A stretch of DNA of 62,383 bases, counting the filler, from Globobulimina sp. (Eukaryota): assembly GCA_003354225.1 (NCBI GenBank). It is 23 parts of 23 records of this genome, joined end to end, with 100 filler letters (N's around TTAATTAATTAA, not from the genome) between each part and the next. Parts side by side here need not be neighbours in the genome. Positions count along the whole stretch, not along the records: positions 46,197 to 48,812 come from PIVH01005709.1; 22 more parts are not named here. One strand, 5' to 3'. How positions within the stretch are numbered: position 1 is the first letter of the stretch; each line of letters starts with the position of its first letter. Shown here in pieces: positions 1 to 62,383 of the stretch. Under the pieces are notes generated by a model. That model did not search any database, was not told the origin of the DNA, and worked only from the letters and a program-made list of their open reading frames with translations. Made by a program: the position numbers and the translations under genes.

Positions 1-16
1 ACGGCGTGGTTGCTTT

Positions 17-532
17 TCAAGCCATAGTGGTTCGGAGCCATGGCCTTCTTTGTGAGACAAATCTGTTTGAAACTAAATTTTGGTTTGAATACATACCGCG
101 GTGTACGTTGGCATTGGGCGCATACTGTGGCTGTGCTTGCGGATGGATGGAATTGGAAATAGGTCGCAATTTTTTGCAAGCGCGAATGAACCGGTTTTTG
201 TCGATCATTTGTATTTTGCTTTTTGACTCTTTTTCAATGTCCTTGACTAAATCCTGCAATTCGTCATTTTCAAACTCGATCAATTCAGATAAACTAATTT
301 CCCTCAATAGCAAGTAATTGCCAATCTGTTGGTCATCCACTTTGTTTTGCAGCAACCACGCAAATAACTCGTCGTATTCTGTCGAGACTAAGGCATTGTC
401 ATCGTCGGCGGACACTTCCTCTGTGATTGAAGGCGATAAGGGCGTGGCATATAGTTTGTTGCTTAGTGGGCCTTGAGGCGTGGAGGAGGCGAGTTGTAGC
501 TTTACTTCGCTGCCATCCGGAGTTTTGAACAT
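17..532 (-). CDS. Hypothetical protein with SAM-like helical domain (may be partial or spliced)
   Basis: YDELFAWLLQNKV...ISLSELIEFENDELQDLV...DKNRFIRACKKL fits a SAM-domain pattern. Confidence 0.45.
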   Translation of the reverse strand: MFKTPDGSEVKLQLASSTPQGPLSNKLYATPLSPSITEEVSADDDNALVSTEYDELFAWLLQNKVDDQQIGNYLLLREISLSELIEFENDELQDLVKDIEKESKSKIQMIDKNRFIRACKKLRPISNSIHPQAQPQYAPNANVHRGMYSNQNLVSNRFVSQRRPWLRTTMA

Positions 533-608
533 AGTTAAAAAAAACTGCGACTTGAATTATATCTTATATCTGGCAAAAGAAGTATAGTATTAAAACATAC
601 AACACTTT

Positions 609-1286
609 TTACATACAACTGATACAAGACTGTCTTGTCACGTATTGGTATAATACTTGTGTGACATGTTTACAATTATGATTACATAAGTCGTAATAAC
701 TTGGTATTGATTTAATTTTGGTGAGCAAGTCATTCAAGGATATTTTTGCGATTAATATTGTATTATTTCCATGGCCATCGTTTTCAGATAATAATATTTC
801 ATGCTTTATAACTCGTGTATTATTTCCGTTGCTATTGTGTGTTACAGCTCTCCTTCCATAGTTTATGGCTTTTGCTTTATTTTCATGGCAATATTTTGTT
901 AATATATCTGCCGGCGTATCATTTAATATCACACATATGTAATGACCATTGCTTAGTGTAAATACAGTCCATTCATGTCTTAAATGTAATGTATTTCGAT
1001 GTGTAATGAATGTTGATATTGGAAATATAAATATTTTTATGAAATAATAAATTATCACTACTATCATGAAACATTTGTTACAATCACTAATTTCGCTAAA
1101 TAGATCACAAGAATACACAGATACTTCTTTGATAAATATATTATCTCTGTTTAATGTTTCAAATGACGTGAAAATATGTTCGCCATTCTTTCTTGTCAAG
1201 CAGCTGCCAATGCCGTGCAACAATTCGCCAACCAATAACGAGCAAACAATGTATATTCCCACGATCCAGTAAAACATGGAATCCAT
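609..1286 (-). CDS. Membrane-anchored permuted papain-fold (PPPDE/LRAT-like) peptidase or acyltransferase
   Basis: His strand (RHEWTVF) precedes C-terminal YDLCNHNCKHV, matching the YxLxxxNCxHF signature; hydrophobic N-terminal segments. Confidence 0.6.
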   Translation of the reverse strand: MDSMFYWIVGIYIVCSLLVGELLHGIGSCLTRKNGEHIFTSFETLNRDNIFIKEVSVYSCDLFSEISDCNKCFMIVVIIYYFIKIFIFPISTFITHRNTLHLRHEWTVFTLSNGHYICVILNDTPADILTKYCHENKAKAINYGRRAVTHNSNGNNTRVIKHEILLSENDGHGNNTILIAKISLNDLLTKIKSIPSYYDLCNHNCKHVTQVLYQYVTRQSCISCM

Positions 1287-1347
1287 TTATACTTATATAA
1301 TGTCTGAAAAACTTCTCAACAAATATCTTCAAAAAACTCCTTTTGTA

Positions 1348-2547
1348 ATGTGCCACATATCATTAAAAGTTCATTTAACCACACTTTGCTTTGTTTATGT
1401 TCGCATAGCATTAGCATACATTCAACCAATTATTAAATTGGCAACACTAACACCATCAAACCTTAATTCCAACGGAGTTTCTGTTATTCCGAATGTTGCA
1501 GAAACAAAAACAAATACAAACAACGAATGGGAAGCTACAATAAATACACAAAGCACATGGCAATTCGCAATCGATTTTGATGAAAGATGGTCATTTAATC
1601 CACACAATACATCAACACTTAAATTAACACTACATAGCAACTCCAGCACTAATGACATTTTATTCGGTGTTACGACAAATAATGATAAATTTTTCAGTAT
1701 ATGGCTTCCTATGAATAACAATGGACGCAAAAACAGAATACATCCAGCCTGTGACACATCCGTTATTCCCAAAACAACATTCGCATCTGGCGATATTTCC
1801 AATTTGCCAAATCAACAAAGAATATGTGATATAGCACCAGGTAATGGTGAACATGGTTGTTTATATTCAACTATGCGACCGAAAAACGCTCAAAATCCGA
1901 ATGTTTTTGCTTACAATGCATTTCCAATCAAGTTAACATTGGTAAACAATCCGAATCGCAATACATTTTTTATTACTTATCACAGTGCATTATTTACCAC
2001 CAATTTCAGTCAAAAATGTGGATTTGTGGCTATTACAAATACCACAGAGTTAAGCATATTTATTGGGGGCAATGAAATTGGTGATACATTTAGTATTTCT
2101 TCTTTTGATGTTGAATATTATACAATTTCGACACTTTCGCCACAAACAACATCAGATTCAATATCTTCAGAAGTGGCAGCCGATGCATTACAGATTAAGA
2201 GGGTGGATATCCCACACAATTCTAAGCAAGAGATGGAATATATGATTATAGGGATGAGTATCTTGGCAGTTTTTATTGTAATGATTGTGAGTGTGATTTT
2301 CTTTATGTATTGCTACGATGTATACAACACACAATATTATGACTGCTGTGACAATATCGGAGCTATGGAAGTTATTGGAGGTGCAATGAGTTGTGATGAT
2401 TCTTTCTCTGATCTTTCAGATGATGATGAATCCCAAGACAAACCTAATGAAAATGCAATTGTTGAGAGGATTCGCGATGTATTGGATTTTAATAACAATG
2501 AGGTACCAAATTTTATGGAAAATGGAAGAATGTTTGATGTATATTAG
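1348..2547 (+). CDS. Type I membrane protein of unknown function (beta-rich ectodomain, one TM, acidic tail)
   Basis: Long ORF; signal-like N-terminus from ATG 1348 (ORF track starts at 1276); TM MIIGMSILAVFIVMIVSVIFFMY. Confidence 0.6.
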   Translation: MCHISLKVHLTTLCFVYVRIALAYIQPIIKLATLTPSNLNSNGVSVIPNVAETKTNTNNEWEATINTQSTWQFAIDFDERWSFNPHNTSTLKLTLHSNSSTNDILFGVTTNNDKFFSIWLPMNNNGRKNRIHPACDTSVIPKTTFASGDISNLPNQQRICDIAPGNGEHGCLYSTMRPKNAQNPNVFAYNAFPIKLTLVNNPNRNTFFITYHSALFTTNFSQKCGFVAITNTTELSIFIGGNEIGDTFSISSFDVEYYTISTLSPQTTSDSISSEVAADALQIKRVDIPHNSKQEMEYMIIGMSILAVFIVMIVSVIFFMYCYDVYNTQYYDCCDNIGAMEVIGGAMSCDDSFSDLSDDDESQDKPNENAIVERIRDVLDFNNNEVPNFMENGRMFDVY

Positions 2548-2619
2548 TGTAGACGGAAATTATTTTGAGTTTTAATATGTGACTTTTTGTATTTTGCATT
2601 TTGTAGATAGATCGTGTCT

Positions 2620-2719
2620 NNNNNNNNNNNNNNNNNNNNNNNNNNNNNNNNNNNNNNNNNNNNTTAATTAATTAANNNNNNNNNNNNNNNNNNNNNNNNN
2701 NNNNNNNNNNNNNNNNNNN
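2620..2719. other. Artificial contig spacer (44 N + TTAATTAATTAA + 44 N), first of 22. The others start at 5339, 8057, 10775, 13493, 16211, 18929, 21647, 24365, 27082, 29799, 32516, 35233, 37949, 40665, 43381, 46097, 48813, 51528, 54242, 56956 and 59670
   Basis: Identical 100-bp block with six-frame stops; the contigs between them decrease in length from 2619 to 2614 bp. Confidence 0.99.
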
Positions 2720-3703
2720 TACTGGAACTTTGCCCGTTTTGCATTGGCAGACACTGGCTCCAGAATAAATAGGTTCCACAATCAAATATTCATGCAACGA
2801 ATCATTGAATTCTGCGCCAACGTTCATTCCAACCGATTGCACCTTTGGAAAATCATCTGCGGCGCCAACAGCTATAATGAAAAAACACTTGATTTTGAAT
2901 ACAAACACCATAATATTGATATATCCCATGCACGAAACACATTCTATAAGAATATACTGTCGCATGTTCATCGATACCTGGATTTTGTTTACCGAATCCA
3001 TAACAAAAAGATAACATTAAGACGCTGCGAGTGCCAATACAACATAATTCGTGATGATTGGTTCATCCATCACACTCGTAATGACACCCTCAATGAATGG
3101 ATCCAATACCAATACAAAATAAGACCCACGGACATAATCATAGCTACGGACGCATCCAGCCACGATAACCGCACCGGAATTGGAATAATGATAAAAGATA
3201 GAAATAAAATCCACTGCTTTGCCCAACCTATTGGAGCCCAGACAACCCATTATGGAGAACTACTGGCCATTGGCAAATCAAAATCCCTCATTGACCAATT
3301 GAAAATTGATATTGACAATCGACGGAAAATACTCTTTACAGATTCCATGAGCAATTTCATCTCACTCCTAATAACACCACGCAATAAAAAGAAGATGAAA
3401 TATAAGGAATTGTTCCGCAAAACCCAAAAATACATAATCGATGCACATATGATTCTGTGGAAAGTTAAATCCCACACCAGACCACGAGAGCAGGTTTTCA
3501 ATGCAATTGCCGATAGAATGGCCAATATCGGTCGGTTACACCCAAATAATAGCAACTTAATTATCCCATCCATCCATTCAAGAAACTATGCGAAGCTCAA
3601 AAGCTTTGCTTTGCCCCCTGGATCCACTTTTGGATTCATACAAACTCTCACAGGGATGTTCGAGCAATCTGTGAGTCTGGAATCAGACCTCAGGCCTGAT
3701 TGA
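2720..3703 (+). mobile_element. C-terminal RNase H1 domain of a retroelement ORF, probably non-LTR, 5'-truncated by the contig
   Basis: RNase H motifs IATDAS, GELLAI, LFTDSM, WKVKSH and NAIADRMA; A/C-rich sense strand as in the endonuclease contig at 17175. Confidence 0.8.
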
Positions 3704-3935
3704 ATTTTGCCCCACTACTACTCAAATCTTGCACTCTAATCAGCTCACAGTCTTCAGATTATGGTCATCTGTTTTGATTTATACATATTTGGGATGAGCC
3801 ATAACAAGATACGCAGTGATATATTAATTGGCAGCTGCAGACAAAACATAACGGCAAATCGCAAACAAACATTGGATTCATAATTCATAAAATAATTCAT
3901 AATTTGTTGACATTGCAAATTCATAATTTGTTGAC

Positions 3936-4247
3936 ACAGCAAAAAGGTTACAACAAACCTATTCTGCTCAACACATCGTGGCTGATCGAGATCTTATTGC
4001 AAAGTATTACGACACAACAATTGAATAATGTTATTTTTGATTTTTGCCACGTGTACATTGGCTTGCTATGGAGCGGATTTATCAATAACAGAAGATGCAT
4101 TTGGCAAAGTATTTGTTGCTCGCTGCATTGCCAGCAATCAACGTGCTGTTTGCGAGGAGTTGTTAACAGCAAAAAAGTTACAAGAAACCTATTCTGCTCA
4201 ACACATCGTGCTGATCGAGATCTTATTGCAAAGTATTACGACACAAC
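3936..4247 (+). repeat. Imperfect direct repeat of about 83 bp (3936-4018 and 4166-4247)
   Basis: acagcaaaaa.gttacaa.aaacctattctgctcaacacatcgtg(g)ctgatcgagatcttattgcaaagtattacgacacaac occurs twice. Confidence 0.9.
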
Positions 4248-4993
4248 TTAAATCGCACCAAATGCGTAAGCAAATCGCTGAAACCATCATCCATTATTTC
4301 TTTCGAGATAACGAGCATACAAACTATCCAACATTACACTTAATGTACAACATTCTATGCGATGATCTGAAAAACAGAGATGAGTTTGAATGCATTCATA
4401 ATCAATTAAAGCCGATATTTATTTATGCTATGAATGAAATGAACAACTCAAATGGCAATAAAATAGATAACAGGTATAAATTATTTGGCTTATGGTTATT
4501 GGATGAACTGTTATCTCATCATGCAAAGGATCACTATTTATGTTTCAATTTGTGGTCTGTGGGTGTACTCCATCTGGATTTTATTGAAGCATTTCTCGAA
4601 AGACGCATTAAAATAACACACGATTCGACTAAATTTGAGATTATTACCTTGATTTTAGCTGATGTATTGGAGAACGAATTTGCTGACAATGGCAAAATGC
4701 ATTTGTTGGAAGATTACCGGTCGGAACTATGCGATTTGAAAGTGGTTTTTCGTGCGGCGATGAGTTTAGGAAAGAAACAAAGGAACAAATTAATAAATAT
4801 ATTGGTGGCTTTATCTGGTAATCCCGATAAGAAGGTAATAGCGAACAATCCGTTGACACCAACATTGAAACTAAATAGGTCAAGCTCAAGATTGTTGAAA
4901 CATTTTGCAAATATAACCACAAACATAACAAATACTGTGACATGCACTGAATGTCACGTTAACAAAAAAATCACTTGTTGTAATGTGATGTAA
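4028..4993 (+). CDS. Hypothetical helical protein; 5' end possibly rearranged
   Basis: 321-aa ORF in AT-rich DNA, no family recognised. Confidence 0.5.
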   Translation: MLFLIFATCTLACYGADLSITEDAFGKVFVARCIASNQRAVCEELLTAKKLQETYSAQHIVLIEILLQSITTQLKSHQMRKQIAETIIHYFFRDNEHTNYPTLHLMYNILCDDLKNRDEFECIHNQLKPIFIYAMNEMNNSNGNKIDNRYKLFGLWLLDELLSHHAKDHYLCFNLWSVGVLHLDFIEAFLERRIKITHDSTKFEIITLILADVLENEFADNGKMHLLEDYRSELCDLKVVFRAAMSLGKKQRNKLINILVALSGNPDKKVIANNPLTPTLKLNRSSSRLLKHFANITTNITNTVTCTECHVNKKITCCNVM

Positions 4994-5467
4994 ATCCACT
5001 TGTCTTGTTTTAATAAATTAAAAAGTCCGCTGACTATATTTTGATGATCGGAGTCCGTACACTGTAATTATGAGTACATATAATATTAGTCATTACTCAT
5101 AATCCATCTGCGATAAAGCAACTTTATTACTGTCTAATTGAAATGACGAAGCACAATAATCAACACAATGCTCGAATGCTTTCATATCATAAACAGAAAT
5201 TCTTCATTGATTTAAACCAGTTGGCAATTGCCAGTGTGAGAACAAAAACCTTTGAGTTTCAAATCAATGCAAGCAAATGGTTAAAGAATAAATGTTTAAA
5301 GGAAATTACATGTAATTTTCATGTAATTTTCATCTAATNNNNNNNNNNNNNNNNNNNNNNNNNNNNNNNNNNNNNNNNNNNNTTAATTAATTAANNNNNN
5401 NNNNNNNNNNNNNNNNNNNNNNNNNNNNNNNNNNNNNNATACTAATACTGATACTATCCTCATTAAA

Positions 5468-7045
5468 ATGGATACTTCATTAAAATTAACATTAATATAT
5501 TTTTCAATTTATTTCTCATTTTTTTTGGTGATCTCAATTGTTTGCGCACTGGATACGAATATAGAATTTAAAAAAGAAAATTCAAAACGAAAAAAAGCCA
5601 AAGATGAAGCGACAAAAGCAGCGGTATGCAAAGAAGAAGAAGAAGAAGCACAAGAACAGCATTTACAAAATTTACAAAAAGTTATGGTAAAAACAAAAGA
5701 TATTGGATGCAAATGGTACATTAAAAAGTGGGCAATGTTAGTTTATGATAAAAAGAAAGTATATTTACAAATTTTGCCGCATTTATTTGACCAAGCTACC
5801 GACTTAGCGGTGGTTGTACAATATTATGAATATCAGCAAAGCAAAGCATATGACGCAGTCATCAACACATCGAAGTTATTTTACTTATCCATAATGATAT
5901 TAATTGTTTATAGAATTGTATCCTGTTTCGGAGTATATTTATTAACGTTTAACCTCTCAAATGTTGTTTTGCAATTTTTCGATTTATTAATGTTGCGCAG
6001 TGTATACATTAATTATAAATTCAATTCAACAGAACCAACCACAATACAGCGATATGTAAGCATTTTAGAAGCAACATTCGAGGCAATGCCACAGTTATTG
6101 CTATCCACTGTTTTCATAACGAAAACAAACTCGTTTGACCCACCCATCTTAATATCAATAATTTCATCGTTATGGTCATTGACATCGAGAGTTGCGTCCG
6201 ATGACAAAAGTATAATGAAACCAGAATGGAAATCCATCGATTTTGTTTATGATAAATGTCCGATATTAAATATAAAACATGTTTTGCGTGTTTTTACTCG
6301 TTTTTTAGAAATTGGCTCGAGATTGGCGTTATTGGCATTAATGTGGATTGGCGTTGGCGGTTTTGGAACTTCAGTTGTTTTGACATTTGAATTAACAGTA
6401 TTATGCATAATATGCTATGGCTATAAATCTTTTGGTTGTATTGGGAATTTAATGTATTTTGTCGAAGATGATGGCAAAATACATAAATTCAATTGGGCTG
6501 ATACCATGTTAATAGCATTTGCCATTTATAAGTTACTGTCACAATATTTATATTTAGTTGTGATTACAATATTCGTCAGAATTGAATTTGAAGCCGATAA
6601 AATGGATACGTTTGAAGTTAGGAATAAAATTACTATGATTTATCCATTTGGTTTTGCATTGTTTTTATTTTGTTGGATATCTTCAATAATCTTTCCAATT
6701 TTAGGCCACTTTGTGATAAAATATGGAACCATCGCTGGCAAATTTAACAGTTATAAATTATCTACGTCGAGACATAGTGACCATTTATATCGAATGCATC
6801 GTTATGTTGATATTTTCGAGATGATTGAAATCGGCAAACAAATTGAAACAAAGGACGTTGAATATTTAACAAAAATTGCAAATGGGGAATCTAAACGTAA
6901 TGAAGTTGTAATTGAGCAACATATTCGAGAGCACGCACAACAAATATTAGAGGAAATTCAATTACAATCGAAAGGGGATGACAATCAAAGAGAAAGTGAT
7001 AACATGAATAAATATGATAAGCAATTTGCGTGTTTCTGTTTTTAA
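5468..7045 (+). CDS. XK-related-like multi-pass membrane protein
   Basis: Many TM segments; FDQATDL and LEATFEAMPQL (ExxPQ), then ISIISSLWSL, as in the XK-related family. Confidence 0.65.
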   Translation: MDTSLKLTLIYFSIYFSFFLVISIVCALDTNIEFKKENSKRKKAKDEATKAAVCKEEEEEAQEQHLQNLQKVMVKTKDIGCKWYIKKWAMLVYDKKKVYLQILPHLFDQATDLAVVVQYYEYQQSKAYDAVINTSKLFYLSIMILIVYRIVSCFGVYLLTFNLSNVVLQFFDLLMLRSVYINYKFNSTEPTTIQRYVSILEATFEAMPQLLLSTVFITKTNSFDPPILISIISSLWSLTSRVASDDKSIMKPEWKSIDFVYDKCPILNIKHVLRVFTRFLEIGSRLALLALMWIGVGGFGTSVVLTFELTVLCIICYGYKSFGCIGNLMYFVEDDGKIHKFNWADTMLIAFAIYKLLSQYLYLVVITIFVRIEFEADKMDTFEVRNKITMIYPFGFALFLFCWISSIIFPILGHFVIKYGTIAGKFNSYKLSTSRHSDHLYRMHRYVDIFEMIEIGKQIETKDVEYLTKIANGESKRNEVVIEQHIREHAQQILEEIQLQSKGDDNQRESDNMNKYDKQFACFCF

Positions 7046-7599
7046 TATTGTGTTATTAAGTTATTTGTGTACATATCAGAAACATAAAAGCACTCCAAAC
7101 AACAATGGTAAACAATGAAACAACATAAAAGCACTCCAATGACTCCATAGATTGGTGAATAAGAAAATATCAACGCACTACGTACATGCATGTCCCACTG
7201 ATGCAGAGGGTCAAAATATACCAATTTATAATTTAGAGTTCATTTTTGTATTCATCACTGCCTTTTATGGATGACAAAAAATTATGTTTGAGATTTCATA
7301 TACAAAAAAGAAACGTTGTAAGGGGTAACATGTTTTTATAAAATCTGAAAATGTAATAACCATATACAAAAAAGAAACGTTTTTTATATAACAATGTACA
7401 TAATAAATACTTAAAAACAACACAAAACTAATAAAAAAAGCTCATGCAACAAAAGACCAAAATACCGCATGCATGAGAAATAACAAAAAAAGAGACACAA
7501 ACAGAGCAATCAGAATTATAATTATACAGCACAATATATTATATTTACAATCACATCAACTGTTAACTGTACTGTTTATTTATTTATTTAGTGGGCAAT

Positions 7600-8056
7600 T
7601 CACGATATAGGAGCGTCATCATTCGTAGATGCCTTAGTAGGTTCAATCATTCTTCCTTTCGGCTCCAATGTAATGTTACAACTCTTGCCGTAATCCGTTC
7701 TATGTTGAGAGAAGACCGGCTTCTGAAAAGGGTTGAATTTCTGTGGTAAAGATGGCTTTTCTATTTTTTCATATTCTGCCTCACAAAATGATCCTGGCAT
7801 ATATGCCATACACAAAGGTTGCTTCCGCAAAATACCAGCTTCTTGAAACAATGCGGCAACTAAACCAGAACAAATGAATCGATCTTTATAAGCTTTTTTG
7901 ATGCCCACTTCTTGTCGCATGATGTCAATAAAATTAATATCAAGAAGTTTTGTGTGATTATATTTATTTCCAATAACTGTTTCTGCAAATTTTTTAATTT
8001 TTTCTTCCATATCTTTTCTCTTCGTACCATCTGCATCATCGCCGATATTTAATTTA
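7600..8056 (-). CDS. C-terminal part of a permuted NlpC/P60 (YiiX/YebB-like) protein, 5'-partial
   Basis: GNKY...RFICSGLVAALFQEAGIL...YMPGSF resembles the FCSELVA..Y...G...P..F catalytic-Cys motif. Confidence 0.6.
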
Positions 8057-8156
8057 NNNNNNNNNNNNNNNNNNNNNNNNNNNNNNNNNNNNNNNNNNNN
8101 TTAATTAATTAANNNNNNNNNNNNNNNNNNNNNNNNNNNNNNNNNNNNNNNNNNNN

Positions 8157-8524
8157 TGGCAATACCGATTTTGACTTATGCTGACCCCAAATCACGTCAT
8201 AGATCTATGAAAGTGACTGTTCCCTACAATGAAATTACTCCTTCGTCGCGAGTTTTCACTGCAGGTGGAGTACCTAGACCCACTCGTAAAGGTGTTACTT
8301 GTGGTCTGAACGAAATAATGTGGGAACAGTGGTGTAGAATTCACCCTCCGCAACAAGACCGAGCCAATAGTCCAAAAGTGTTTAAAAGAGCATTAAACAG
8401 ACATGTATTATTGACTAGTTCAGAGCAGAGTCCTGAACAAACTCATGATCAAGGTATAGATCAAGTGGATATTATACTCAATCCACAGAGAGAACCTCAA
8501 GATCCTGAGGCTACCCGGATCTAG
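8157..8524 (+). mobile_element. Possible C-terminus of a LINE ORF2, partial
   Basis: WCRIHPPQQDRANSPKVFKRALNRH loosely matches the WxxLP...S...FKxxL tail of CR1/L2-type ORF2. Confidence 0.3.
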
Positions 8525-8740
8525 ACAATTATTCATAATAAACATTATTATATAAACGGTCAATAATGTTCGACACATTACTATAGAGACAGAACCTATA
8601 GTTGTATATATTATTTTTATTTTATTGTTGTTATATGTCAAAGAAAATTGAAAATAACTAAAAAACAATTGAAAACTATAAAAATATAAAAATTATAAAA
8701 ATTATACAAAATACAAAAAGTGGCTTTTGTAAGTAGTGTA

Positions 8741-8834
8741 TAGTAAATTCCGCGTTTTTATGATATTTTACGCGAGTACTGTAAATAGTAAAAATTCCGC
8801 GTTTCTATGATATTTTACGCGAGTACTGTAAATA
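8741..8834 (+). repeat. Tandem duplication, 2 x about 46 bp
   Basis: tagtaaa(aa)ttccgcgttt(t/c)tatgatattttacgcgagtactgtaaa occurs twice. Confidence 0.9.
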
Positions 8835-9043
8835 TTGTTAATTTTTGCATATACCTTGCATTTTTGTATTTATATATATATATATTGATAAAATGTATTA
8901 TGTAAAAAACGTTAAGTCTGAGCAATTTTGCCAGAATAACTAATATGCGATGTTACCGACTTATCAGTAACAAGAATTTTCCATAAGAAAATATGGAAAA
9001 AGTGAACAAGAATAATCTGTTCATAATATGTACATATATTGTA

Positions 9044-9185
9044 TAAACTTGTACGTTAGACAACGACAAGTAGTGTTTTGATATATGTTCTAAGAGCCCA
9101 AGCTCAGAAAAAGTGTTAAACTTGTACGTCAGAAATGCGACAAGTAGTGTTTTGATATTTTTGAAAAGAGCCCAAGCTCAGAAAA
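9044..9185 (+). repeat. Diverged tandem duplication, 2 x about 70 bp
   Basis: taaacttgtacgt.aga...cgacaagtagtgttttgatat...aagagcccaagctcagaaaa at 9044-9111 and 9117-9185. Confidence 0.85.
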
Positions 9186-10382
9186 CAACCAAAAATATTT
9201 CTAAAAAGTTTTTAGTTCGTTATTGTTTAGTTAATTGTTATAGTTGTAACATGTTAGAACGAAAGTTCTTATTGATCGACAAGTCTTATTTGCAAAGAAG
9301 TAAGCCGACCTGACTTGAATGTTATATTATAGACCGTCAGAGAATCGTTTTAAAATGAGCATCGCCATTAATCTATTAAAACGAATAAGACTAAGTTCAA
9401 TTAAAAATTGAACATTGATAGTGACTAAAATTCTCTAGAGATAATGTCGTCTTCAGGAGAAGTCTCCTCAAAAATCGGGGAAGACACCCTGGAAGACAGG
9501 CAGATAAAAAGTCTCTTGTTGAAAATTCGATTTAAAAATTTGAATTTCCCGCTTAACCTACAATAAGATTGACCGGATACCATTGTGATAACTCATAAAT
9601 GGTAGCGTCAATCACCGTAGTGCGCCAAAAATGCAAGATCGCGCAGAATAGAAATGGTGCAATAGCTATTTTCCTTCATTTCACACCGTCGCACCGTGTA
9701 TAACGAGTGTAGATTACGGTAGTTGAAAAGATTGCTTGGCTGAAGTGAACACTCAGCCACCCAAAGCTAGAATTGCGCGAAGAAAATTATTCTTTCGCCC
9801 TTCGCAACCGACAAATTGTCCTGTTGCCGCTTTCTTCCGTAATAAAAATAAATTTTTATTATTATTTGTTTTGAAAGTTGCTGTGTTGTTCGCAACTACC
9901 ATAACCCCAAACCCTATTATTACTTCCCGCATAGAAAATGCCAGGAAAGTCAACAAAAACAGGTAAAATAAGAGTTCTGTTTTACGATGTTATAAAATAA
10001 TAGTGAAAAATGTTTCCCTCGATTTCGCAATCGGGTAAGAAATTAAATTAGCTCCCCATAAAAATATTATAGCCCTTCAAAGAATACAGTCTAATGTGAC
10101 GTAAGTTAAAGAGGCTTATGGGTATGTAGCATAGCACTAATTTATGTGTTTTTATGTTAAAAATAATTTTTGTTGTGTCTTGGAGCAATTTTGCCCGATG
10201 ACAGCTAAAAACAACTGCTTGCGTTGTGCGTAATGACATATTATTTTTAATTTTTCCCTCGGTGTTTGACGTTTACCCACCTATTTTGTTAATCAGTTTG
10301 CTTGCGGTGTTGGTTGCTTGCACTTACTATTTAGTTAGTTGAGAAGCTTACGTAACGCCCGCTAATGCTATGATTACCAATT

Positions 10383-10774
10383 TTAGCGTCAGATCCTCCA
10401 GAAAAGTCCGCCAAGAAAAGGACGGCCAAGAACTCTACCACTCCTGTTGTCCCTCAAGCAGTGAGTCAAGCCGCTGCGGACACAAATGAACAAATGGACC
10501 AATCGGACCATCAACAGGTACCCATTACTATTAATGAGGCCTTGAATCTTAGCATTCAAGAGAAATTAACCTCAAAGGAAGGTGAAAGTATTGGTAAAAT
10601 AAACCCAGAACTAAGTGATAGCTCGAGTGGTTCCGATAATTATTCTCTATGCTTATCTTTCGTAGGTCGACCCATAGATAATGACGGTCCCTATAGTACT
10701 TATTCGATGGAATCTGCTGAATCAGAATTTAGACCAAGTGAATCTCATCTATTTTTGCGAACAGATTTATTAAA
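10383..10774 (+). CDS. Disordered N-terminal region of an unknown protein (possible retroelement ORF1), partial
   Basis: Open frame LASDPPEKSAKKRTAKNSTTP... runs to the contig end; TTTTAG possible acceptor at its start. Confidence 0.35.
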
Positions 10775-11039
10775 NNNNNNNNNNNNNNNNNNNNNNNNNN
10801 NNNNNNNNNNNNNNNNNNTTAATTAATTAANNNNNNNNNNNNNNNNNNNNNNNNNNNNNNNNNNNNNNNNNNNNGAGTTTTATTGTTTCTGAGAAACGAA
10901 GGCAAACCTATATTGTTTTTACCTTTATCAGTCACCAGAAACGGTTTGCGTATACCTTGCCCCAATAAAAATCTGACGCTGAAGACCTGATACTCTTAAT
11001 TAAACATAATATTTATATATAAATTTATCACAAAAACAG

Positions 11040-11338
11040 TTTATGCAATACGTTCAACAACCTATCGTCCCCCATTTATTGAGGAGACAATAATAATAGA
11101 TTGTGATTCTGGTCCTTCTCTCGGTCAAGGCGATATCTGTCTTATTGATTGTAATATGGCTTTTGCTCAAGGCGCAAACGATAAGATTATTTATTGCGGA
11201 TTCGCTGAAACATGCATTGTGAATTGCAATAACATGAACTGTCTGTTCAGCTTCACAGTTTATGGAAACTATAGGTTAATTAATTATGAATATCTCCAAC
11301 CTCAAACATATATGTTCACGTATCCGTTTTTGAGTTAA
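11040..11338 (+). CDS. Short Cys-rich exon or gene fragment
   Basis: Frame reads IIIDCDSG...DICLIDCN...IIYCGFAETCIVNCNNMNCL after an AAACAG acceptor. Confidence 0.35.
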
Positions 11339-11468
11339 ACGCACATTTTGATTTTGTAGAAACATACAACTACAGTTGTTCAACTTGACTAGGAATCTGA
11401 AAATTTATTAATAATAAATTACAATCTGAAATATAAATCAGTGTATCCTGTTTATAGTGGCTTACAGA

Positions 11469-13361
11469 CTACAGTGTACAGATTGGTTGTTGAGCCAAAG
11501 GATTTTGAACATTAAAATTTCTTTCAAGATTATTGAGTGCCGCTGATATTGAACTTTCCATCCATCCATATGTCGATGAAAAATCACTTATTGCCATAAA
11601 TATATCTTCATTTGGAATTGGATTATATGATCCATCGATGATTGAATCCGCATTGCTTGCTACTTTGAATCGTGTGGTCCCAGACACCGCCATATCGCGT
11701 CCCATAATATTAATAAATGCTGCTAATGGCATTGGAATAACTTTTTGTGTTAATTGTTGCATTTGTTTTACCACCTCTTCAACCACAACGATTGAGGCGC
11801 GCGCATTGCTTATGCTGTCATTATAATATTCATCACTTATTTTTAATGAATCATGAATTGGATATTTATCACCAATTAGTTGTGCACCATACCAAAATGC
11901 ATTATTATTCCCATGTGAAGATGCATATAAATGAATGGCTGTTAATGTCCCGTTTGTCCATGCATTTTCAACAAAAAATTCACGTATTTCTAGATCGCTG
12001 TTTGAAGGCATTAAAGCTTGTAAATTCTCCTCAATCCAAAATGAAGAATCATAAATTAAATTAATTTTGAAGTAATCTCCCCATACAAATGAATCCAACA
12101 TGTTTCTAAATTTTACGGTATCTAACACTGGCGAATAAGGTAATAATTTTAATAATTTACCGGGCGGAATGCTCAATATAATTTTGTTTGATGTGTAATA
12201 ATTTTGGCCAAGATTACTTTGAATTAAATATTTATAATATTTATTCTCAAAATGACTTCGAATCGAACTGATTTTATTATTAAATACAACATCAATATTT
12301 TCATTATTAGCTAACCAATCATACAATGCAGCACTCATTGAAACATAGCCGTTTTTTAATGTCCATTGATTTGTTTTGTTTGTATAGTTTGCTGTATATT
12401 GTAATTTATTAAACATTTCCCATAATAACATTGCTAAATTTCGTGAATGAAAGTTGTTTGTCTGTTCTTGCAGAGATCTGTATAAATAACTGTTTATTTC
12501 ACGTGAATAATTGCCAATTATCCTTAATGCAATACGTTCGCCATAATTATATAAATATTCACCTGCTAAAGTATAATTATTACGAAATAAATACCAATCA
12601 GATTCGGTTACAGGTTCATTTTCATTTAATATTGAATTTTCTAAAATAATTCTGTCATATAATTTTCTCCAGATTGTGTTTGCATTACCATCTAAATATG
12701 ATATTTCATCATTATTTACATGGAAAATTGAAGAGAAATAATTTATTGTTTCATTGTGATTGCTAAATAATTCATTTCCAGTGATTCTATGATTTCTATA
12801 CTGATATATTTGTCGCGATGGCATACTAACATTTGCACCAAATGAGAGTGGCATAATATCATCACATAAATTTAAATAAGATAATAATTTTAGAGTCAGT
12901 GTATTGTAGGAAGCAAATCTCATGGCACCGTTTTCGAAATGTATTCTGTTGAGAATATTATCGTTTTCATCGACTTTATGTATGACTGAGGTCCATTGTC
13001 TCCCACCAAATCTTGACAACTCCTCTAAAACAATTATTTTTAAATCAGGATACTGTTTCGCTAAAAAATATGCTCCGGCTAAACCCGTCGATCCTGCCCC
13101 AATAATTGCGACATCATACTGGCCAATAATATTAATTGCGTCATCATTCTGATTATTATCATTAACAACCAAATAGGTCACCAATGATGAAATAAATGCG
13201 GTGATAACAATACTAAAAATAAATCCAATCACTATCCGATTGATATTGCATCTGCATTCTTCAGTTACAGATGAATTTCTATGTAGTAATGATTGGGTTA
13301 CAAGCTTTGCATCATTAGGTAATTTAGGTTGTTTTCTGTTTGTCAGTTGCATATCTGCCAT
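11469..13361 (-). CDS. Type II membrane flavin-dependent amine / L-amino-acid oxidase
   Basis: YDVAIIGAGSTGL (GxGxxG), VLEELSRFGGR, FENGAMRF and C-terminal GWMESSI; N-terminal TM IVIGFIFSIVITAFISSLVTYLV. Confidence 0.9.
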   Translation of the reverse strand: MADMQLTNRKQPKLPNDAKLVTQSLLHRNSSVTEECRCNINRIVIGFIFSIVITAFISSLVTYLVVNDNNQNDDAINIIGQYDVAIIGAGSTGLAGAYFLAKQYPDLKIIVLEELSRFGGRQWTSVIHKVDENDNILNRIHFENGAMRFASYNTLTLKLLSYLNLCDDIMPLSFGANVSMPSRQIYQYRNHRITGNELFSNHNETINYFSSIFHVNNDEISYLDGNANTIWRKLYDRIILENSILNENEPVTESDWYLFRNNYTLAGEYLYNYGERIALRIIGNYSREINSYLYRSLQEQTNNFHSRNLAMLLWEMFNKLQYTANYTNKTNQWTLKNGYVSMSAALYDWLANNENIDVVFNNKISSIRSHFENKYYKYLIQSNLGQNYYTSNKIILSIPPGKLLKLLPYSPVLDTVKFRNMLDSFVWGDYFKINLIYDSSFWIEENLQALMPSNSDLEIREFFVENAWTNGTLTAIHLYASSHGNNNAFWYGAQLIGDKYPIHDSLKISDEYYNDSISNARASIVVVEEVVKQMQQLTQKVIPMPLAAFINIMGRDMAVSGTTRFKVASNADSIIDGSYNPIPNEDIFMAISDFSSTYGWMESSISAALNNLERNFNVQNPLAQQPICTL

Positions 13362-13592
13362 ATCGAAATATTAATCAACAAGTGATTATTAGCAAAGTTT
13401 TTGTATCGGAAAAAACAATATCAGTAATATCACGAACCATCCCTTTCAGGCGCAACTGGTTCGCGTGTTGCCTTTTACATAATACAACAACANNNNNNNN
13501 NNNNNNNNNNNNNNNNNNNNNNNNNNNNNNNNNNNNTTAATTAATTAANNNNNNNNNNNNNNNNNNNNNNNNNNNNNNNNNNNNNNNNNNNN

Positions 13593-16210
13593 GAAGACTG
13601 TTTTTCCTGGTAAGTTAATTCCTGTGCGACCTATTTAACTGTGGAATGCAGTGCAAGTGATGGTTGCAACAAACATGAAATGCAGTGTTCAACGGATATT
13701 GATTGCTGCCAAACATCATCAAACCATTTATTATGCGAACCATACTCTGGAACATGTGTCGATATTGTTTAGTTGATTATTTTTATTTTTTATATACATA
13801 CAAATATTTTATGATATACGTAATGCCAATATAACATAGAGAGAAATTACAAAAGCAGATGGTTACAGTCCTTGTTATTCTCAATCCGAATGCGAATCAG
13901 GTTTTTGTTTAGACCCAGGTTCATACGGAACGTGCACTGCATCGACGTCTATATCAGATTTTTGTTTTCATTCTTATCATAATTGCTTCGATGACAAGCA
14001 ATGTTGTGATGGATTTTTTTGTGAATATGGATATTGTCAACAAGATTGGTATAGCGGTGCAGCACCAATTTTTACTGAATTAGATGAGCGCAGAATGGAT
14101 GGTCCAGATCAAGTGTTTGTAGTTTATGGAGAAAATTTGAGATCACAAATGCTTTTTAAATTATCGTCAAATGGCATTTGCTCCGATGACCGATCGCCAG
14201 TTTCGAATACTCCAACCATTTGGCATTACAGTGATAGAGGAGAATTACGAGACGGTTACATTCAATTTGCCATTCGTGGTCTTTATACCACACGAAATTT
14301 AGGAACATTACTTCTATGCTATGCTGTAAATGATTACGCAACCTATCAATCCACGGGATTGAGTATAACGGTGCCACGGCTTATAAACAATGCGGAATCA
14401 AATGGTTTACTTTCAGCTCAAGTGAATTGGATTAAAGGATCGAATGTTTTTGTGGAGAATTCCGCAAATAGTTCTACTCCGAGTTATATTGAATATGAGT
14501 TGGTATTAAGTGGCGAACTAACTGGGGATGAATACTTTGAACTCGATTTGTTAAGTAATGATTATGATAATTTGTATCCACAAACGTCTTGGTTCTATCA
14601 TCAAGAAAAATACATTTCGGAAGCAATTAGTTTTGTTTTTGATGAAGATATGTCCAATGCATTGGTTACGCATAAAGGATATCGAGATTCTACAAACTCG
14701 CATATTCCTATAAATGTCAAAGTGTATTGGAATAACGATGGTTATCCGGAGATAATGGATCGAAAATTCTATGTAATTCATTCCATAAATCATGGATACA
14801 ACCAAGCGTTTGGTTATATAGATTCATTTAAATTGGCAGATATAGAATTTGTATTAATTGACGACGATCCAACCATACAATCAAATTCATTGCGATTTGA
14901 AGGCGAATCAACCAGTCAAGGCACAAATCATTTGATTGGAAGTCAATCCGGCGATGAAACATTAGTGTTTACCTGCTATGGATGTGGAACTGCTGAAACA
15001 GCGGATTTGTATGTTTTAATTGCTATCTTTATATACTGAATTGATATACGTTTGCTATATACAGAATTAACATTGGTTACGGTCCATCAGCAAACAAAGA
15101 TTTCTATTCTGGCAATGATATCTATGTCACAAATACAATTGATATTAGTTTGAACGAAATAACTGCATCGTATATTTCCTTTGCGACCTCATATGTTCCG
15201 TATTTCGATGCTCCTTCAACAGATTTACGGTTTAAAATTTCAGTGTCGTCGAGATTTAATCACTCATTAATTAAAATTATTGAACCAGATTTTAATTTTT
15301 CTTATCCGACAGATATTGATACCACCATACCGGTTATAACAAAGATTTCAGGGCAAGGATGCATGAACATTGGTAAGCGAGCTCTAAACTGTCCAACCGA
15401 TGGCAAATTCGAATATGATGGGAGCGCAGCGCGAATCACTTTGTTTGGTACACAATTTCCAGATACAAAAGAAAATACAACTGTTGAGGTGACCATTGAT
15501 GGCATGTCCTGCAGCAATGTATTATTTTCAATCGAGGTAAATAATGATGGATTACGGAATGTAAGTTGTGAATTTGGGTCTGGTGTTTCTGCGCATGGTA
15601 CCGATGGATATTCATATGTCCAGTTATCGTATTTCACGAAGGATCTGAATAAATTCTCTGAGCCAGTCCGGTATTTTAATTATTCTCATCCAGAGATTAC
15701 TCAAATCGTCGGATGTAATCAAAATATATCAAACCTACACGCTGCTAATTGTTCGCGTACTGGTGGTGGAGTGAATAAATTAAGAATCTTTGGAACGAAT
15801 TTTGGTAAATCCGGTGCTCGAGTATTTATTGGTGGTCACACAGCAATTGAAACATTGCATGATGCCGATGAGTGTATGTTGTACCTATATATTAATTATA
15901 ATTATATAATAATAATTGAACAACAAATACTATGTCAGTACATACGTTGTTATATGTATCGTATGGTCCAGGTACACGATTAGATGAAACAATAATGATA
16001 ATGAATAGTAGAGGAGGCACAACCACAACACAAGCGTATATCTCATATAATCAATGCCCTGTTGGGTATCGACAGCAAAGCAACCCAGAAGATGCACAAA
16101 ATAATGACGGATACAAATGTCAAATGTGTTTGCAAGGTACTTACTCCAATACAGAAAATGCAGACACATGCTTTGAATGTGAAGCAGGTAAATACCAACC
16201 AAATAATGGT
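13593..16210 (+). CDS. Large Cys-rich extracellular protein with knottin-like Cys clusters, IPT/TIG domains and ephrin-receptor-like (GCC2/3) repeats; partial, multi-exon
   Basis: Frame-restoring introns 15009-15064 and 15874-15938, plus one near 13767-13840; PVITKISG, ITLFGTQF, LRIFGTNFG; CPVGY...CQMCLQGTYS...CFECEAGKYQ. Confidence 0.75.
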
Positions 16211-16599
16211 NNNNNNNNNNNNNNNNNNNNNNNNNNNNNNNNNNNNNNNNNNNNTTAATTAATTAANNNNNNNNNNNNNNNNNNNNNNNNNNNNNNNNNN
16301 NNNNNNNNNNGAGCTAACTCGGGCATATTTTTGCGTGCAAAAAAAACACACATTCCCTTAGGAAAAATCGTACAAATATGATCATATTGGCCTGACAGAC
16401 CCTCTCCTATAGTCATACATGTATGATTTTTAATTATTTTTCATAGTCATACATAATTCATTATCTCGGACGAGATCCCCTTTATTTCATAAATCATATA
16501 TGAATATATGACTCTGCGTCTTATAGGAGTTAACCCTGTACACCATCACAGCGGGATTAAGATCGGGAAATACCAATTCGAATACTAACATTAAACGAG

Positions 16600-18821
16600 G
16601 TGTTAGTTTTAAATCTGTGTCGACGGTATTATAGGAGGAGAGGAGGAGAACTAAGTTTTTTATATTATTATGTATCATATCTCAATTTTTGTGCTCTCTC
16701 TGTATTATATTTTATTTTGTTGTGCAATTTGCGGTATTTTCTTTATTATTATTTCTTTATAATTAGTTATAACCTTTTATTCATAATTAATACGAATTAC
16801 ATTGCTGGTCACCTGTACCATAAAACAGCGGCTATTTTAGCAACAAACCACAACATTAAGCGAACCACAAATTACTACCCTAAAATAAGTAGTCAGACGT
16901 TACTCGAAATTGCCTCGGCAAAAGAGAACGCCATAAAAAATGATAAAAAATGTATATTCATTCGACTTACGAAATTAAATATCAACACAAAAAAAGAATA
17001 CATAACAAATCAATTATTTTATGATTATGAGTTATTACAGCTGAGAAACATGACATTTTGTTTGAAAATGTCATGCAAATCAGCTGCATTTATTTCAAAC
17101 ACGTTCAACCACACAGATAACGTTGAGATAACCACAGACAGTCAGATCAGCACACAAAGCCCCGTAAACGCACAATGACAGACCCTAATATCTATAACAC
17201 GGGCTTCATGCTCAGCACGGTCCACGCAAAACACACAAATAAACTCTATAAATACATTGAAAAGCACCAACATTCGATCCGTAACTATTTCAAACATGTA
17301 CAGATTATTATGCACAAATCGCTGCGATGGATTACGCTAAGGATGCCAGTTCATCGCCTTAACCCAATAAAATACCACATTCTACACAATTTCCCGACAA
17401 TGATACCCATCCGATTTAAAACCATCCCCTACAAAGACACTACGGTGGAGCAATTCGACACGGTCCAGTTGCACGCTTATAACAAAGACCCGGCCATAAT
17501 CAATGACATCCACTCCTTCCTAAAGAAACATGATTACGCTGAATCTGAACCAATCATCCAGCAATCCAGCAAACACAGTAAATACCACATCCGTTGGGAC
17601 GTTCCAGAGTCCAAGGACCATAAACAAATAATATCACATTGGAATGCGAACCAGCGGTTCAACTGTGTGAATTTCCACCGCATAAACAGATCGCGACACA
17701 TAAACAACATGAAAAATAATGCAATACTTGCCCTAAACCAGATGTTTAAATATGCCGTCTCCCATCATCGCACCGACCATACCAACCTAAAAAAGTACAA
17801 AAAATACCTAATCCACAAAGTAATGCAAAACCATTTAAACAACAAAGATTTCACAGATAACGACCTCCCTCACATCATACAGAAATTCCCTTTCCTGCAG
17901 CTATATGCCCCGAAGATTGAGCCCATCACTGCCACGAAAATAACTGTAAAAAATCTGACCATTGGTTTCCTAAATATCAACGGCTCAGCAAAATACCGCG
18001 TCCAACACACCCACCCGTACATGCAGCAACTAATCACATACCATAAACTAGATATAATCTGCCTCATTGACACACGGCGCACGGCGCGACCGAATTGGCC
18101 CCTAACAGGTTACACGATGATTGCCCACAAAGCTCCAATGCAGACCGACAACTACGGCAAAATCGGTGGCATCATGATCTATAAAAAGCGACACCTGAAA
18201 AACAAAGTACATTACATGCAAAAAACCAGAGGGCATAACACAATCTGGCTCTCCATCGAGTTTGAGCAGCAATCAAAACCAACATATTTATCCATAAATT
18301 ATGCCCGGCCATATAAAGCTGACAAATCAAAGAGAAGCCAACAATTCTACGAGCTACTCACAAATGACATTAATAAATACAAACCGGCTTGTTCCAATAT
18401 GTTTGTCATTGGAGATTTCAACGCCAGACTTGGGAGAGAAGTCACTGACCACGCTGTCAATGCCCATTACCATCACATGAAGGCTCTATTAATGCACACA
18501 GATCTCCGCATAGCCAACCCAATATTTGCGCCATATTTCCTCACCAGCCTCTCCAAAGATACTGCCCATACCGGTGGCTCGATCATAGACTTTGTAATGA
18601 CAGATAAAATAGCAGACATTGAAAAGATCAAAGTGGACACGCACCCAATTTTCACTGACCACAGACCGGTCATTTTCGCCCTCAAACAGTCAAACTGCAA
18701 GGTCTCATATGCTGATCAGCACTTTGTATTGCGAGCGTATGCACCCAGTAAAAAACTGATACCAATTCATCGTCAAATCATTGAAAACAGATTACCGCAT
18801 ATTAGAAAATTCGCAACATAG
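16600..18821 (+). mobile_element. 5' part of a non-LTR retrotransposon: upstream ORF (to 17178) and ORF 17175-18821 with an APE endonuclease; no RT within the contig
   Basis: IGFLNING, LDIICLIDTR, GGIMIY, SINYARP, VIGDFNARLG, SIIDFV and TDHRPV are the L1-type endonuclease motif series. Confidence 0.85.
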
Positions 18822-19484
18822 GATTTTGATCATAAAAAAAGCTATGATCCCATATTCTGTACGTATAAATTTGATATTTTCCCACGAGTCAAAAATTGTT
18901 ACAAAGTGACATGTTATATAGGACTTCGNNNNNNNNNNNNNNNNNNNNNNNNNNNNNNNNNNNNNNNNNNNNTTAATTAATTAANNNNNNNNNNNNNNNN
19001 NNNNNNNNNNNNNNNNNNNNNNNNNNNNGATTCTCTCTTGTTACATAATTTATATATATATTTTTAATGATCTGAGCAATTGATTGGTGGGCTAAGTTTG
19101 TTCTTGCCCCGTAATTCTTGTTGTTATTGGTGTTGGCGAAGACCAGAAGTGGATTAAGTAAGCAAATAAGCAATTTGTGGCTTGACGAAAGCTGGTTAAC
19201 TGCTCTTGGCTGAGGTCTAGATTTAAAGGTTTTTCTTTGTTACATCAACTTCCCGTTTTACACACAGCATCTATTACTATTAAACACCTATCGCTCAATT
19301 TGTTTAGTGATAAATATACAATGATGACTGATCGCTTGAAGTTAAGTATTGTTACATTCCAGAAATTTCAAAAACAACAATCATTGATGAATCAATTAAT
19401 ATTTTTTCAAGTGGTTCATTTTTATGAAATTAATATACAACTTATAAATATATTATATACAGTCAATTTCCACTTTTACAAGCT

Positions 19485-20790
19485 ATGCAAGGCACACAAA
19501 TGGAGAAAAGTTATTCATTGGTATCCAATTCATCCCCACACTCACAAAAAAGCAACTATCCTAATCGAGATCCGTCATTTTTATTTTCTTCATCAAATAA
19601 AAAAGCAGGAGTAGAATTAGAGGTAAATATTAATCCATTGTTTAGCATTGAAGTATATACTGCAACAAAAGCATCATTACGGGAACATGTATTCATATCA
19701 AAAGATGTCACAAAACGTTTATCAGAATATATTGTCAATGAAGATTGGGACAATAAGAATGAGTATGGCTCATTGTATAAATATTTAGATTATATATTCA
19801 GATGTCAATTATTCAAAAAACAAGTTATTCAGATTGATAATACATATTTAATGTTTCATACTGGATTACAACGAAGAACTGACTCTGAATTTATATATGC
19901 TCTTCTTATTCCAAATAAAAAATATGTTCAACAGAAATGGAGAGTGGGTTTTGGAAATATTAAACATTCATTCTTATCAAAAAAAGAAATATTATATAAA
20001 TTAAGATATTTATTATATTCGAATGTCGGTCCTCGTAAATATAAAAAACCACATTGTTTATTAGCTCAAATATTACCAAAAAGAACTAAATTCCATCAAT
20101 CATTAAATGATTTTTTATTTGATGATTCATTTCAAATTGAAGGTATATTATATATAATATACTGCAACTTTAATAGCTTAATTTATAATTTTGTATATTT
20201 CTTAATTTTAATATGTCAACTTTTCTATTTTATTAATCTATGTACACACTACACACCACACAGTTAATTGGGAAGAACGAATAATTACAAATAAAGATAG
20301 AATTTGTAAAGTATTAGGAGTTGAAGTTGAACAATTTGCACAAAAATGGAAAATAAGACAATTGATGAATGTGTTTGACAGAGCATTAGAAAAAACAAAA
20401 AAAACATTAGCATTAAATCCGCGGTTAGCTGTGGGCCAAGGCTTCGTTGACACGAAACATTGTACATATCGAATGGAATTGTTGTTGCCATTAAATATTG
20501 AATATCCTAAATTTAGTAATCAACTGTTTACATTTGCTTTGGCAATCGGTAAATCTACAGATCAGACACAAACATATACTGCAAAATCAATTTTAACCAC
20601 AAATATGGCTTATAATAATGCACGATTAGTTTCATATGTTGACAGTTCATGGTTATCACCGCCACCACCAACAACAACAAATATTATTAATAAAAAATCT
20701 CAACAACAACAAATACCACATATTGCATCTTCCTATGCATATGATTCACATTCACATTATTCTGCAAATAATGATTATATTTTATGTTAA
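19485..20790 (+). CDS. DUF3825 domain protein, two exons (intron 20143-20263)
   Basis: EDW...LYKYLDYIF, FHTGL...IYAL, spliced EVNWEERIITNKDRI, NPRLAV, MELLLPL and SILTTNMAYNNARLVSYVDSSWL; the GT-AG intron restores the frame. Confidence 0.8.
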
Positions 20791-20861
20791 ATAACCAAGT
20801 TAAAACTCATTGACTCATTCTTACAAATTAATTATTAATAAGACATCAAATGAAATATTCA

Positions 20862-20938
20862 TTTTTTCAGCGTCAGAGAATTTTTAAACCGTGTTTTCAT
20901 TTCGCAAGTATTAAAAAATTCTTCTGACGCTGTAAAAA
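20862..20938. repeat. Imperfect inverted repeat / hairpin (arms of about 27 bp, 22-nt loop)
   Basis: tttttcagcgtcagagaatttttaa pairs with ttaaaaaattcttctgacgctgtaaaaa. Confidence 0.8.
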
Positions 20939-21207
20939 CAAACATTATCTGTCTAAAGCATCCCCATTTTTGGTTATATTATTATGTTTGGTGCATGTTT
21001 AAATATTTCGTTCTTGTTTGATGAGTTTTTTGTTGTTTCCTTTTCTCTTATATCTGAAGTGTGTTTCCATGTGGAAAGCCATTGATTACCACTGTTCCTT
21101 TTCTTATGTGTTGGTCGAGTATTTGAAATCTTTCCTTTTTGCCACAGTTTTCATTTACTTTGACCACCGAAAAACACAGTGTACTCATGTCTTTCTGTGA
21201 CTGTTGA

Positions 21208-21646
21208 CATGCTTCAAAACAAAAATAATTTGCGTTCACGTGATACTAATATCACACCTCATTATTATAATAATTTAAATTCAGCTTCTTTTGAAGAACA
21301 CAATGATAAAAAATACAAAGCCAACTGCAAGAAAATTTGTAATCTATGCACAAAAAATTTGTGGCCCATTAGTATTCTCACGACATTTATTCTAATAATT
21401 ATTATATTCTCTCAATTATTGTCATCAACTAACGATGCGAGTAACAAAACTCTGAAAACAAATAAATCCGTTGGACTCCGTGCAGTGGCGGATTGGGTGT
21501 CAGCATTTGAACCATTAATACCATCCATAAAGCAACCAATGGATTGTGCCTTGACAACTGATTGTTCCTCATATAATGGTTGTACTTCTGTTCAATATTC
21601 AAGCACAGCCACTATAGAATGGCAATCAATGAAATATGTTGAAAAC
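21208..21646 (+). CDS. Type II membrane protein N-terminus, 3'-partial
   Basis: Single TM LWPISILTTFILIIIIFSQLL followed by a Cys-containing luminal region; open to the contig end. Confidence 0.5.
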
Positions 21647-21746
21647 NNNNNNNNNNNNNNNNNNNNNNNNNNNNNNNNNNNNNNNNNNNNTTAATTAATT
21701 AANNNNNNNNNNNNNNNNNNNNNNNNNNNNNNNNNNNNNNNNNNNN

Positions 21747-24364
21747 CAATCCATCGATGCATATGCCACCATTAGCGCATGATGGCATGCCAGGCCAGGA
21801 TGAAATGCATGGCGGATGCGGTCCAATGTGTAAACAACAGTTACAGATGCACGGAGGAATGGGTATGCAGGGTATGCACGGAGGAATGAATCCAATGATG
21901 GGAGGAATGGGTGGTATGAATGGAGGCATGATGGGCGGTCAACATCCAATGAATGGAGGAATGAATGGAGGAATGATGGGCGGTCAACATCCAATGGGTG
22001 GCATGAATGGCATGAATGGCATGAATGCCATGAATGGAATGGGAGGTCAATATGGAATGAATGGAATGCAAACACAGATTGGTTTTAATGGTAAAAATTC
22101 AATGTTACCGGCAAACGGGAAAATAACCAAATGCCAACCATTGGCACATATGAAATTATGTACAACTTTTGATAAGATGAAGAATAAGATGTTAATTAAT
22201 GTTAAAGTGGGCAAAACAAAAAGGAAAAAGAAATCTAAATCAGATTTAAAAAAGAGCGATCGATACAAATTAAAAAAGAAATCATCTTCAGATTTATTTC
22301 CTATTTACAAGAATCCATTTAAAAAAAAAAGCAGAGGACCAACAAAAAGAAGCAAAACAAAGAGACTGAGCAGCAAAAAAGCAAAAGGTGGTAAAGAGGC
22401 TAAAGCAGCCCAACAATACTTTGATGAATTGTATTATAGTTATAATTATGCCGGTGATCGAGAAGAAGAAATGAATGAAAATGGCAATGAAAATTCAGAC
22501 TTTTACATGGATTTCAAAATAATGGAGAGTGAAAATGATATTGCTGACGATTTTGATGAATTATTTGATGATTTTGACGATTATCAGCAAAATTATTATG
22601 AGAGTGACACTCAAAATGCAATGGAAGATTATCAAAATTATTATCAAGATGAAGATTACGAATATTATGAGGATTATGATTATGAAGATGTGGATTATGA
22701 ATATGAACAAGTTGATCATGAAGATGACCAATATTATTATTATGAATATGATGATGATGAATACACATATGATGATGATGAGGATGAGTATGAATATGAC
22801 GATGAGTCAGATGACATATACGATGAAGCAGATGATATATATGATGATTATGGATATTATGATTATGAAGATGAAGATAAATATATTGATGCGTACGATA
22901 TCGATGACCAAATAGATTTTGAATTTGATGATGAAGCATTTGATAATAAATATTTTTCGGATTTATTGGGTGAATTAGATGTCTCTGAAACAGATAATAA
23001 AGCCATGGAAGATTATCAGGATGAACTGGATCAAAATCAAGCAGAATCTGACGATGACGATGAGGATGCGGATGATTTTGAATATTCAGATGATGAATTA
23101 AATGAATTTGAACAATATTTAGATTATGCAGAATATTTAGATGATTCATACAATACAAAACAAGATTCATTACAACAATTATCATATTTTAATGACGAAT
23201 TTTATGATAAATTGGAAAATATGGATGATAATTATATGAGTAATAACTATGACTCCTTAATGGATGCCTCAGAATTCGAAGCAAATGCATTAAATTGGCG
23301 CAATTTTGATGATTTTGACTCATGGATTAAAACTTTCCAAACAGCTGATCATAAATTAAGCGATAAAATATTATCACAAGACATCTCATCAAAAGACAAC
23401 GCATTATTTTTAGACTACGGTTCATTCATAGACTATAACGATATATATGATTTTGATTGGAATGATGACAATCATTGGACATCCATTTACAATAAAAACA
23501 AGGATAAAACTACAGTAAACTCAATGGGTGTACGTGATGGTAAAAAATGTACTGAAATCATTCCATTTCTGCAAAGTAAATTGTGTCTAAATATGAATGA
23601 TGTCAAACTAAACTTACATCTTATTTCTGCTTCAAAACAAGCACTCACTGATATGCAGAATGCCAATTACATCAATCAATGGGATACATATATAACATCC
23701 AACGACAACGATAATCAACCAACCAAACAAAAGCGACGCAGATTAACTGATAACAACGACGATAATTACCATTATACACAATATTATGACTATGATTTTA
23801 TAGATGACAGCGAAGAGGACGAAGAGGATGAATATGCGGCAACTTTAATAGACCAACAAACGCAACAAATGCACATTGCAAACTATTATTCTTCACTCAA
23901 CGCATTTGATTACAACGTACCGCTTGGTTTTTATGACGACGCCGGCAATTTTTATAACCGCAACTCACTCCGACAATTATTAAATTTCCACTTTCAAAAC
24001 GGTTTGGACCTAAACGATGATGACGACTGGGATGAAGTGAGTATCACACACCACACAAATGACGCAAAACCGCCCACAGATAAACTCTCCGCCGCTGCTA
24101 TGGCCGGCGACAACTATTACAATGCATTATATTTGGCAGAAGACGGCTTTTCCGGCAAAGGAAAGTATTATAAAAAACAGGCCACATTGTCTGAAAGTGC
24201 GCAGACTGGCATCGAGGACGAATCCTTTTTATCCTCCATCCGCCAGATGGTGAAGGGTATGAAAGCCGGGACCTTAGCCTTTGAGACCTCTATGCAACGC
24301 GGCATGCCGGTACAGCTGCCGAATGTATTCGAGAAAATCAAGAAATGCGTGTCTGCCGACCCGT
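21747..24364 (+). CDS. Modular low-complexity protein (Gly/Met-rich, Lys/Ser-rich, very Asp/Glu/Tyr-rich), partial at both ends
   Basis: Uninterrupted frame of about 870 aa spanning the whole contig. Confidence 0.85.
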
Positions 24365-24465
24365 NNNNNNNNNNNNNNNNNNNNNNNNNNNNNNNNNNNN
24401 NNNNNNNNTTAATTAATTAANNNNNNNNNNNNNNNNNNNNNNNNNNNNNNNNNNNNNNNNNNNNG

Positions 24466-24954
24466 AATCAAATCAAAAACATTGTTGAAGCTGAAGAGGA
24501 TTTACTCATTGAATTACAAAATGTTGATTTAATTGAAAAATGTTCACCGTCATTTGGTGGCATGTTAGAAAAATTAGGCAAATATCGTTGTGTTATAATA
24601 ACTGCACAAAGCAGCAATGGTGAATTTGATTTTAAATCGCGTGTATTTTGTCCAACGTGTGGCATCAACGAAGATCCAGTCACTGGATCAGCGCATTCTG
24701 CATTGGGTGTGTTGACTACATCTGACAAGTTGTAAAATACCGGAAATATATTACTTGTAACATCTTAATTATAATTAGGTGTTTATTGGGATACAAAATT
24801 AAAGAAAAACGGTAAATTTATGTCTGCTTTTCAAGCATCAAAACGTGGCGGAAATATTCAAGTCAAGTATGATAAACAAAGAGGAAGAATACTAATACTT
24901 GGCAATGCAACGACAATTTCGCATATATCCATGATGATAAAATCTAAATTATAA
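24466..24954 (+). CDS. phzF: PhzF/PhzC-family isomerase (PBLD-like), 5'-partial, intron 24707-24778; missing from the ORF track
   Basis: Manual translation: VIITAQ...FDFKSRVFCPTCGINEDPVTGSAHSALG|VYW...AFQASKRGG...RILILGNATT*. Confidence 0.9.
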
Positions 24955-25188
24955 ACAAAAAACACTTGTTATAAATGTGTATGCATAATAACAGCATAAT
25001 AAATCTATAAAATACTATTTTCATAGGCTACATTTTCTTAATCATAAGCGTTAGAACTCCTTCATAGATGCAAGGGATTTTCACAGAAGCAAGTCGTGCG
25101 GATAGTTTTCTATGGATTTATTATGCACAATTATAACAAGTGTTTCTCGTGTTGCAAAAAATCAATATTGCCAACATATCAATAAAAG

Positions 25189-26734
25189 TCAATGTTTACT
25201 TCCAAATATTATTCCCATAACCGTCATATTTATTGAGTTGCTATTTTTTATTCCTTTTGGGAAATTCCAAATCGTACACCACATTGCAACCGCAATTTGA
25301 AATATGACAGTTGGCAATACATTTGTCCTTAACAGCTTGAACAAGTTTGGAAATGTATTTTCCTTCACACGTTTCATAATCCATTCCATCGCTTTAGGTA
25401 CACAATACAGCATCAATTCCGGTCTACGTCTTTCATTCTCAATAAACAGTGACAAGCCAGTCATCAATCCACCAAAACAGGCCAACCACCACGGATCGTC
25501 ACGTATTATATTACGAACAAAGCATAGCGTATATCGCATATTAAACACATACGTCGCCAGAAACATCGCAGACACGATGGTATTCCATGTTTTTTTTTTA
25601 ATAAATTCTACTGGCTCCAACAAAATACTCTTCGGCGACAACAAAATGGTCGGAACAAAGTGCACAGGAAAATACATTTTGGCCGCACGGCCCAGCGCAA
25701 AAAACCAGTCTTTAACAGAAAAATACAGACAACTGTGAGTATTATGCCATATTGGATAACATTCCACAAACTGTTCGTGAGGCAATCGGTAATTTGCACC
25801 GGAAGGCGAACGCAACACAGTTTGGACAGCGTGTTCCGGAATGTTGCCCATTCCCAGTATCCATTGATAATATTTTCGATCCAAATGTGCTGGATCTTTG
25901 ATTGCAGCAAACATTATAAGCACTTGTGACGCTGAAAAGGTCATCACATCAAAATGTTTGATGGCTGCTATTTTTTTATGTGCTACACATAGTCGAACAG
26001 CATCTGAGATTGCTCGAACAATGCAATACAAAGCAATGGTATTCCGCCGTTTTGCGGTATCCAATAAAATGAATATACTGCAAATAAATCCCGCAATGGT
26101 TTTATGCCAAACTGGGTCTCGTAGGCGATATCTTCGCAAGCAACATAATATTACTTTGTATGTAAAAGACATCAATGCAAAAATATTGGCAAATAATAAT
26201 GAGTCCTGACTTAAATATATTTGCCGGATTCGCTGCCAAGATATGGTACCGTTTTTGAATAATTTTCCAGAGAATAAACTTGTGAAAAATGCTAAACTTG
26301 TTTTGAATATAAACGCGGCGGCAAATGTCCGCCAAAATCCTTTATTGTTGGCAATGAAAACATGTGTTTTGTTGATTTGTTTTGTGATTTTGTTTTTTTT
26401 ACGTACCTTTCATGAATGCATTTTGAATACAATGATGGCGATGGGGACATAATAAAAAGCGCCTTTTTTCAATGATTGAGATATCAGCTTTGATGATATC
26501 ACGTATTAATAAGCGATATGATGGTATAGAGCGGTATAATTTTAATACGTCATTTATTTCTTTTGATTTGGAAATATTTTTGTTTTTTGATGGAGATAAT
26601 GATGACAATACTGGCGTGGATATTGATTTTGGAAGTCTTGTTTTTCCTTTTGGTTTTGGTTGGATTGGTGTCAAATCATCCATGATTTCATTCTTTTCCT
26701 CATCATCATGAACATTTTTCTCCGAGTCACTCAT
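25189..26734 (-). CDS. TMEM135: Transmembrane protein 135-like, intron 26340-26406
   Basis: RRNTIALYCIVRA, MYFPVHFVP and SLFIENERRRPELMLYCVPKA; the GTACGT...AAAG intron joins the two ORFs in frame. Confidence 0.8.
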
Positions 26735-26785
26735 TGAAAACCGCTCTATAGCTAACCCGAAAACCTTGCTAATAGTTGAAAGGAA

Positions 26786-27081
26786 ATGGCATTTTTAGCT
26801 GTTTGTTTAATCTCGTTTGCAATTGCATTTGATGTCGTATGTAGCAAAGAACCGATTTGTGATGGTGGTATGTACTGTGGCGCAATGGGTGAAAGCATAT
26901 GTTGTCCTCCAAGTTCTTGTAAAATGGATTATTGTACAAATGTAGCTGTGGGATTGGATAATGATCGAAGTGGAGCACATTTTAACCCACAACAAAATCA
27001 TGATTCGTATCCACGACCACAGACTGGTTATTTTATGATACCGACAAATGTTGCTATTGCCGTTGGATTATTGGTGTTAAT
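26786..27081 (+). CDS. Small secreted or membrane Cys-rich protein, 3'-partial
   Basis: Signal peptide, C-x5-C-x5-C...CC...C...C, start of a hydrophobic segment. Confidence 0.55.
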
Positions 27082-27347
27082 NNNNNNNNNNNNNNNNNNN
27101 NNNNNNNNNNNNNNNNNNNNNNNNNTTAATTAATTAANNNNNNNNNNNNNNNNNNNNNNNNNNNNNNNNNNNNNNNNNNNNTTTTGACTGACAAGTTACT
27201 GCACGCGTATGCATGGGTAATAGTTGCGTGTTTTGCAATTGTGGAGCAAACGAAAGTGCGTAAATGAAATATGTTGTCGACAATCAATATTCTACTCTTG
27301 TTTTTTTTGTGTGATTATAATTAGATATTTTATTAAATGAAGATTAT

Positions 27348-27893
27348 TTGGAGGAATATCATACTTTGCAAAATCGTGTGTTGGATAGATATTCTATTAC
27401 ATTTGCCAATGATGAAGATTATGTCCATGGATTATTATTATTTAAATTATTAATTTTATCCGGACATCAACGGATATTGAATAAACTGTCACGCATTTTA
27501 TTTCCAGTCGGAATTGAGGAAGAAAACATTATGACAACGTTTAGATCTTTGGTCCAAATGCAATGCGTTCAACAAATGTTAATCCATAATGAGTTAAAAA
27601 TGACTGCGTTTGAGAGTCTTCTCGATATTTGGATTGCAACTTCATTTCAAAAACACCGATCATCTGAGTCAGCATTGAAGTATATTCTGGAAGACGAGTA
27701 CACCCAAAACGCATACATAAGACAACAAAACTTGCCAACTGTAGATACCACAGGAACACTGTACATAACATGGGTCAAAAACAATGAAGAGTTTCGCACA
27801 CAATATCTAGCAAAACGAATAACAACAATTCATGCGGATATAATGGCATTGAATAAACAATTTGTATTTGAAAATCCGCAACGACTCTTATAG
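27348..27893 (+). CDS. Hypothetical protein exon
   Basis: 181-aa ORF, no family recognised. Confidence 0.4.
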   Translation: MEEYHTLQNRVLDRYSITFANDEDYVHGLLLFKLLILSGHQRILNKLSRILFPVGIEEENIMTTFRSLVQMQCVQQMLIHNELKMTAFESLLDIWIATSFQKHRSSESALKYILEDEYTQNAYIRQQNLPTVDTTGTLYITWVKNNEEFRTQYLAKRITTIHADIMALNKQFVFENPQRLL

Positions 27894-28017
27894 AGCTATA
27901 CGTATTGTTGTATGTAAGGTTCTTGCTACAGATTACAAACAAATTAAATAGATCTCCGCAGCACATGGAAAAGTTTTGTAGTTAAATTAAAACCGCATCT
28001 ATCCACTTCCAGACAGC

Positions 28018-29560
28018 ATGTCACCTCATATCTGGCTCTCTATCCTAACACTATCACTCACATTAATTACAAACACCGTGTTTTGTGCCTTTAACTGTAG
28101 AGATGAACAATGCTGCTCATACAAAGCAGCAGTAACACCAAATGCAAATATAAATTGTAATACATTATCGGTCGAAGCTTGCATGGAGACGTTTGGCTAT
28201 ATGTGTCAATGGGATTGCCCCCCAAACACAATAGATACAACATTAAGAAATGCAGGTTTTACTATAAAAACATATAAAAAAATATCAACGGGAGATGGTG
28301 AATATCATGAACCGAAAATTGAAGGCAATCCACCAACGTCATTGCATGGTGAACCGCAAACAGTAGACCAAGTCATCAAATATACGCGAATAGAATCTGT
28401 GGATGAATGTGGTGTTGTTTATGAATATGAAATGGATCCAATATCAGCCGCCAATGAATTAAAAAGGCTTCAAGACGACGAGAAACAGTTAGGCAGACAC
28501 AATATGTCCATTTTTTGTAGACTCGATACAAACAAATATATCAAAAATCATCGGATAGGGAGGGTGACACTGATGCAAATCCAATGCTTAGTGCGTTAAT
28601 TCGTCGCTTGACTGTATTTGGCAATGATGAAAGATCGCGAATCACAAATCCACTCTCATTTGGCTTTAGGTACATAAACATTGTCCATTTATACTTATTT
28701 TTTTTCAGTTTTGCATCACTGATGACCATGTTTTGGGTTTTGCGATAATTCCATGAGAATACCATAACAAATACAAAATATGCTCGTCGATAACTGTCAA
28801 AACGCTCTCAGTGTACATTTTTGATGTTTCTGTACTGTTTTACTTAAACTGTTTTTTACTAACAATGCTGACTTGAGAGTCGTATACGTACCACTTTATT
28901 CACACTTGTTCAATACTTCCAAGTGGATATCTACAATTTTCAACATCGAGTGGCAAAGAAAAACGATGCTCAGCTTCATTGATATCCTCTTCATGGATAA
29001 TAACAGCGGCACATTGCGTTCATTCCGGAGTGGGACCGTGGAGTACAGAGTGGTTTAGTAATTGGAGATTTTATCCTGCCGCCGTTCATGGCGATACTTC
29101 TTATTTGCAGTCCATTGAGTTGCAAGGTGTGACCGCATATACTTTTAGCGAATGGACCAATGTGTATGGCCCTAATTGGGATTATGACATTGGTTGGATC
29201 CATATTAATGGCGCTGGCAATGCGCATGTCGCAAATCCAAACAATATAATAAGTATTAACTACAATGATAATTTGCAGCATGGCGCGTACTTTCACACTG
29301 TGGGCTATCCCGGGGATAAGACGTGGTTAACTCAATGGTATCAGAACTGTGATTGGGTGTATATTGTGGAGGAATTTATGGTGACGGAGAGCTGTGATAT
29401 CTATGCGGGCTCTTCTGGCTCTCCGGTGTATCAACAGATATATGGAGGGAGGAAGGAAATAAATTGTATTGTTTCGTGGGAAAATGATTATTTTAATGGA
29501 TGTGCAAGAATTACGCAATCTAAGTATGATGTAATATGCTCATTTATTGGATGTGTTTAA
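28018..29560 (+). CDS. Secreted trypsin-fold serine protease of glutamyl-endopeptidase (V8/Mpr) type; probable introns about 28488-28558 and 28670-28923
   Basis: Signal peptide; RRL-TVFGNDERSRI mature start; RCSASLIS, ITAAHCV, DYDIG, GYPGDK, CDIYAGSSGSPV; intron borders tentative. Confidence 0.85.
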
Positions 29561-29774
29561 TAAAATGATGGTGGGTAATGATATCAAAGGTGCGAGATCT
29601 TTATGGCGGACAATTGAACGATTTATTCCACTCTTGTTTGAAGAGCCAAACCCCGGCCCCATCAAATATTGTCTGGAGCGTATCGGGCATATAAATTCAA
29701 GCAAAATGCGTCTTCCTATGATGGATATTACAGATAAACTGAAGGTAAAAATAGATAGGGCAATGTCGTTTTAG
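29547..29774 (+). pseudogene. dapA: C-terminal fragment of a DapA (dihydrodipicolinate synthase) family protein
   Basis: NDIKGARSLW...LLFEEPNPGPIKYCL...GHI.S.KMRLPM matches the DapA C-terminus; no catalytic N-terminal part upstream. Confidence 0.75.
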
Positions 29775-29899
29775 GGGCTTTATTAAGCCTAAGACAATNN
29801 NNNNNNNNNNNNNNNNNNNNNNNNNNNNNNNNNNNNNNNNNNTTAATTAATTAANNNNNNNNNNNNNNNNNNNNNNNNNNNNNNNNNNNNNNNNNNNNA

Positions 29900-32515
29900 A
29901 AAGCGGTCAAAATCAAATTGCCCTCAAAAGATGAGTGGGATAAAAATCTCAAATCGATTTTGCAGCGCATCCCGAAAAAATTTAAAGTTATCAAAGCTAT
30001 GAACGATTCAGATTGGTGTTTAAAAATCAAAAACAATGATTTTATCATCGAAAACAAACAAGATTTTGCTAAAATTGGTGCGATTATCAACAGTTTGAAG
30101 CCGCCGGTAATGCTCCAAATCATCGATAGCATCAACACAATGACCGACAATTTGATCAATGACATGTCTGTCAACGAAATCAAAGTGCTACAATCTGCTT
30201 TGAATAAGGCACCCAAAGCCAAGGCAGCCAAACCGCAGCCGCTCGGCTTAGCCGTTCCCAAATTGCCCAAACATTTATTACGCACTCAGTCGTCGCGCAC
30301 AGTGCGTATCGCCGCGTCCAAGCCCAAAGTTTACGTCTTTAACAAAAACAAAGGCTATAAATATAAGCGGAAAACGCCAAAAACATTAAAAAAAAAGAAA
30401 TTAACCAAAGAATTGGCGGAAATCAAGGAAGATGAGGACGACGACAACAAAGACGACGCCGAAACAGAAGACGAAAAACCCGCTGTCAACATTGAGGAGT
30501 TGTTGGCCAACCCTTTGTTTTTGGCCTTTGAGTCTATCAAATTGACGGACAAATTGATCGAATTAGGAACGTATATCGCCGTCTTACCCGACGACAAGAA
30601 AAAGCAGCTCAAAAATACCCTGAATAACATCTTGGAAAAACACAGCAAAGGCTCAGGTATAATTTGTGTGCAATCTCAATCTCCGTCCGTCGTAACCTAA
30701 AACAACACCAAACCCACAGCCAATAAGGAGAACAACCTGCAAATCTTCCAGATGCTGCTCAGTAACATGGCGTCCGCCGGCGACAACGAATACGTTGGCG
30801 GCATGTTTAAGTTCCTCGCCTTGTTGGGCTACGCCGTGGGTGCTCGCGGCGAGATATCGGGCGACGCGGACCCCGCCGTTTTGGAGGACGTCGCCTCTGC
30901 CTTCTACCACCTCTCCAATGCGATGCAGAAGCCGCGGCCCAACATCTACGACTTATTAGGCATCGAAATCCCCGACGAAGACAACGATATTTCGCGCCAC
31001 GCCTCCGGCCTCAACTGCGCTCGCTTTATCATCTTCGAGCTCAACGAGATCTTATTAGAGAACCAGCAGTCTTCGTTGGTGGACAAATCCGTGTTAGACC
31101 CCATCCGCTTGGAGCGCTTCATGAATTTCTTGGTGCCCGGAGCCAGCAAATACAAATGCAAGGAAATCTTCTTCGAGAAGTTGAAGAAATTGCAGGTGTT
31201 CAGCATCGGCTTGTTCGGCACTCGCGAGGAGATTCTGGGCCTTTTACTGCACAAATTCGGCGCCATTTCGCGCATTTTGTATGACCGACTGTTGCAGGAC
31301 GAGGATAATAGTTGGCTGCGGCCCGGAATCCACGCCATTATGCCGGTGGGTATCCAGAAGGGGCAAGGAACGGCAATGCAGCAATGGGACCATATCATTT
31401 ATCTCTTTTATTTCTCGATGCACCGCTCCTTCGATATGAAGGCCATGAAAGCCGTGAAATATATGCGGAAGGACCCGAGCTGTTTGCTGTCGCGCGTACT
31501 CTTTGAAATTAGTAACACGGTTTGCATCAATGTGGCGACGGAGGAGCTGACTTCGTTTGGTTGCGTCGAGGAAGAGGACGAGAAACAGGATGCGGTGCAG
31601 AGTGGGAAGAAGAAGAAGAAGCGGAAAAGGCGGCAGAAGCTGAACTTTTCGGTGGAGGAAACCAAGGATAATCATATTATGGCCACGCCGCAGCCGAGCA
31701 AAGCGATCCAAATCAATGTCAAATCTGACGACGGCCGCAATGAATGGAAAAAATTTGCCATTGGTATGTGTTTTTTTTCTTCGGTTTGAAACTGAAACGT
31801 TTTGCTGTTTCCGCATTTTTTTTTCAGTTTGAAACTATTTCCCGTTTTTGACGGAATCTATTTTCAGTTTGAAACTGCAAAAAATGGCATATTGTTACAT
31901 AGGCAGTCGAGTGGATGTTTATTCTGAGAATGGATGGTTTACCGCAAAGATAACGGGTATTAAGCTAAAATCCATTCAAATTCATTACATTGGCTATTCC
32001 TCAGAGTACGACGAATGGCTAAGTATCGAGCATGGCGCAGATATTTATTGCGACTGCGAGAAGCTATGCGAAAATGACGTCCATTTATTGTCCAAAGTGA
32101 GGACGCAGACCAAATACCAGCACATTGCGGAAGAAAATGACGGCAAAATCGATTATCAGTTCGTGTCCAACCGCAAGATTCGCGAAATTGCGTCGGATTC
32201 GTATTTATTTGGCGGCAATAATTTGAATGGGTATATGCAACTATTCAAGGTTGAAAAACGAGAGGGCCGCGACCAAAACACCGAGCAACTGACGAAGAAA
32301 AAAGATTTAATCGCGTTTCTCACCGATTTGAACGAGAAACATATCTTAAAATGGACCTATGAGTTCGCCAAATCGTTCGGAATCCGAATGTTGGCGCAGG
32401 CCGCCCTGAATAGTAAAATTTATAACACTTTTAAGTTAAATATGAACCGCATTAACGAGCAAGAAAAGGAAGCCTTACTTCCGGATACCATTCAAATTGA
32501 AGTGGACCGAATCAT
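29900..32515 (+). CDS. Large protein with Tudor-knot/chromo-barrel-like domain; partial, introns 30657-30719 and 31764-31902
   Basis: Both GT-AG introns restore the frame; spliced WKKFAIGSRVDVYSENGWFTAKITG...IHYIGYSSEYDEWLS. Confidence 0.7.
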
Positions 32516-32615
32516 NNNNNNNNNNNNNNNNNNNNNNNNNNNNNNNNNNNNNNNNNNNNTTAATTAATTAANNNNNNNNNNNNNNNNNNNNNNNNNNNNN
32601 NNNNNNNNNNNNNNN

Positions 32616-35232
32616 ATGCACGCACGGCACACGCATGCGTATGCGCACGCATGTGATCATGATTGCATGCATGCGTGCATACATGCCAACAACATTATCA
32701 CCCACATCAAGTAACCATCAACCACATGCATGCATGCACGCATGCACGCACGCACGTGTGCATACACGAGCATGCATGCATGTGCGATGACACACATGCA
32801 TGCGAACGCACATGCACATACATACATATACACATGCATGTGAATCAATGCATACATGCGTACGGGCACGCAAGCATCCATACGCACACGCACACATGCA
32901 CACATATCACCCCGTGTGTGCACCCACACACCGGGACACATGTGTATGCGTGCATTCACACACAGCCATTTTCCAACGCACGCACACATGCACACGCCAA
33001 CGTGTGTACGTGCTCAAACACATATGAGTGCATACACGCACGCATGCATGCACCCACTCATACACACTCCAATTTTCCGGACTGCATACACGCACAGATG
33101 ATTACGCGCATGTGCGCACATTCGTAACTGTTGTGCACATATGAACATGCATGCGCAACATCACACGTGCACATGTACACACACACACACACGCATGCAC
33201 ATGCGTGCGTGAGTACGTGTGCACATACACGTTTACATGCATGCACTCGTGAAGCATGTGCCGTAGTCAAATGTGTGTACATGCACCTATAGTTCACAAC
33301 ATGCATGCACACATTGATGTATGCCCCCACACACAATTACCCCCATACGCATGGTTGCACACGCACACATGGGCATGACCATGCATCAATGCATGCGCAC
33401 ATTCATATGCGTACATGTTAATATGCACGCATGCACACAAACGAATAGACGCATTTGCATATACGAATTGTTGTGTGTGCCTATGCGTGCACATACGTAT
33501 ACAGGCATGCATGAATGCATACACGTGTGCGTGCATTAACACATGCAACCACTCATATGCACACACCGCATGCATATACACATACATGCGCGATCCCACG
33601 AATACGCAATCACAGACGTGCACCCACGCGCGAACACACAGGCATTTACACATGCACACGTGCATGCACACACATGCACAGCTCTATGCACACATGCGTG
33701 CATGCACACGCATATGCAATCCGCACATCGTGCAACACACTCATACATGTATGAGATCATGCATGCATACATCCACACACATTCAAACACGCACCTCGGC
33801 ATGCATTGCACAATGCCCGCATGCGCACATGCGTTCATACAAATGCGTGTGCACATTTACGTGCGTTTGCGATGATATATTTATGGATGCACATGCGCAC
33901 GCATGCGTACGGATGTGCGCCCGTAGAATCAATATTGCATGCTCGCGCGAACATGCATACTGACATGCATGCATTTATCATTGCGCACACGTATGCACAC
34001 GCACACACACTGTGCCATGCATAAACACACGCATGCGTGCAGTCGCGCAGTCATGTGTTCATGAATAAGGTCACACCGTTGTGCATTCATGCGAGCATAC
34101 ATGCATGAGCCATGCAACACGCACACCCACACACACATGCGCACATGCACGCACATGCACGCACGCACGTGCTGGTGTTGCGCCGCAGCAACTCACACAC
34201 ATTCATGCATGACTGTGCGCATGCATGTGATGCTTGGCGTTTGCACACACGCACACCCACGCCCATGCACGTGTGCATATACAAATGCGCGTGCGCATGC
34301 GTCAACATATGCATATGCGCGTACCTATGCACACATGTAAGCCCACATGCGTGCGCCAACACAGTTGTCAATGCACATATGCATGAATTAGTGGGCGCGT
34401 GCGTGCACACATGTATGCATGCGCACATGCACCCACACGCATGTTGGTACACCCATGCATGTTCGCATTCATGCACACTTAGTAATGTGTGTATTAACTC
34501 ATGCATGCGCGCACGCATGCACACACGCATACGCGCATGTGCGAGTCCATAGCTGCGTGCATTGCTTTGCACACACGCATGCACACACATGCACGCGTGC
34601 GTGCATATATGAATGCACGCACGCGCGCATAAATACACAACTGTGCGCATACGCACGCGCACACACAAACGCGCATGCATACATGCACGCACAATTGTAT
34701 GCATGTGCACATGCTCACATTGGGGCGTTTGCGCAATTCAATCATGTGTGCCGCATGCGGCCACCGATTGACGGCGCGCGTGTTGTGCTAACCAGTTGGT
34801 TATGCAATCATCCGATACCAACAATTGGTGCCCCGCGCAGCGCGGTATGCGCTCGTACACTCAGCCGCTAGCACGAGCGTATGGACATAGCATAATATGT
34901 GTTGTCGATGCTCATCACACATAATGTGTTGATTCAGTGGCTTGGTGTGGCGACAGCATGCTACATGCGGGCGCTATGTGCGCGCCATTGCTTCTACCCG
35001 GGTAATGCGAACTATCATTGCATACAACAAGTATTGTGATTATGAATGCATGCATGAACTCGTACGCGCATGATTCAGTTGTGGCATGACTGCGAACGAT
35101 CATGAACACACCCACGCCGATGTGTGTGCATGCACACATATAATTGAGTACGCGCTTACATTGTCACACATGCATGATGGTAACCATTGATGCATATGCA
35201 CGCACATGCACATGCATGCAATCACGTGTGCA
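32616..35232. repeat. Cryptically simple purine/pyrimidine-alternating sequence (CA/TG/CG/TA mix) filling the whole contig
   Basis: Continuous ATGCACGCACACATGCATGCGTG-type text with no fixed unit; all His/Ala/Cys/Met/Thr/Val ORFs here are by-products. Confidence 0.9.
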
Positions 35233-35332
35233 NNNNNNNNNNNNNNNNNNNNNNNNNNNNNNNNNNNNNNNNNNNNTTAATTAATTAANNNNNNNNNNNN
35301 NNNNNNNNNNNNNNNNNNNNNNNNNNNNNNNN

Positions 35333-36619
35333 TATTCTTTTTACATTAAACCTCGACGCAACAACCCGAATAACAACAGAACCGGATTTTGACCACAAAT
35401 ATAATCGATCATTATTACAGGAAATGGCTAATTGCAATTTATTATTTATCGTATTCCAAACCATCGATTTGATCGATTGTTTATGACATAAAATAGAATG
35501 AAATACCAAATATTTCATATCCCAAATCCATACAATTTTATTCATATTTTCCGAAATTAATGATAAAAAACGTGAATTATGACTCCATTCACATTTAATT
35601 ATACCAATCGGTGGGCCGTTGTTATCGGAAATATTTATATTATGCATATTATTCGAATTAACATCAATGTTATTAATATCTCGCAAAACGTATCTTGTTT
35701 TTTCTTGATATATTTCATTTTCTTTTTTTTCTTGCTTTAAATTTACATTCAAATTAACTGCGACTTCTTGATAACAAATTGTTGATTTTGTTTCATATTT
35801 TTTCGAAATGGAAGCTAACGAAACAAGCGATTGTTCGGCAACAATTCGCCAAGTCATTGTATTAAAAATTCGTATTTTATTATCGTAGGAGCCAATGGAT
35901 AAATATTTATTATTTTTGCTAAATGAAAAACATGCAATTCCCAAAGCATTCTCATATGCTGAATATTCAAATACTTTCCTGCCGCGAGGTGTATATATCA
36001 CAAACTTGTATAATAATGAATTATTTATACATAATATGTATTGATCATTATCAGACCATAATATATCATATAAATCTGTAATAAAATCGATATTAAATCG
36101 ATGTATTAATTGCCAATGTTTCACTGAATAAATACCTAAAATGTCCATATGATTTGAACGTTCTGTAACTGCTAAATATTGCCCGTTGTTACTAAATTTA
36201 ATACCGAAATTATTATATTTTGGATATTTGATATATTTTGCTTGACCGTTAATTAGTGACCAGATTGTTAGTCTTATTTCAAATTCAGAGACGGTAATAA
36301 TATGTTTATTATCTGGCGACCAAAACGCATTGGTCAATCCGGCTAAACCTTCTTCGATTTTGGCCTCCCATTTTATATCCGATATGCACCAAATCATTAC
36401 AATTCCTCGCTTACGGATTAAACATAATATATACTCGTTGTTTGACGACCATTCTATTTTATCGATTATATCTATACAGGAATGGACACCTATTATTTGT
36501 AAGGAATCACCACTTCGTATCATTAGTTGATTACCTTCCGTTGTTGCTAATAATTCACCTGATGGCGACCATGATAATCTACCTTTAACACCGTGGAGTT
36601 CACTGAATTGCACTGACAT
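35333..36619 (-). CDS. WRAP73: WD40 protein WRAP73/WDR8 (centrosome/cilium), 3'-partial
   Basis: MSVQFSE start, IDKIEWS, WEAKIEEGLAGL, WSPDNKHI...EFEIRLTIWSL, YSAYENALGI, IGSYDNKIRIFNTMTW. Confidence 0.9.
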
Positions 36620-36852
36620 GCTCCAAACTAGAGCTTTAGAGTTACAATGTTTTTTTTCGTCTTGATATCTTAATTGGTGAAGTGAGCAAAAATTAAAGGA
36701 AAAAAATAGATACAATTGCGTATCAGTTGTGATTGTAATCAGTATAAAAGGATCATGATTACAGTACAACAAAAAGAAACAATTATGTATCCCAAAAATT
36801 ATTACATTCTCAAACAAACTTTGTGATTGAAATCAGTTTAAAAAATCTTGAT

Positions 36853-37809
36853 TTACAACACAACAAACGACAAAATTTCAACACATAAAGAATAAGGAAT
36901 TTGAATTTGTTTATTACAACAATTTGCAAACAATAATAACATTTCTTTCTTTTGTAATATTTTAACATTCCATATATTCTCACCATACTTTATGGCGTTT
37001 AATACATTTCCAATATCTTTGTTATTAATATATTCATCTTTATTTAATATAGGAATAATAATATCATGTAAATGTTTTCCAACACCATTGGCTATCAAAT
37101 ATTGTATTGTATCCAATATTTTATTTCTTTCCATTTCTTTAATTTTACGATATTTATTTAATACATTAATTCCTAAATAATCATTGATTAATTTTATGCT
37201 TAAATATTCGCTCCAAAATAATCCAACCTCTTTAATATTAAACTTAATCAAATTGCCACAACTAAACACTTTATCGTTCAATGCCAAATTATATAACTCG
37301 TTTAAATTTTGTTTATCATCAAATAACATAAAATGCTCGCAAATAAAATGTAAAATTGGCGATAATTTATTAATATAATGCTTACCAATCGATGAGGCGT
37401 GAATCTTCTTAAAAATTGCATATTGAATTACTGCATTGTTTATAAAGCATTTTGAATACCGAATGTTATAATTATCATCAATATCAATCATACTTTGTTT
37501 ATCCCATTCATTGTTATCGTTTTTATAGGATTCATAAAAACATTTTGCTAAATAATTCCAAAACATATTTGCCATTTTATATGATGAATTATTTGATGAC
37601 ACTTCAACTGAACGTAATACATTGAATATTAACGATTTGATATCATCGAAAGAATCCATATCGTTCGACAAAATTGTCACCTTCTCTTTAATCATAAATG
37701 TGACAATCTCCAATGAATTCAAACGAATCGCCTGTTTTAATGATTTAATGGCGATATATCTGTCATAATTTGAATTTGGTAATAATTTATTATTTAAAAC
37801 AACACGCAT
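36853..37809 (-). CDS. Hypothetical helical protein, last exon; 5' end uncertain
   Basis: 318-aa ORF in very AT-rich DNA; C-terminal IPYSLCVEILSFV helix motif. Confidence 0.55.
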   Translation of the reverse strand: MRVVLNNKLLPNSNYDRYIAIKSLKQAIRLNSLEIVTFMIKEKVTILSNDMDSFDDIKSLIFNVLRSVEVSSNNSSYKMANMFWNYLAKCFYESYKNDNNEWDKQSMIDIDDNYNIRYSKCFINNAVIQYAIFKKIHASSIGKHYINKLSPILHFICEHFMLFDDKQNLNELYNLALNDKVFSCGNLIKFNIKEVGLFWSEYLSIKLINDYLGINVLNKYRKIKEMERNKILDTIQYLIANGVGKHLHDIIIPILNKDEYINNKDIGNVLNAIKYGENIWNVKILQKKEMLLLFANCCNKQIQIPYSLCVEILSFVVL

Positions 37810-38203
37810 ATATTTTGATTTATTTTCTTTAACTATAATATCAAATATTTTTTTGTATCTCGGCTTGTGATACTTTCTTCGTTAACAATATATTCACTTA
37901 AATTATTCATTAAATCTAGGAAGGATGGAATTTCTTTGTGGTTTTGTTNNNNNNNNNNNNNNNNNNNNNNNNNNNNNNNNNNNNNNNNNNNNTTAATTAA
38001 TTAANNNNNNNNNNNNNNNNNNNNNNNNNNNNNNNNNNNNNNNNNNNNTTCATGCTTCCATGTAGAAGTTTAAGCCTAAAAAGTCAATTCTGTACCTCTA
38101 ACGAGGGTCGTTTATGCAAATATCGAACAAAACTTGGGTCACACATAAAGTTTAAATGTTTAAATTTGGGTCACACGTTTAATGGGAATGGGAAAAAGAG
38201 ATG

Positions 38204-39645
38204 TTACAGTTGCTTCACTCTTTTTGCTTCAATGCAACGTTCCCTCAAATTCTTGGCACCAACCACACAAACTACACAACCTACAATCACCACCAACGCC
38301 GGCCCTATAATCTCCAATCCAAAAAAGGGATATTTTATCGGAAAACACATGTCATTCTTATCATTTCTTATATCATCCAATACTTCTTTAAATGAAGAAG
38401 TTTGATTATGATTCAACGGAACCGAAATAATGTTATCACCGGACGTAGAATCATAAATATTCAATGTATATTTATTCCCATCCACAATCTCAATCATTCC
38501 AAAATTTCTTCCATAATATCCATTTAAAACCTCTTCATTGTCATATTGCGTTCGATGGTACGATTCGTACGCATCTGCAATATGGAGAGCTAAAAACTTT
38601 TGCAATCCATAAGCTCTGCTCATTGTACCCAACGAATGTGTCATTCCCGAAGATGTTACTTCCAATGGACCATAATGTTTGTTTCCATGAATCAGCTCCG
38701 AATGATGGACATCTCCCGATACAAATAGCACATGTTTATCATCGGAATTATCACCAACTGAGTCATACATTAACTGCAATAACTTCTGCTTTTCATTGAC
38801 AAAATGTCCCCAAGACTCAAAATAAGGATTGCTTGTAAAAATTTGCGTGCTCGAAATGATTAACACCAGTTTGCTAGATTTATATTCATCGGATTTCAAT
38901 ATGTTTTTAAACCAATTCCATTGTTTTGCGCCCAAAACACTTTTATTTGCATCATGGATCCAACCAAAATAAGCACTTAAATATCGCACATATGATGCAA
39001 TGAATGCAGTGAATGGAATTTCATACTTGCCAATGGAGGGAATAATTGTCGGTGATCGGTGAGTGCGTGAATCCAATAAAATTATCAGAATATCATTCAA
39101 TTTATGAACAGAATAAACTCCATCACGTTGCCTTCGCACATCATTGACATTAATGTCTAAGAAATCTAATAATAGTGTTTGTGCCTCTTTTTGTATTGCT
39201 TTCGATAACCGGTTGTCTGCGTCATTAACACCAATGTCATGATCGTCGTATACACCTTCGACGATAACATCTGTTGCTATTAACTGTTGATATAATGGGT
39301 GTGATTTCTGTTTGTTTACATATTATATAATTACAACAAGCTCAAGTACGTACAAATGATGTGTTGGAAGATAAGTCCAAGTCATACCAATAATTTATAA
39401 TTCTTTGCAATGTGTTTCAGATCTGTTCCATGCTTAGTTTTGCCATAAACTGTGTCTCCAATCCATAACCAAACATCTGGTTCGATGTTTATTATGTTTT
39501 GTAGATAATCCAATGGGAATCGAAGATTGTTACAGGAACCAAACGCAATTCTGTTGATGTTCTTGTTTTGGTGGTTCGAGTCCAAATAAATCGAACTTGT
39601 AAATCCAAGTGTTGTGGAAATAAACAGAAAAGATATCCACGTCAT
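38204..39645 (-). CDS. phoD: PhoD-like alkaline phosphatase/phosphodiesterase with signal peptide and C-terminal TM; intron 39308-39387
   Basis: RIAFGSC, WLWIGDTVY, VYDDHDIGVND, LLDSRTHR, LGAKQWNWF, ESWGHF, SGDVHHSE, EVTSSGMTH. Confidence 0.9.
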
Positions 39646-39862
39646 GACTGTAGTGATTAATCCTGTGACCAGCGAACAAAAAGATTTATTTAAGCTGTTT
39701 TTAATTTTAAGACATTATATTTTTCTGCATACAGTTATAATTAATCCTAGGTTTGCGGGATTTCGCAACTATAAGTATTTGTATGCCGCAAATTCCTGAA
39801 AATAATTGTTAGAAAGTAAATGCAAATAATTGCAATCTTAGTAAACAAATGACACTCCGAGA

Positions 39863-40357
39863 TTAAACAAGAAATTTTGGTGTATCCGGCAAAGATTGCA
39901 TGTCTTTTTGTAATTTTGCTGATGCATAATGTTTCATGATAATGTGATCAATGACTGGTCGTTCTCCTTCTTGAAATAATTCATTTGACAAATTAGAAGT
40001 GCTGTTTTGTTTCATTTCACTGTCAAATTCAACATTTTTTTTATATATTTTCCTGTTTTCGCCAGCTGGCTCTTCCTGGAATCTTCCTGTTGTGAATGTA
40101 GGAAGTGACCTCGATGAAGGTCGTGTCTCCTTGAAATCTAAAATTCCTTTATGTTTATTAATATCTTCACGCTGTTTAATTTCACTTATTCTCTTTTCAT
40201 ATTCCAAATCTTCTTGTTGTGCTTGCTTTTGTTTGTTCACGCGACATTTTTGCAGAATAATCCACACTATAAATGCGACAATTTGCGCAAAAATGATAAG
40301 AGCACATATAATTAATATAAAATACAATCGGAAGCTAATGGAAATGTTATCATTCAT
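39863..40357 (-). CDS. Small single-pass membrane protein
   Basis: N-terminal TM followed by a charged tail. Confidence 0.55.
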   Translation of the reverse strand: MNDNISISFRLYFILIICALIIFAQIVAFIVWIILQKCRVNKQKQAQQEDLEYEKRISEIKQREDINKHKGILDFKETRPSSRSLPTFTTGRFQEEPAGENRKIYKKNVEFDSEMKQNSTSNLSNELFQEGERPVIDHIIMKHYASAKLQKDMQSLPDTPKFLV

Positions 40358-40423
40358 GATGAGTTTACTGTTTTCTTCTAGTTAAACTTAACCCCCCTAC
40401 ATCTCCTTATAATTCTTATTTTA

Positions 40424-40664
40424 ATGCAGCCGATATCACCACATGTTACAAAACGACCAATTTATGATTATCTGTACATGATATTCATTGCATTGACGTA
40501 TGGCTTAGTATTTTTGTTTCGAACATCGATTGGTCCAATAACAGATGTTATTGCAAGTGAATTCAACACCACATCCTCTGGCGTTGGAATGCTATCATCG
40601 TCCTATTTTATTGCATATGTTTTGGTTCAAACACCATGGGGTTTATATTTGCAGATATTCACCT
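40424..40664 (+). CDS. MFS transporter N-terminus, 3'-partial
   Basis: FLFRTSIG...EFNTTSSGVGMLSSSYFIAYVLVQTPWG fits MFS TM1-TM2. Confidence 0.75.
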
Positions 40665-40766
40665 NNNNNNNNNNNNNNNNNNNNNNNNNNNNNNNNNNNN
40701 NNNNNNNNTTAATTAATTAANNNNNNNNNNNNNNNNNNNNNNNNNNNNNNNNNNNNNNNNNNNNTC

Positions 40767-40895
40767 AATGTTGGTGCAGCCACTGCCCATGCACTACGGG
40801 TTAATTTTGTTGGTGAATTGGGTTGGGAGTTACACCATCCGATTGAAACCCAGAATGCGATTTATGATATGGTAATGGAGGCAGGTGCGGAAATG
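40767..40895 (+). other. Fragment of a GcvT-family (dimethylglycine/sarcosine dehydrogenase-like) gene, bacterial-looking; missing from the ORF track
   Basis: Manual translation NVGAATAHALRVNFVGELGWELHHPIETQNAIYDMVMEAG. Confidence 0.8.
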
Positions 40896-41349
40896 CGCCT
40901 TGGCAAAGCGGAGGATCCGTAAGATGTCGATGGGAGTGTTTGAGATGAATAGCAAGCGCATGGATCGCATCTATAAGAATCATATGGATAACAAAAAAGC
41001 GAATCAACGCAAGCAAAGCTATGGCGCAGAGGACGAGGCGTCGAGCACTTGTACGAGTATCAGCAGTTTGGAGAGACAGAGCAGCGACACCGGCTCCGTT
41101 ACGAGTCAATCTTCAGTGTCGACGTACGATCAGTATACAAATAGAAATTCCATCTCTTTGAGTCAAGATTTTCGGCGCTATTCTCGAACCGACGACGATT
41201 TGTTTGAATTGCGATTGCCGTGTTTGACTTTTACGCCGCGCGCAAGTATGGATACGCCGTATCACGACATGGATGAAGACGATTTCATCTTAGATGGCGG
41301 ACATAGTCGCAGACAAAGCAGGTCCACCAAGAGGAAATATTCTCAATAA
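40885..41349 (+). CDS. C-terminal disordered part of an unknown eukaryotic protein
   Basis: Ser-rich 154-aa frame followed by an AT-rich 3' UTR. Confidence 0.5.
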   Translation: MRKCALAKRRIRKMSMGVFEMNSKRMDRIYKNHMDNKKANQRKQSYGAEDEASSTCTSISSLERQSSDTGSVTSQSSVSTYDQYTNRNSISLSQDFRRYSRTDDDLFELRLPCLTFTPRASMDTPYHDMDEDDFILDGGHSRRQSRSTKRKYSQ

Positions 41350-41953
41350 TGTCATTTAATTCTGTTGTTAATTATTGTTTGATTGTTTGATAATCTTTTT
41401 TTTTTTTAATTTTTGCGCTTGGAATTAAGAAATCTTGACAATGTATGAAGAGATTTCTGTGGCTGGCTTTTTGCGGTGAGCTTTGACTGATCTTTTCCGG
41501 GAGTTTTAGGATCGACGATTCGACGTTGTTCCATACATCAAATAACATCAACGATAGATTTTGGATAACCCCCCATTCGTCTACTAACCAAAACTTCATC
41601 CAGCACTTTTTTGAGAATTCAATTTTCAGATTTCTGAAACTAACATATTCGTCTACTAACCTTTGAAATTGTCGATACTGCGGAATAACAACATTGAAAA
41701 AAACAATATTAATAAATGCAATTTTTTTACAAGAAATATTAGAAATTATTAAATATATTGATAATTATAAATATTTAAGAAAATCGTTTGAAAAAATTGT
41801 GATTATTAATCCAAAATTAGAGAAATCATATAAAATATCAAGATAATTAAACAACATAATTCATGCTTTGTCAAAAAACTAGCTTTATTTTTAATCTTTA
41901 CACTTCACATTAAATCAGTGAATGCAACAAATCCAACTCGAGTATCACGTAAT

Positions 41954-42634
41954 ATGGAGTCAAAACTAAATATCATTCGTGGAAATGAAGGTGTTGGCAG
42001 AAAACAAGAAATAATTGGACAATCCATGCCGCCACAAACAACAGATACTTCGGATTTGCACCAATCTGTTTACGTTCACTCTGAAAAAATAGAAAGTCGT
42101 TATGATCACTCAAATCTAAGTAACAATCACGAATCACATTATAAACAGTCCACTTTTACACGATCTGATACCGTCAAAATCCATTTTGATTGTAGCTACA
42201 ATGAAACCAACGTAACCAATGCAACCACTCCCAAAGCAGTCACGGAAACAACGGAGCAGACTCAGCCGATTGTATATGAATATGGTACTGGACATGTATC
42301 ACAATCTGTTTTTACTGGGGCGTTGACAGTAAAAATAGATCAAGTTTGTAGCAATAACAAAGATACGATGGAATCTGACAATTCACCTTCAACATCGCTG
42401 TCATCATCATCGTTTGGAGCAGCTTCGAATTCATTGGATGTTTTAAATAACGAACAGGACAAAAATGCAACAAACAATGAAGAGTCCCACTTTGAAGATG
42501 AAGATACAATTTATTCTTATTCCTCAACAGAGCCATCTGCAACGTATACAGAACCACCAACTACATATACCCCAACAATCAATACTGGGACGAGCTTCAA
42601 TTCTGTGTCTGGTTCTGATATGCTTTATAATTAA
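41954..42634 (+). CDS. Ser/Thr-rich disordered hypothetical protein
   Basis: Open frame of over 225 aa. Confidence 0.5.
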   Translation: MESKLNIIRGNEGVGRKQEIIGQSMPPQTTDTSDLHQSVYVHSEKIESRYDHSNLSNNHESHYKQSTFTRSDTVKIHFDCSYNETNVTNATTPKAVTETTEQTQPIVYEYGTGHVSQSVFTGALTVKIDQVCSNNKDTMESDNSPSTSLSSSSFGAASNSLDVLNNEQDKNATNNEESHFEDEDTIYSYSSTEPSATYTEPPTTYTPTINTGTSFNSVSGSDMLYN

Positions 42635-42779
42635 TAAACTATATATTTTGTTGTATATACTGTATATGTTTTCCATATTTTGCTTTGTGTTTCTGATTTT
42701 TTTCGGAATATTCCTACTCGAACCTGCATATTGTTCGGATTTTTAGCAAAGGTTTTTTTAAGATCAAAGTACGTTAGCA

Positions 42780-43380
42780 ATGTCATCTGAAGAATACACG
42801 ACTGAATTAACAACATCTGGTTATATTAGAAGCAGTTATAAAGAAAACATACCGCCTGAACTAAGCAGAATGATCAAATCATTTTATGATTTATACTATC
42901 ATTGGCATTTTAAAAGCAACAAAATCACTAATTTTTTACAGTCAGAACCAGGGCATGAACTACAAAGCAATTCATTCAAAATCCGAGGTATAACATTTAA
43001 TTTATTATTATTTCCAAACGGAAAAGAAGATGATGACAAAACTGGTTTCGTCCGTTATTTTTTATATGTTGCTGATGTTCCTGCCGATATTGATTATTTT
43101 GGTGTTTATTGTAAGTTAATATGCAATCAAACACGAACAGAATTTGAATTTTTTGAAAGATTCAATGGCTGCGATAATTACTGGGGATGGCTATATCCAT
43201 TACAATTGTCTCAATGTACAAGTTTTCAGCATTTATGCTTTGATTGTTTTGTGGATATCAAACACATAAAATATGCAAAAGATTGCGATAAAATAGATTT
43301 TGTCAAAATGACTCCCATTGAGAGATCAGTAGCATATCAATGGAAAGTGGATGGTGGCATTCTTGCAAACTTAAAAAGCT
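42780..43380 (+). CDS. MATH/TRAF-domain protein with N-terminal GYIR...IP.EL motif, 3'-partial
   Basis: LQSNSFKIRGITFNLLLFPNG...VRYFLYV...YWGW...FDCFVDI; a second MATH repeat begins at YQWKVD. Confidence 0.75.
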
Positions 43381-44381
43381 NNNNNNNNNNNNNNNNNNNN
43401 NNNNNNNNNNNNNNNNNNNNNNNNTTAATTAATTAANNNNNNNNNNNNNNNNNNNNNNNNNNNNNNNNNNNNNNNNNNNNAATATATTACGATGAGACAT
43501 GCATAGCGATTGGCGAGGTGTTCGACAGGATCATGGAAAAAAGCAAAAAGCGTTTTTGAACAGCAAAAAAAATCAGTACTTATCGGAGAGGCCTAATGTT
43601 TGTTGTGTGTGGTTTTAGCAAATGATATGTTTTTTATCTTTTATAGATAACGGAAATGGAAGAAAAGAAAGAGGAATCATTATGGAAACATGCTGTTTAT
43701 TCAACTGCTGATACTAAAACATTGTCAAATGATGAAACAAAATGTTTGATGCATATGGTGTTGCCGCAAAAAGCAGGGAAATATGTCTGTAAATATTCGT
43801 TTATTGGACATGCAACACAAACTACTGAGTGGTGGATTTCTTATCATTTCAAATAAGGAGATCGAGAGTTATGTAATAATGCTAGTTGTGGTCTATATTA
43901 ATATAAAAATAATGATTTTTATGAAGGTGTGTCATTATCGGGAACAGCAATTGTCGAATTAAATGGAAATGAAGATGAAGATCAACGAAAACTTGCATTA
44001 TATCACCAATCACATTCCTATTATCAATCTGGAATGAAACATTGTTGTCCTTTTCTAGAAATTTCACACATATCCACATTGATGTACCAAATCAAAATAA
44101 AAACATAATGCAAGCAATTCTCATTAACGAAAACGCAGAGCCTGCCGCTGAAATTGATGAATGATAAATGACATCATCGATGAAACAGAGACAACTGAGT
44201 CAAAAAATGATTATTTAACGTCTTTGGATGGTTTAATACCATAAATGTTATTTTAATAAGGCAGCGGGGATACGGCTTCCAACTGGTATTCAGCCATTTA
44301 TATTATATGGACTTGCCACCCAATAATGTTTTGTATCAATGTATTAAAAAATGTGACATTAAATTCCAGTGAAGCGACTCG

Positions 44382-44815
44382 TTATGTTTTTCCAATGGAT
44401 CTAAAAAATGATCGATAAAATCTCTCTTGTATCCACTCATTCATTTCAGTCTTTGTTACCTCACATTTCTGTGCTGAGCGCAATGCATCAAACTTATTAT
44501 TGCGTACTAAGCCAAACAAAGAGGATAAATATAAAATAATAGGTACAGTTTGGCAAAATATAAACGATTTGTCGTCATTTTCAATCTTCAATGCGGGTGG
44601 ATACAGAGGCACATATTCATTCTGTTTCTGATCTGTTGATAATGACGAAAAAATTGGAAAAAATTCTTGAATCTGTTTGATTTCACTGACTTCCTGATAC
44701 GGGACATTGGCAAAGACAAATATTAAATATTAAAACGAATAAAATTTCCTCTATTTTTAAGTGGCCAATAAAATAATGTATATTCATCCTCTTGATCTGG
44801 GAAATCCTGTTTCAT
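44382..44815 (-). pseudogene. Glutathione S-transferase-like pseudogene
   Basis: YTLFYWPLKNRGNFIR/LIFVFANVPYQE...PLYPPAL...CQTVPIILYL; a short TTAATATT-type duplication shifts the frame and the C-terminal domain is degraded. Confidence 0.65.
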
Positions 44816-44904
44816 GTCATCATGAACAATGTTTGTTGGACTTTCGTCTATTTTTGATAATGTCATCATGATGCACTGTTAAGTTTTTTTTATGGTAAAT
44901 AAAC

Positions 44905-45560
44905 ATGTCAACTCGTTATGATTGGTTGAAACTCGTACCTCAAATGACCAAATGTTTAGTATTTGGATATATGAGAGAAGCACAGGAATTGCTGCCTACA
45001 CATTCTGCCTATTTTAATATTCCTTCGTTAGTGACATTTATTGCAATCCAAATTAAACAGAAATGTTTGGTGTTGACGGTGCAAATATGACATTGAACGA
45101 AACTAAAGACACAATAACAATGCCACACAATGTTTACCAATTTGAATGTGTACATTGTATGGAACTATGCTGATTGATTGCAATATTGATTGTGTCTATG
45201 AATGGCATTTTAAAATGGTAGGAATAGGTATCGATGACGCAAAAAATAAATGCGTGTGATCATGTTATTTGGATTCAAGTGATAATTGCTGTGCCTTTTG
45301 GAGTGATAAAGAAATTGAGGGAGCGCATCAAAATATTGCTACAAACGAAGTGGAAGAATATGAAACCGGGGACATTGTGAGAATGCAAATAAATATATAC
45401 AAAGAACAAAACAATAAAATATTGCACAAATGATACAGATCATGGAGTGGTCCGGTCCTATTTGAAGCGAGAAAAACCAAAATCAATCTTGCTATAAATT
45501 ATCATATGGCCATCACAATGATGAAGGGCTCCATCAAATTGATGTCTTGCACGCAACGTT
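44905..45560 (+). pseudogene. Frameshifted SPRY/B30.2-like gene remnant
   Basis: LVFGYMRE...NIPSLV N-terminus; YGTMLID...YEWHFKM and ETGDIVRMQIN lie in different frames. Confidence 0.55.
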
Positions 45561-46342
45561 TTGCTTTTGCATAATCAAATTTTTAATTCTGTCCATCACT
45601 CTGTGACTGCTGTCTGCTGTCTGTGCATACTGTATTCTTCAACTGACAAAGAAGAAGCACTCAAATATCGACTTAAAAAGATCGAGAAAATAGCAGTCGA
45701 ACTCGAACAGAGAGAAGCAGCGAAAAATAAGAAACTGAAAGGTAGCGAATGGAACACCGGTGCCACTGTGGAAGAGTTTGATTTTATTAAATTGTACAAA
45801 GACTGTCAATGACTATTAAACATATTGGATTGTTGGAGTGCAATATATTCGATTACATCTCCAAAATATTGTCAGGTCAGATGTATACAAATGGAAAGTA
45901 CTCAAGTTTCTTGTCAAGAGCCGCGGAAATATGATATCGATTGAAGTGTCTACATATTCATTGGCGATCGATCCATAACATAATATTTGGTATAAACGCC
46001 TTGCTCAAAGTAGATGGTCAAATTATGCTGTTTTTCACAACTGTGAGACACTTTCATTTGCCATAAAAAAACTTCAACTTTTTCACTAACCAAATANNNN
46101 NNNNNNNNNNNNNNNNNNNNNNNNNNNNNNNNNNNNNNNNTTAATTAATTAANNNNNNNNNNNNNNNNNNNNNNNNNNNNNNNNNNNNNNNNNNNNGTAA
46201 TGCAACCATTACCCATAGTAATCTATGGTGATTATAGATGGATGACGCACTCAAGTGAGGTGAATCAAAACTTTGTTAATATATTTTCTGTCACGACAGC
46301 ATGGTGCAAACAAAAATGAAAAATGTCGCAGTGTAAAATAAC

Positions 46343-48721
46343 ATGGCAGTTTGTGTCAATAGAAATTACGAGAAACTTCCAAACTTTATTCATAAGCAGC
46401 TCCATTACCACATATACACCATCCAACATCATAAATTCTGTGCTGGCGTCGAATCCATTCGAATACGAACACATAACATTCCTCGATACGCAGAACAGAT
46501 GAACAGAAAAATAAAAATGTCCGCTTCCAAAAGACATTCAATTCCAGGTGCAATACACATCGATGTTATCAATATCAAATCTGATGCGGAACAAAGTAAC
46601 CATCCCATTCCAAAAGAAATAGACAAAGAAACAGTAATATCGTGGATATCCGCCATCATAAAGTCGACCCATTCCGGTGATATCCGCGCAGTAAAATTAA
46701 TATATTCTACCATCCAATCTCTCCATTTATCCACTGTTTATCCTCCAATCTATCACGCATTGATCTGCGGCCATGGCAAACTCGGCGACATTGACACAAT
46801 GCTCCATTTGTACCACACACTGTTACACCATCACAAAGCAAATGGCAATGCGTTACCAGTCGTGACCTCCAGCATAGTGACCACAGTCTTATCATGTTTG
46901 GCAATGTACAGACGGACCTTTGAAGCAATCACATTATTCGACCAATATTTAGCACTTCCAGACTCACAGCCGGATATCCATGCATTTTGTATGATGTTTC
47001 GACATTGCTCGTTCACTGCAAATTGGCACTTATCCAGCAAATATTTTGTCAAAATGTATAAAAGTTACAAGCTGCATCCAAATGATTTATGTTTTAAGTA
47101 CATATTAGAAACGTGTTTCTATTGCAAACCGCCCAAATACGAAGAAGCAATCTCTATTTTGCATGGCATGGAATCAGATTGGAACATCCAACCGAATGTG
47201 CTGCATTTTTGCGCAGTGATTCGCACTCTGTCCACTCCGTTCGCGTTGATTCAAAACCCATTGTCTCAGGACGTCGCAGTGCAGATTGAAAACAATAACG
47301 ATTTCCAACTGTATAAATTCAAATTGTTACACGGCAGATTGTTTGACAACATATCAGTCAATAAATGTTTAAGTGATTCAGACTTGCAACGCTGTTTAGA
47401 TTTATTCGATGAAATGACCGATGTTTATGGCGTCATACCCAACGATAAAGCGTTTGGTGAATTGTTCTATGCCATGGACAAGGCGAGAAACCTCGAAATG
47501 GCACTGAAATATCGGCAATATTGGAAGCGGAAGTTTCCCACAGTTCGCCAGCAAGGCTACAGTTTCCAGAGACTGCTCAGTATTTGTTCCAGTATCTCCT
47601 CATGGAATGATGCAGTGAGTATTTATGAAAGCACTGCTTTGATTGACGATTTGTACAGTTACGATGGGGACACTTTGCAGCTTCAGGCTCATCATAAGGT
47701 GCAGCCGGAAATTGGTGTATTTACGCAATTGTTACGCTGTGCGAAGAATGATGTGTCGCGACAGCTTTTCGATGGCATTTTGACTAAAATGGAAGCAGAG
47801 GAAGTTATATTGGACAGAATAAAATATGTTCAGTCGCAAATGTATAGTTTTGGCTACACACCGAATGACATGACATGGGTATTTTTGCTGCAGTCCGCGG
47901 CCATGGTGGAAAGTAAAGATTTATGCGATAGGTTTTTGAAGAGAATGTTCCAATTTTTCATGAAACCATATCAGCAGAAACGCGTCCGAGCCTTTATGAA
48001 TTGGGGAGAAAATGAGCATTTTTATCAACAAATGGGGGATAAAAAAATGATACCAAATGAATTTGCTGATCGTGATGATACGTTTGCGAATTGCTGGGAC
48101 TATTATGATGTCAATAAATTTAATGTCGGTTTTGGAGTGTTTCAAGCCATCATAGCTGCTTTGTTTTGGAGCAAACAAATTGAGAAAGCAGTGATGTTGT
48201 ATCATGATTTTTATTTTGTAAAACAAGCATTTACACATTGGCATACCACAATGGATGGGGGAAATGCAATGGATGGAGATATTGATATTGATTTTCATGG
48301 ATATGATCCAGCTCTCGCAGCTATTGCATTGTTATATATATTTCAGAACGAGTTTGAGAGTGTTTATTATAATTTTCTATGTCAAACACTTAATGACAGT
48401 ATGTTCAGTGATTTAAAGGACAAAAATGCATCGGAATTAGTGATAAATCTAAAATTGAACAATAATCATGAATATATGGATAGGGATCTTAAAATAGAGA
48501 GGAGAAAGGGACGGAATTTAAAGATAATAACAGGAAAAGGTACTGGTAATGAGGAAGGAACGAGTATTTTAAGACCATGGATAAAATTATGGCTTGAAAA
48601 TGAATTCGTTCCACCAATTCAATCATATATACATCCCAGAAATGTTGGTGTCTTAGTCTTAAATTCAAATGACGTTCTTGCTTATATTCAACAAAACAGA
48701 CATAAATTTGGTAATCATTGA
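46343..48721 (+). CDS. Pentatricopeptide-repeat protein with C-terminal SMR domain (PPR-SMR)
   Basis: PPR-like repeats (IYHALICGHGKLGDIDTMLHLY, PDIHAFCMMF, PNDLCFKYILETC, PNVLHFCAVI, PNDKAFGELF, PNDMTWVFLL); SMR motifs IDFHGY, LKIITGKG, ILRPWI, NVGVLV. Confidence 0.88.
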   Translation: MAVCVNRNYEKLPNFIHKQLHYHIYTIQHHKFCAGVESIRIRTHNIPRYAEQMNRKIKMSASKRHSIPGAIHIDVINIKSDAEQSNHPIPKEIDKETVISWISAIIKSTHSGDIRAVKLIYSTIQSLHLSTVYPPIYHALICGHGKLGDIDTMLHLYHTLLHHHKANGNALPVVTSSIVTTVLSCLAMYRRTFEAITLFDQYLALPDSQPDIHAFCMMFRHCSFTANWHLSSKYFVKMYKSYKLHPNDLCFKYILETCFYCKPPKYEEAISILHGMESDWNIQPNVLHFCAVIRTLSTPFALIQNPLSQDVAVQIENNNDFQLYKFKLLHGRLFDNISVNKCLSDSDLQRCLDLFDEMTDVYGVIPNDKAFGELFYAMDKARNLEMALKYRQYWKRKFPTVRQQGYSFQRLLSICSSISSWNDAVSIYESTALIDDLYSYDGDTLQLQAHHKVQPEIGVFTQLLRCAKNDVSRQLFDGILTKMEAEEVILDRIKYVQSQMYSFGYTPNDMTWVFLLQSAAMVESKDLCDRFLKRMFQFFMKPYQQKRVRAFMNWGENEHFYQQMGDKKMIPNEFADRDDTFANCWDYYDVNKFNVGFGVFQAIIAALFWSKQIEKAVMLYHDFYFVKQAFTHWHTTMDGGNAMDGDIDIDFHGYDPALAAIALLYIFQNEFESVYYNFLCQTLNDSMFSDLKDKNASELVINLKLNNNHEYMDRDLKIERRKGRNLKIITGKGTGNEEGTSILRPWIKLWLENEFVPPIQSYIHPRNVGVLVLNSNDVLAYIQQNRHKFGNH

Positions 48722-48912
48722 AAGTTGAGTTAGTTGACACACGTTGTCCTTCAGTCGCACAACTAATATTATTGCCGAATCGTTAAATATAGATCAAGTG
48801 CTGAATATTCAANNNNNNNNNNNNNNNNNNNNNNNNNNNNNNNNNNNNNNNNNNNNTTAATTAATTAANNNNNNNNNNNNNNNNNNNNNNNNNNNNNNNN
48901 NNNNNNNNNNNN

Positions 48913-50076
48913 AACCACCTCGACATGCTCATTTACCCGTTGAGTTCCATAAAATGTCCAATTTCTATTAAATATTCGGCTGTAAAATATCGGTAAAAAG
49001 TCATATTTCTCTTTATATTGAGTTTCCATCATTGAATTGACAGCATTAACAGCTGAGGCTCTTGCATGTTTCACATGTTCCAAACGAACACTTTCACCAT
49101 AAAATCGATTGCCTACACAAGCAATATCACCACAAGCAAAAATATCTTTAACTGTGCTTTCCATAAATCCATTTACTTTGATTCCTCTTTTCTCCATTTT
49201 CAACTCTTGAATATCTTTAAATAAATCGCAATTTGGTCTTGCTCCAATCCCTACAAACACAAAATCGCCAGCAATGCATTCATTATCATCCAACAAAACC
49301 CCCTCCACATCTCCGTCATCATCGCCTTCAAATCCTATCACTTTTTTATTCTTAACAAAAGTAACTCCGTTTTGAGCAAACAAGTCCTCGTAAAATGATG
49401 CAATTTTTTCATTGAAAACGTTACAAATTTGCATTAAATAATTTTCAGGAAATATCATGGAAATTGCATCAAAACCATTTGCAATCAAAGCTGCAGTGAC
49501 CTCCATACCCATATAACCTCCGCCAACCACTATAGCGGATTTCTTATTGTTTTCCAAGGGGGTTTTCATTGCAATTGATAACTTTTCCGCATCTGCAAAC
49601 GTTCTCAAATAATAAATACCATTCAAATCACTACCTTTTGTTCCAAAATCAGTAAACTTGACTGAGTGACAACCAGTGGCTATTAGCAGTTTCGAATATT
49701 TTATTTGATGCGCAAAGCTATCTCGAATACATAAAATTGACGAATTATGTACATCTAAATTCGTAGCAGTGGTGTTTAATTTTGTCACAATGCCATTGTC
49801 ATCATACCATTTTTGATCATGTGATTGGTCGATAAAAGCACAGGTATTGAAGTTTGGCAATGCTGTGCTACCTAATAAATATCCCTTTGATAATGCAGGT
49901 CGTTCATATGGTAAAATATGGTCTGCGGAAATCATGCAAACTTCGTTTTTATTCGCACCGTTTTTTATGAATTCATTGCATGCATAACCTGCAGCATTGC
50001 CGCCACCAATAATCACATACTTGTACTCTTCGATTTTTTCGTCATCAAGTTCAGTTTGAGAATGACAGGCACCCAT
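48913..50076 (-). CDS. MDAR: Monodehydroascorbate reductase (plant-type FAD/NADH oxidoreductase), 3'-partial
   Basis: YKYVIIGGGNAAGYA, PYERPALSKGYL, LPNFNTC, VVGGGYMGMEV, RLEHVKHARASA, YDFLPIFYSRIF. Confidence 0.85.
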
Positions 50077-50872
50077 CTTTGTCAAAATACAAATGATAAA
50101 AGTTAGTGTGAAAACAGTCAAAGTGTACAAGTAAAAAATGATGTTATAATTTATTGCATGATTAATATAATATATATTTGTTTTGTGGTGTTTGTTTCTA
50201 GAAGAGGTTAATTTTCAAACAGTGTATAGGAAGTTAGTTTAATAACCGACGTTTCAGCAAAATGATGCCTTTGTCAAGGTTTGTAATTTAAAATGTAAAG
50301 AGTTTTTGTGTTTACTAAGAAACATAAAAAACAAAACACAATAAAGTATATCCAGTACAGAAAGTAAAAAAAGAATGAAATAAGATTGGGACTATGCAAA
50401 AATAAAAGAATAATGTTGTGGATGCAAATAATATGGAAAAAATACAAAATATAATAAAGTATGATATTGAATGCAAAAAAGTAAATATTATAGAACCAAT
50501 CAATATATATATATAAAAAATAAAATATAGAATAGAATGTCATTTATTAATATTTAATTTTAGTTTGATTCATTTATTAATATGGTAGAAAAAGTAAACA
50601 AAGTAAAAAAATGAAGTAAAAAATGAGAAATGAGTAATGATTCAAGGATACAAATATACAAAAGATACAAAAATAAAAGTAAAAGTATAACAAAAATAAC
50701 AACAAAATAACATATAACATATAATCAAAACAAAAGCAAAAAATTAAAGGAATGATACACAATTTGGAAATTTGAAAATTATTAATAAGAAGATGCAAAA
50801 TGATTGTAAGTGATTTGAAAAGATTTAAAATGCAAACAAATAGGAATGATAATAAAGAATATGATTATATAT

Positions 50873-51527
50873 TTAATCGACATAGTCCATTTCACTAAAT
50901 TTTTCATCAATATTATTATGATCAGAACCCGAGTCATTCCGCATAAGCAAATCTTGATTGACATGGAATTGTTTAGCATAATTAATATTGTTCTCGGAGT
51001 CTGAATCATAAATAGGTTGCTGTTGTGATAATGTGATTGCTGAGATGTCCAAGATGTCATTATGGAACTTATTAAAATCTAATTTCTGGGATACAGGGAT
51101 AGAATGATCGAAATTATGCGAAATATCTTGATCATCAATGTGATTGCAATAATTCTCAGTGAGGGGTTGTAATGGACGCTGTGGCACACTGTGGGTGAAA
51201 TTTGGTGGATTACCAGATGACTGCAAGTTGGTATTTGCATGATTAGAGGAATCAGATGGTGTGAATAATGATAAGTTATTGAGGATTTTAGTGTTAATCA
51301 AAAGAGGCTGTGAACCCAAATCACAGTGTCCAAAATTGTAAGAGGAGGGCAGGAATGATGCATGTGTATTATTGGTGTCATCGTCGGCAGAGTTTAGATC
51401 AGTTTGTGGCGAACTGGCAATGTCCAAAACCGATCCAAAGTGATTTAGAGTTGAGTTGAGACCAACGTCGTGATGCGAATCATCATTAATTCGCTCTTTA
51501 ATATCATCATTGGAAGTATCGAATGGG
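50873..51527 (-). CDS. C-terminal disordered fragment of an unknown protein, followed by a long T-rich 3' region
   Basis: Open frame rich in Asn/Ser/Asp. Confidence 0.4.
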
Positions 51528-51627
51528 NNNNNNNNNNNNNNNNNNNNNNNNNNNNNNNNNNNNNNNNNNNNTTAATTAATTAANNNNNNNNNNNNNNNNN
51601 NNNNNNNNNNNNNNNNNNNNNNNNNNN

Positions 51628-52311
51628 ACCCAAATCGAATGTATGGAATAAATAACTATGGATATTATCCAATGTATCACGGATAAATCGGCAATTTGAA
51701 TCATTATTTTTGTTGCTGGTTCTATCACGATTTCTGTTTCTGTGGTGTCTCGCCAATGATATACATGTGTTGATATGACATCTTTTTTGGTCTAATGCTG
51801 ACGCCACAAATTTTTGTATGTTTTCTAATTTGTTATTATGCACAGTTTTGATATGGATAAAATCATCCAATAAATGTTTAGATTTGATGGAATGAATATA
51901 TTTATGATCATTGTCATTCATTGAATTCATTGGTTCGTAATATTTTAATGCATGAATAATACGAGCAATCGATCCACATTTTTTGATGGATGATACCGAG
52001 ACAGCACAGCAATTCCAAGAATATTCATTAACTTTAAAACCTATATTCAAGCGTGGTGGTATGTATTCAAAATTTTTTTGTTTTTGAACATTTTGTCTCT
52101 TTTTGACAGATTTAACACGATTTACGTTTTTGGTAAACTTGTTTAGAATATCAGGAGTTGGTGGGTTTGGTTTGGATTTCTTTTTCTTTTTTTTTCGTGT
52201 TTTACCTGCATGTGCTTGATTTTGTGATTTATTATAGAACTTCCATACATATAACACTGATATACATAGAAACAAAAGTATATATGATATGACTGTGTAA
52301 ATCACAGTCAT
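51628..52311 (-). CDS. Lineage-specific protein with N-terminal TM and Cys/His motifs, 3'-partial
   Basis: CGSIARIIHALKYY, LLDDFIHIKTVH, CHINTC...RHHR, LDNIHSYLFH; resembles an expanded foraminiferan family (from memory). Confidence 0.6.
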
Positions 52312-52434
52312 TATACAAATATTTTCATCGACCTAAAAAAAAAAACTTTTTAGTCCCGCAAAGTGTTGATAATACTCTCTACCCCAATCTGACAAAGATT
52401 GCCTATCAATTTCAATCGCACACATCGAAAACAA

Positions 52435-54190
52435 ATGAGTACCAACACAGCCGGCAGACGTCGTTCCATACGCAATCAACGCAAGAATGCATCGACTCGC
52501 AATGGCACAATAATTAACAACCATAATAGCAATCGGCCGTTACCCACAAATAATAGCCCTAATCAAAATGGACATCGATATTCAGGTCGAAAACGCAGAA
52601 ACCCTGAGCCTTCAGATAACGACTCATCCGATGACGACTCGTCCGGTAACACTACCAACGACGATTCAAGTGAAGAGACACAAGACTCAAACTACGAAAA
52701 CATAAACAACAACAACCACAAACGGCGTCGCCTAACCCAACCCACACAATTAAGTGCTTTAAACAGTGGGCCTCGAACCACGCAGACGCAAAATCGGCAA
52801 ACAATGACCTACAAAGTGAACAGTGGACGGTGGAAAAATACATCTAATAACAAACGGAGATCCACACGTATCAAATATAGGAAATTGGCCGACGACGCCG
52901 TGCAGGACAGAGCCAGGATTGTGGACCCCATTAATCGCAATTTTATCCACAAACTGCAGCAACAAAACGAGTTATACCAACATGTACATCATCCGAATGA
53001 GGCATTTATGGATATCCAGCAAGCCAAGAATATGACCAATATCTTAAAAGAACAGACGCGCACATTGGCCAATGAACATTTTACCATTACACCAAATGAT
53101 TACATTCAGGCATTGTATCAGCAATTCGCTCTCAATGACAATGGCAATAATAGCAATGTGGACGCCGTCGATGACAATGATGACAATGACGAGGCAATGG
53201 CCATTGATTGGGCTGCTGTCGGACACAGATTTGCCGATTGCTTTCTAACTGTGCCTGCCATTCAATTTATGTATGTACATAAACTATTTTTCATTTTCAG
53301 TTTGTTTTATTGATGCGATATGTGCCGTAATTTAAAGGAACGGCCCGTTGCAGCAAAGTACACAAACGCAATCTGAAAAAAAGAAAAAACGGCAATCGCA
53401 CAAAAAGAGAACATTCACAAGCGATGTACCTGTGATTCAGCCCAAAAAAGTATGTTCTCTGTCGTTTCCATAAAAAGCATGCGAGTTTTCTTACTTTGCG
53501 ACCTTGAAAAAAAACTGTTTGCCCAGGTGCTGAATCAAAAGAAATCTGACAAAACCGAGACCAAATCGCGAATAGTTCATTTACAGAAAATACTACGAAA
53601 GAAATGCGAGGCGCAGGACGGGGTGAACCCCTTTGAGTTTCTGATCAACCCCGGGAGCTACAGCCAGACCGTGGAGAATTTCTTCGATCTGTCATTCATT
53701 ATGAACCAAGGCAGCGCGCAAATGGGCGTGGACGATGAGACAAAGCAACCCGTTCTGTCCTATGTGTCCAAGGCGGAAAAAGGACGGAGGGATTTGATGG
53801 CATTGCAACAGGACAAAGCAGCAAAGCATCGAAGCCGAGCGCGAAAGAAAGAAAATGTAAATAAGGACATGCGGTGCAATGGACAATGCATTGTTAAATT
53901 TAATCCATCCGATTTTTTTAATTTAATTAATGTTTATAATATAAATCAATCACAAATTGAACGTGACGATGTAGCTGATGACGAGGAGGGGGACGAGGGT
54001 GTAAATGAAAAATGTGTGTTTTTTGTGCTTTTGTGTGTTTTTGAAAACATTGTGAGTTTATATAGCGGTGAGTAGCGACAATGAGAGCGATGCTGAGAGT
54101 GAAGAAGAGATAAAAGAGAAAAAGAGTGGACGCAAACGGCGAAGGAATAGAAAGAAAGTATATAGGAATGATAAAGAAGAAGCTGATTAA
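52435..54190 (+). CDS. NSE4: Smc5/6 complex kleisin Nse4/EID3; introns 53271-53337, 53450-53526 and one ending at 54065
   Basis: IDWAAVG...VPAIQFM|NGPL; ETKSRI; FEFLINPGSYSQTVENFFDLSFIMNQG; QCIVKF. Confidence 0.9.
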
Positions 54191-54346
54191 ATACTTGTTT
54201 TGTTTTTTCATATTTTTAGTGATTCCGAATATGGGATATTTNNNNNNNNNNNNNNNNNNNNNNNNNNNNNNNNNNNNNNNNNNNNTTAATTAATTAANNN
54301 NNNNNNNNNNNNNNNNNNNNNNNNNNNNNNNNNNNNNNNNNAATGA

Positions 54347-56858
54347 AAATTAGCTCAATAGTTGTGACTGCAGTGCGTTGTGACTGCAGTGTAGATGGGA
54401 TTTAGTCATTCGGCAGTTTTGGATGGATCCAATGTTCGACAACAACACACACAAGCGAATTGTAATCAGACAGAACATTTACAATATGCAAATCTGTAAA
54501 ATTTGTTGCATTATGGGATATAACTCACTGCAGCGCACGACTGTTGAGCTAATTTATTGTGGTGAGCGTACCACTACTACTCTACGTTCTAATTGAATTG
54601 TATACCACTACACTATGATTTAGACACATTTTCAAATAATCATATTATAGTCTGACACGATGCACTTGATCCACTGATCCAGTCCACCAGTTGATTTAAA
54701 TTAAAAAATGTCTCAGGATGTTTTTCATTATCATAGGCTTGAGGAGATCATGTCCGAAGAAACTCCTTTACTGGTAAGTGCAGGCGATAACTTGCTTCCA
54801 TCTGCCTCACGATATCCCGCACGTCGACAATCATCACATCAGCGATACCAATCATCAGTCATTCATCTCCCCAAACATATACTTGACTCACCACGTAAAA
54901 ACAATGATGAATTCTTTCCATTACTAAACCCAGCTACAACAAAACCAGCATCTAACCAGTCGACAGTAGTCCCAACAGTGGTCATTTTGGACGATGACGA
55001 ATTACCAGCAACGAAATTAGATCCAGCAACGCAGAAACAAGTACCATATGTACCACCAATACAACTCTGTTTATTATGGTCCAACGTTTCATTATTTTCA
55101 ATGTCACTCATCTTTGCCGTTATTGCCACCATTATAAGTTCCCAATTATTAACATCACCACTCATCACCGCCTCTGTTCTATTATTAATCACATGTTCCA
55201 TATCTGGATTATTGCTAACATTTTCCTATAAAAACATCATATTTAATTTATTATCATTAAATATAAAAATATTCGAGTTTACCACCCAACAAAAAGTCCA
55301 ACATATCAACGACGCACAGCCAAGAATATCTTTGTTGGAAAGTTTCCGGAAAGGCTGCTTCCATAAACAGTTGGGTCTGTGTTCGACCTCTGAGTTAAAA
55401 CAGTTATTGCCTGTGGTGGCCCAGTCATTATGTCAATTACCTTTCGGTTTAACCGAATTCCGCTCCTCTTTGTTCATAACGCTTGCGGACAGAATCAGTA
55501 CAGATGCCAGTTTGGACCAAGCCTGGCGGTTTTTTCTTAACTGCAATGGCGATATGCCGGACATTATGCGAACGTGGGAGAATCATCCATATATTGATGA
55601 TGATAAAAAGGAGAATGAAAACGAGAAAGATTGCGTGTTATTCTTTCGTTCATTGTTTGACGATTTGAAGAAAACAGGTTCTCGCAAATCAATCGATCGC
55701 AGCGACTTTATGTGCGACCCTATCAATGGCAACATATTAATTGAAATTCAACTGAGCAAAATCATGGCGTCCAACGCCAGGCCGTATTTAGTGGACTGTT
55801 ACACCTTTGATACGCAAAGCGGCCATGCTTTGTTAAGCAGTAAAATGTTGTTGAAAAAAGGTGATGATTTAAGGTATATTTATGTATGTATATATACAGT
55901 GAGTGTTTGGTTTATATGGCGTGTAATACACTGCTTTCAGGAAAGATTTAGGCGTGATGTTGATGTTTAAATTTATGAACGAACTGTGGAGGGAACATGG
56001 TGTAAATTATAATGGTGAGCAATGTGCAGCGTTGGTGTATAATGTGATTCCCATGGCACTCGATTTTGGTGCCATTGAATTTATTGGCGGTGCGCAGAAA
56101 ATTGCCAAGGTTGACTCTATTAAAGATATGACAGAGAATTTTATGGATAGATTGATAGCGACTGCCGCTGCGAGCTATATTGCTTCGTTTGTCATCGGTG
56201 TCAGAGATCGACATCACGATAACATTTTGGTTTGTAATGATGGTACTTTATTTAATATCGATTTCTCGCATATTTTAGGCGAAAAATTAGCGGGTTTGGA
56301 TGCCAGTAAAATTGCTATAAATACGAAGTTTGTGAAAGTGTTAGGTGGCAGTAATTGGAATAAGTTCTTGGAGATTGTGGTTATTTGTTTTAATGTGTTG
56401 AGGAATAATTATGTGCAATTATTGGATTATTCGCGCATTGTGTTTGCTTTTATGAAACGAAGCAATGAGAATGAAAAATATTTAAAAGAAAGTTTATTCA
56501 TTGATTTGGAGGAGAAGGAGGCGTTGAAGAAAATAAAAATATTGTTTAGCAAAGCACCGTCTCAAATTAAAACAAAAATGAAAAATGTCATACATTCATT
56601 TGCTGTCAAAGGGATAAGTAAATCAACTGATACATGATTGTGTATAAATATTTTTTTTGTACAATTCTAAATTTAGTAATCAATCCGTGTGATATCTCTT
56701 AGCTAATCATCATTCGCAAACCGATTGTTTGCAAGTACTTTCCATAGCACTGCAAATATTTTTATAATTTCTCCGTAATGGCTGTAAACTGCCATAATTC
56801 AACAAATTTTACAGATCGCTCACCACAATAAATTAGCTCAATAGTTGTGTCTGCAGTG
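54347..56858. repeat. Three copies of a TIR-like repeat of about 43 bp: 54347-54375 (+, partial), 54526-54568 (-), 56817-56858 (+)
   Basis: Consensus CGCTCACCACAATAAATTAGCTCAAYAGTYGTG.CTGCAGTG; GTTGTGACTGCAGTG is also duplicated at 54377-54391. Confidence 0.85.
54708..56637 (+). CDS. Phosphoinositide 3-kinase-like catalytic domain protein with two N-terminal TM segments; intron 55874-55940
   Basis: MASNARP, KKGDDLR|KD, YNVIP...GAIEFI, SYIASFVIGVRDRHHDNIL, FNIDFSHILG. Confidence 0.88.
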
Positions 56859-57055
56859 AATGAAGGGTCGTGGTGCAAACGTAGAAAGAATACAGTTGAC
56901 TTTTTAGGTTCACCCTTCTAAACACTTCTTTTGTGATTGGCAAGGTTTTTGGGTTNNNNNNNNNNNNNNNNNNNNNNNNNNNNNNNNNNNNNNNNNNNNT
57001 TAATTAATTAANNNNNNNNNNNNNNNNNNNNNNNNNNNNNNNNNNNNNNNNNNNN

Positions 57056-58704
57056 TTTTGAGGAACTCGACCGGTGTGTTGATCTCAGAGTATTTGGTGT
57101 ATTCCTTATCCTCTTTGCTGTCCGTAGTGGAGAGACTGTTATCTTCCTCGTCGTCTGAATGATCCATAATGTGAATGGGAGCTAAATGGCCCTAGAAATT
57201 AGTAATAATATGTACGCAAAATCGCAATTAACACAAATGACATAAATGTGCGACAAACCCGGGGTGTGATGGATAGGCGGACAGAATGCAAAGGCGACGA
57301 CAGCTGCGAGGTCGACGGTCGTTTGGTCGGTACCGACGCAATCTTATCCAATGCGGGCATGATGGGCGAGACTATGTCCTTTTGTTCCTCCAACGTGTTG
57401 TAAGAACGAGTATCGGTTTCGTCCTCTAAGCGCTCTCTGTTGATGGAGCTTAATAAGGATAAATTGTGCGAGAAATTCTGTTTATGCTGGCGCGCATTGA
57501 TGCGGTTATTGGTGAGCTCAGAGTTGGCGTCGCTCGGTACGGGGATCGGTGGGTAATCGTCGTCGATGGAATGTTGTATGGAGCCATTCTTTGGCGTCGA
57601 TGCTTTGCGCGCCGTATTGTTGTTATTATGCGCATGGATTTGCGCTTTGGAGCGAAAATATTTATCCTTGAAGGAGAGTTTGGCGCTATTATTGTCGATG
57701 GGAATGGACAAATTATTTGGGTTTTTATCGGTATTATTGGCGGAATCTGCAGTATTGGTCATCTCCGATGGCTCGGAGCAACAGCAGCCCATTGTAATTA
57801 AGGTATTTTCTAAGTCGATGTCGGTTTGTAATATGGTGTCAATGTCAGAGTCGTAATCGTAGTCACTGTCGGATAAGTAATTGTAATTTCGATTGGCTTC
57901 TGATAAATAGTACGCTTTCTTGTTGGTCTGGGCGAGCGGCCGGGGGATGAAATGCGAGTTTGTTGCTGTTGCGGTGGCGCTGCTGGTGGTGGAGGGCGGT
58001 GTGTATTGGATTTGGATGGAATTTAGTTTGTTGTCGAGCGGTGTGGGGGAAACGACTAAATGTAAGGGAGCCAAACACAGGTCGGGGAGTGTGGTGGTTT
58101 GCGTTAGTTCTAAGATGTGCGCAGTGTATAAAGGGGTTAAGTTGTCGTAATAGGTGGAAGTGGTGGAGACTGGCGATTGGTTGACCGGATAGGAAGAATA
58201 GGGATAGCTGTTGGTGGTGGTGGACGCGGGGTAGCTAAAGTTATACGACGTATCGATGGTAATTTCAGTTTGGGTGTCTGGCGGCGGCGAGGTGGTGGAT
58301 TTGGTGGATTTGCTGGATTTATTGGATAAGGAGCTGCGATTCAATGTGAGTGGGATTGGGGAGGCGGGATTCGGTGATGGTTCTGAGAAAAGAGGGGAAG
58401 AGAAATTCTCAGAATCGTATGAATTGTGTGGGACAGTTAAGTGTGAGAATTGCTGTTTTTTTGCTGGTTTATTGATAGGGATCGAATCTCGCGACGCAAT
58501 GCTTGGGTGTTCTGGTAATAATATTTTTAAATGCGATGGTGGTTTGAAATGAAAAGTGATGGAGTTGCTGGGGGTGTGGCTGGTCTGTGGTGATACAGAT
58601 GAAGAATGGGAGTGTGGTGTTTGTTTTTGTGGTGTTGAATGATTTGAATTCGGTGAATTTTGTATATCACGCACGTGATTTCTAAAACTGAATCGTGAAT
58701 GCAT
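57056..58704 (-). CDS. Ser/Pro/Thr-rich disordered protein, 3'-partial, probable intron near 57193-57260
   Basis: 501-aa ORF; frame continues after a CTAG acceptor (GHLAPIHIMDHSDDEED). Confidence 0.6.
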
Positions 58705-58941
58705 TAAAACTAGTTTATATTTTATATTGTTATGTTAGGGATAAACGGATGTATTTTAGACGAATAAATGAAACCAATATAGAAGAGAGTAATAAGTAAC
58801 TGCATTGACAATCTTTTCTGTTGAGGTTGGCGTAGCTCCGAAAAAAACGTAGTTAGTGCATTTATTGCGTGAAAATAGTTTTTAATCTTAAGGGGAATGG
58901 GAATTTGAACCACCACAAAAAAAAGTCATGATAAACCTTAA

Positions 58942-59669
58942 TCATAATTCATAACCAACATTTGAAAATTCTTTACAATTTCCAATAATTATTCGGGTTT
59001 CATAACATCCAGGATACATTTCAAGTATTTCTTCATCTTTATCAAAATAATTTGAATGAAATAATAATGGTTTCTTAATAAATAATGGCGGATTGGCATC
59101 ATGAACATATAAACATTGATTATATTTATTATATCCCCATAAATAAAATTTGTTATCCGCTGTTTTAATAATATTATGACGAGAACCACATTTAATATCA
59201 ATAATTGTTTCCTTTTTTAATGTTTCATTTGGTTGTGGTAAATATACACTTTCATCTGAACCATTTCCACATTGATACTCCCTATTCCCTCCAAAACAAT
59301 ATATCTTATTTATTTATTAAAATATATTTGTATGACAAAGCAATATAAAAATAAGATCAAAACTTTATTATTTAATGATAATAATATATTATCTGTAACA
59401 CTACAACATATTTTAGCAATTTTAATATTGTTTTGAATCAAATATTGTATTCTTGTTGGCAAATATCTATTATTACCATCTCCATGGCCTAATCTACCAT
59501 TTTCACCCTCTCCCCATGACCAAACACAATAATTATCGTCAATTGCTAAGGTATGCCAACCTCCACAAGATATATCCTTAAATTTTATTTTTATTTTTAT
59601 TTGAATTTCTTGCATATTTGGTGATGATTCAATATCTTTACCTAATCCTAAACCACCATCACCTTTATC
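58942..59669 (-). CDS. RCC1-repeat protein, 5'-partial, intron 59305-59363
   Basis: ISCGGWHTLAI...VWSWGEGENGRLGHG; |IYCFGGNREYQCG; IKCGSRHNII...LWGYNKYNQC. Confidence 0.88.
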
Positions 59670-59848
59670 NNNNNNNNNNNNNNNNNNNNNNNNNNNNNNN
59701 NNNNNNNNNNNNNTTAATTAATTAANNNNNNNNNNNNNNNNNNNNNNNNNNNNNNNNNNNNNNNNNNNNCCGATTCAAAGCAATCTAAAAATCGCCTGTC
59801 TAGTTTTACTTTTTTCATTTTTTGTTGTTTTTTAATTATACATAATAG

Positions 59849-61809
59849 CAGTTAGAAGCTGTTGTAATGGATTTGGAATGGATATTATGGTAAGCTATAC
59901 ACAATACAGTGTAATATACTATATATCAGACAAAACAAAACAAAGAAATTAACAGCAAAATTATGCGACGGATATGATAAGTTTGGCAAAAATTTAAGCC
60001 ACACAGTGGAACAAGAAACTAATTTCATCCATAAATATGCCTCTAAATCGCATGAAAATTCTTCCTTCCTCCTTATTATGTCAATTTATAACAGATTTAG
60101 CCATCAATTTCCAACAAATTGCCCAACAAATCACCACCACAATGATCCATCCATTGGTAGACTTTCAAAAACAATGCGATTCCAAATATTCAACCATTTA
60201 TAAAAAACACGAACACGCGCATAATAAATACATCTCTGATCAAAATAACTTGAATTCATACAGCGATAAATATAAATCTATGATAAACAACGAACGAAAT
60301 AAATTCAAATTAATTCGATTATTATCCTCAAGTATTATGCCTCCGAATGACCACAAAACGCTTAAAAAATCCTGACATTCACCTTCCAAATTCAACCAAT
60401 CTGTGAGTAAATTTATAGAAAAGGCAAAGACAAAAACGCTACGCAAAGTGTCCATGAATTTGGGCAACAACAAATTATTATCCTCCTCGGACAACGAAGA
60501 TGAGAAAAAAGAGGAAATCAATGATATCTATGAGTTGCACACGAAAGAGGAGCTCGACCGCAATAATATGGATAAAAAAGAGCACATTCCATTGTTATAT
60601 GCAATGTATAGATACAGCAATACGAGGAACAAATTATTGGTGGCCGAGGATGTCTTCGTTCAGCAAATCGACAAAGTAAATCACTCCATGACGCAGTACG
60701 AGTATATTCGCAAAGGAAGCATGAAAGCAATGCAAAAAGCGGAAATTGAGCGGTTTGCACAAAGCAAGAAAGTGTATTTATCACTATGTTCCACGTTCGG
60801 TTTGGACGATTTTGAGCAAACTGACAAAAAACAACACATTGTGTCGTTTATTAAGTTTAAAGCATCCGTCGATGCGATGGAATCGCATGTCGATTTTCAT
60901 AATTTTGTGTCGCAAAACGAGGAGAAATACGCCAAACCCTCGAAATTAGTGTCCTCGTCGATGTTGACCGCATGGCGAACACCGTACCATTTATTCGAAG
61001 ATCTAATGTTTAACCAAATCCATAATGAGCACATGAACAAGAATACGCTGAAAGTGCCCTATATCTTTGAGTATTTAATGGAACATATCGAGAGTCAGTC
61101 CGCCATCAATGATCCAGACATTTTTATGCTGAATGCAATCTCACCCAAGGAATCCAACATCGATCAGTCATTTTCGTACTGGAATAAGGACTCATTGACC
61201 AGCATAAAGACAACGGACACTGCGGCCATACCGGTGCTATGTCAACAGATCAACGAATTGTACGAATGTAAGCAGATAAATGTGACTGACCACCATCATG
61301 CCATTATTTTATTGAAGTTGTGGTTGTATAAATCGCCGGAACCGATCATCCCGTATTATTTGTATGACACAGTCTGTTTGTTTCAGTTTCAAAACAGCGT
61401 GAAACAGCGCGCCAAGTTCGTTGAAACTGAGATATTGAATAAATTGTAGACGGTGAGAATGCATTGCTTGGCTCGCTTGGTTTAGATCTGTAAAAAGATT
61501 GTCAAGCAACAACATGAAATCACTATAATTGATTTAAGCTACGAGTTATCAAATGTTATTATTCGGAATGGCAAGATTGATAAATTCAGACAGTTGGATC
61601 CGGTGAATAATAGCAAGGATAATATTGATGATGCGAGTAAATTGAAAGTGATGTTGGATCCGCAGACGACGTATAAGTTACCGTTGTCGCCTTCGCATCA
61701 AATTAAAAGAGCGGAAATGGCATTTATTACTTATATTTTATCCAATCGTGTGCCGATGTTAAATGATAAGAAATTGGTGAATCATGGACCAAAATTATCT
61801 GCCAAATAA
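59849..61809 (+). pseudogene. F-BAR-like plus RhoGAP-like gene interrupted by four in-frame stops (pseudogene, or recoded/edited gene)
   Basis: One frame from 59956 to 61809 with TAA 59995, TGA 60373, TAG 61447 and TAG 61483; coiled-coil (MIHPLVDF, MQKAEIERF) then VPYIFEYL, LLKLWLYKSPEPIIPYYLY; intron 59890-59955. Confidence 0.7.
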
Positions 61810-62383
61810 AATATTTATGGCATTGTATATGTAATGATCTGTTTATATCAAATTAATTAACTAATTGCCTGCTTCTTTTTTCTTTGTTCTTTTTCCTTCT
61901 TCTTCATTTTTTGTGTTTTTAACTCCTTTCTTTTTTTTTTATACTCTGTTCATTGAAAATGAAGTGTAATATAAAATTGATGGATCGAATATTTCAATTT
62001 CTCCATCGTGACATATAACATTCAATTCTTGTACAAACATTTATATAGTCCTTCACAAATGTATTATTGTGCAATATGAGAACAACCCCTTAAGATGCGC
62101 TGCAGGATTTGACTACATAAGTTTAGTAGCCAGCATGTCTGAAGAGTCTAAAGAAGAACAAATGAACGTATCAACCAGTACACGTAAAAGCACATTAATG
62201 TGGGATATATCTTGTAATAGTTCTGCTGTTGATTATTCACGTGATATGACAACAGCAACTCTTAAAACAAATGATTACCTTCTTGAGCACGGGAAAAAGC
62301 CAATAAATTGGGATCTAAACACCTAAATCTGATTTTATTAAGGTGAACTATCGATTTATTCTTTTACTTCTTTCAATATTGAT

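What the first reader, a model, noticed from the sequence alone, without database searches (positions are those of the whole stretch)
46343..48721. PPR-SMR protein in an apparently non-plant protist
Seen: at least six PPR-like repeats and a C-terminal SMR domain (DFHG, IITGKG, NxG) carrying a long insertion. Established: PPR-SMR proteins (GUN1, pTAC2, SOT1, SVR7) are best known from plant organelles, and SOT1 is a sequence-guided rRNA endonuclease. Inference: a programmable organellar RNA nuclease, possibly for mitochondrial rRNA/mRNA processing or kleptoplast maintenance. The gene is intronless, so its host is not proven.
Basis: partly seen in the sequence, partly recalled or inferred. Interest (0 to 1): 0.72.

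Follow-up and report, generated by a model that had tools for sequence, protein, structure and literature searches.

The report
PPR-SMR gene, probably from a foraminifer
This is an intact gene for an RNA-binding repeat protein fused to a small nuclease-type domain, a design known from plant and algal organelles, and its closest labelled relatives come from foraminifera, which have no plastids of their own.

Summary
ORF 46343-48721 (+) encodes 792 aa. Pfam PPR_2 and PPR pass their cut-offs. The family profile hits designer PPR proteins at E=1.6e-32.

The C-terminus is an Smr domain. Pfam Smr is below cut-off (17.1 vs 25.7 bits) because a ~47-residue loop splits the domain. [quoted passage not shown] All six best of 48,161 PDB chains are Smr domains, led by plant pTAC2/PAP2 at Z 9.2. 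The IDFH and TGKG motifs are conserved in the family.

The window is 23 unrelated contigs joined by artificial spacers, so neighbouring ORFs say nothing about the host.

The family is tiny: 7 proteins at E<=1e-30 among 1.84 billion representatives. Its only two species-labelled members come from foraminiferal transcriptomes.

Most likely it is a nuclear-encoded mitochondrial RNA-binding endonuclease that works like SOT1. Localisation, target RNA and nuclease activity are inferred, not shown. A role in kleptoplast maintenance has no support. I rate it a new member of a known kind, of moderate interest.

The parts
46197..48812 (.). The separate 2616-nt contig that carries the gene. It is bounded on both sides by artificial 100-nt spacers (N44-TTAATTAATTAA-N44) at 46097-46196 and 48813-48912.
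   Evidence: 22 identical spacers split the window into 23 contigs of 2619 to 2614 nt in descending length.
46343..48721 (+). Complete ORF of 792 aa (P0001): a PPR-SMR protein.
   Evidence: upstream in-frame TAA, TGA stop; 794-codon open frame vs at most 158 in 300 shuffles. Of the 40 listed differences in other runs, 29 are at codon position 3 and 31 are synonymous.
46343..46612 (+). N-terminal ~90 residues. Low model confidence and weak conservation apart from an IRIRTH-like strand. Possible organelle-targeting region (inferred).
   Evidence: pLDDT below 50 for residues 1-36 and 46-76; net charge +3 in the first 40 residues, but the amphipathic-helix test is inconclusive across the family.
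46625..48220 (+). PPR-type alpha-solenoid, residues 95-626, about 30 helices.
   Evidence: 64 PDB matches at E<=1e-3; cPPR 6.9e-11; PAP2/pTAC2 4e-10 over 838 columns.
46733..47215 (+). Best-conserved PPR block, about four consecutive motifs (approximately residues 131-291).
   Evidence: profile positions 131-291 align to 149 residues of dPPR-U10 at E=1.6e-32. Pfam PPR 136-158, PPR_3 209-258, PPR_2 260-296.
47234..47347 (+). Family-specific conserved insert within the PPR tract, residues 298-335 (NPLSQD...YKFKLLHGRLF).
   Evidence: invariant Y324 K325 L328 L329 H330 L333 F334 in 9 of 9 sequences; pLDDT below 50 for residues 301-318.
47381..47533 (+). PPR motifs at residues 347-397.
   Evidence: cPPR-Telo1, E=6.3e-12 for the whole protein. 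(PPR_long 339-387).
48230..48712 (+). Smr domain with its N-terminal FTHW strand, residues 630-790.
   Evidence: [quoted passage not shown] (six best of 48,161 chains are all Smr, Z 9.2 to 5.4).. (reciprocal profile search).
48287..48298 (+). IDFH, the XaDXH/LDXH motif of subfamily-2 Smr domains (residues 649-652).
   Evidence: D650 and H652 are invariant in 12 of 12 family sequences.
48389..48508 (+). Variable, low-confidence loop inserted between helix 1 and strand 2 of the Smr domain (residues 683-722).
   Evidence: model residues 72-111, pLDDT below 50. (length varies among homologs). (spacing 75 vs 28). (an in-frame 12-nt deletion at 48491 in run X6 falls inside the loop).
48530..48541 (+). 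TGKG, the TGXG motif (residues 730-733).
   Evidence: G731 and G733 are invariant in 12 of 12; T730 in 11 of 12.
48632..48649 (+). HPRNVG, the C-terminal Smr motif (residues 764-769).
   Evidence: P765 and N767 are invariant; H764, R766 and G769 are conserved in at least 90%.

Best explanation
A real, complete gene under selection. It encodes a P-class pentatricopeptide-repeat protein fused to a C-terminal subfamily-2 Smr domain. It belongs to a small, divergent family whose only species-labelled members come from foraminifera.

Proposed mechanism (inferred). The protein is made in the cytosol and imported into the mitochondrion. The PPR solenoid binds one or a few specific mitochondrial transcripts. 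The Smr domain, with its IDFH and TGKG motifs intact, cuts the RNA near the bound site, as shown for plant SOT1.

Such site-specific processing would be useful in foraminiferal mitochondria. Their genomes lack tRNA genes and carry fragmented rRNAs.

Shown here: the gene, its architecture, its fold, motif conservation and purifying selection. Inferred: host, localisation, RNA target and nuclease activity.
For: The gene is real. The ORF is 794 codons against at most 158 in 300 shuffles. Colinear contigs occur in 4 runs from 4 studies with no joints. Of the 40 listed differences, 29 lie at codon position 3 and 31 are synonymous.

PPR identity. Pfam PPR_2 and PPR pass their cut-offs. All 9 family members match both families. 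The profile hits designer PPRs at E=1.6e-32. The full-length model gives 64 PDB matches at E<=1e-3, and all of those listed that I could identify from their titles are PPR proteins.

Smr identity. [quoted passage not shown] The six best of 48,161 chains are Smr domains: PAP2/pTAC2 Z 9.2 and 9.0, MutS2 7.2, N4BP2 7.2 and 7.1, YdaL 5.4; the next chain scores 4.6. The C-terminal profile finds 87 proteins at E<=1e-3 among 1.84 billion. Of 83 of these that I scanned, 50 carry Pfam Smr at E<=0.01 and 37 carry PPR. Of the 10 scanned individually, 5 pass the Smr cut-off. An HW...xDxH...TGxG module is shared with 12 of 76 distant hits.

Catalytic motifs. D650, H652, G731 and G733 are invariant in 12 of 12, and T730 in 11 of 12. 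In SOT1, TGXG is critical for RNA cleavage and LDXH for DNA cleavage (PMC6662315, passages).

Host. The two labelled homologs are from Nonionella stella and Bolivina argentea. The window protein is sister to the Bolivina-labelled one, 98/97 support. No algal sequence is closer than E about 1e-4 to the Smr profile.

Mitochondrial need. Foraminiferal mitogenomes lack tRNA and ribosomal-protein genes and have fragmented rRNAs (PMC10127745, abstract and passages).
Against: Pfam Smr is below its curated cut-off: 17.1 and 20.5 bits against 25.7. Foldseek gave no PDB match at E<=1e-3 for the C-terminal model; the best was E=0.097. The C-terminal model has a mean pLDDT of only 65.8.

No localisation predictor was available. 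The N-terminus carries net positive charge in 7 of 9 homologs, but an amphipathic helix is significant in only 2 of 9.

The host rests on two labels from field-collected transcriptomes that can carry prey. The window gives no linkage, and GC3 of its ORFs ranges from 0.23 to 0.72, so the assembly may be mixed.

The best structural match, pTAC2, is a plant PPR-SMR whose Smr motif is degenerate and whose nuclease activity is unknown (PMC6662315).

No nuclease assay exists for this family, and no target RNA could be predicted.
Confidence: 0.55

Rival explanations
1. Same protein, host and organelle, but the Smr domain does not cut RNA. The protein would act as an RNA stabiliser, translation activator or complex scaffold, as reported for several plant PPR-SMRs (PPR53/ATP4, pTAC2 in the plastid RNA polymerase).
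For: The best structural matches are PAP2/pTAC2, a structural subunit of the plastid RNA polymerase. The reviews note that nuclease activity has been shown only for SOT1 among plant PPR-SMRs (PMC6662315). The ~47-residue loop inserted in the Smr domain could affect the active site.
Against: Both motifs are invariant or nearly so across 12 divergent sequences, down to 33% identity. That argues for a conserved chemical role. pTAC2 itself has lost TGXG (SVRG; PMC6662315), whereas this family keeps it.
Confidence: 0.22
2. The gene belongs to an algal prey organism, symbiont or kleptoplast donor, not to the foraminifer or other host. It would then be an ordinary plastid-targeted PPR-SMR of a poorly sampled alga.
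For: The window gives no linkage. ORF composition in the window is heterogeneous, GC3 0.23-0.72. A neighbouring contig carries an MDHAR-like gene whose named matches are all plants and algae, at 35-47% identity. PPR-SMRs were reported as confined to chloroplast-bearing species (PMC3858433, abstract and passages). Distant Smr-profile hits include a diatom protein.
Against: An exhaustive profile search of 1.84 billion representatives gives no close relative from any named alga. The diatom hit is at E=9.3e-5. The two labelled homologs are 61% identical to each other and come from two different foraminifer sets. That fits host orthologs better than a shared contaminant. Near-identical copies occur under three organism labels in four studies.
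Confidence: 0.12
3. A host-encoded factor that maintains stolen plastids (kleptoplasts) by processing plastid RNA.
For: One labelled homolog is from Nonionella stella. That this species keeps kleptoplasts is my recollection; the library lists papers on foraminiferal kleptoplasty (listing only). PPR-SMRs in plants are mostly plastid proteins (PMC6662315).
Against: The family has at least 12 divergent members, including one labelled Bolivina argentea. A function tied to an optional, species-specific trait is less parsimonious than one tied to the universal mitochondrion. No plastid-targeting signal could be tested.
Confidence: 0.04
4. The Smr domain acts on DNA, nicking branched or recombining organelle DNA, with the PPR tract serving as an anchor.
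For: [quoted passage not shown] D650 and H652 are invariant here. Isolated Smr domains of MutS2, B3BP and YdaL nick DNA (PMC3858433).
Against: [quoted passage not shown] PPR tracts bind single-stranded RNA.
Confidence: 0.07

Closest known systems
pTAC2 / PAP2 (At1g74850), plant PPR-SMR subunit of the plastid-encoded RNA polymerase (PDB 8r5o_G, 9epc_G, 8w9z_E)
   Same: It is the best structural match of the C-terminal module: Z 9.2 with 113 residues aligned at rmsd 3.1, and Z 9.0. The whole-protein match is E=4e-10 over 838 columns. The order of PPR solenoid followed by Smr is the same.
   Different: Sequence identity is only 12%. pTAC2 has a degenerate TGXG (SVRG; PMC6662315), whereas this protein keeps TGKG. 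This protein has a ~47-residue loop in the Smr domain. Orthology was not tested.
SOT1 / PPR53 (At5g46580), chloroplast PPR-SMR RNA endonuclease
   Same: The architecture is the same and the TGXG motif is intact. It is the functional model adopted here: the PPR tract gives specificity and the Smr domain cuts nearby (PMC6662315, passages).
   Different: SOT1 has LDVR rather than an xDxH motif. It acts in plastids on the 23S-4.5S precursor. No sequence-level orthology was shown, and no activity data exist for this family.
GUN1 (At2g31400)
   Same: It is reported as the only Arabidopsis PPR-SMR that keeps both LDXH and TGXG (PMC3858433). This family also keeps both.
   Different: GUN1 is a plastid protein of streptophytes. 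Its relationship to this family was not tested.
PPR-SMRs of diatoms, brown algae and dinoflagellates
   Same: [quoted passage not shown] Distant profile hits include a diatom protein (P0048). The EukProt protein P0015 carries the same HW...DFH junction.
   Different: The similarity is only remote: E=2.8e-10 for P0015 and 9.3e-5 for P0048, against 1e-34 or better within the family. Those lineages have plastids.
Stand-alone and other Smr nucleases (N4BP2/B3BP, MutS2 Smr, YdaL)
   Same: They share the fold, at Z 7.2, 7.2, 7.1 and 5.4, and they share the central GxG motif alignment.
   Different: They have no PPR tract. MutS2 and YdaL have HGXG rather than TGXG (PMC3858433). Their DxH-to-GxG spacing is canonical.

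Membership tests
PPR (Pfam PF01535 / PF13041) | Tandem ~35-aa repeats that score above the curated Pfam cut-offs | tested here: met
   PPR_2 34.7 bits (cut-off 30) and PPR 28.5 bits (cut-off 25). All 9 family members match both at E<=1. Taken singly, only 4 of 12 hairpin fragments give weak hits, E 0.024-0.2.
PPR (Pfam PF01535 / PF13041) | Alpha-solenoid fold like solved PPR proteins | tested here: met
   Full-length model: pLDDT 75.6, pTM 0.73. Foldseek gives 64 PDB matches at E<=1e-3. The top ones are cPPR 6.9e-11, PAP2 4e-10, dPPR and PPR10.
PPR (Pfam PF01535 / PF13041) | Canonical nucleotide-specifying residues (positions 5 and 35) that allow target prediction | not tested
   I read the register only by eye from the alignment. 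My own repeat HMM failed. No organelle genome of the organism was available.
Smr domain (Pfam PF01713) | Score at or above Pfam's gathering cut-off (25.7 bits) | tested here: not met
   17.1 bits for the whole protein and 20.5 bits for the C-terminus alone. Only model positions 24-59 of 77 align, because the inserted loop separates the first motif. 5 of 9 family members match at E<=1.
Smr domain (Pfam PF01713) | [quoted passage not shown] | tested here: met
   Topology. VIA-align: the six best of 48,161 chains are all Smr, Z 9.2, 9.0, 7.2, 7.2, 7.1 and 5.4, and the next is 4.6. Foldseek ranks 1, 2, 4 and 10 are Smr domains, but the best E is 0.097.
Smr domain, subfamily 2 | N-terminal LDXH / XaDXH motif | tested here: met
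   IDFH at residues 649-652. D650 and H652 are invariant in 12 of 12. The motif definition comes from PMC3858433 and PMC12787238.
Smr domain, subfamily 2 | Central TGXG motif | tested here: met
   TGKG at residues 730-733. G731 and G733 are invariant in 12 of 12; T730 in 11 of 12, with Cys in P0007.
Smr domain (Pfam PF01713) | A reciprocal profile search retrieves bona fide Smr proteins | tested here: met
   The A2 profile finds 87 proteins at E<=1e-3 among 1.84 billion. Of 83 scanned, 50 carry Pfam Smr at E<=0.01. Of 10 scanned individually, 5 pass the cut-off at 27.1-36.4 bits. The four best hits of a profile search of PDB sequences are Smr domains, but at E 0.12-0.34.
Smr domain (Pfam PF01713) | Endonuclease activity | not testable with these tools
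   This needs a biochemical assay.
PPR-SMR subgroup of P-class PPR proteins | PPR array followed by a C-terminal Smr domain in one polypeptide | tested here: met
   The junction motif HW...xDxH...TGxG is shared with 12 of 76 distant hits.
PPR-SMR subgroup of P-class PPR proteins | Orthology to a named plant or algal PPR-SMR clade | not tested
PPR-SMR subgroup of P-class PPR proteins | Host carries a plastid (distribution reported in PMC3858433) | tested here: inconclusive
   The labelled relatives are foraminifera, which I recall as lacking permanent plastids. The host of this contig is not proven.
Organelle-targeted PPR proteins | N-terminal mitochondrial or plastid targeting peptide | tested here: inconclusive
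   Net charge is +3 to +7 in the first 40 residues of 7 of 9 homologs. The amphipathic moment exceeds shuffles in only 2 of 9. No TargetP-type tool was available.

The most novel reading that the evidence does not exclude
PPR-SMR proteins are not confined to plastid-bearing lineages. Foraminifera (Retaria) would have their own conserved mitochondrial PPR-SMR endonuclease. It would define transcript or rRNA-fragment ends in mitochondria that have lost every tRNA gene and carry fragmented rRNAs.

The shared HW...DxH...TGxG junction with algal PPR-SMRs would mean one of two things. Either the fusion is older than plastid acquisition, or foraminifera obtained it from algal symbionts and retargeted it to mitochondria.
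Probability: 0.25. Interest if true: 0.6.

Novelty: new member of a known kind. Interest (0 to 1): 0.38.

Why it matters
If the host is a foraminifer, the known range of the PPR-SMR architecture extends into Rhizaria without permanent plastids. A 2013 survey described these proteins as limited to chloroplast-bearing species (PMC3858433, abstract). I found no paper in the searchable library linking PPR-SMR or Smr to Rhizaria or foraminifera.

It would also give a concrete candidate for RNA processing in foraminiferal mitochondria. Their genomes lack tRNA genes and have fragmented rRNAs (PMC10127745), and nothing is known about how their transcripts are cut.

Unlike most Arabidopsis PPR-SMRs, this family keeps both XaDXH and TGXG. 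That makes it a reasonable Smr domain to assay for RNA endonuclease activity.

If the gene instead comes from algal prey, it is an ordinary divergent PPR-SMR.

Tried and rejected
- A single-sequence search of the C-terminus against PDB sequences gave only insignificant non-Smr hits: mitoribosomal uS9m and S18, E 0.27-0.49.
- My own PPR repeat HMM, built from P0015 repeats, found nothing useful in the family. I abandoned it.
- Hairpin-by-hairpin Pfam scans gave only 4 of 12 weak PPR hits.
- The Protein Atlas search on the C-terminal part had a best score of 0.78, below the useful range.
- Protein Atlas on the whole protein gave nearest clusters that are PPR or 'Smr domain-containing' proteins of plants and algae, scores 0.91-0.94. 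This is a lead only.
- No whole genome is held for the window.
- No earlier findings were found by place, by sequence or by words.
- Two scans of metagenome contigs, with A1 and with P0011, found no relative.
- Host test through other contigs, first attempt. The MDHAR-like ORF has an unnamed best hit at 54%, and its named hits are plants and algae at 35-47%. This does not tell the host.
- Host test through other contigs, second attempt. The 869-aa ORF has no homolog at E<=1e-5.
- Rfam gave 0 matches in the window.
- GC3 comparison is uninformative: 0.23-0.72 across ORFs, and 0.39 for this gene.
- The N-terminal amphipathicity test is inconclusive.
- Sequencing runs: no RNA holder is listed. 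The run kinds are unknown or guessed, so expression and true intron status are not shown.
- The first ~90-110 nt of the contig are not covered by the four runs laid.
- Not done: TargetP; PPR-code target prediction (no organelle genome available); a labelled Smr phylogeny; the supplements of papers, which are closed and may list PPR-SMRs of further protists; and the primary dinoflagellate PPR study cited as ref. 78 in PMC12787238, which I did not read.
Full report
**1. What the window is**

The 62,383-base window is not a continuous piece of genome. N runs occur in pairs at a period that shrinks from 2719 to 2714 bases. Splitting on the pattern N44-12 bases-N44 gives 22 spacers, all with the 12-mer TTAATTAATTAA. 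The result is 23 pieces of 2619 down to 2614 nt in descending order.

So the window is a concatenation of separate, length-sorted contigs of a fragmented assembly. The finding lies alone on the piece 46197-48812 (2616 nt). ORFs on either side are not genomic neighbours and give no evidence about the host. No whole genome is held, and there were no earlier notes.

**2. The gene is real and complete**

- ORF 46343-48721 (+) encodes 792 aa.
- An in-frame TAA lies two codons upstream of the ATG, and the stop is TGA.
- The open frame of 794 codons compares with a maximum of 158 in 300 shuffles of the contig.
- Several homologs start with the same MAVCV-type N-terminus.
- Logan contigs of four runs from four studies lie colinearly on the contig at 90-100% likeness, with no joints.
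- One run holds two contigs of 1603 and 787 nt at about 96% identity. They differ by an in-frame 12-nt deletion inside the Smr loop and a 9-nt deletion just past the stop codon.
- Of the 40 differences listed, out of 101 in all, 29 are at third codon positions and 31 are synonymous. The frame is under purifying selection.
- The kinds of these runs are unknown or guessed, so neither expression nor true intron status is shown.

**3. PPR tract**

- Pfam PPR_2 (34.7 bits, cut-off 30) and PPR (28.5 bits, cut-off 25) pass. PPR_3 and PPR_long are below their cut-offs.
- All 9 aligned family members match PPR and PPR_2.
- A profile of the nine sequences hits designer PPR proteins at E=1.6e-32 over profile positions 131-291, about four repeats. 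It also hits PAP2/pTAC2, PPR10 and mitoribosomal PPR proteins.
- The single sequence matches cPPR over residues 347-397.
- The AlphaFold model of the whole protein (pLDDT 75.6, pTM 0.73) is a helical solenoid from residue 95 to 626.
- Foldseek gives 64 PDB matches at E<=1e-3, led by cPPR (6.9e-11) and PAP2 (4e-10 over 838 columns).
- Taken singly the repeats are divergent. Only 4 of 12 hairpin fragments give weak Pfam PPR hits.
- A family-specific conserved insert sits at residues 298-335.
- 'At least six PPR-like repeats' is fair. 'Programmable' is not something the sequence supports.

**4. Smr domain**

Sequence evidence alone is weak:
- Pfam Smr scores 17.1 bits for the whole protein and 20.5 bits for the C-terminus alone, against a cut-off of 25.7. 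It covers only model positions 24-59 of 77.
- A single-sequence PDB search found nothing relevant.
- A profile of eight C-termini (A2) ranked four Smr chains first among 177,635 PDB sequences, but at E 0.12-0.34.

Structure settles it:
- The C-terminal model (pLDDT 65.8) has strand (IDFH), helix, disordered loop, strand (KIIT), helix, strand, strand. That is the Smr topology.
- VIA-align against 48,161 chains puts six Smr chains on top: 8r5o_G Z 9.2, 9epc_G 9.0, MutS2 Smr 7.2, B3BP/N4BP2 7.2 and 7.1, YdaL 5.4. The next chain scores 4.6.
- Chains 8r5o_G and 9epc_G are PAP2/pTAC2, a plant PPR-SMR protein.
- Foldseek agrees in rank order, but its best E is 0.097.

The reciprocal search agrees:
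- The A2 profile finds 87 proteins at E<=1e-3 among 1.84 billion representatives.
- Of 83 of these scanned, 50 carry Pfam Smr at E<=0.01 and 37 carry PPR.
- Of the 10 scanned individually, 5 pass the Smr cut-off, and 4 of those 5 also have PPR repeats.

Motifs:
- IDFH is at 649-652, TGKG at 730-733 and HPRNVG at 764-769.
- D650, H652, G731, G733, P765 and N767 are invariant in 12 family sequences that go down to 33% identity. T730 is kept in 11 of 12.
- An HW motif precedes the domain. The module HW...xDxH...TGxG recurs in 12 of 76 distant hits.
- The DxH-to-TGxG spacing is 28 in six of those hits, 75 in this protein, and 38-107 in the 12 family-like sequences that carry the motif.
- The 'long insertion' is therefore a variable loop of about 47 residues.

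**5. Whose gene is it?**

- The word-indexed search of 5.8 billion proteins found only 8 homologs, at 39-67% identity.
- Two carry species names: EukProt Nonionella stella and Bolivina argentea, both foraminifera.
- The exhaustive profile search adds a few unnamed relatives. It gives 7 proteins at E<=1e-30 and 9 at E<=1e-10.
- None of the close relatives is from a named alga. The diatom protein P0048 is at E=9.3e-5.
- In a maximum-likelihood tree of 12 family members, the window protein is sister to the Bolivina-labelled sequence with 98/97 support.
- The two labelled sequences are 61% identical to each other. That fits orthologs of two hosts better than one shared contaminant.
- Against this, both sets are field transcriptomes and the window offers no linkage.
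- Composition of the window's ORFs is heterogeneous, GC3 0.23-0.72.
- My attempts to place other contigs taxonomically failed.
- I put the foraminiferal origin at roughly 0.7-0.75.

**6. How it most likely works**

- Plant SOT1 binds the 5' region of the 23S-4.5S precursor through its PPR tract, and its Smr domain cuts about 20 nt away. TGXG is critical for RNA cleavage, and the second and fourth residues of LDXH for DNA cleavage (PMC6662315, passages).
- This family keeps both motifs. Among the eight Arabidopsis PPR-SMRs only GUN1 does (PMC3858433, passages).
- Foraminiferal mitochondrial genomes carry 14-15 protein genes, no tRNA or ribosomal-protein genes, and fragmented rRNAs (PMC10127745, abstract and passages).
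- A site-specific mitochondrial RNA endonuclease is therefore the most economical reading.
- Localisation is only weakly indicated. Net positive N-termini occur in 7 of 9 homologs, and the helix test is inconclusive.
- Activity and target are untested.
- Rivals are a non-catalytic stabiliser or scaffold, an algal owner, a kleptoplast role and a DNA-nicking role.

**7. Comparison with what is known, and novelty**

- The PPR-SMR architecture is well known in plants and green algae.
- It is also reported in heterokonts, in two Legionella longbeachae strains (PMC3858433) and in dinoflagellates (PMC12787238).
- The 2013 survey states that PPR-SMRs are limited to species with chloroplasts.
- I found no paper in the library that links PPR-SMR or Smr to Rhizaria or foraminifera. 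'pentatricopeptide' plus 'foraminifera' gave 13 papers, none on the topic by title or abstract. 'PPR-SMR' plus 'protist' gave 15. 'pentatricopeptide' plus 'Smr domain' plus 'Rhizaria' gave 0.
- The library is partial and supplements were closed.

**Verdict**

This is a new, divergent member of a known kind, probably in a new lineage. It has a loop-split Smr domain that escapes Pfam's cut-off. Interest is moderate.

Noticed in passing
window 1-62383 (spacers e.g. 46097-46196, 48813-48912): The window is 23 separate contigs (2619 to 2614 nt, sorted by length) joined by identical artificial spacers N44-TTAATTAATTAA-N44. Any reading of gene order or synteny in this window is meaningless.
   Followed up: yes
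window 48913-50130 (-): The neighbouring contig carries a monodehydroascorbate-reductase-like gene that is cut by the contig end. Its best hit is an unnamed protein at 54% identity. All its named hits are land plants or algae, at 35-47%.
   Followed up: partly
window 21757-24363 (+): An 869-codon open frame fills a whole contig. It has no Pfam family and no homolog at E<=1e-5 among the 8000 best candidates of 5.8 billion proteins.
   Followed up: partly
window 29899-35232: Two contigs stand out in composition: GC 0.45 and 0.51, against 0.27-0.39 for the other 21. One ORF at 30752-31786 has GC3 0.72. The contig at 32616-35232 begins and ends in ATGCACGC-type low-complexity sequence. The assembly may be mixed or repeat-rich.
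   Followed up: no
protein P0015 (EukProt, 998 aa), residues ~381-485 and ~894-998: This distant hit carries two PPR-plus-Smr modules in tandem. Each has an HW...DFH junction, and its repeats are of the ISACEKG type. That resembles the SACEK motif described for dinoflagellates and related algae in PMC12787238.
   Followed up: no
window 19485-20267 (+), 25189-26175 (-), 17175-18821 (+), 60403-61449 (+): Other contigs carry ordinary eukaryotic domains: DUF3825, Tim17/TMEM135-like, an endonuclease/exonuclease/phosphatase family domain and a weak RhoGAP. Seven of the 20 other long ORFs scanned had no Pfam family at all.
   Followed up: no
window 46343-48721, family alignment A4: Family members fall into compositional groups. 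Some are Asn/Lys-rich (N up to 13.5% in P0006). A pair, P0008 and P0009, is rich in Ala, Arg and Asp. This suggests hosts with very different genome GC content.
   Followed up: no
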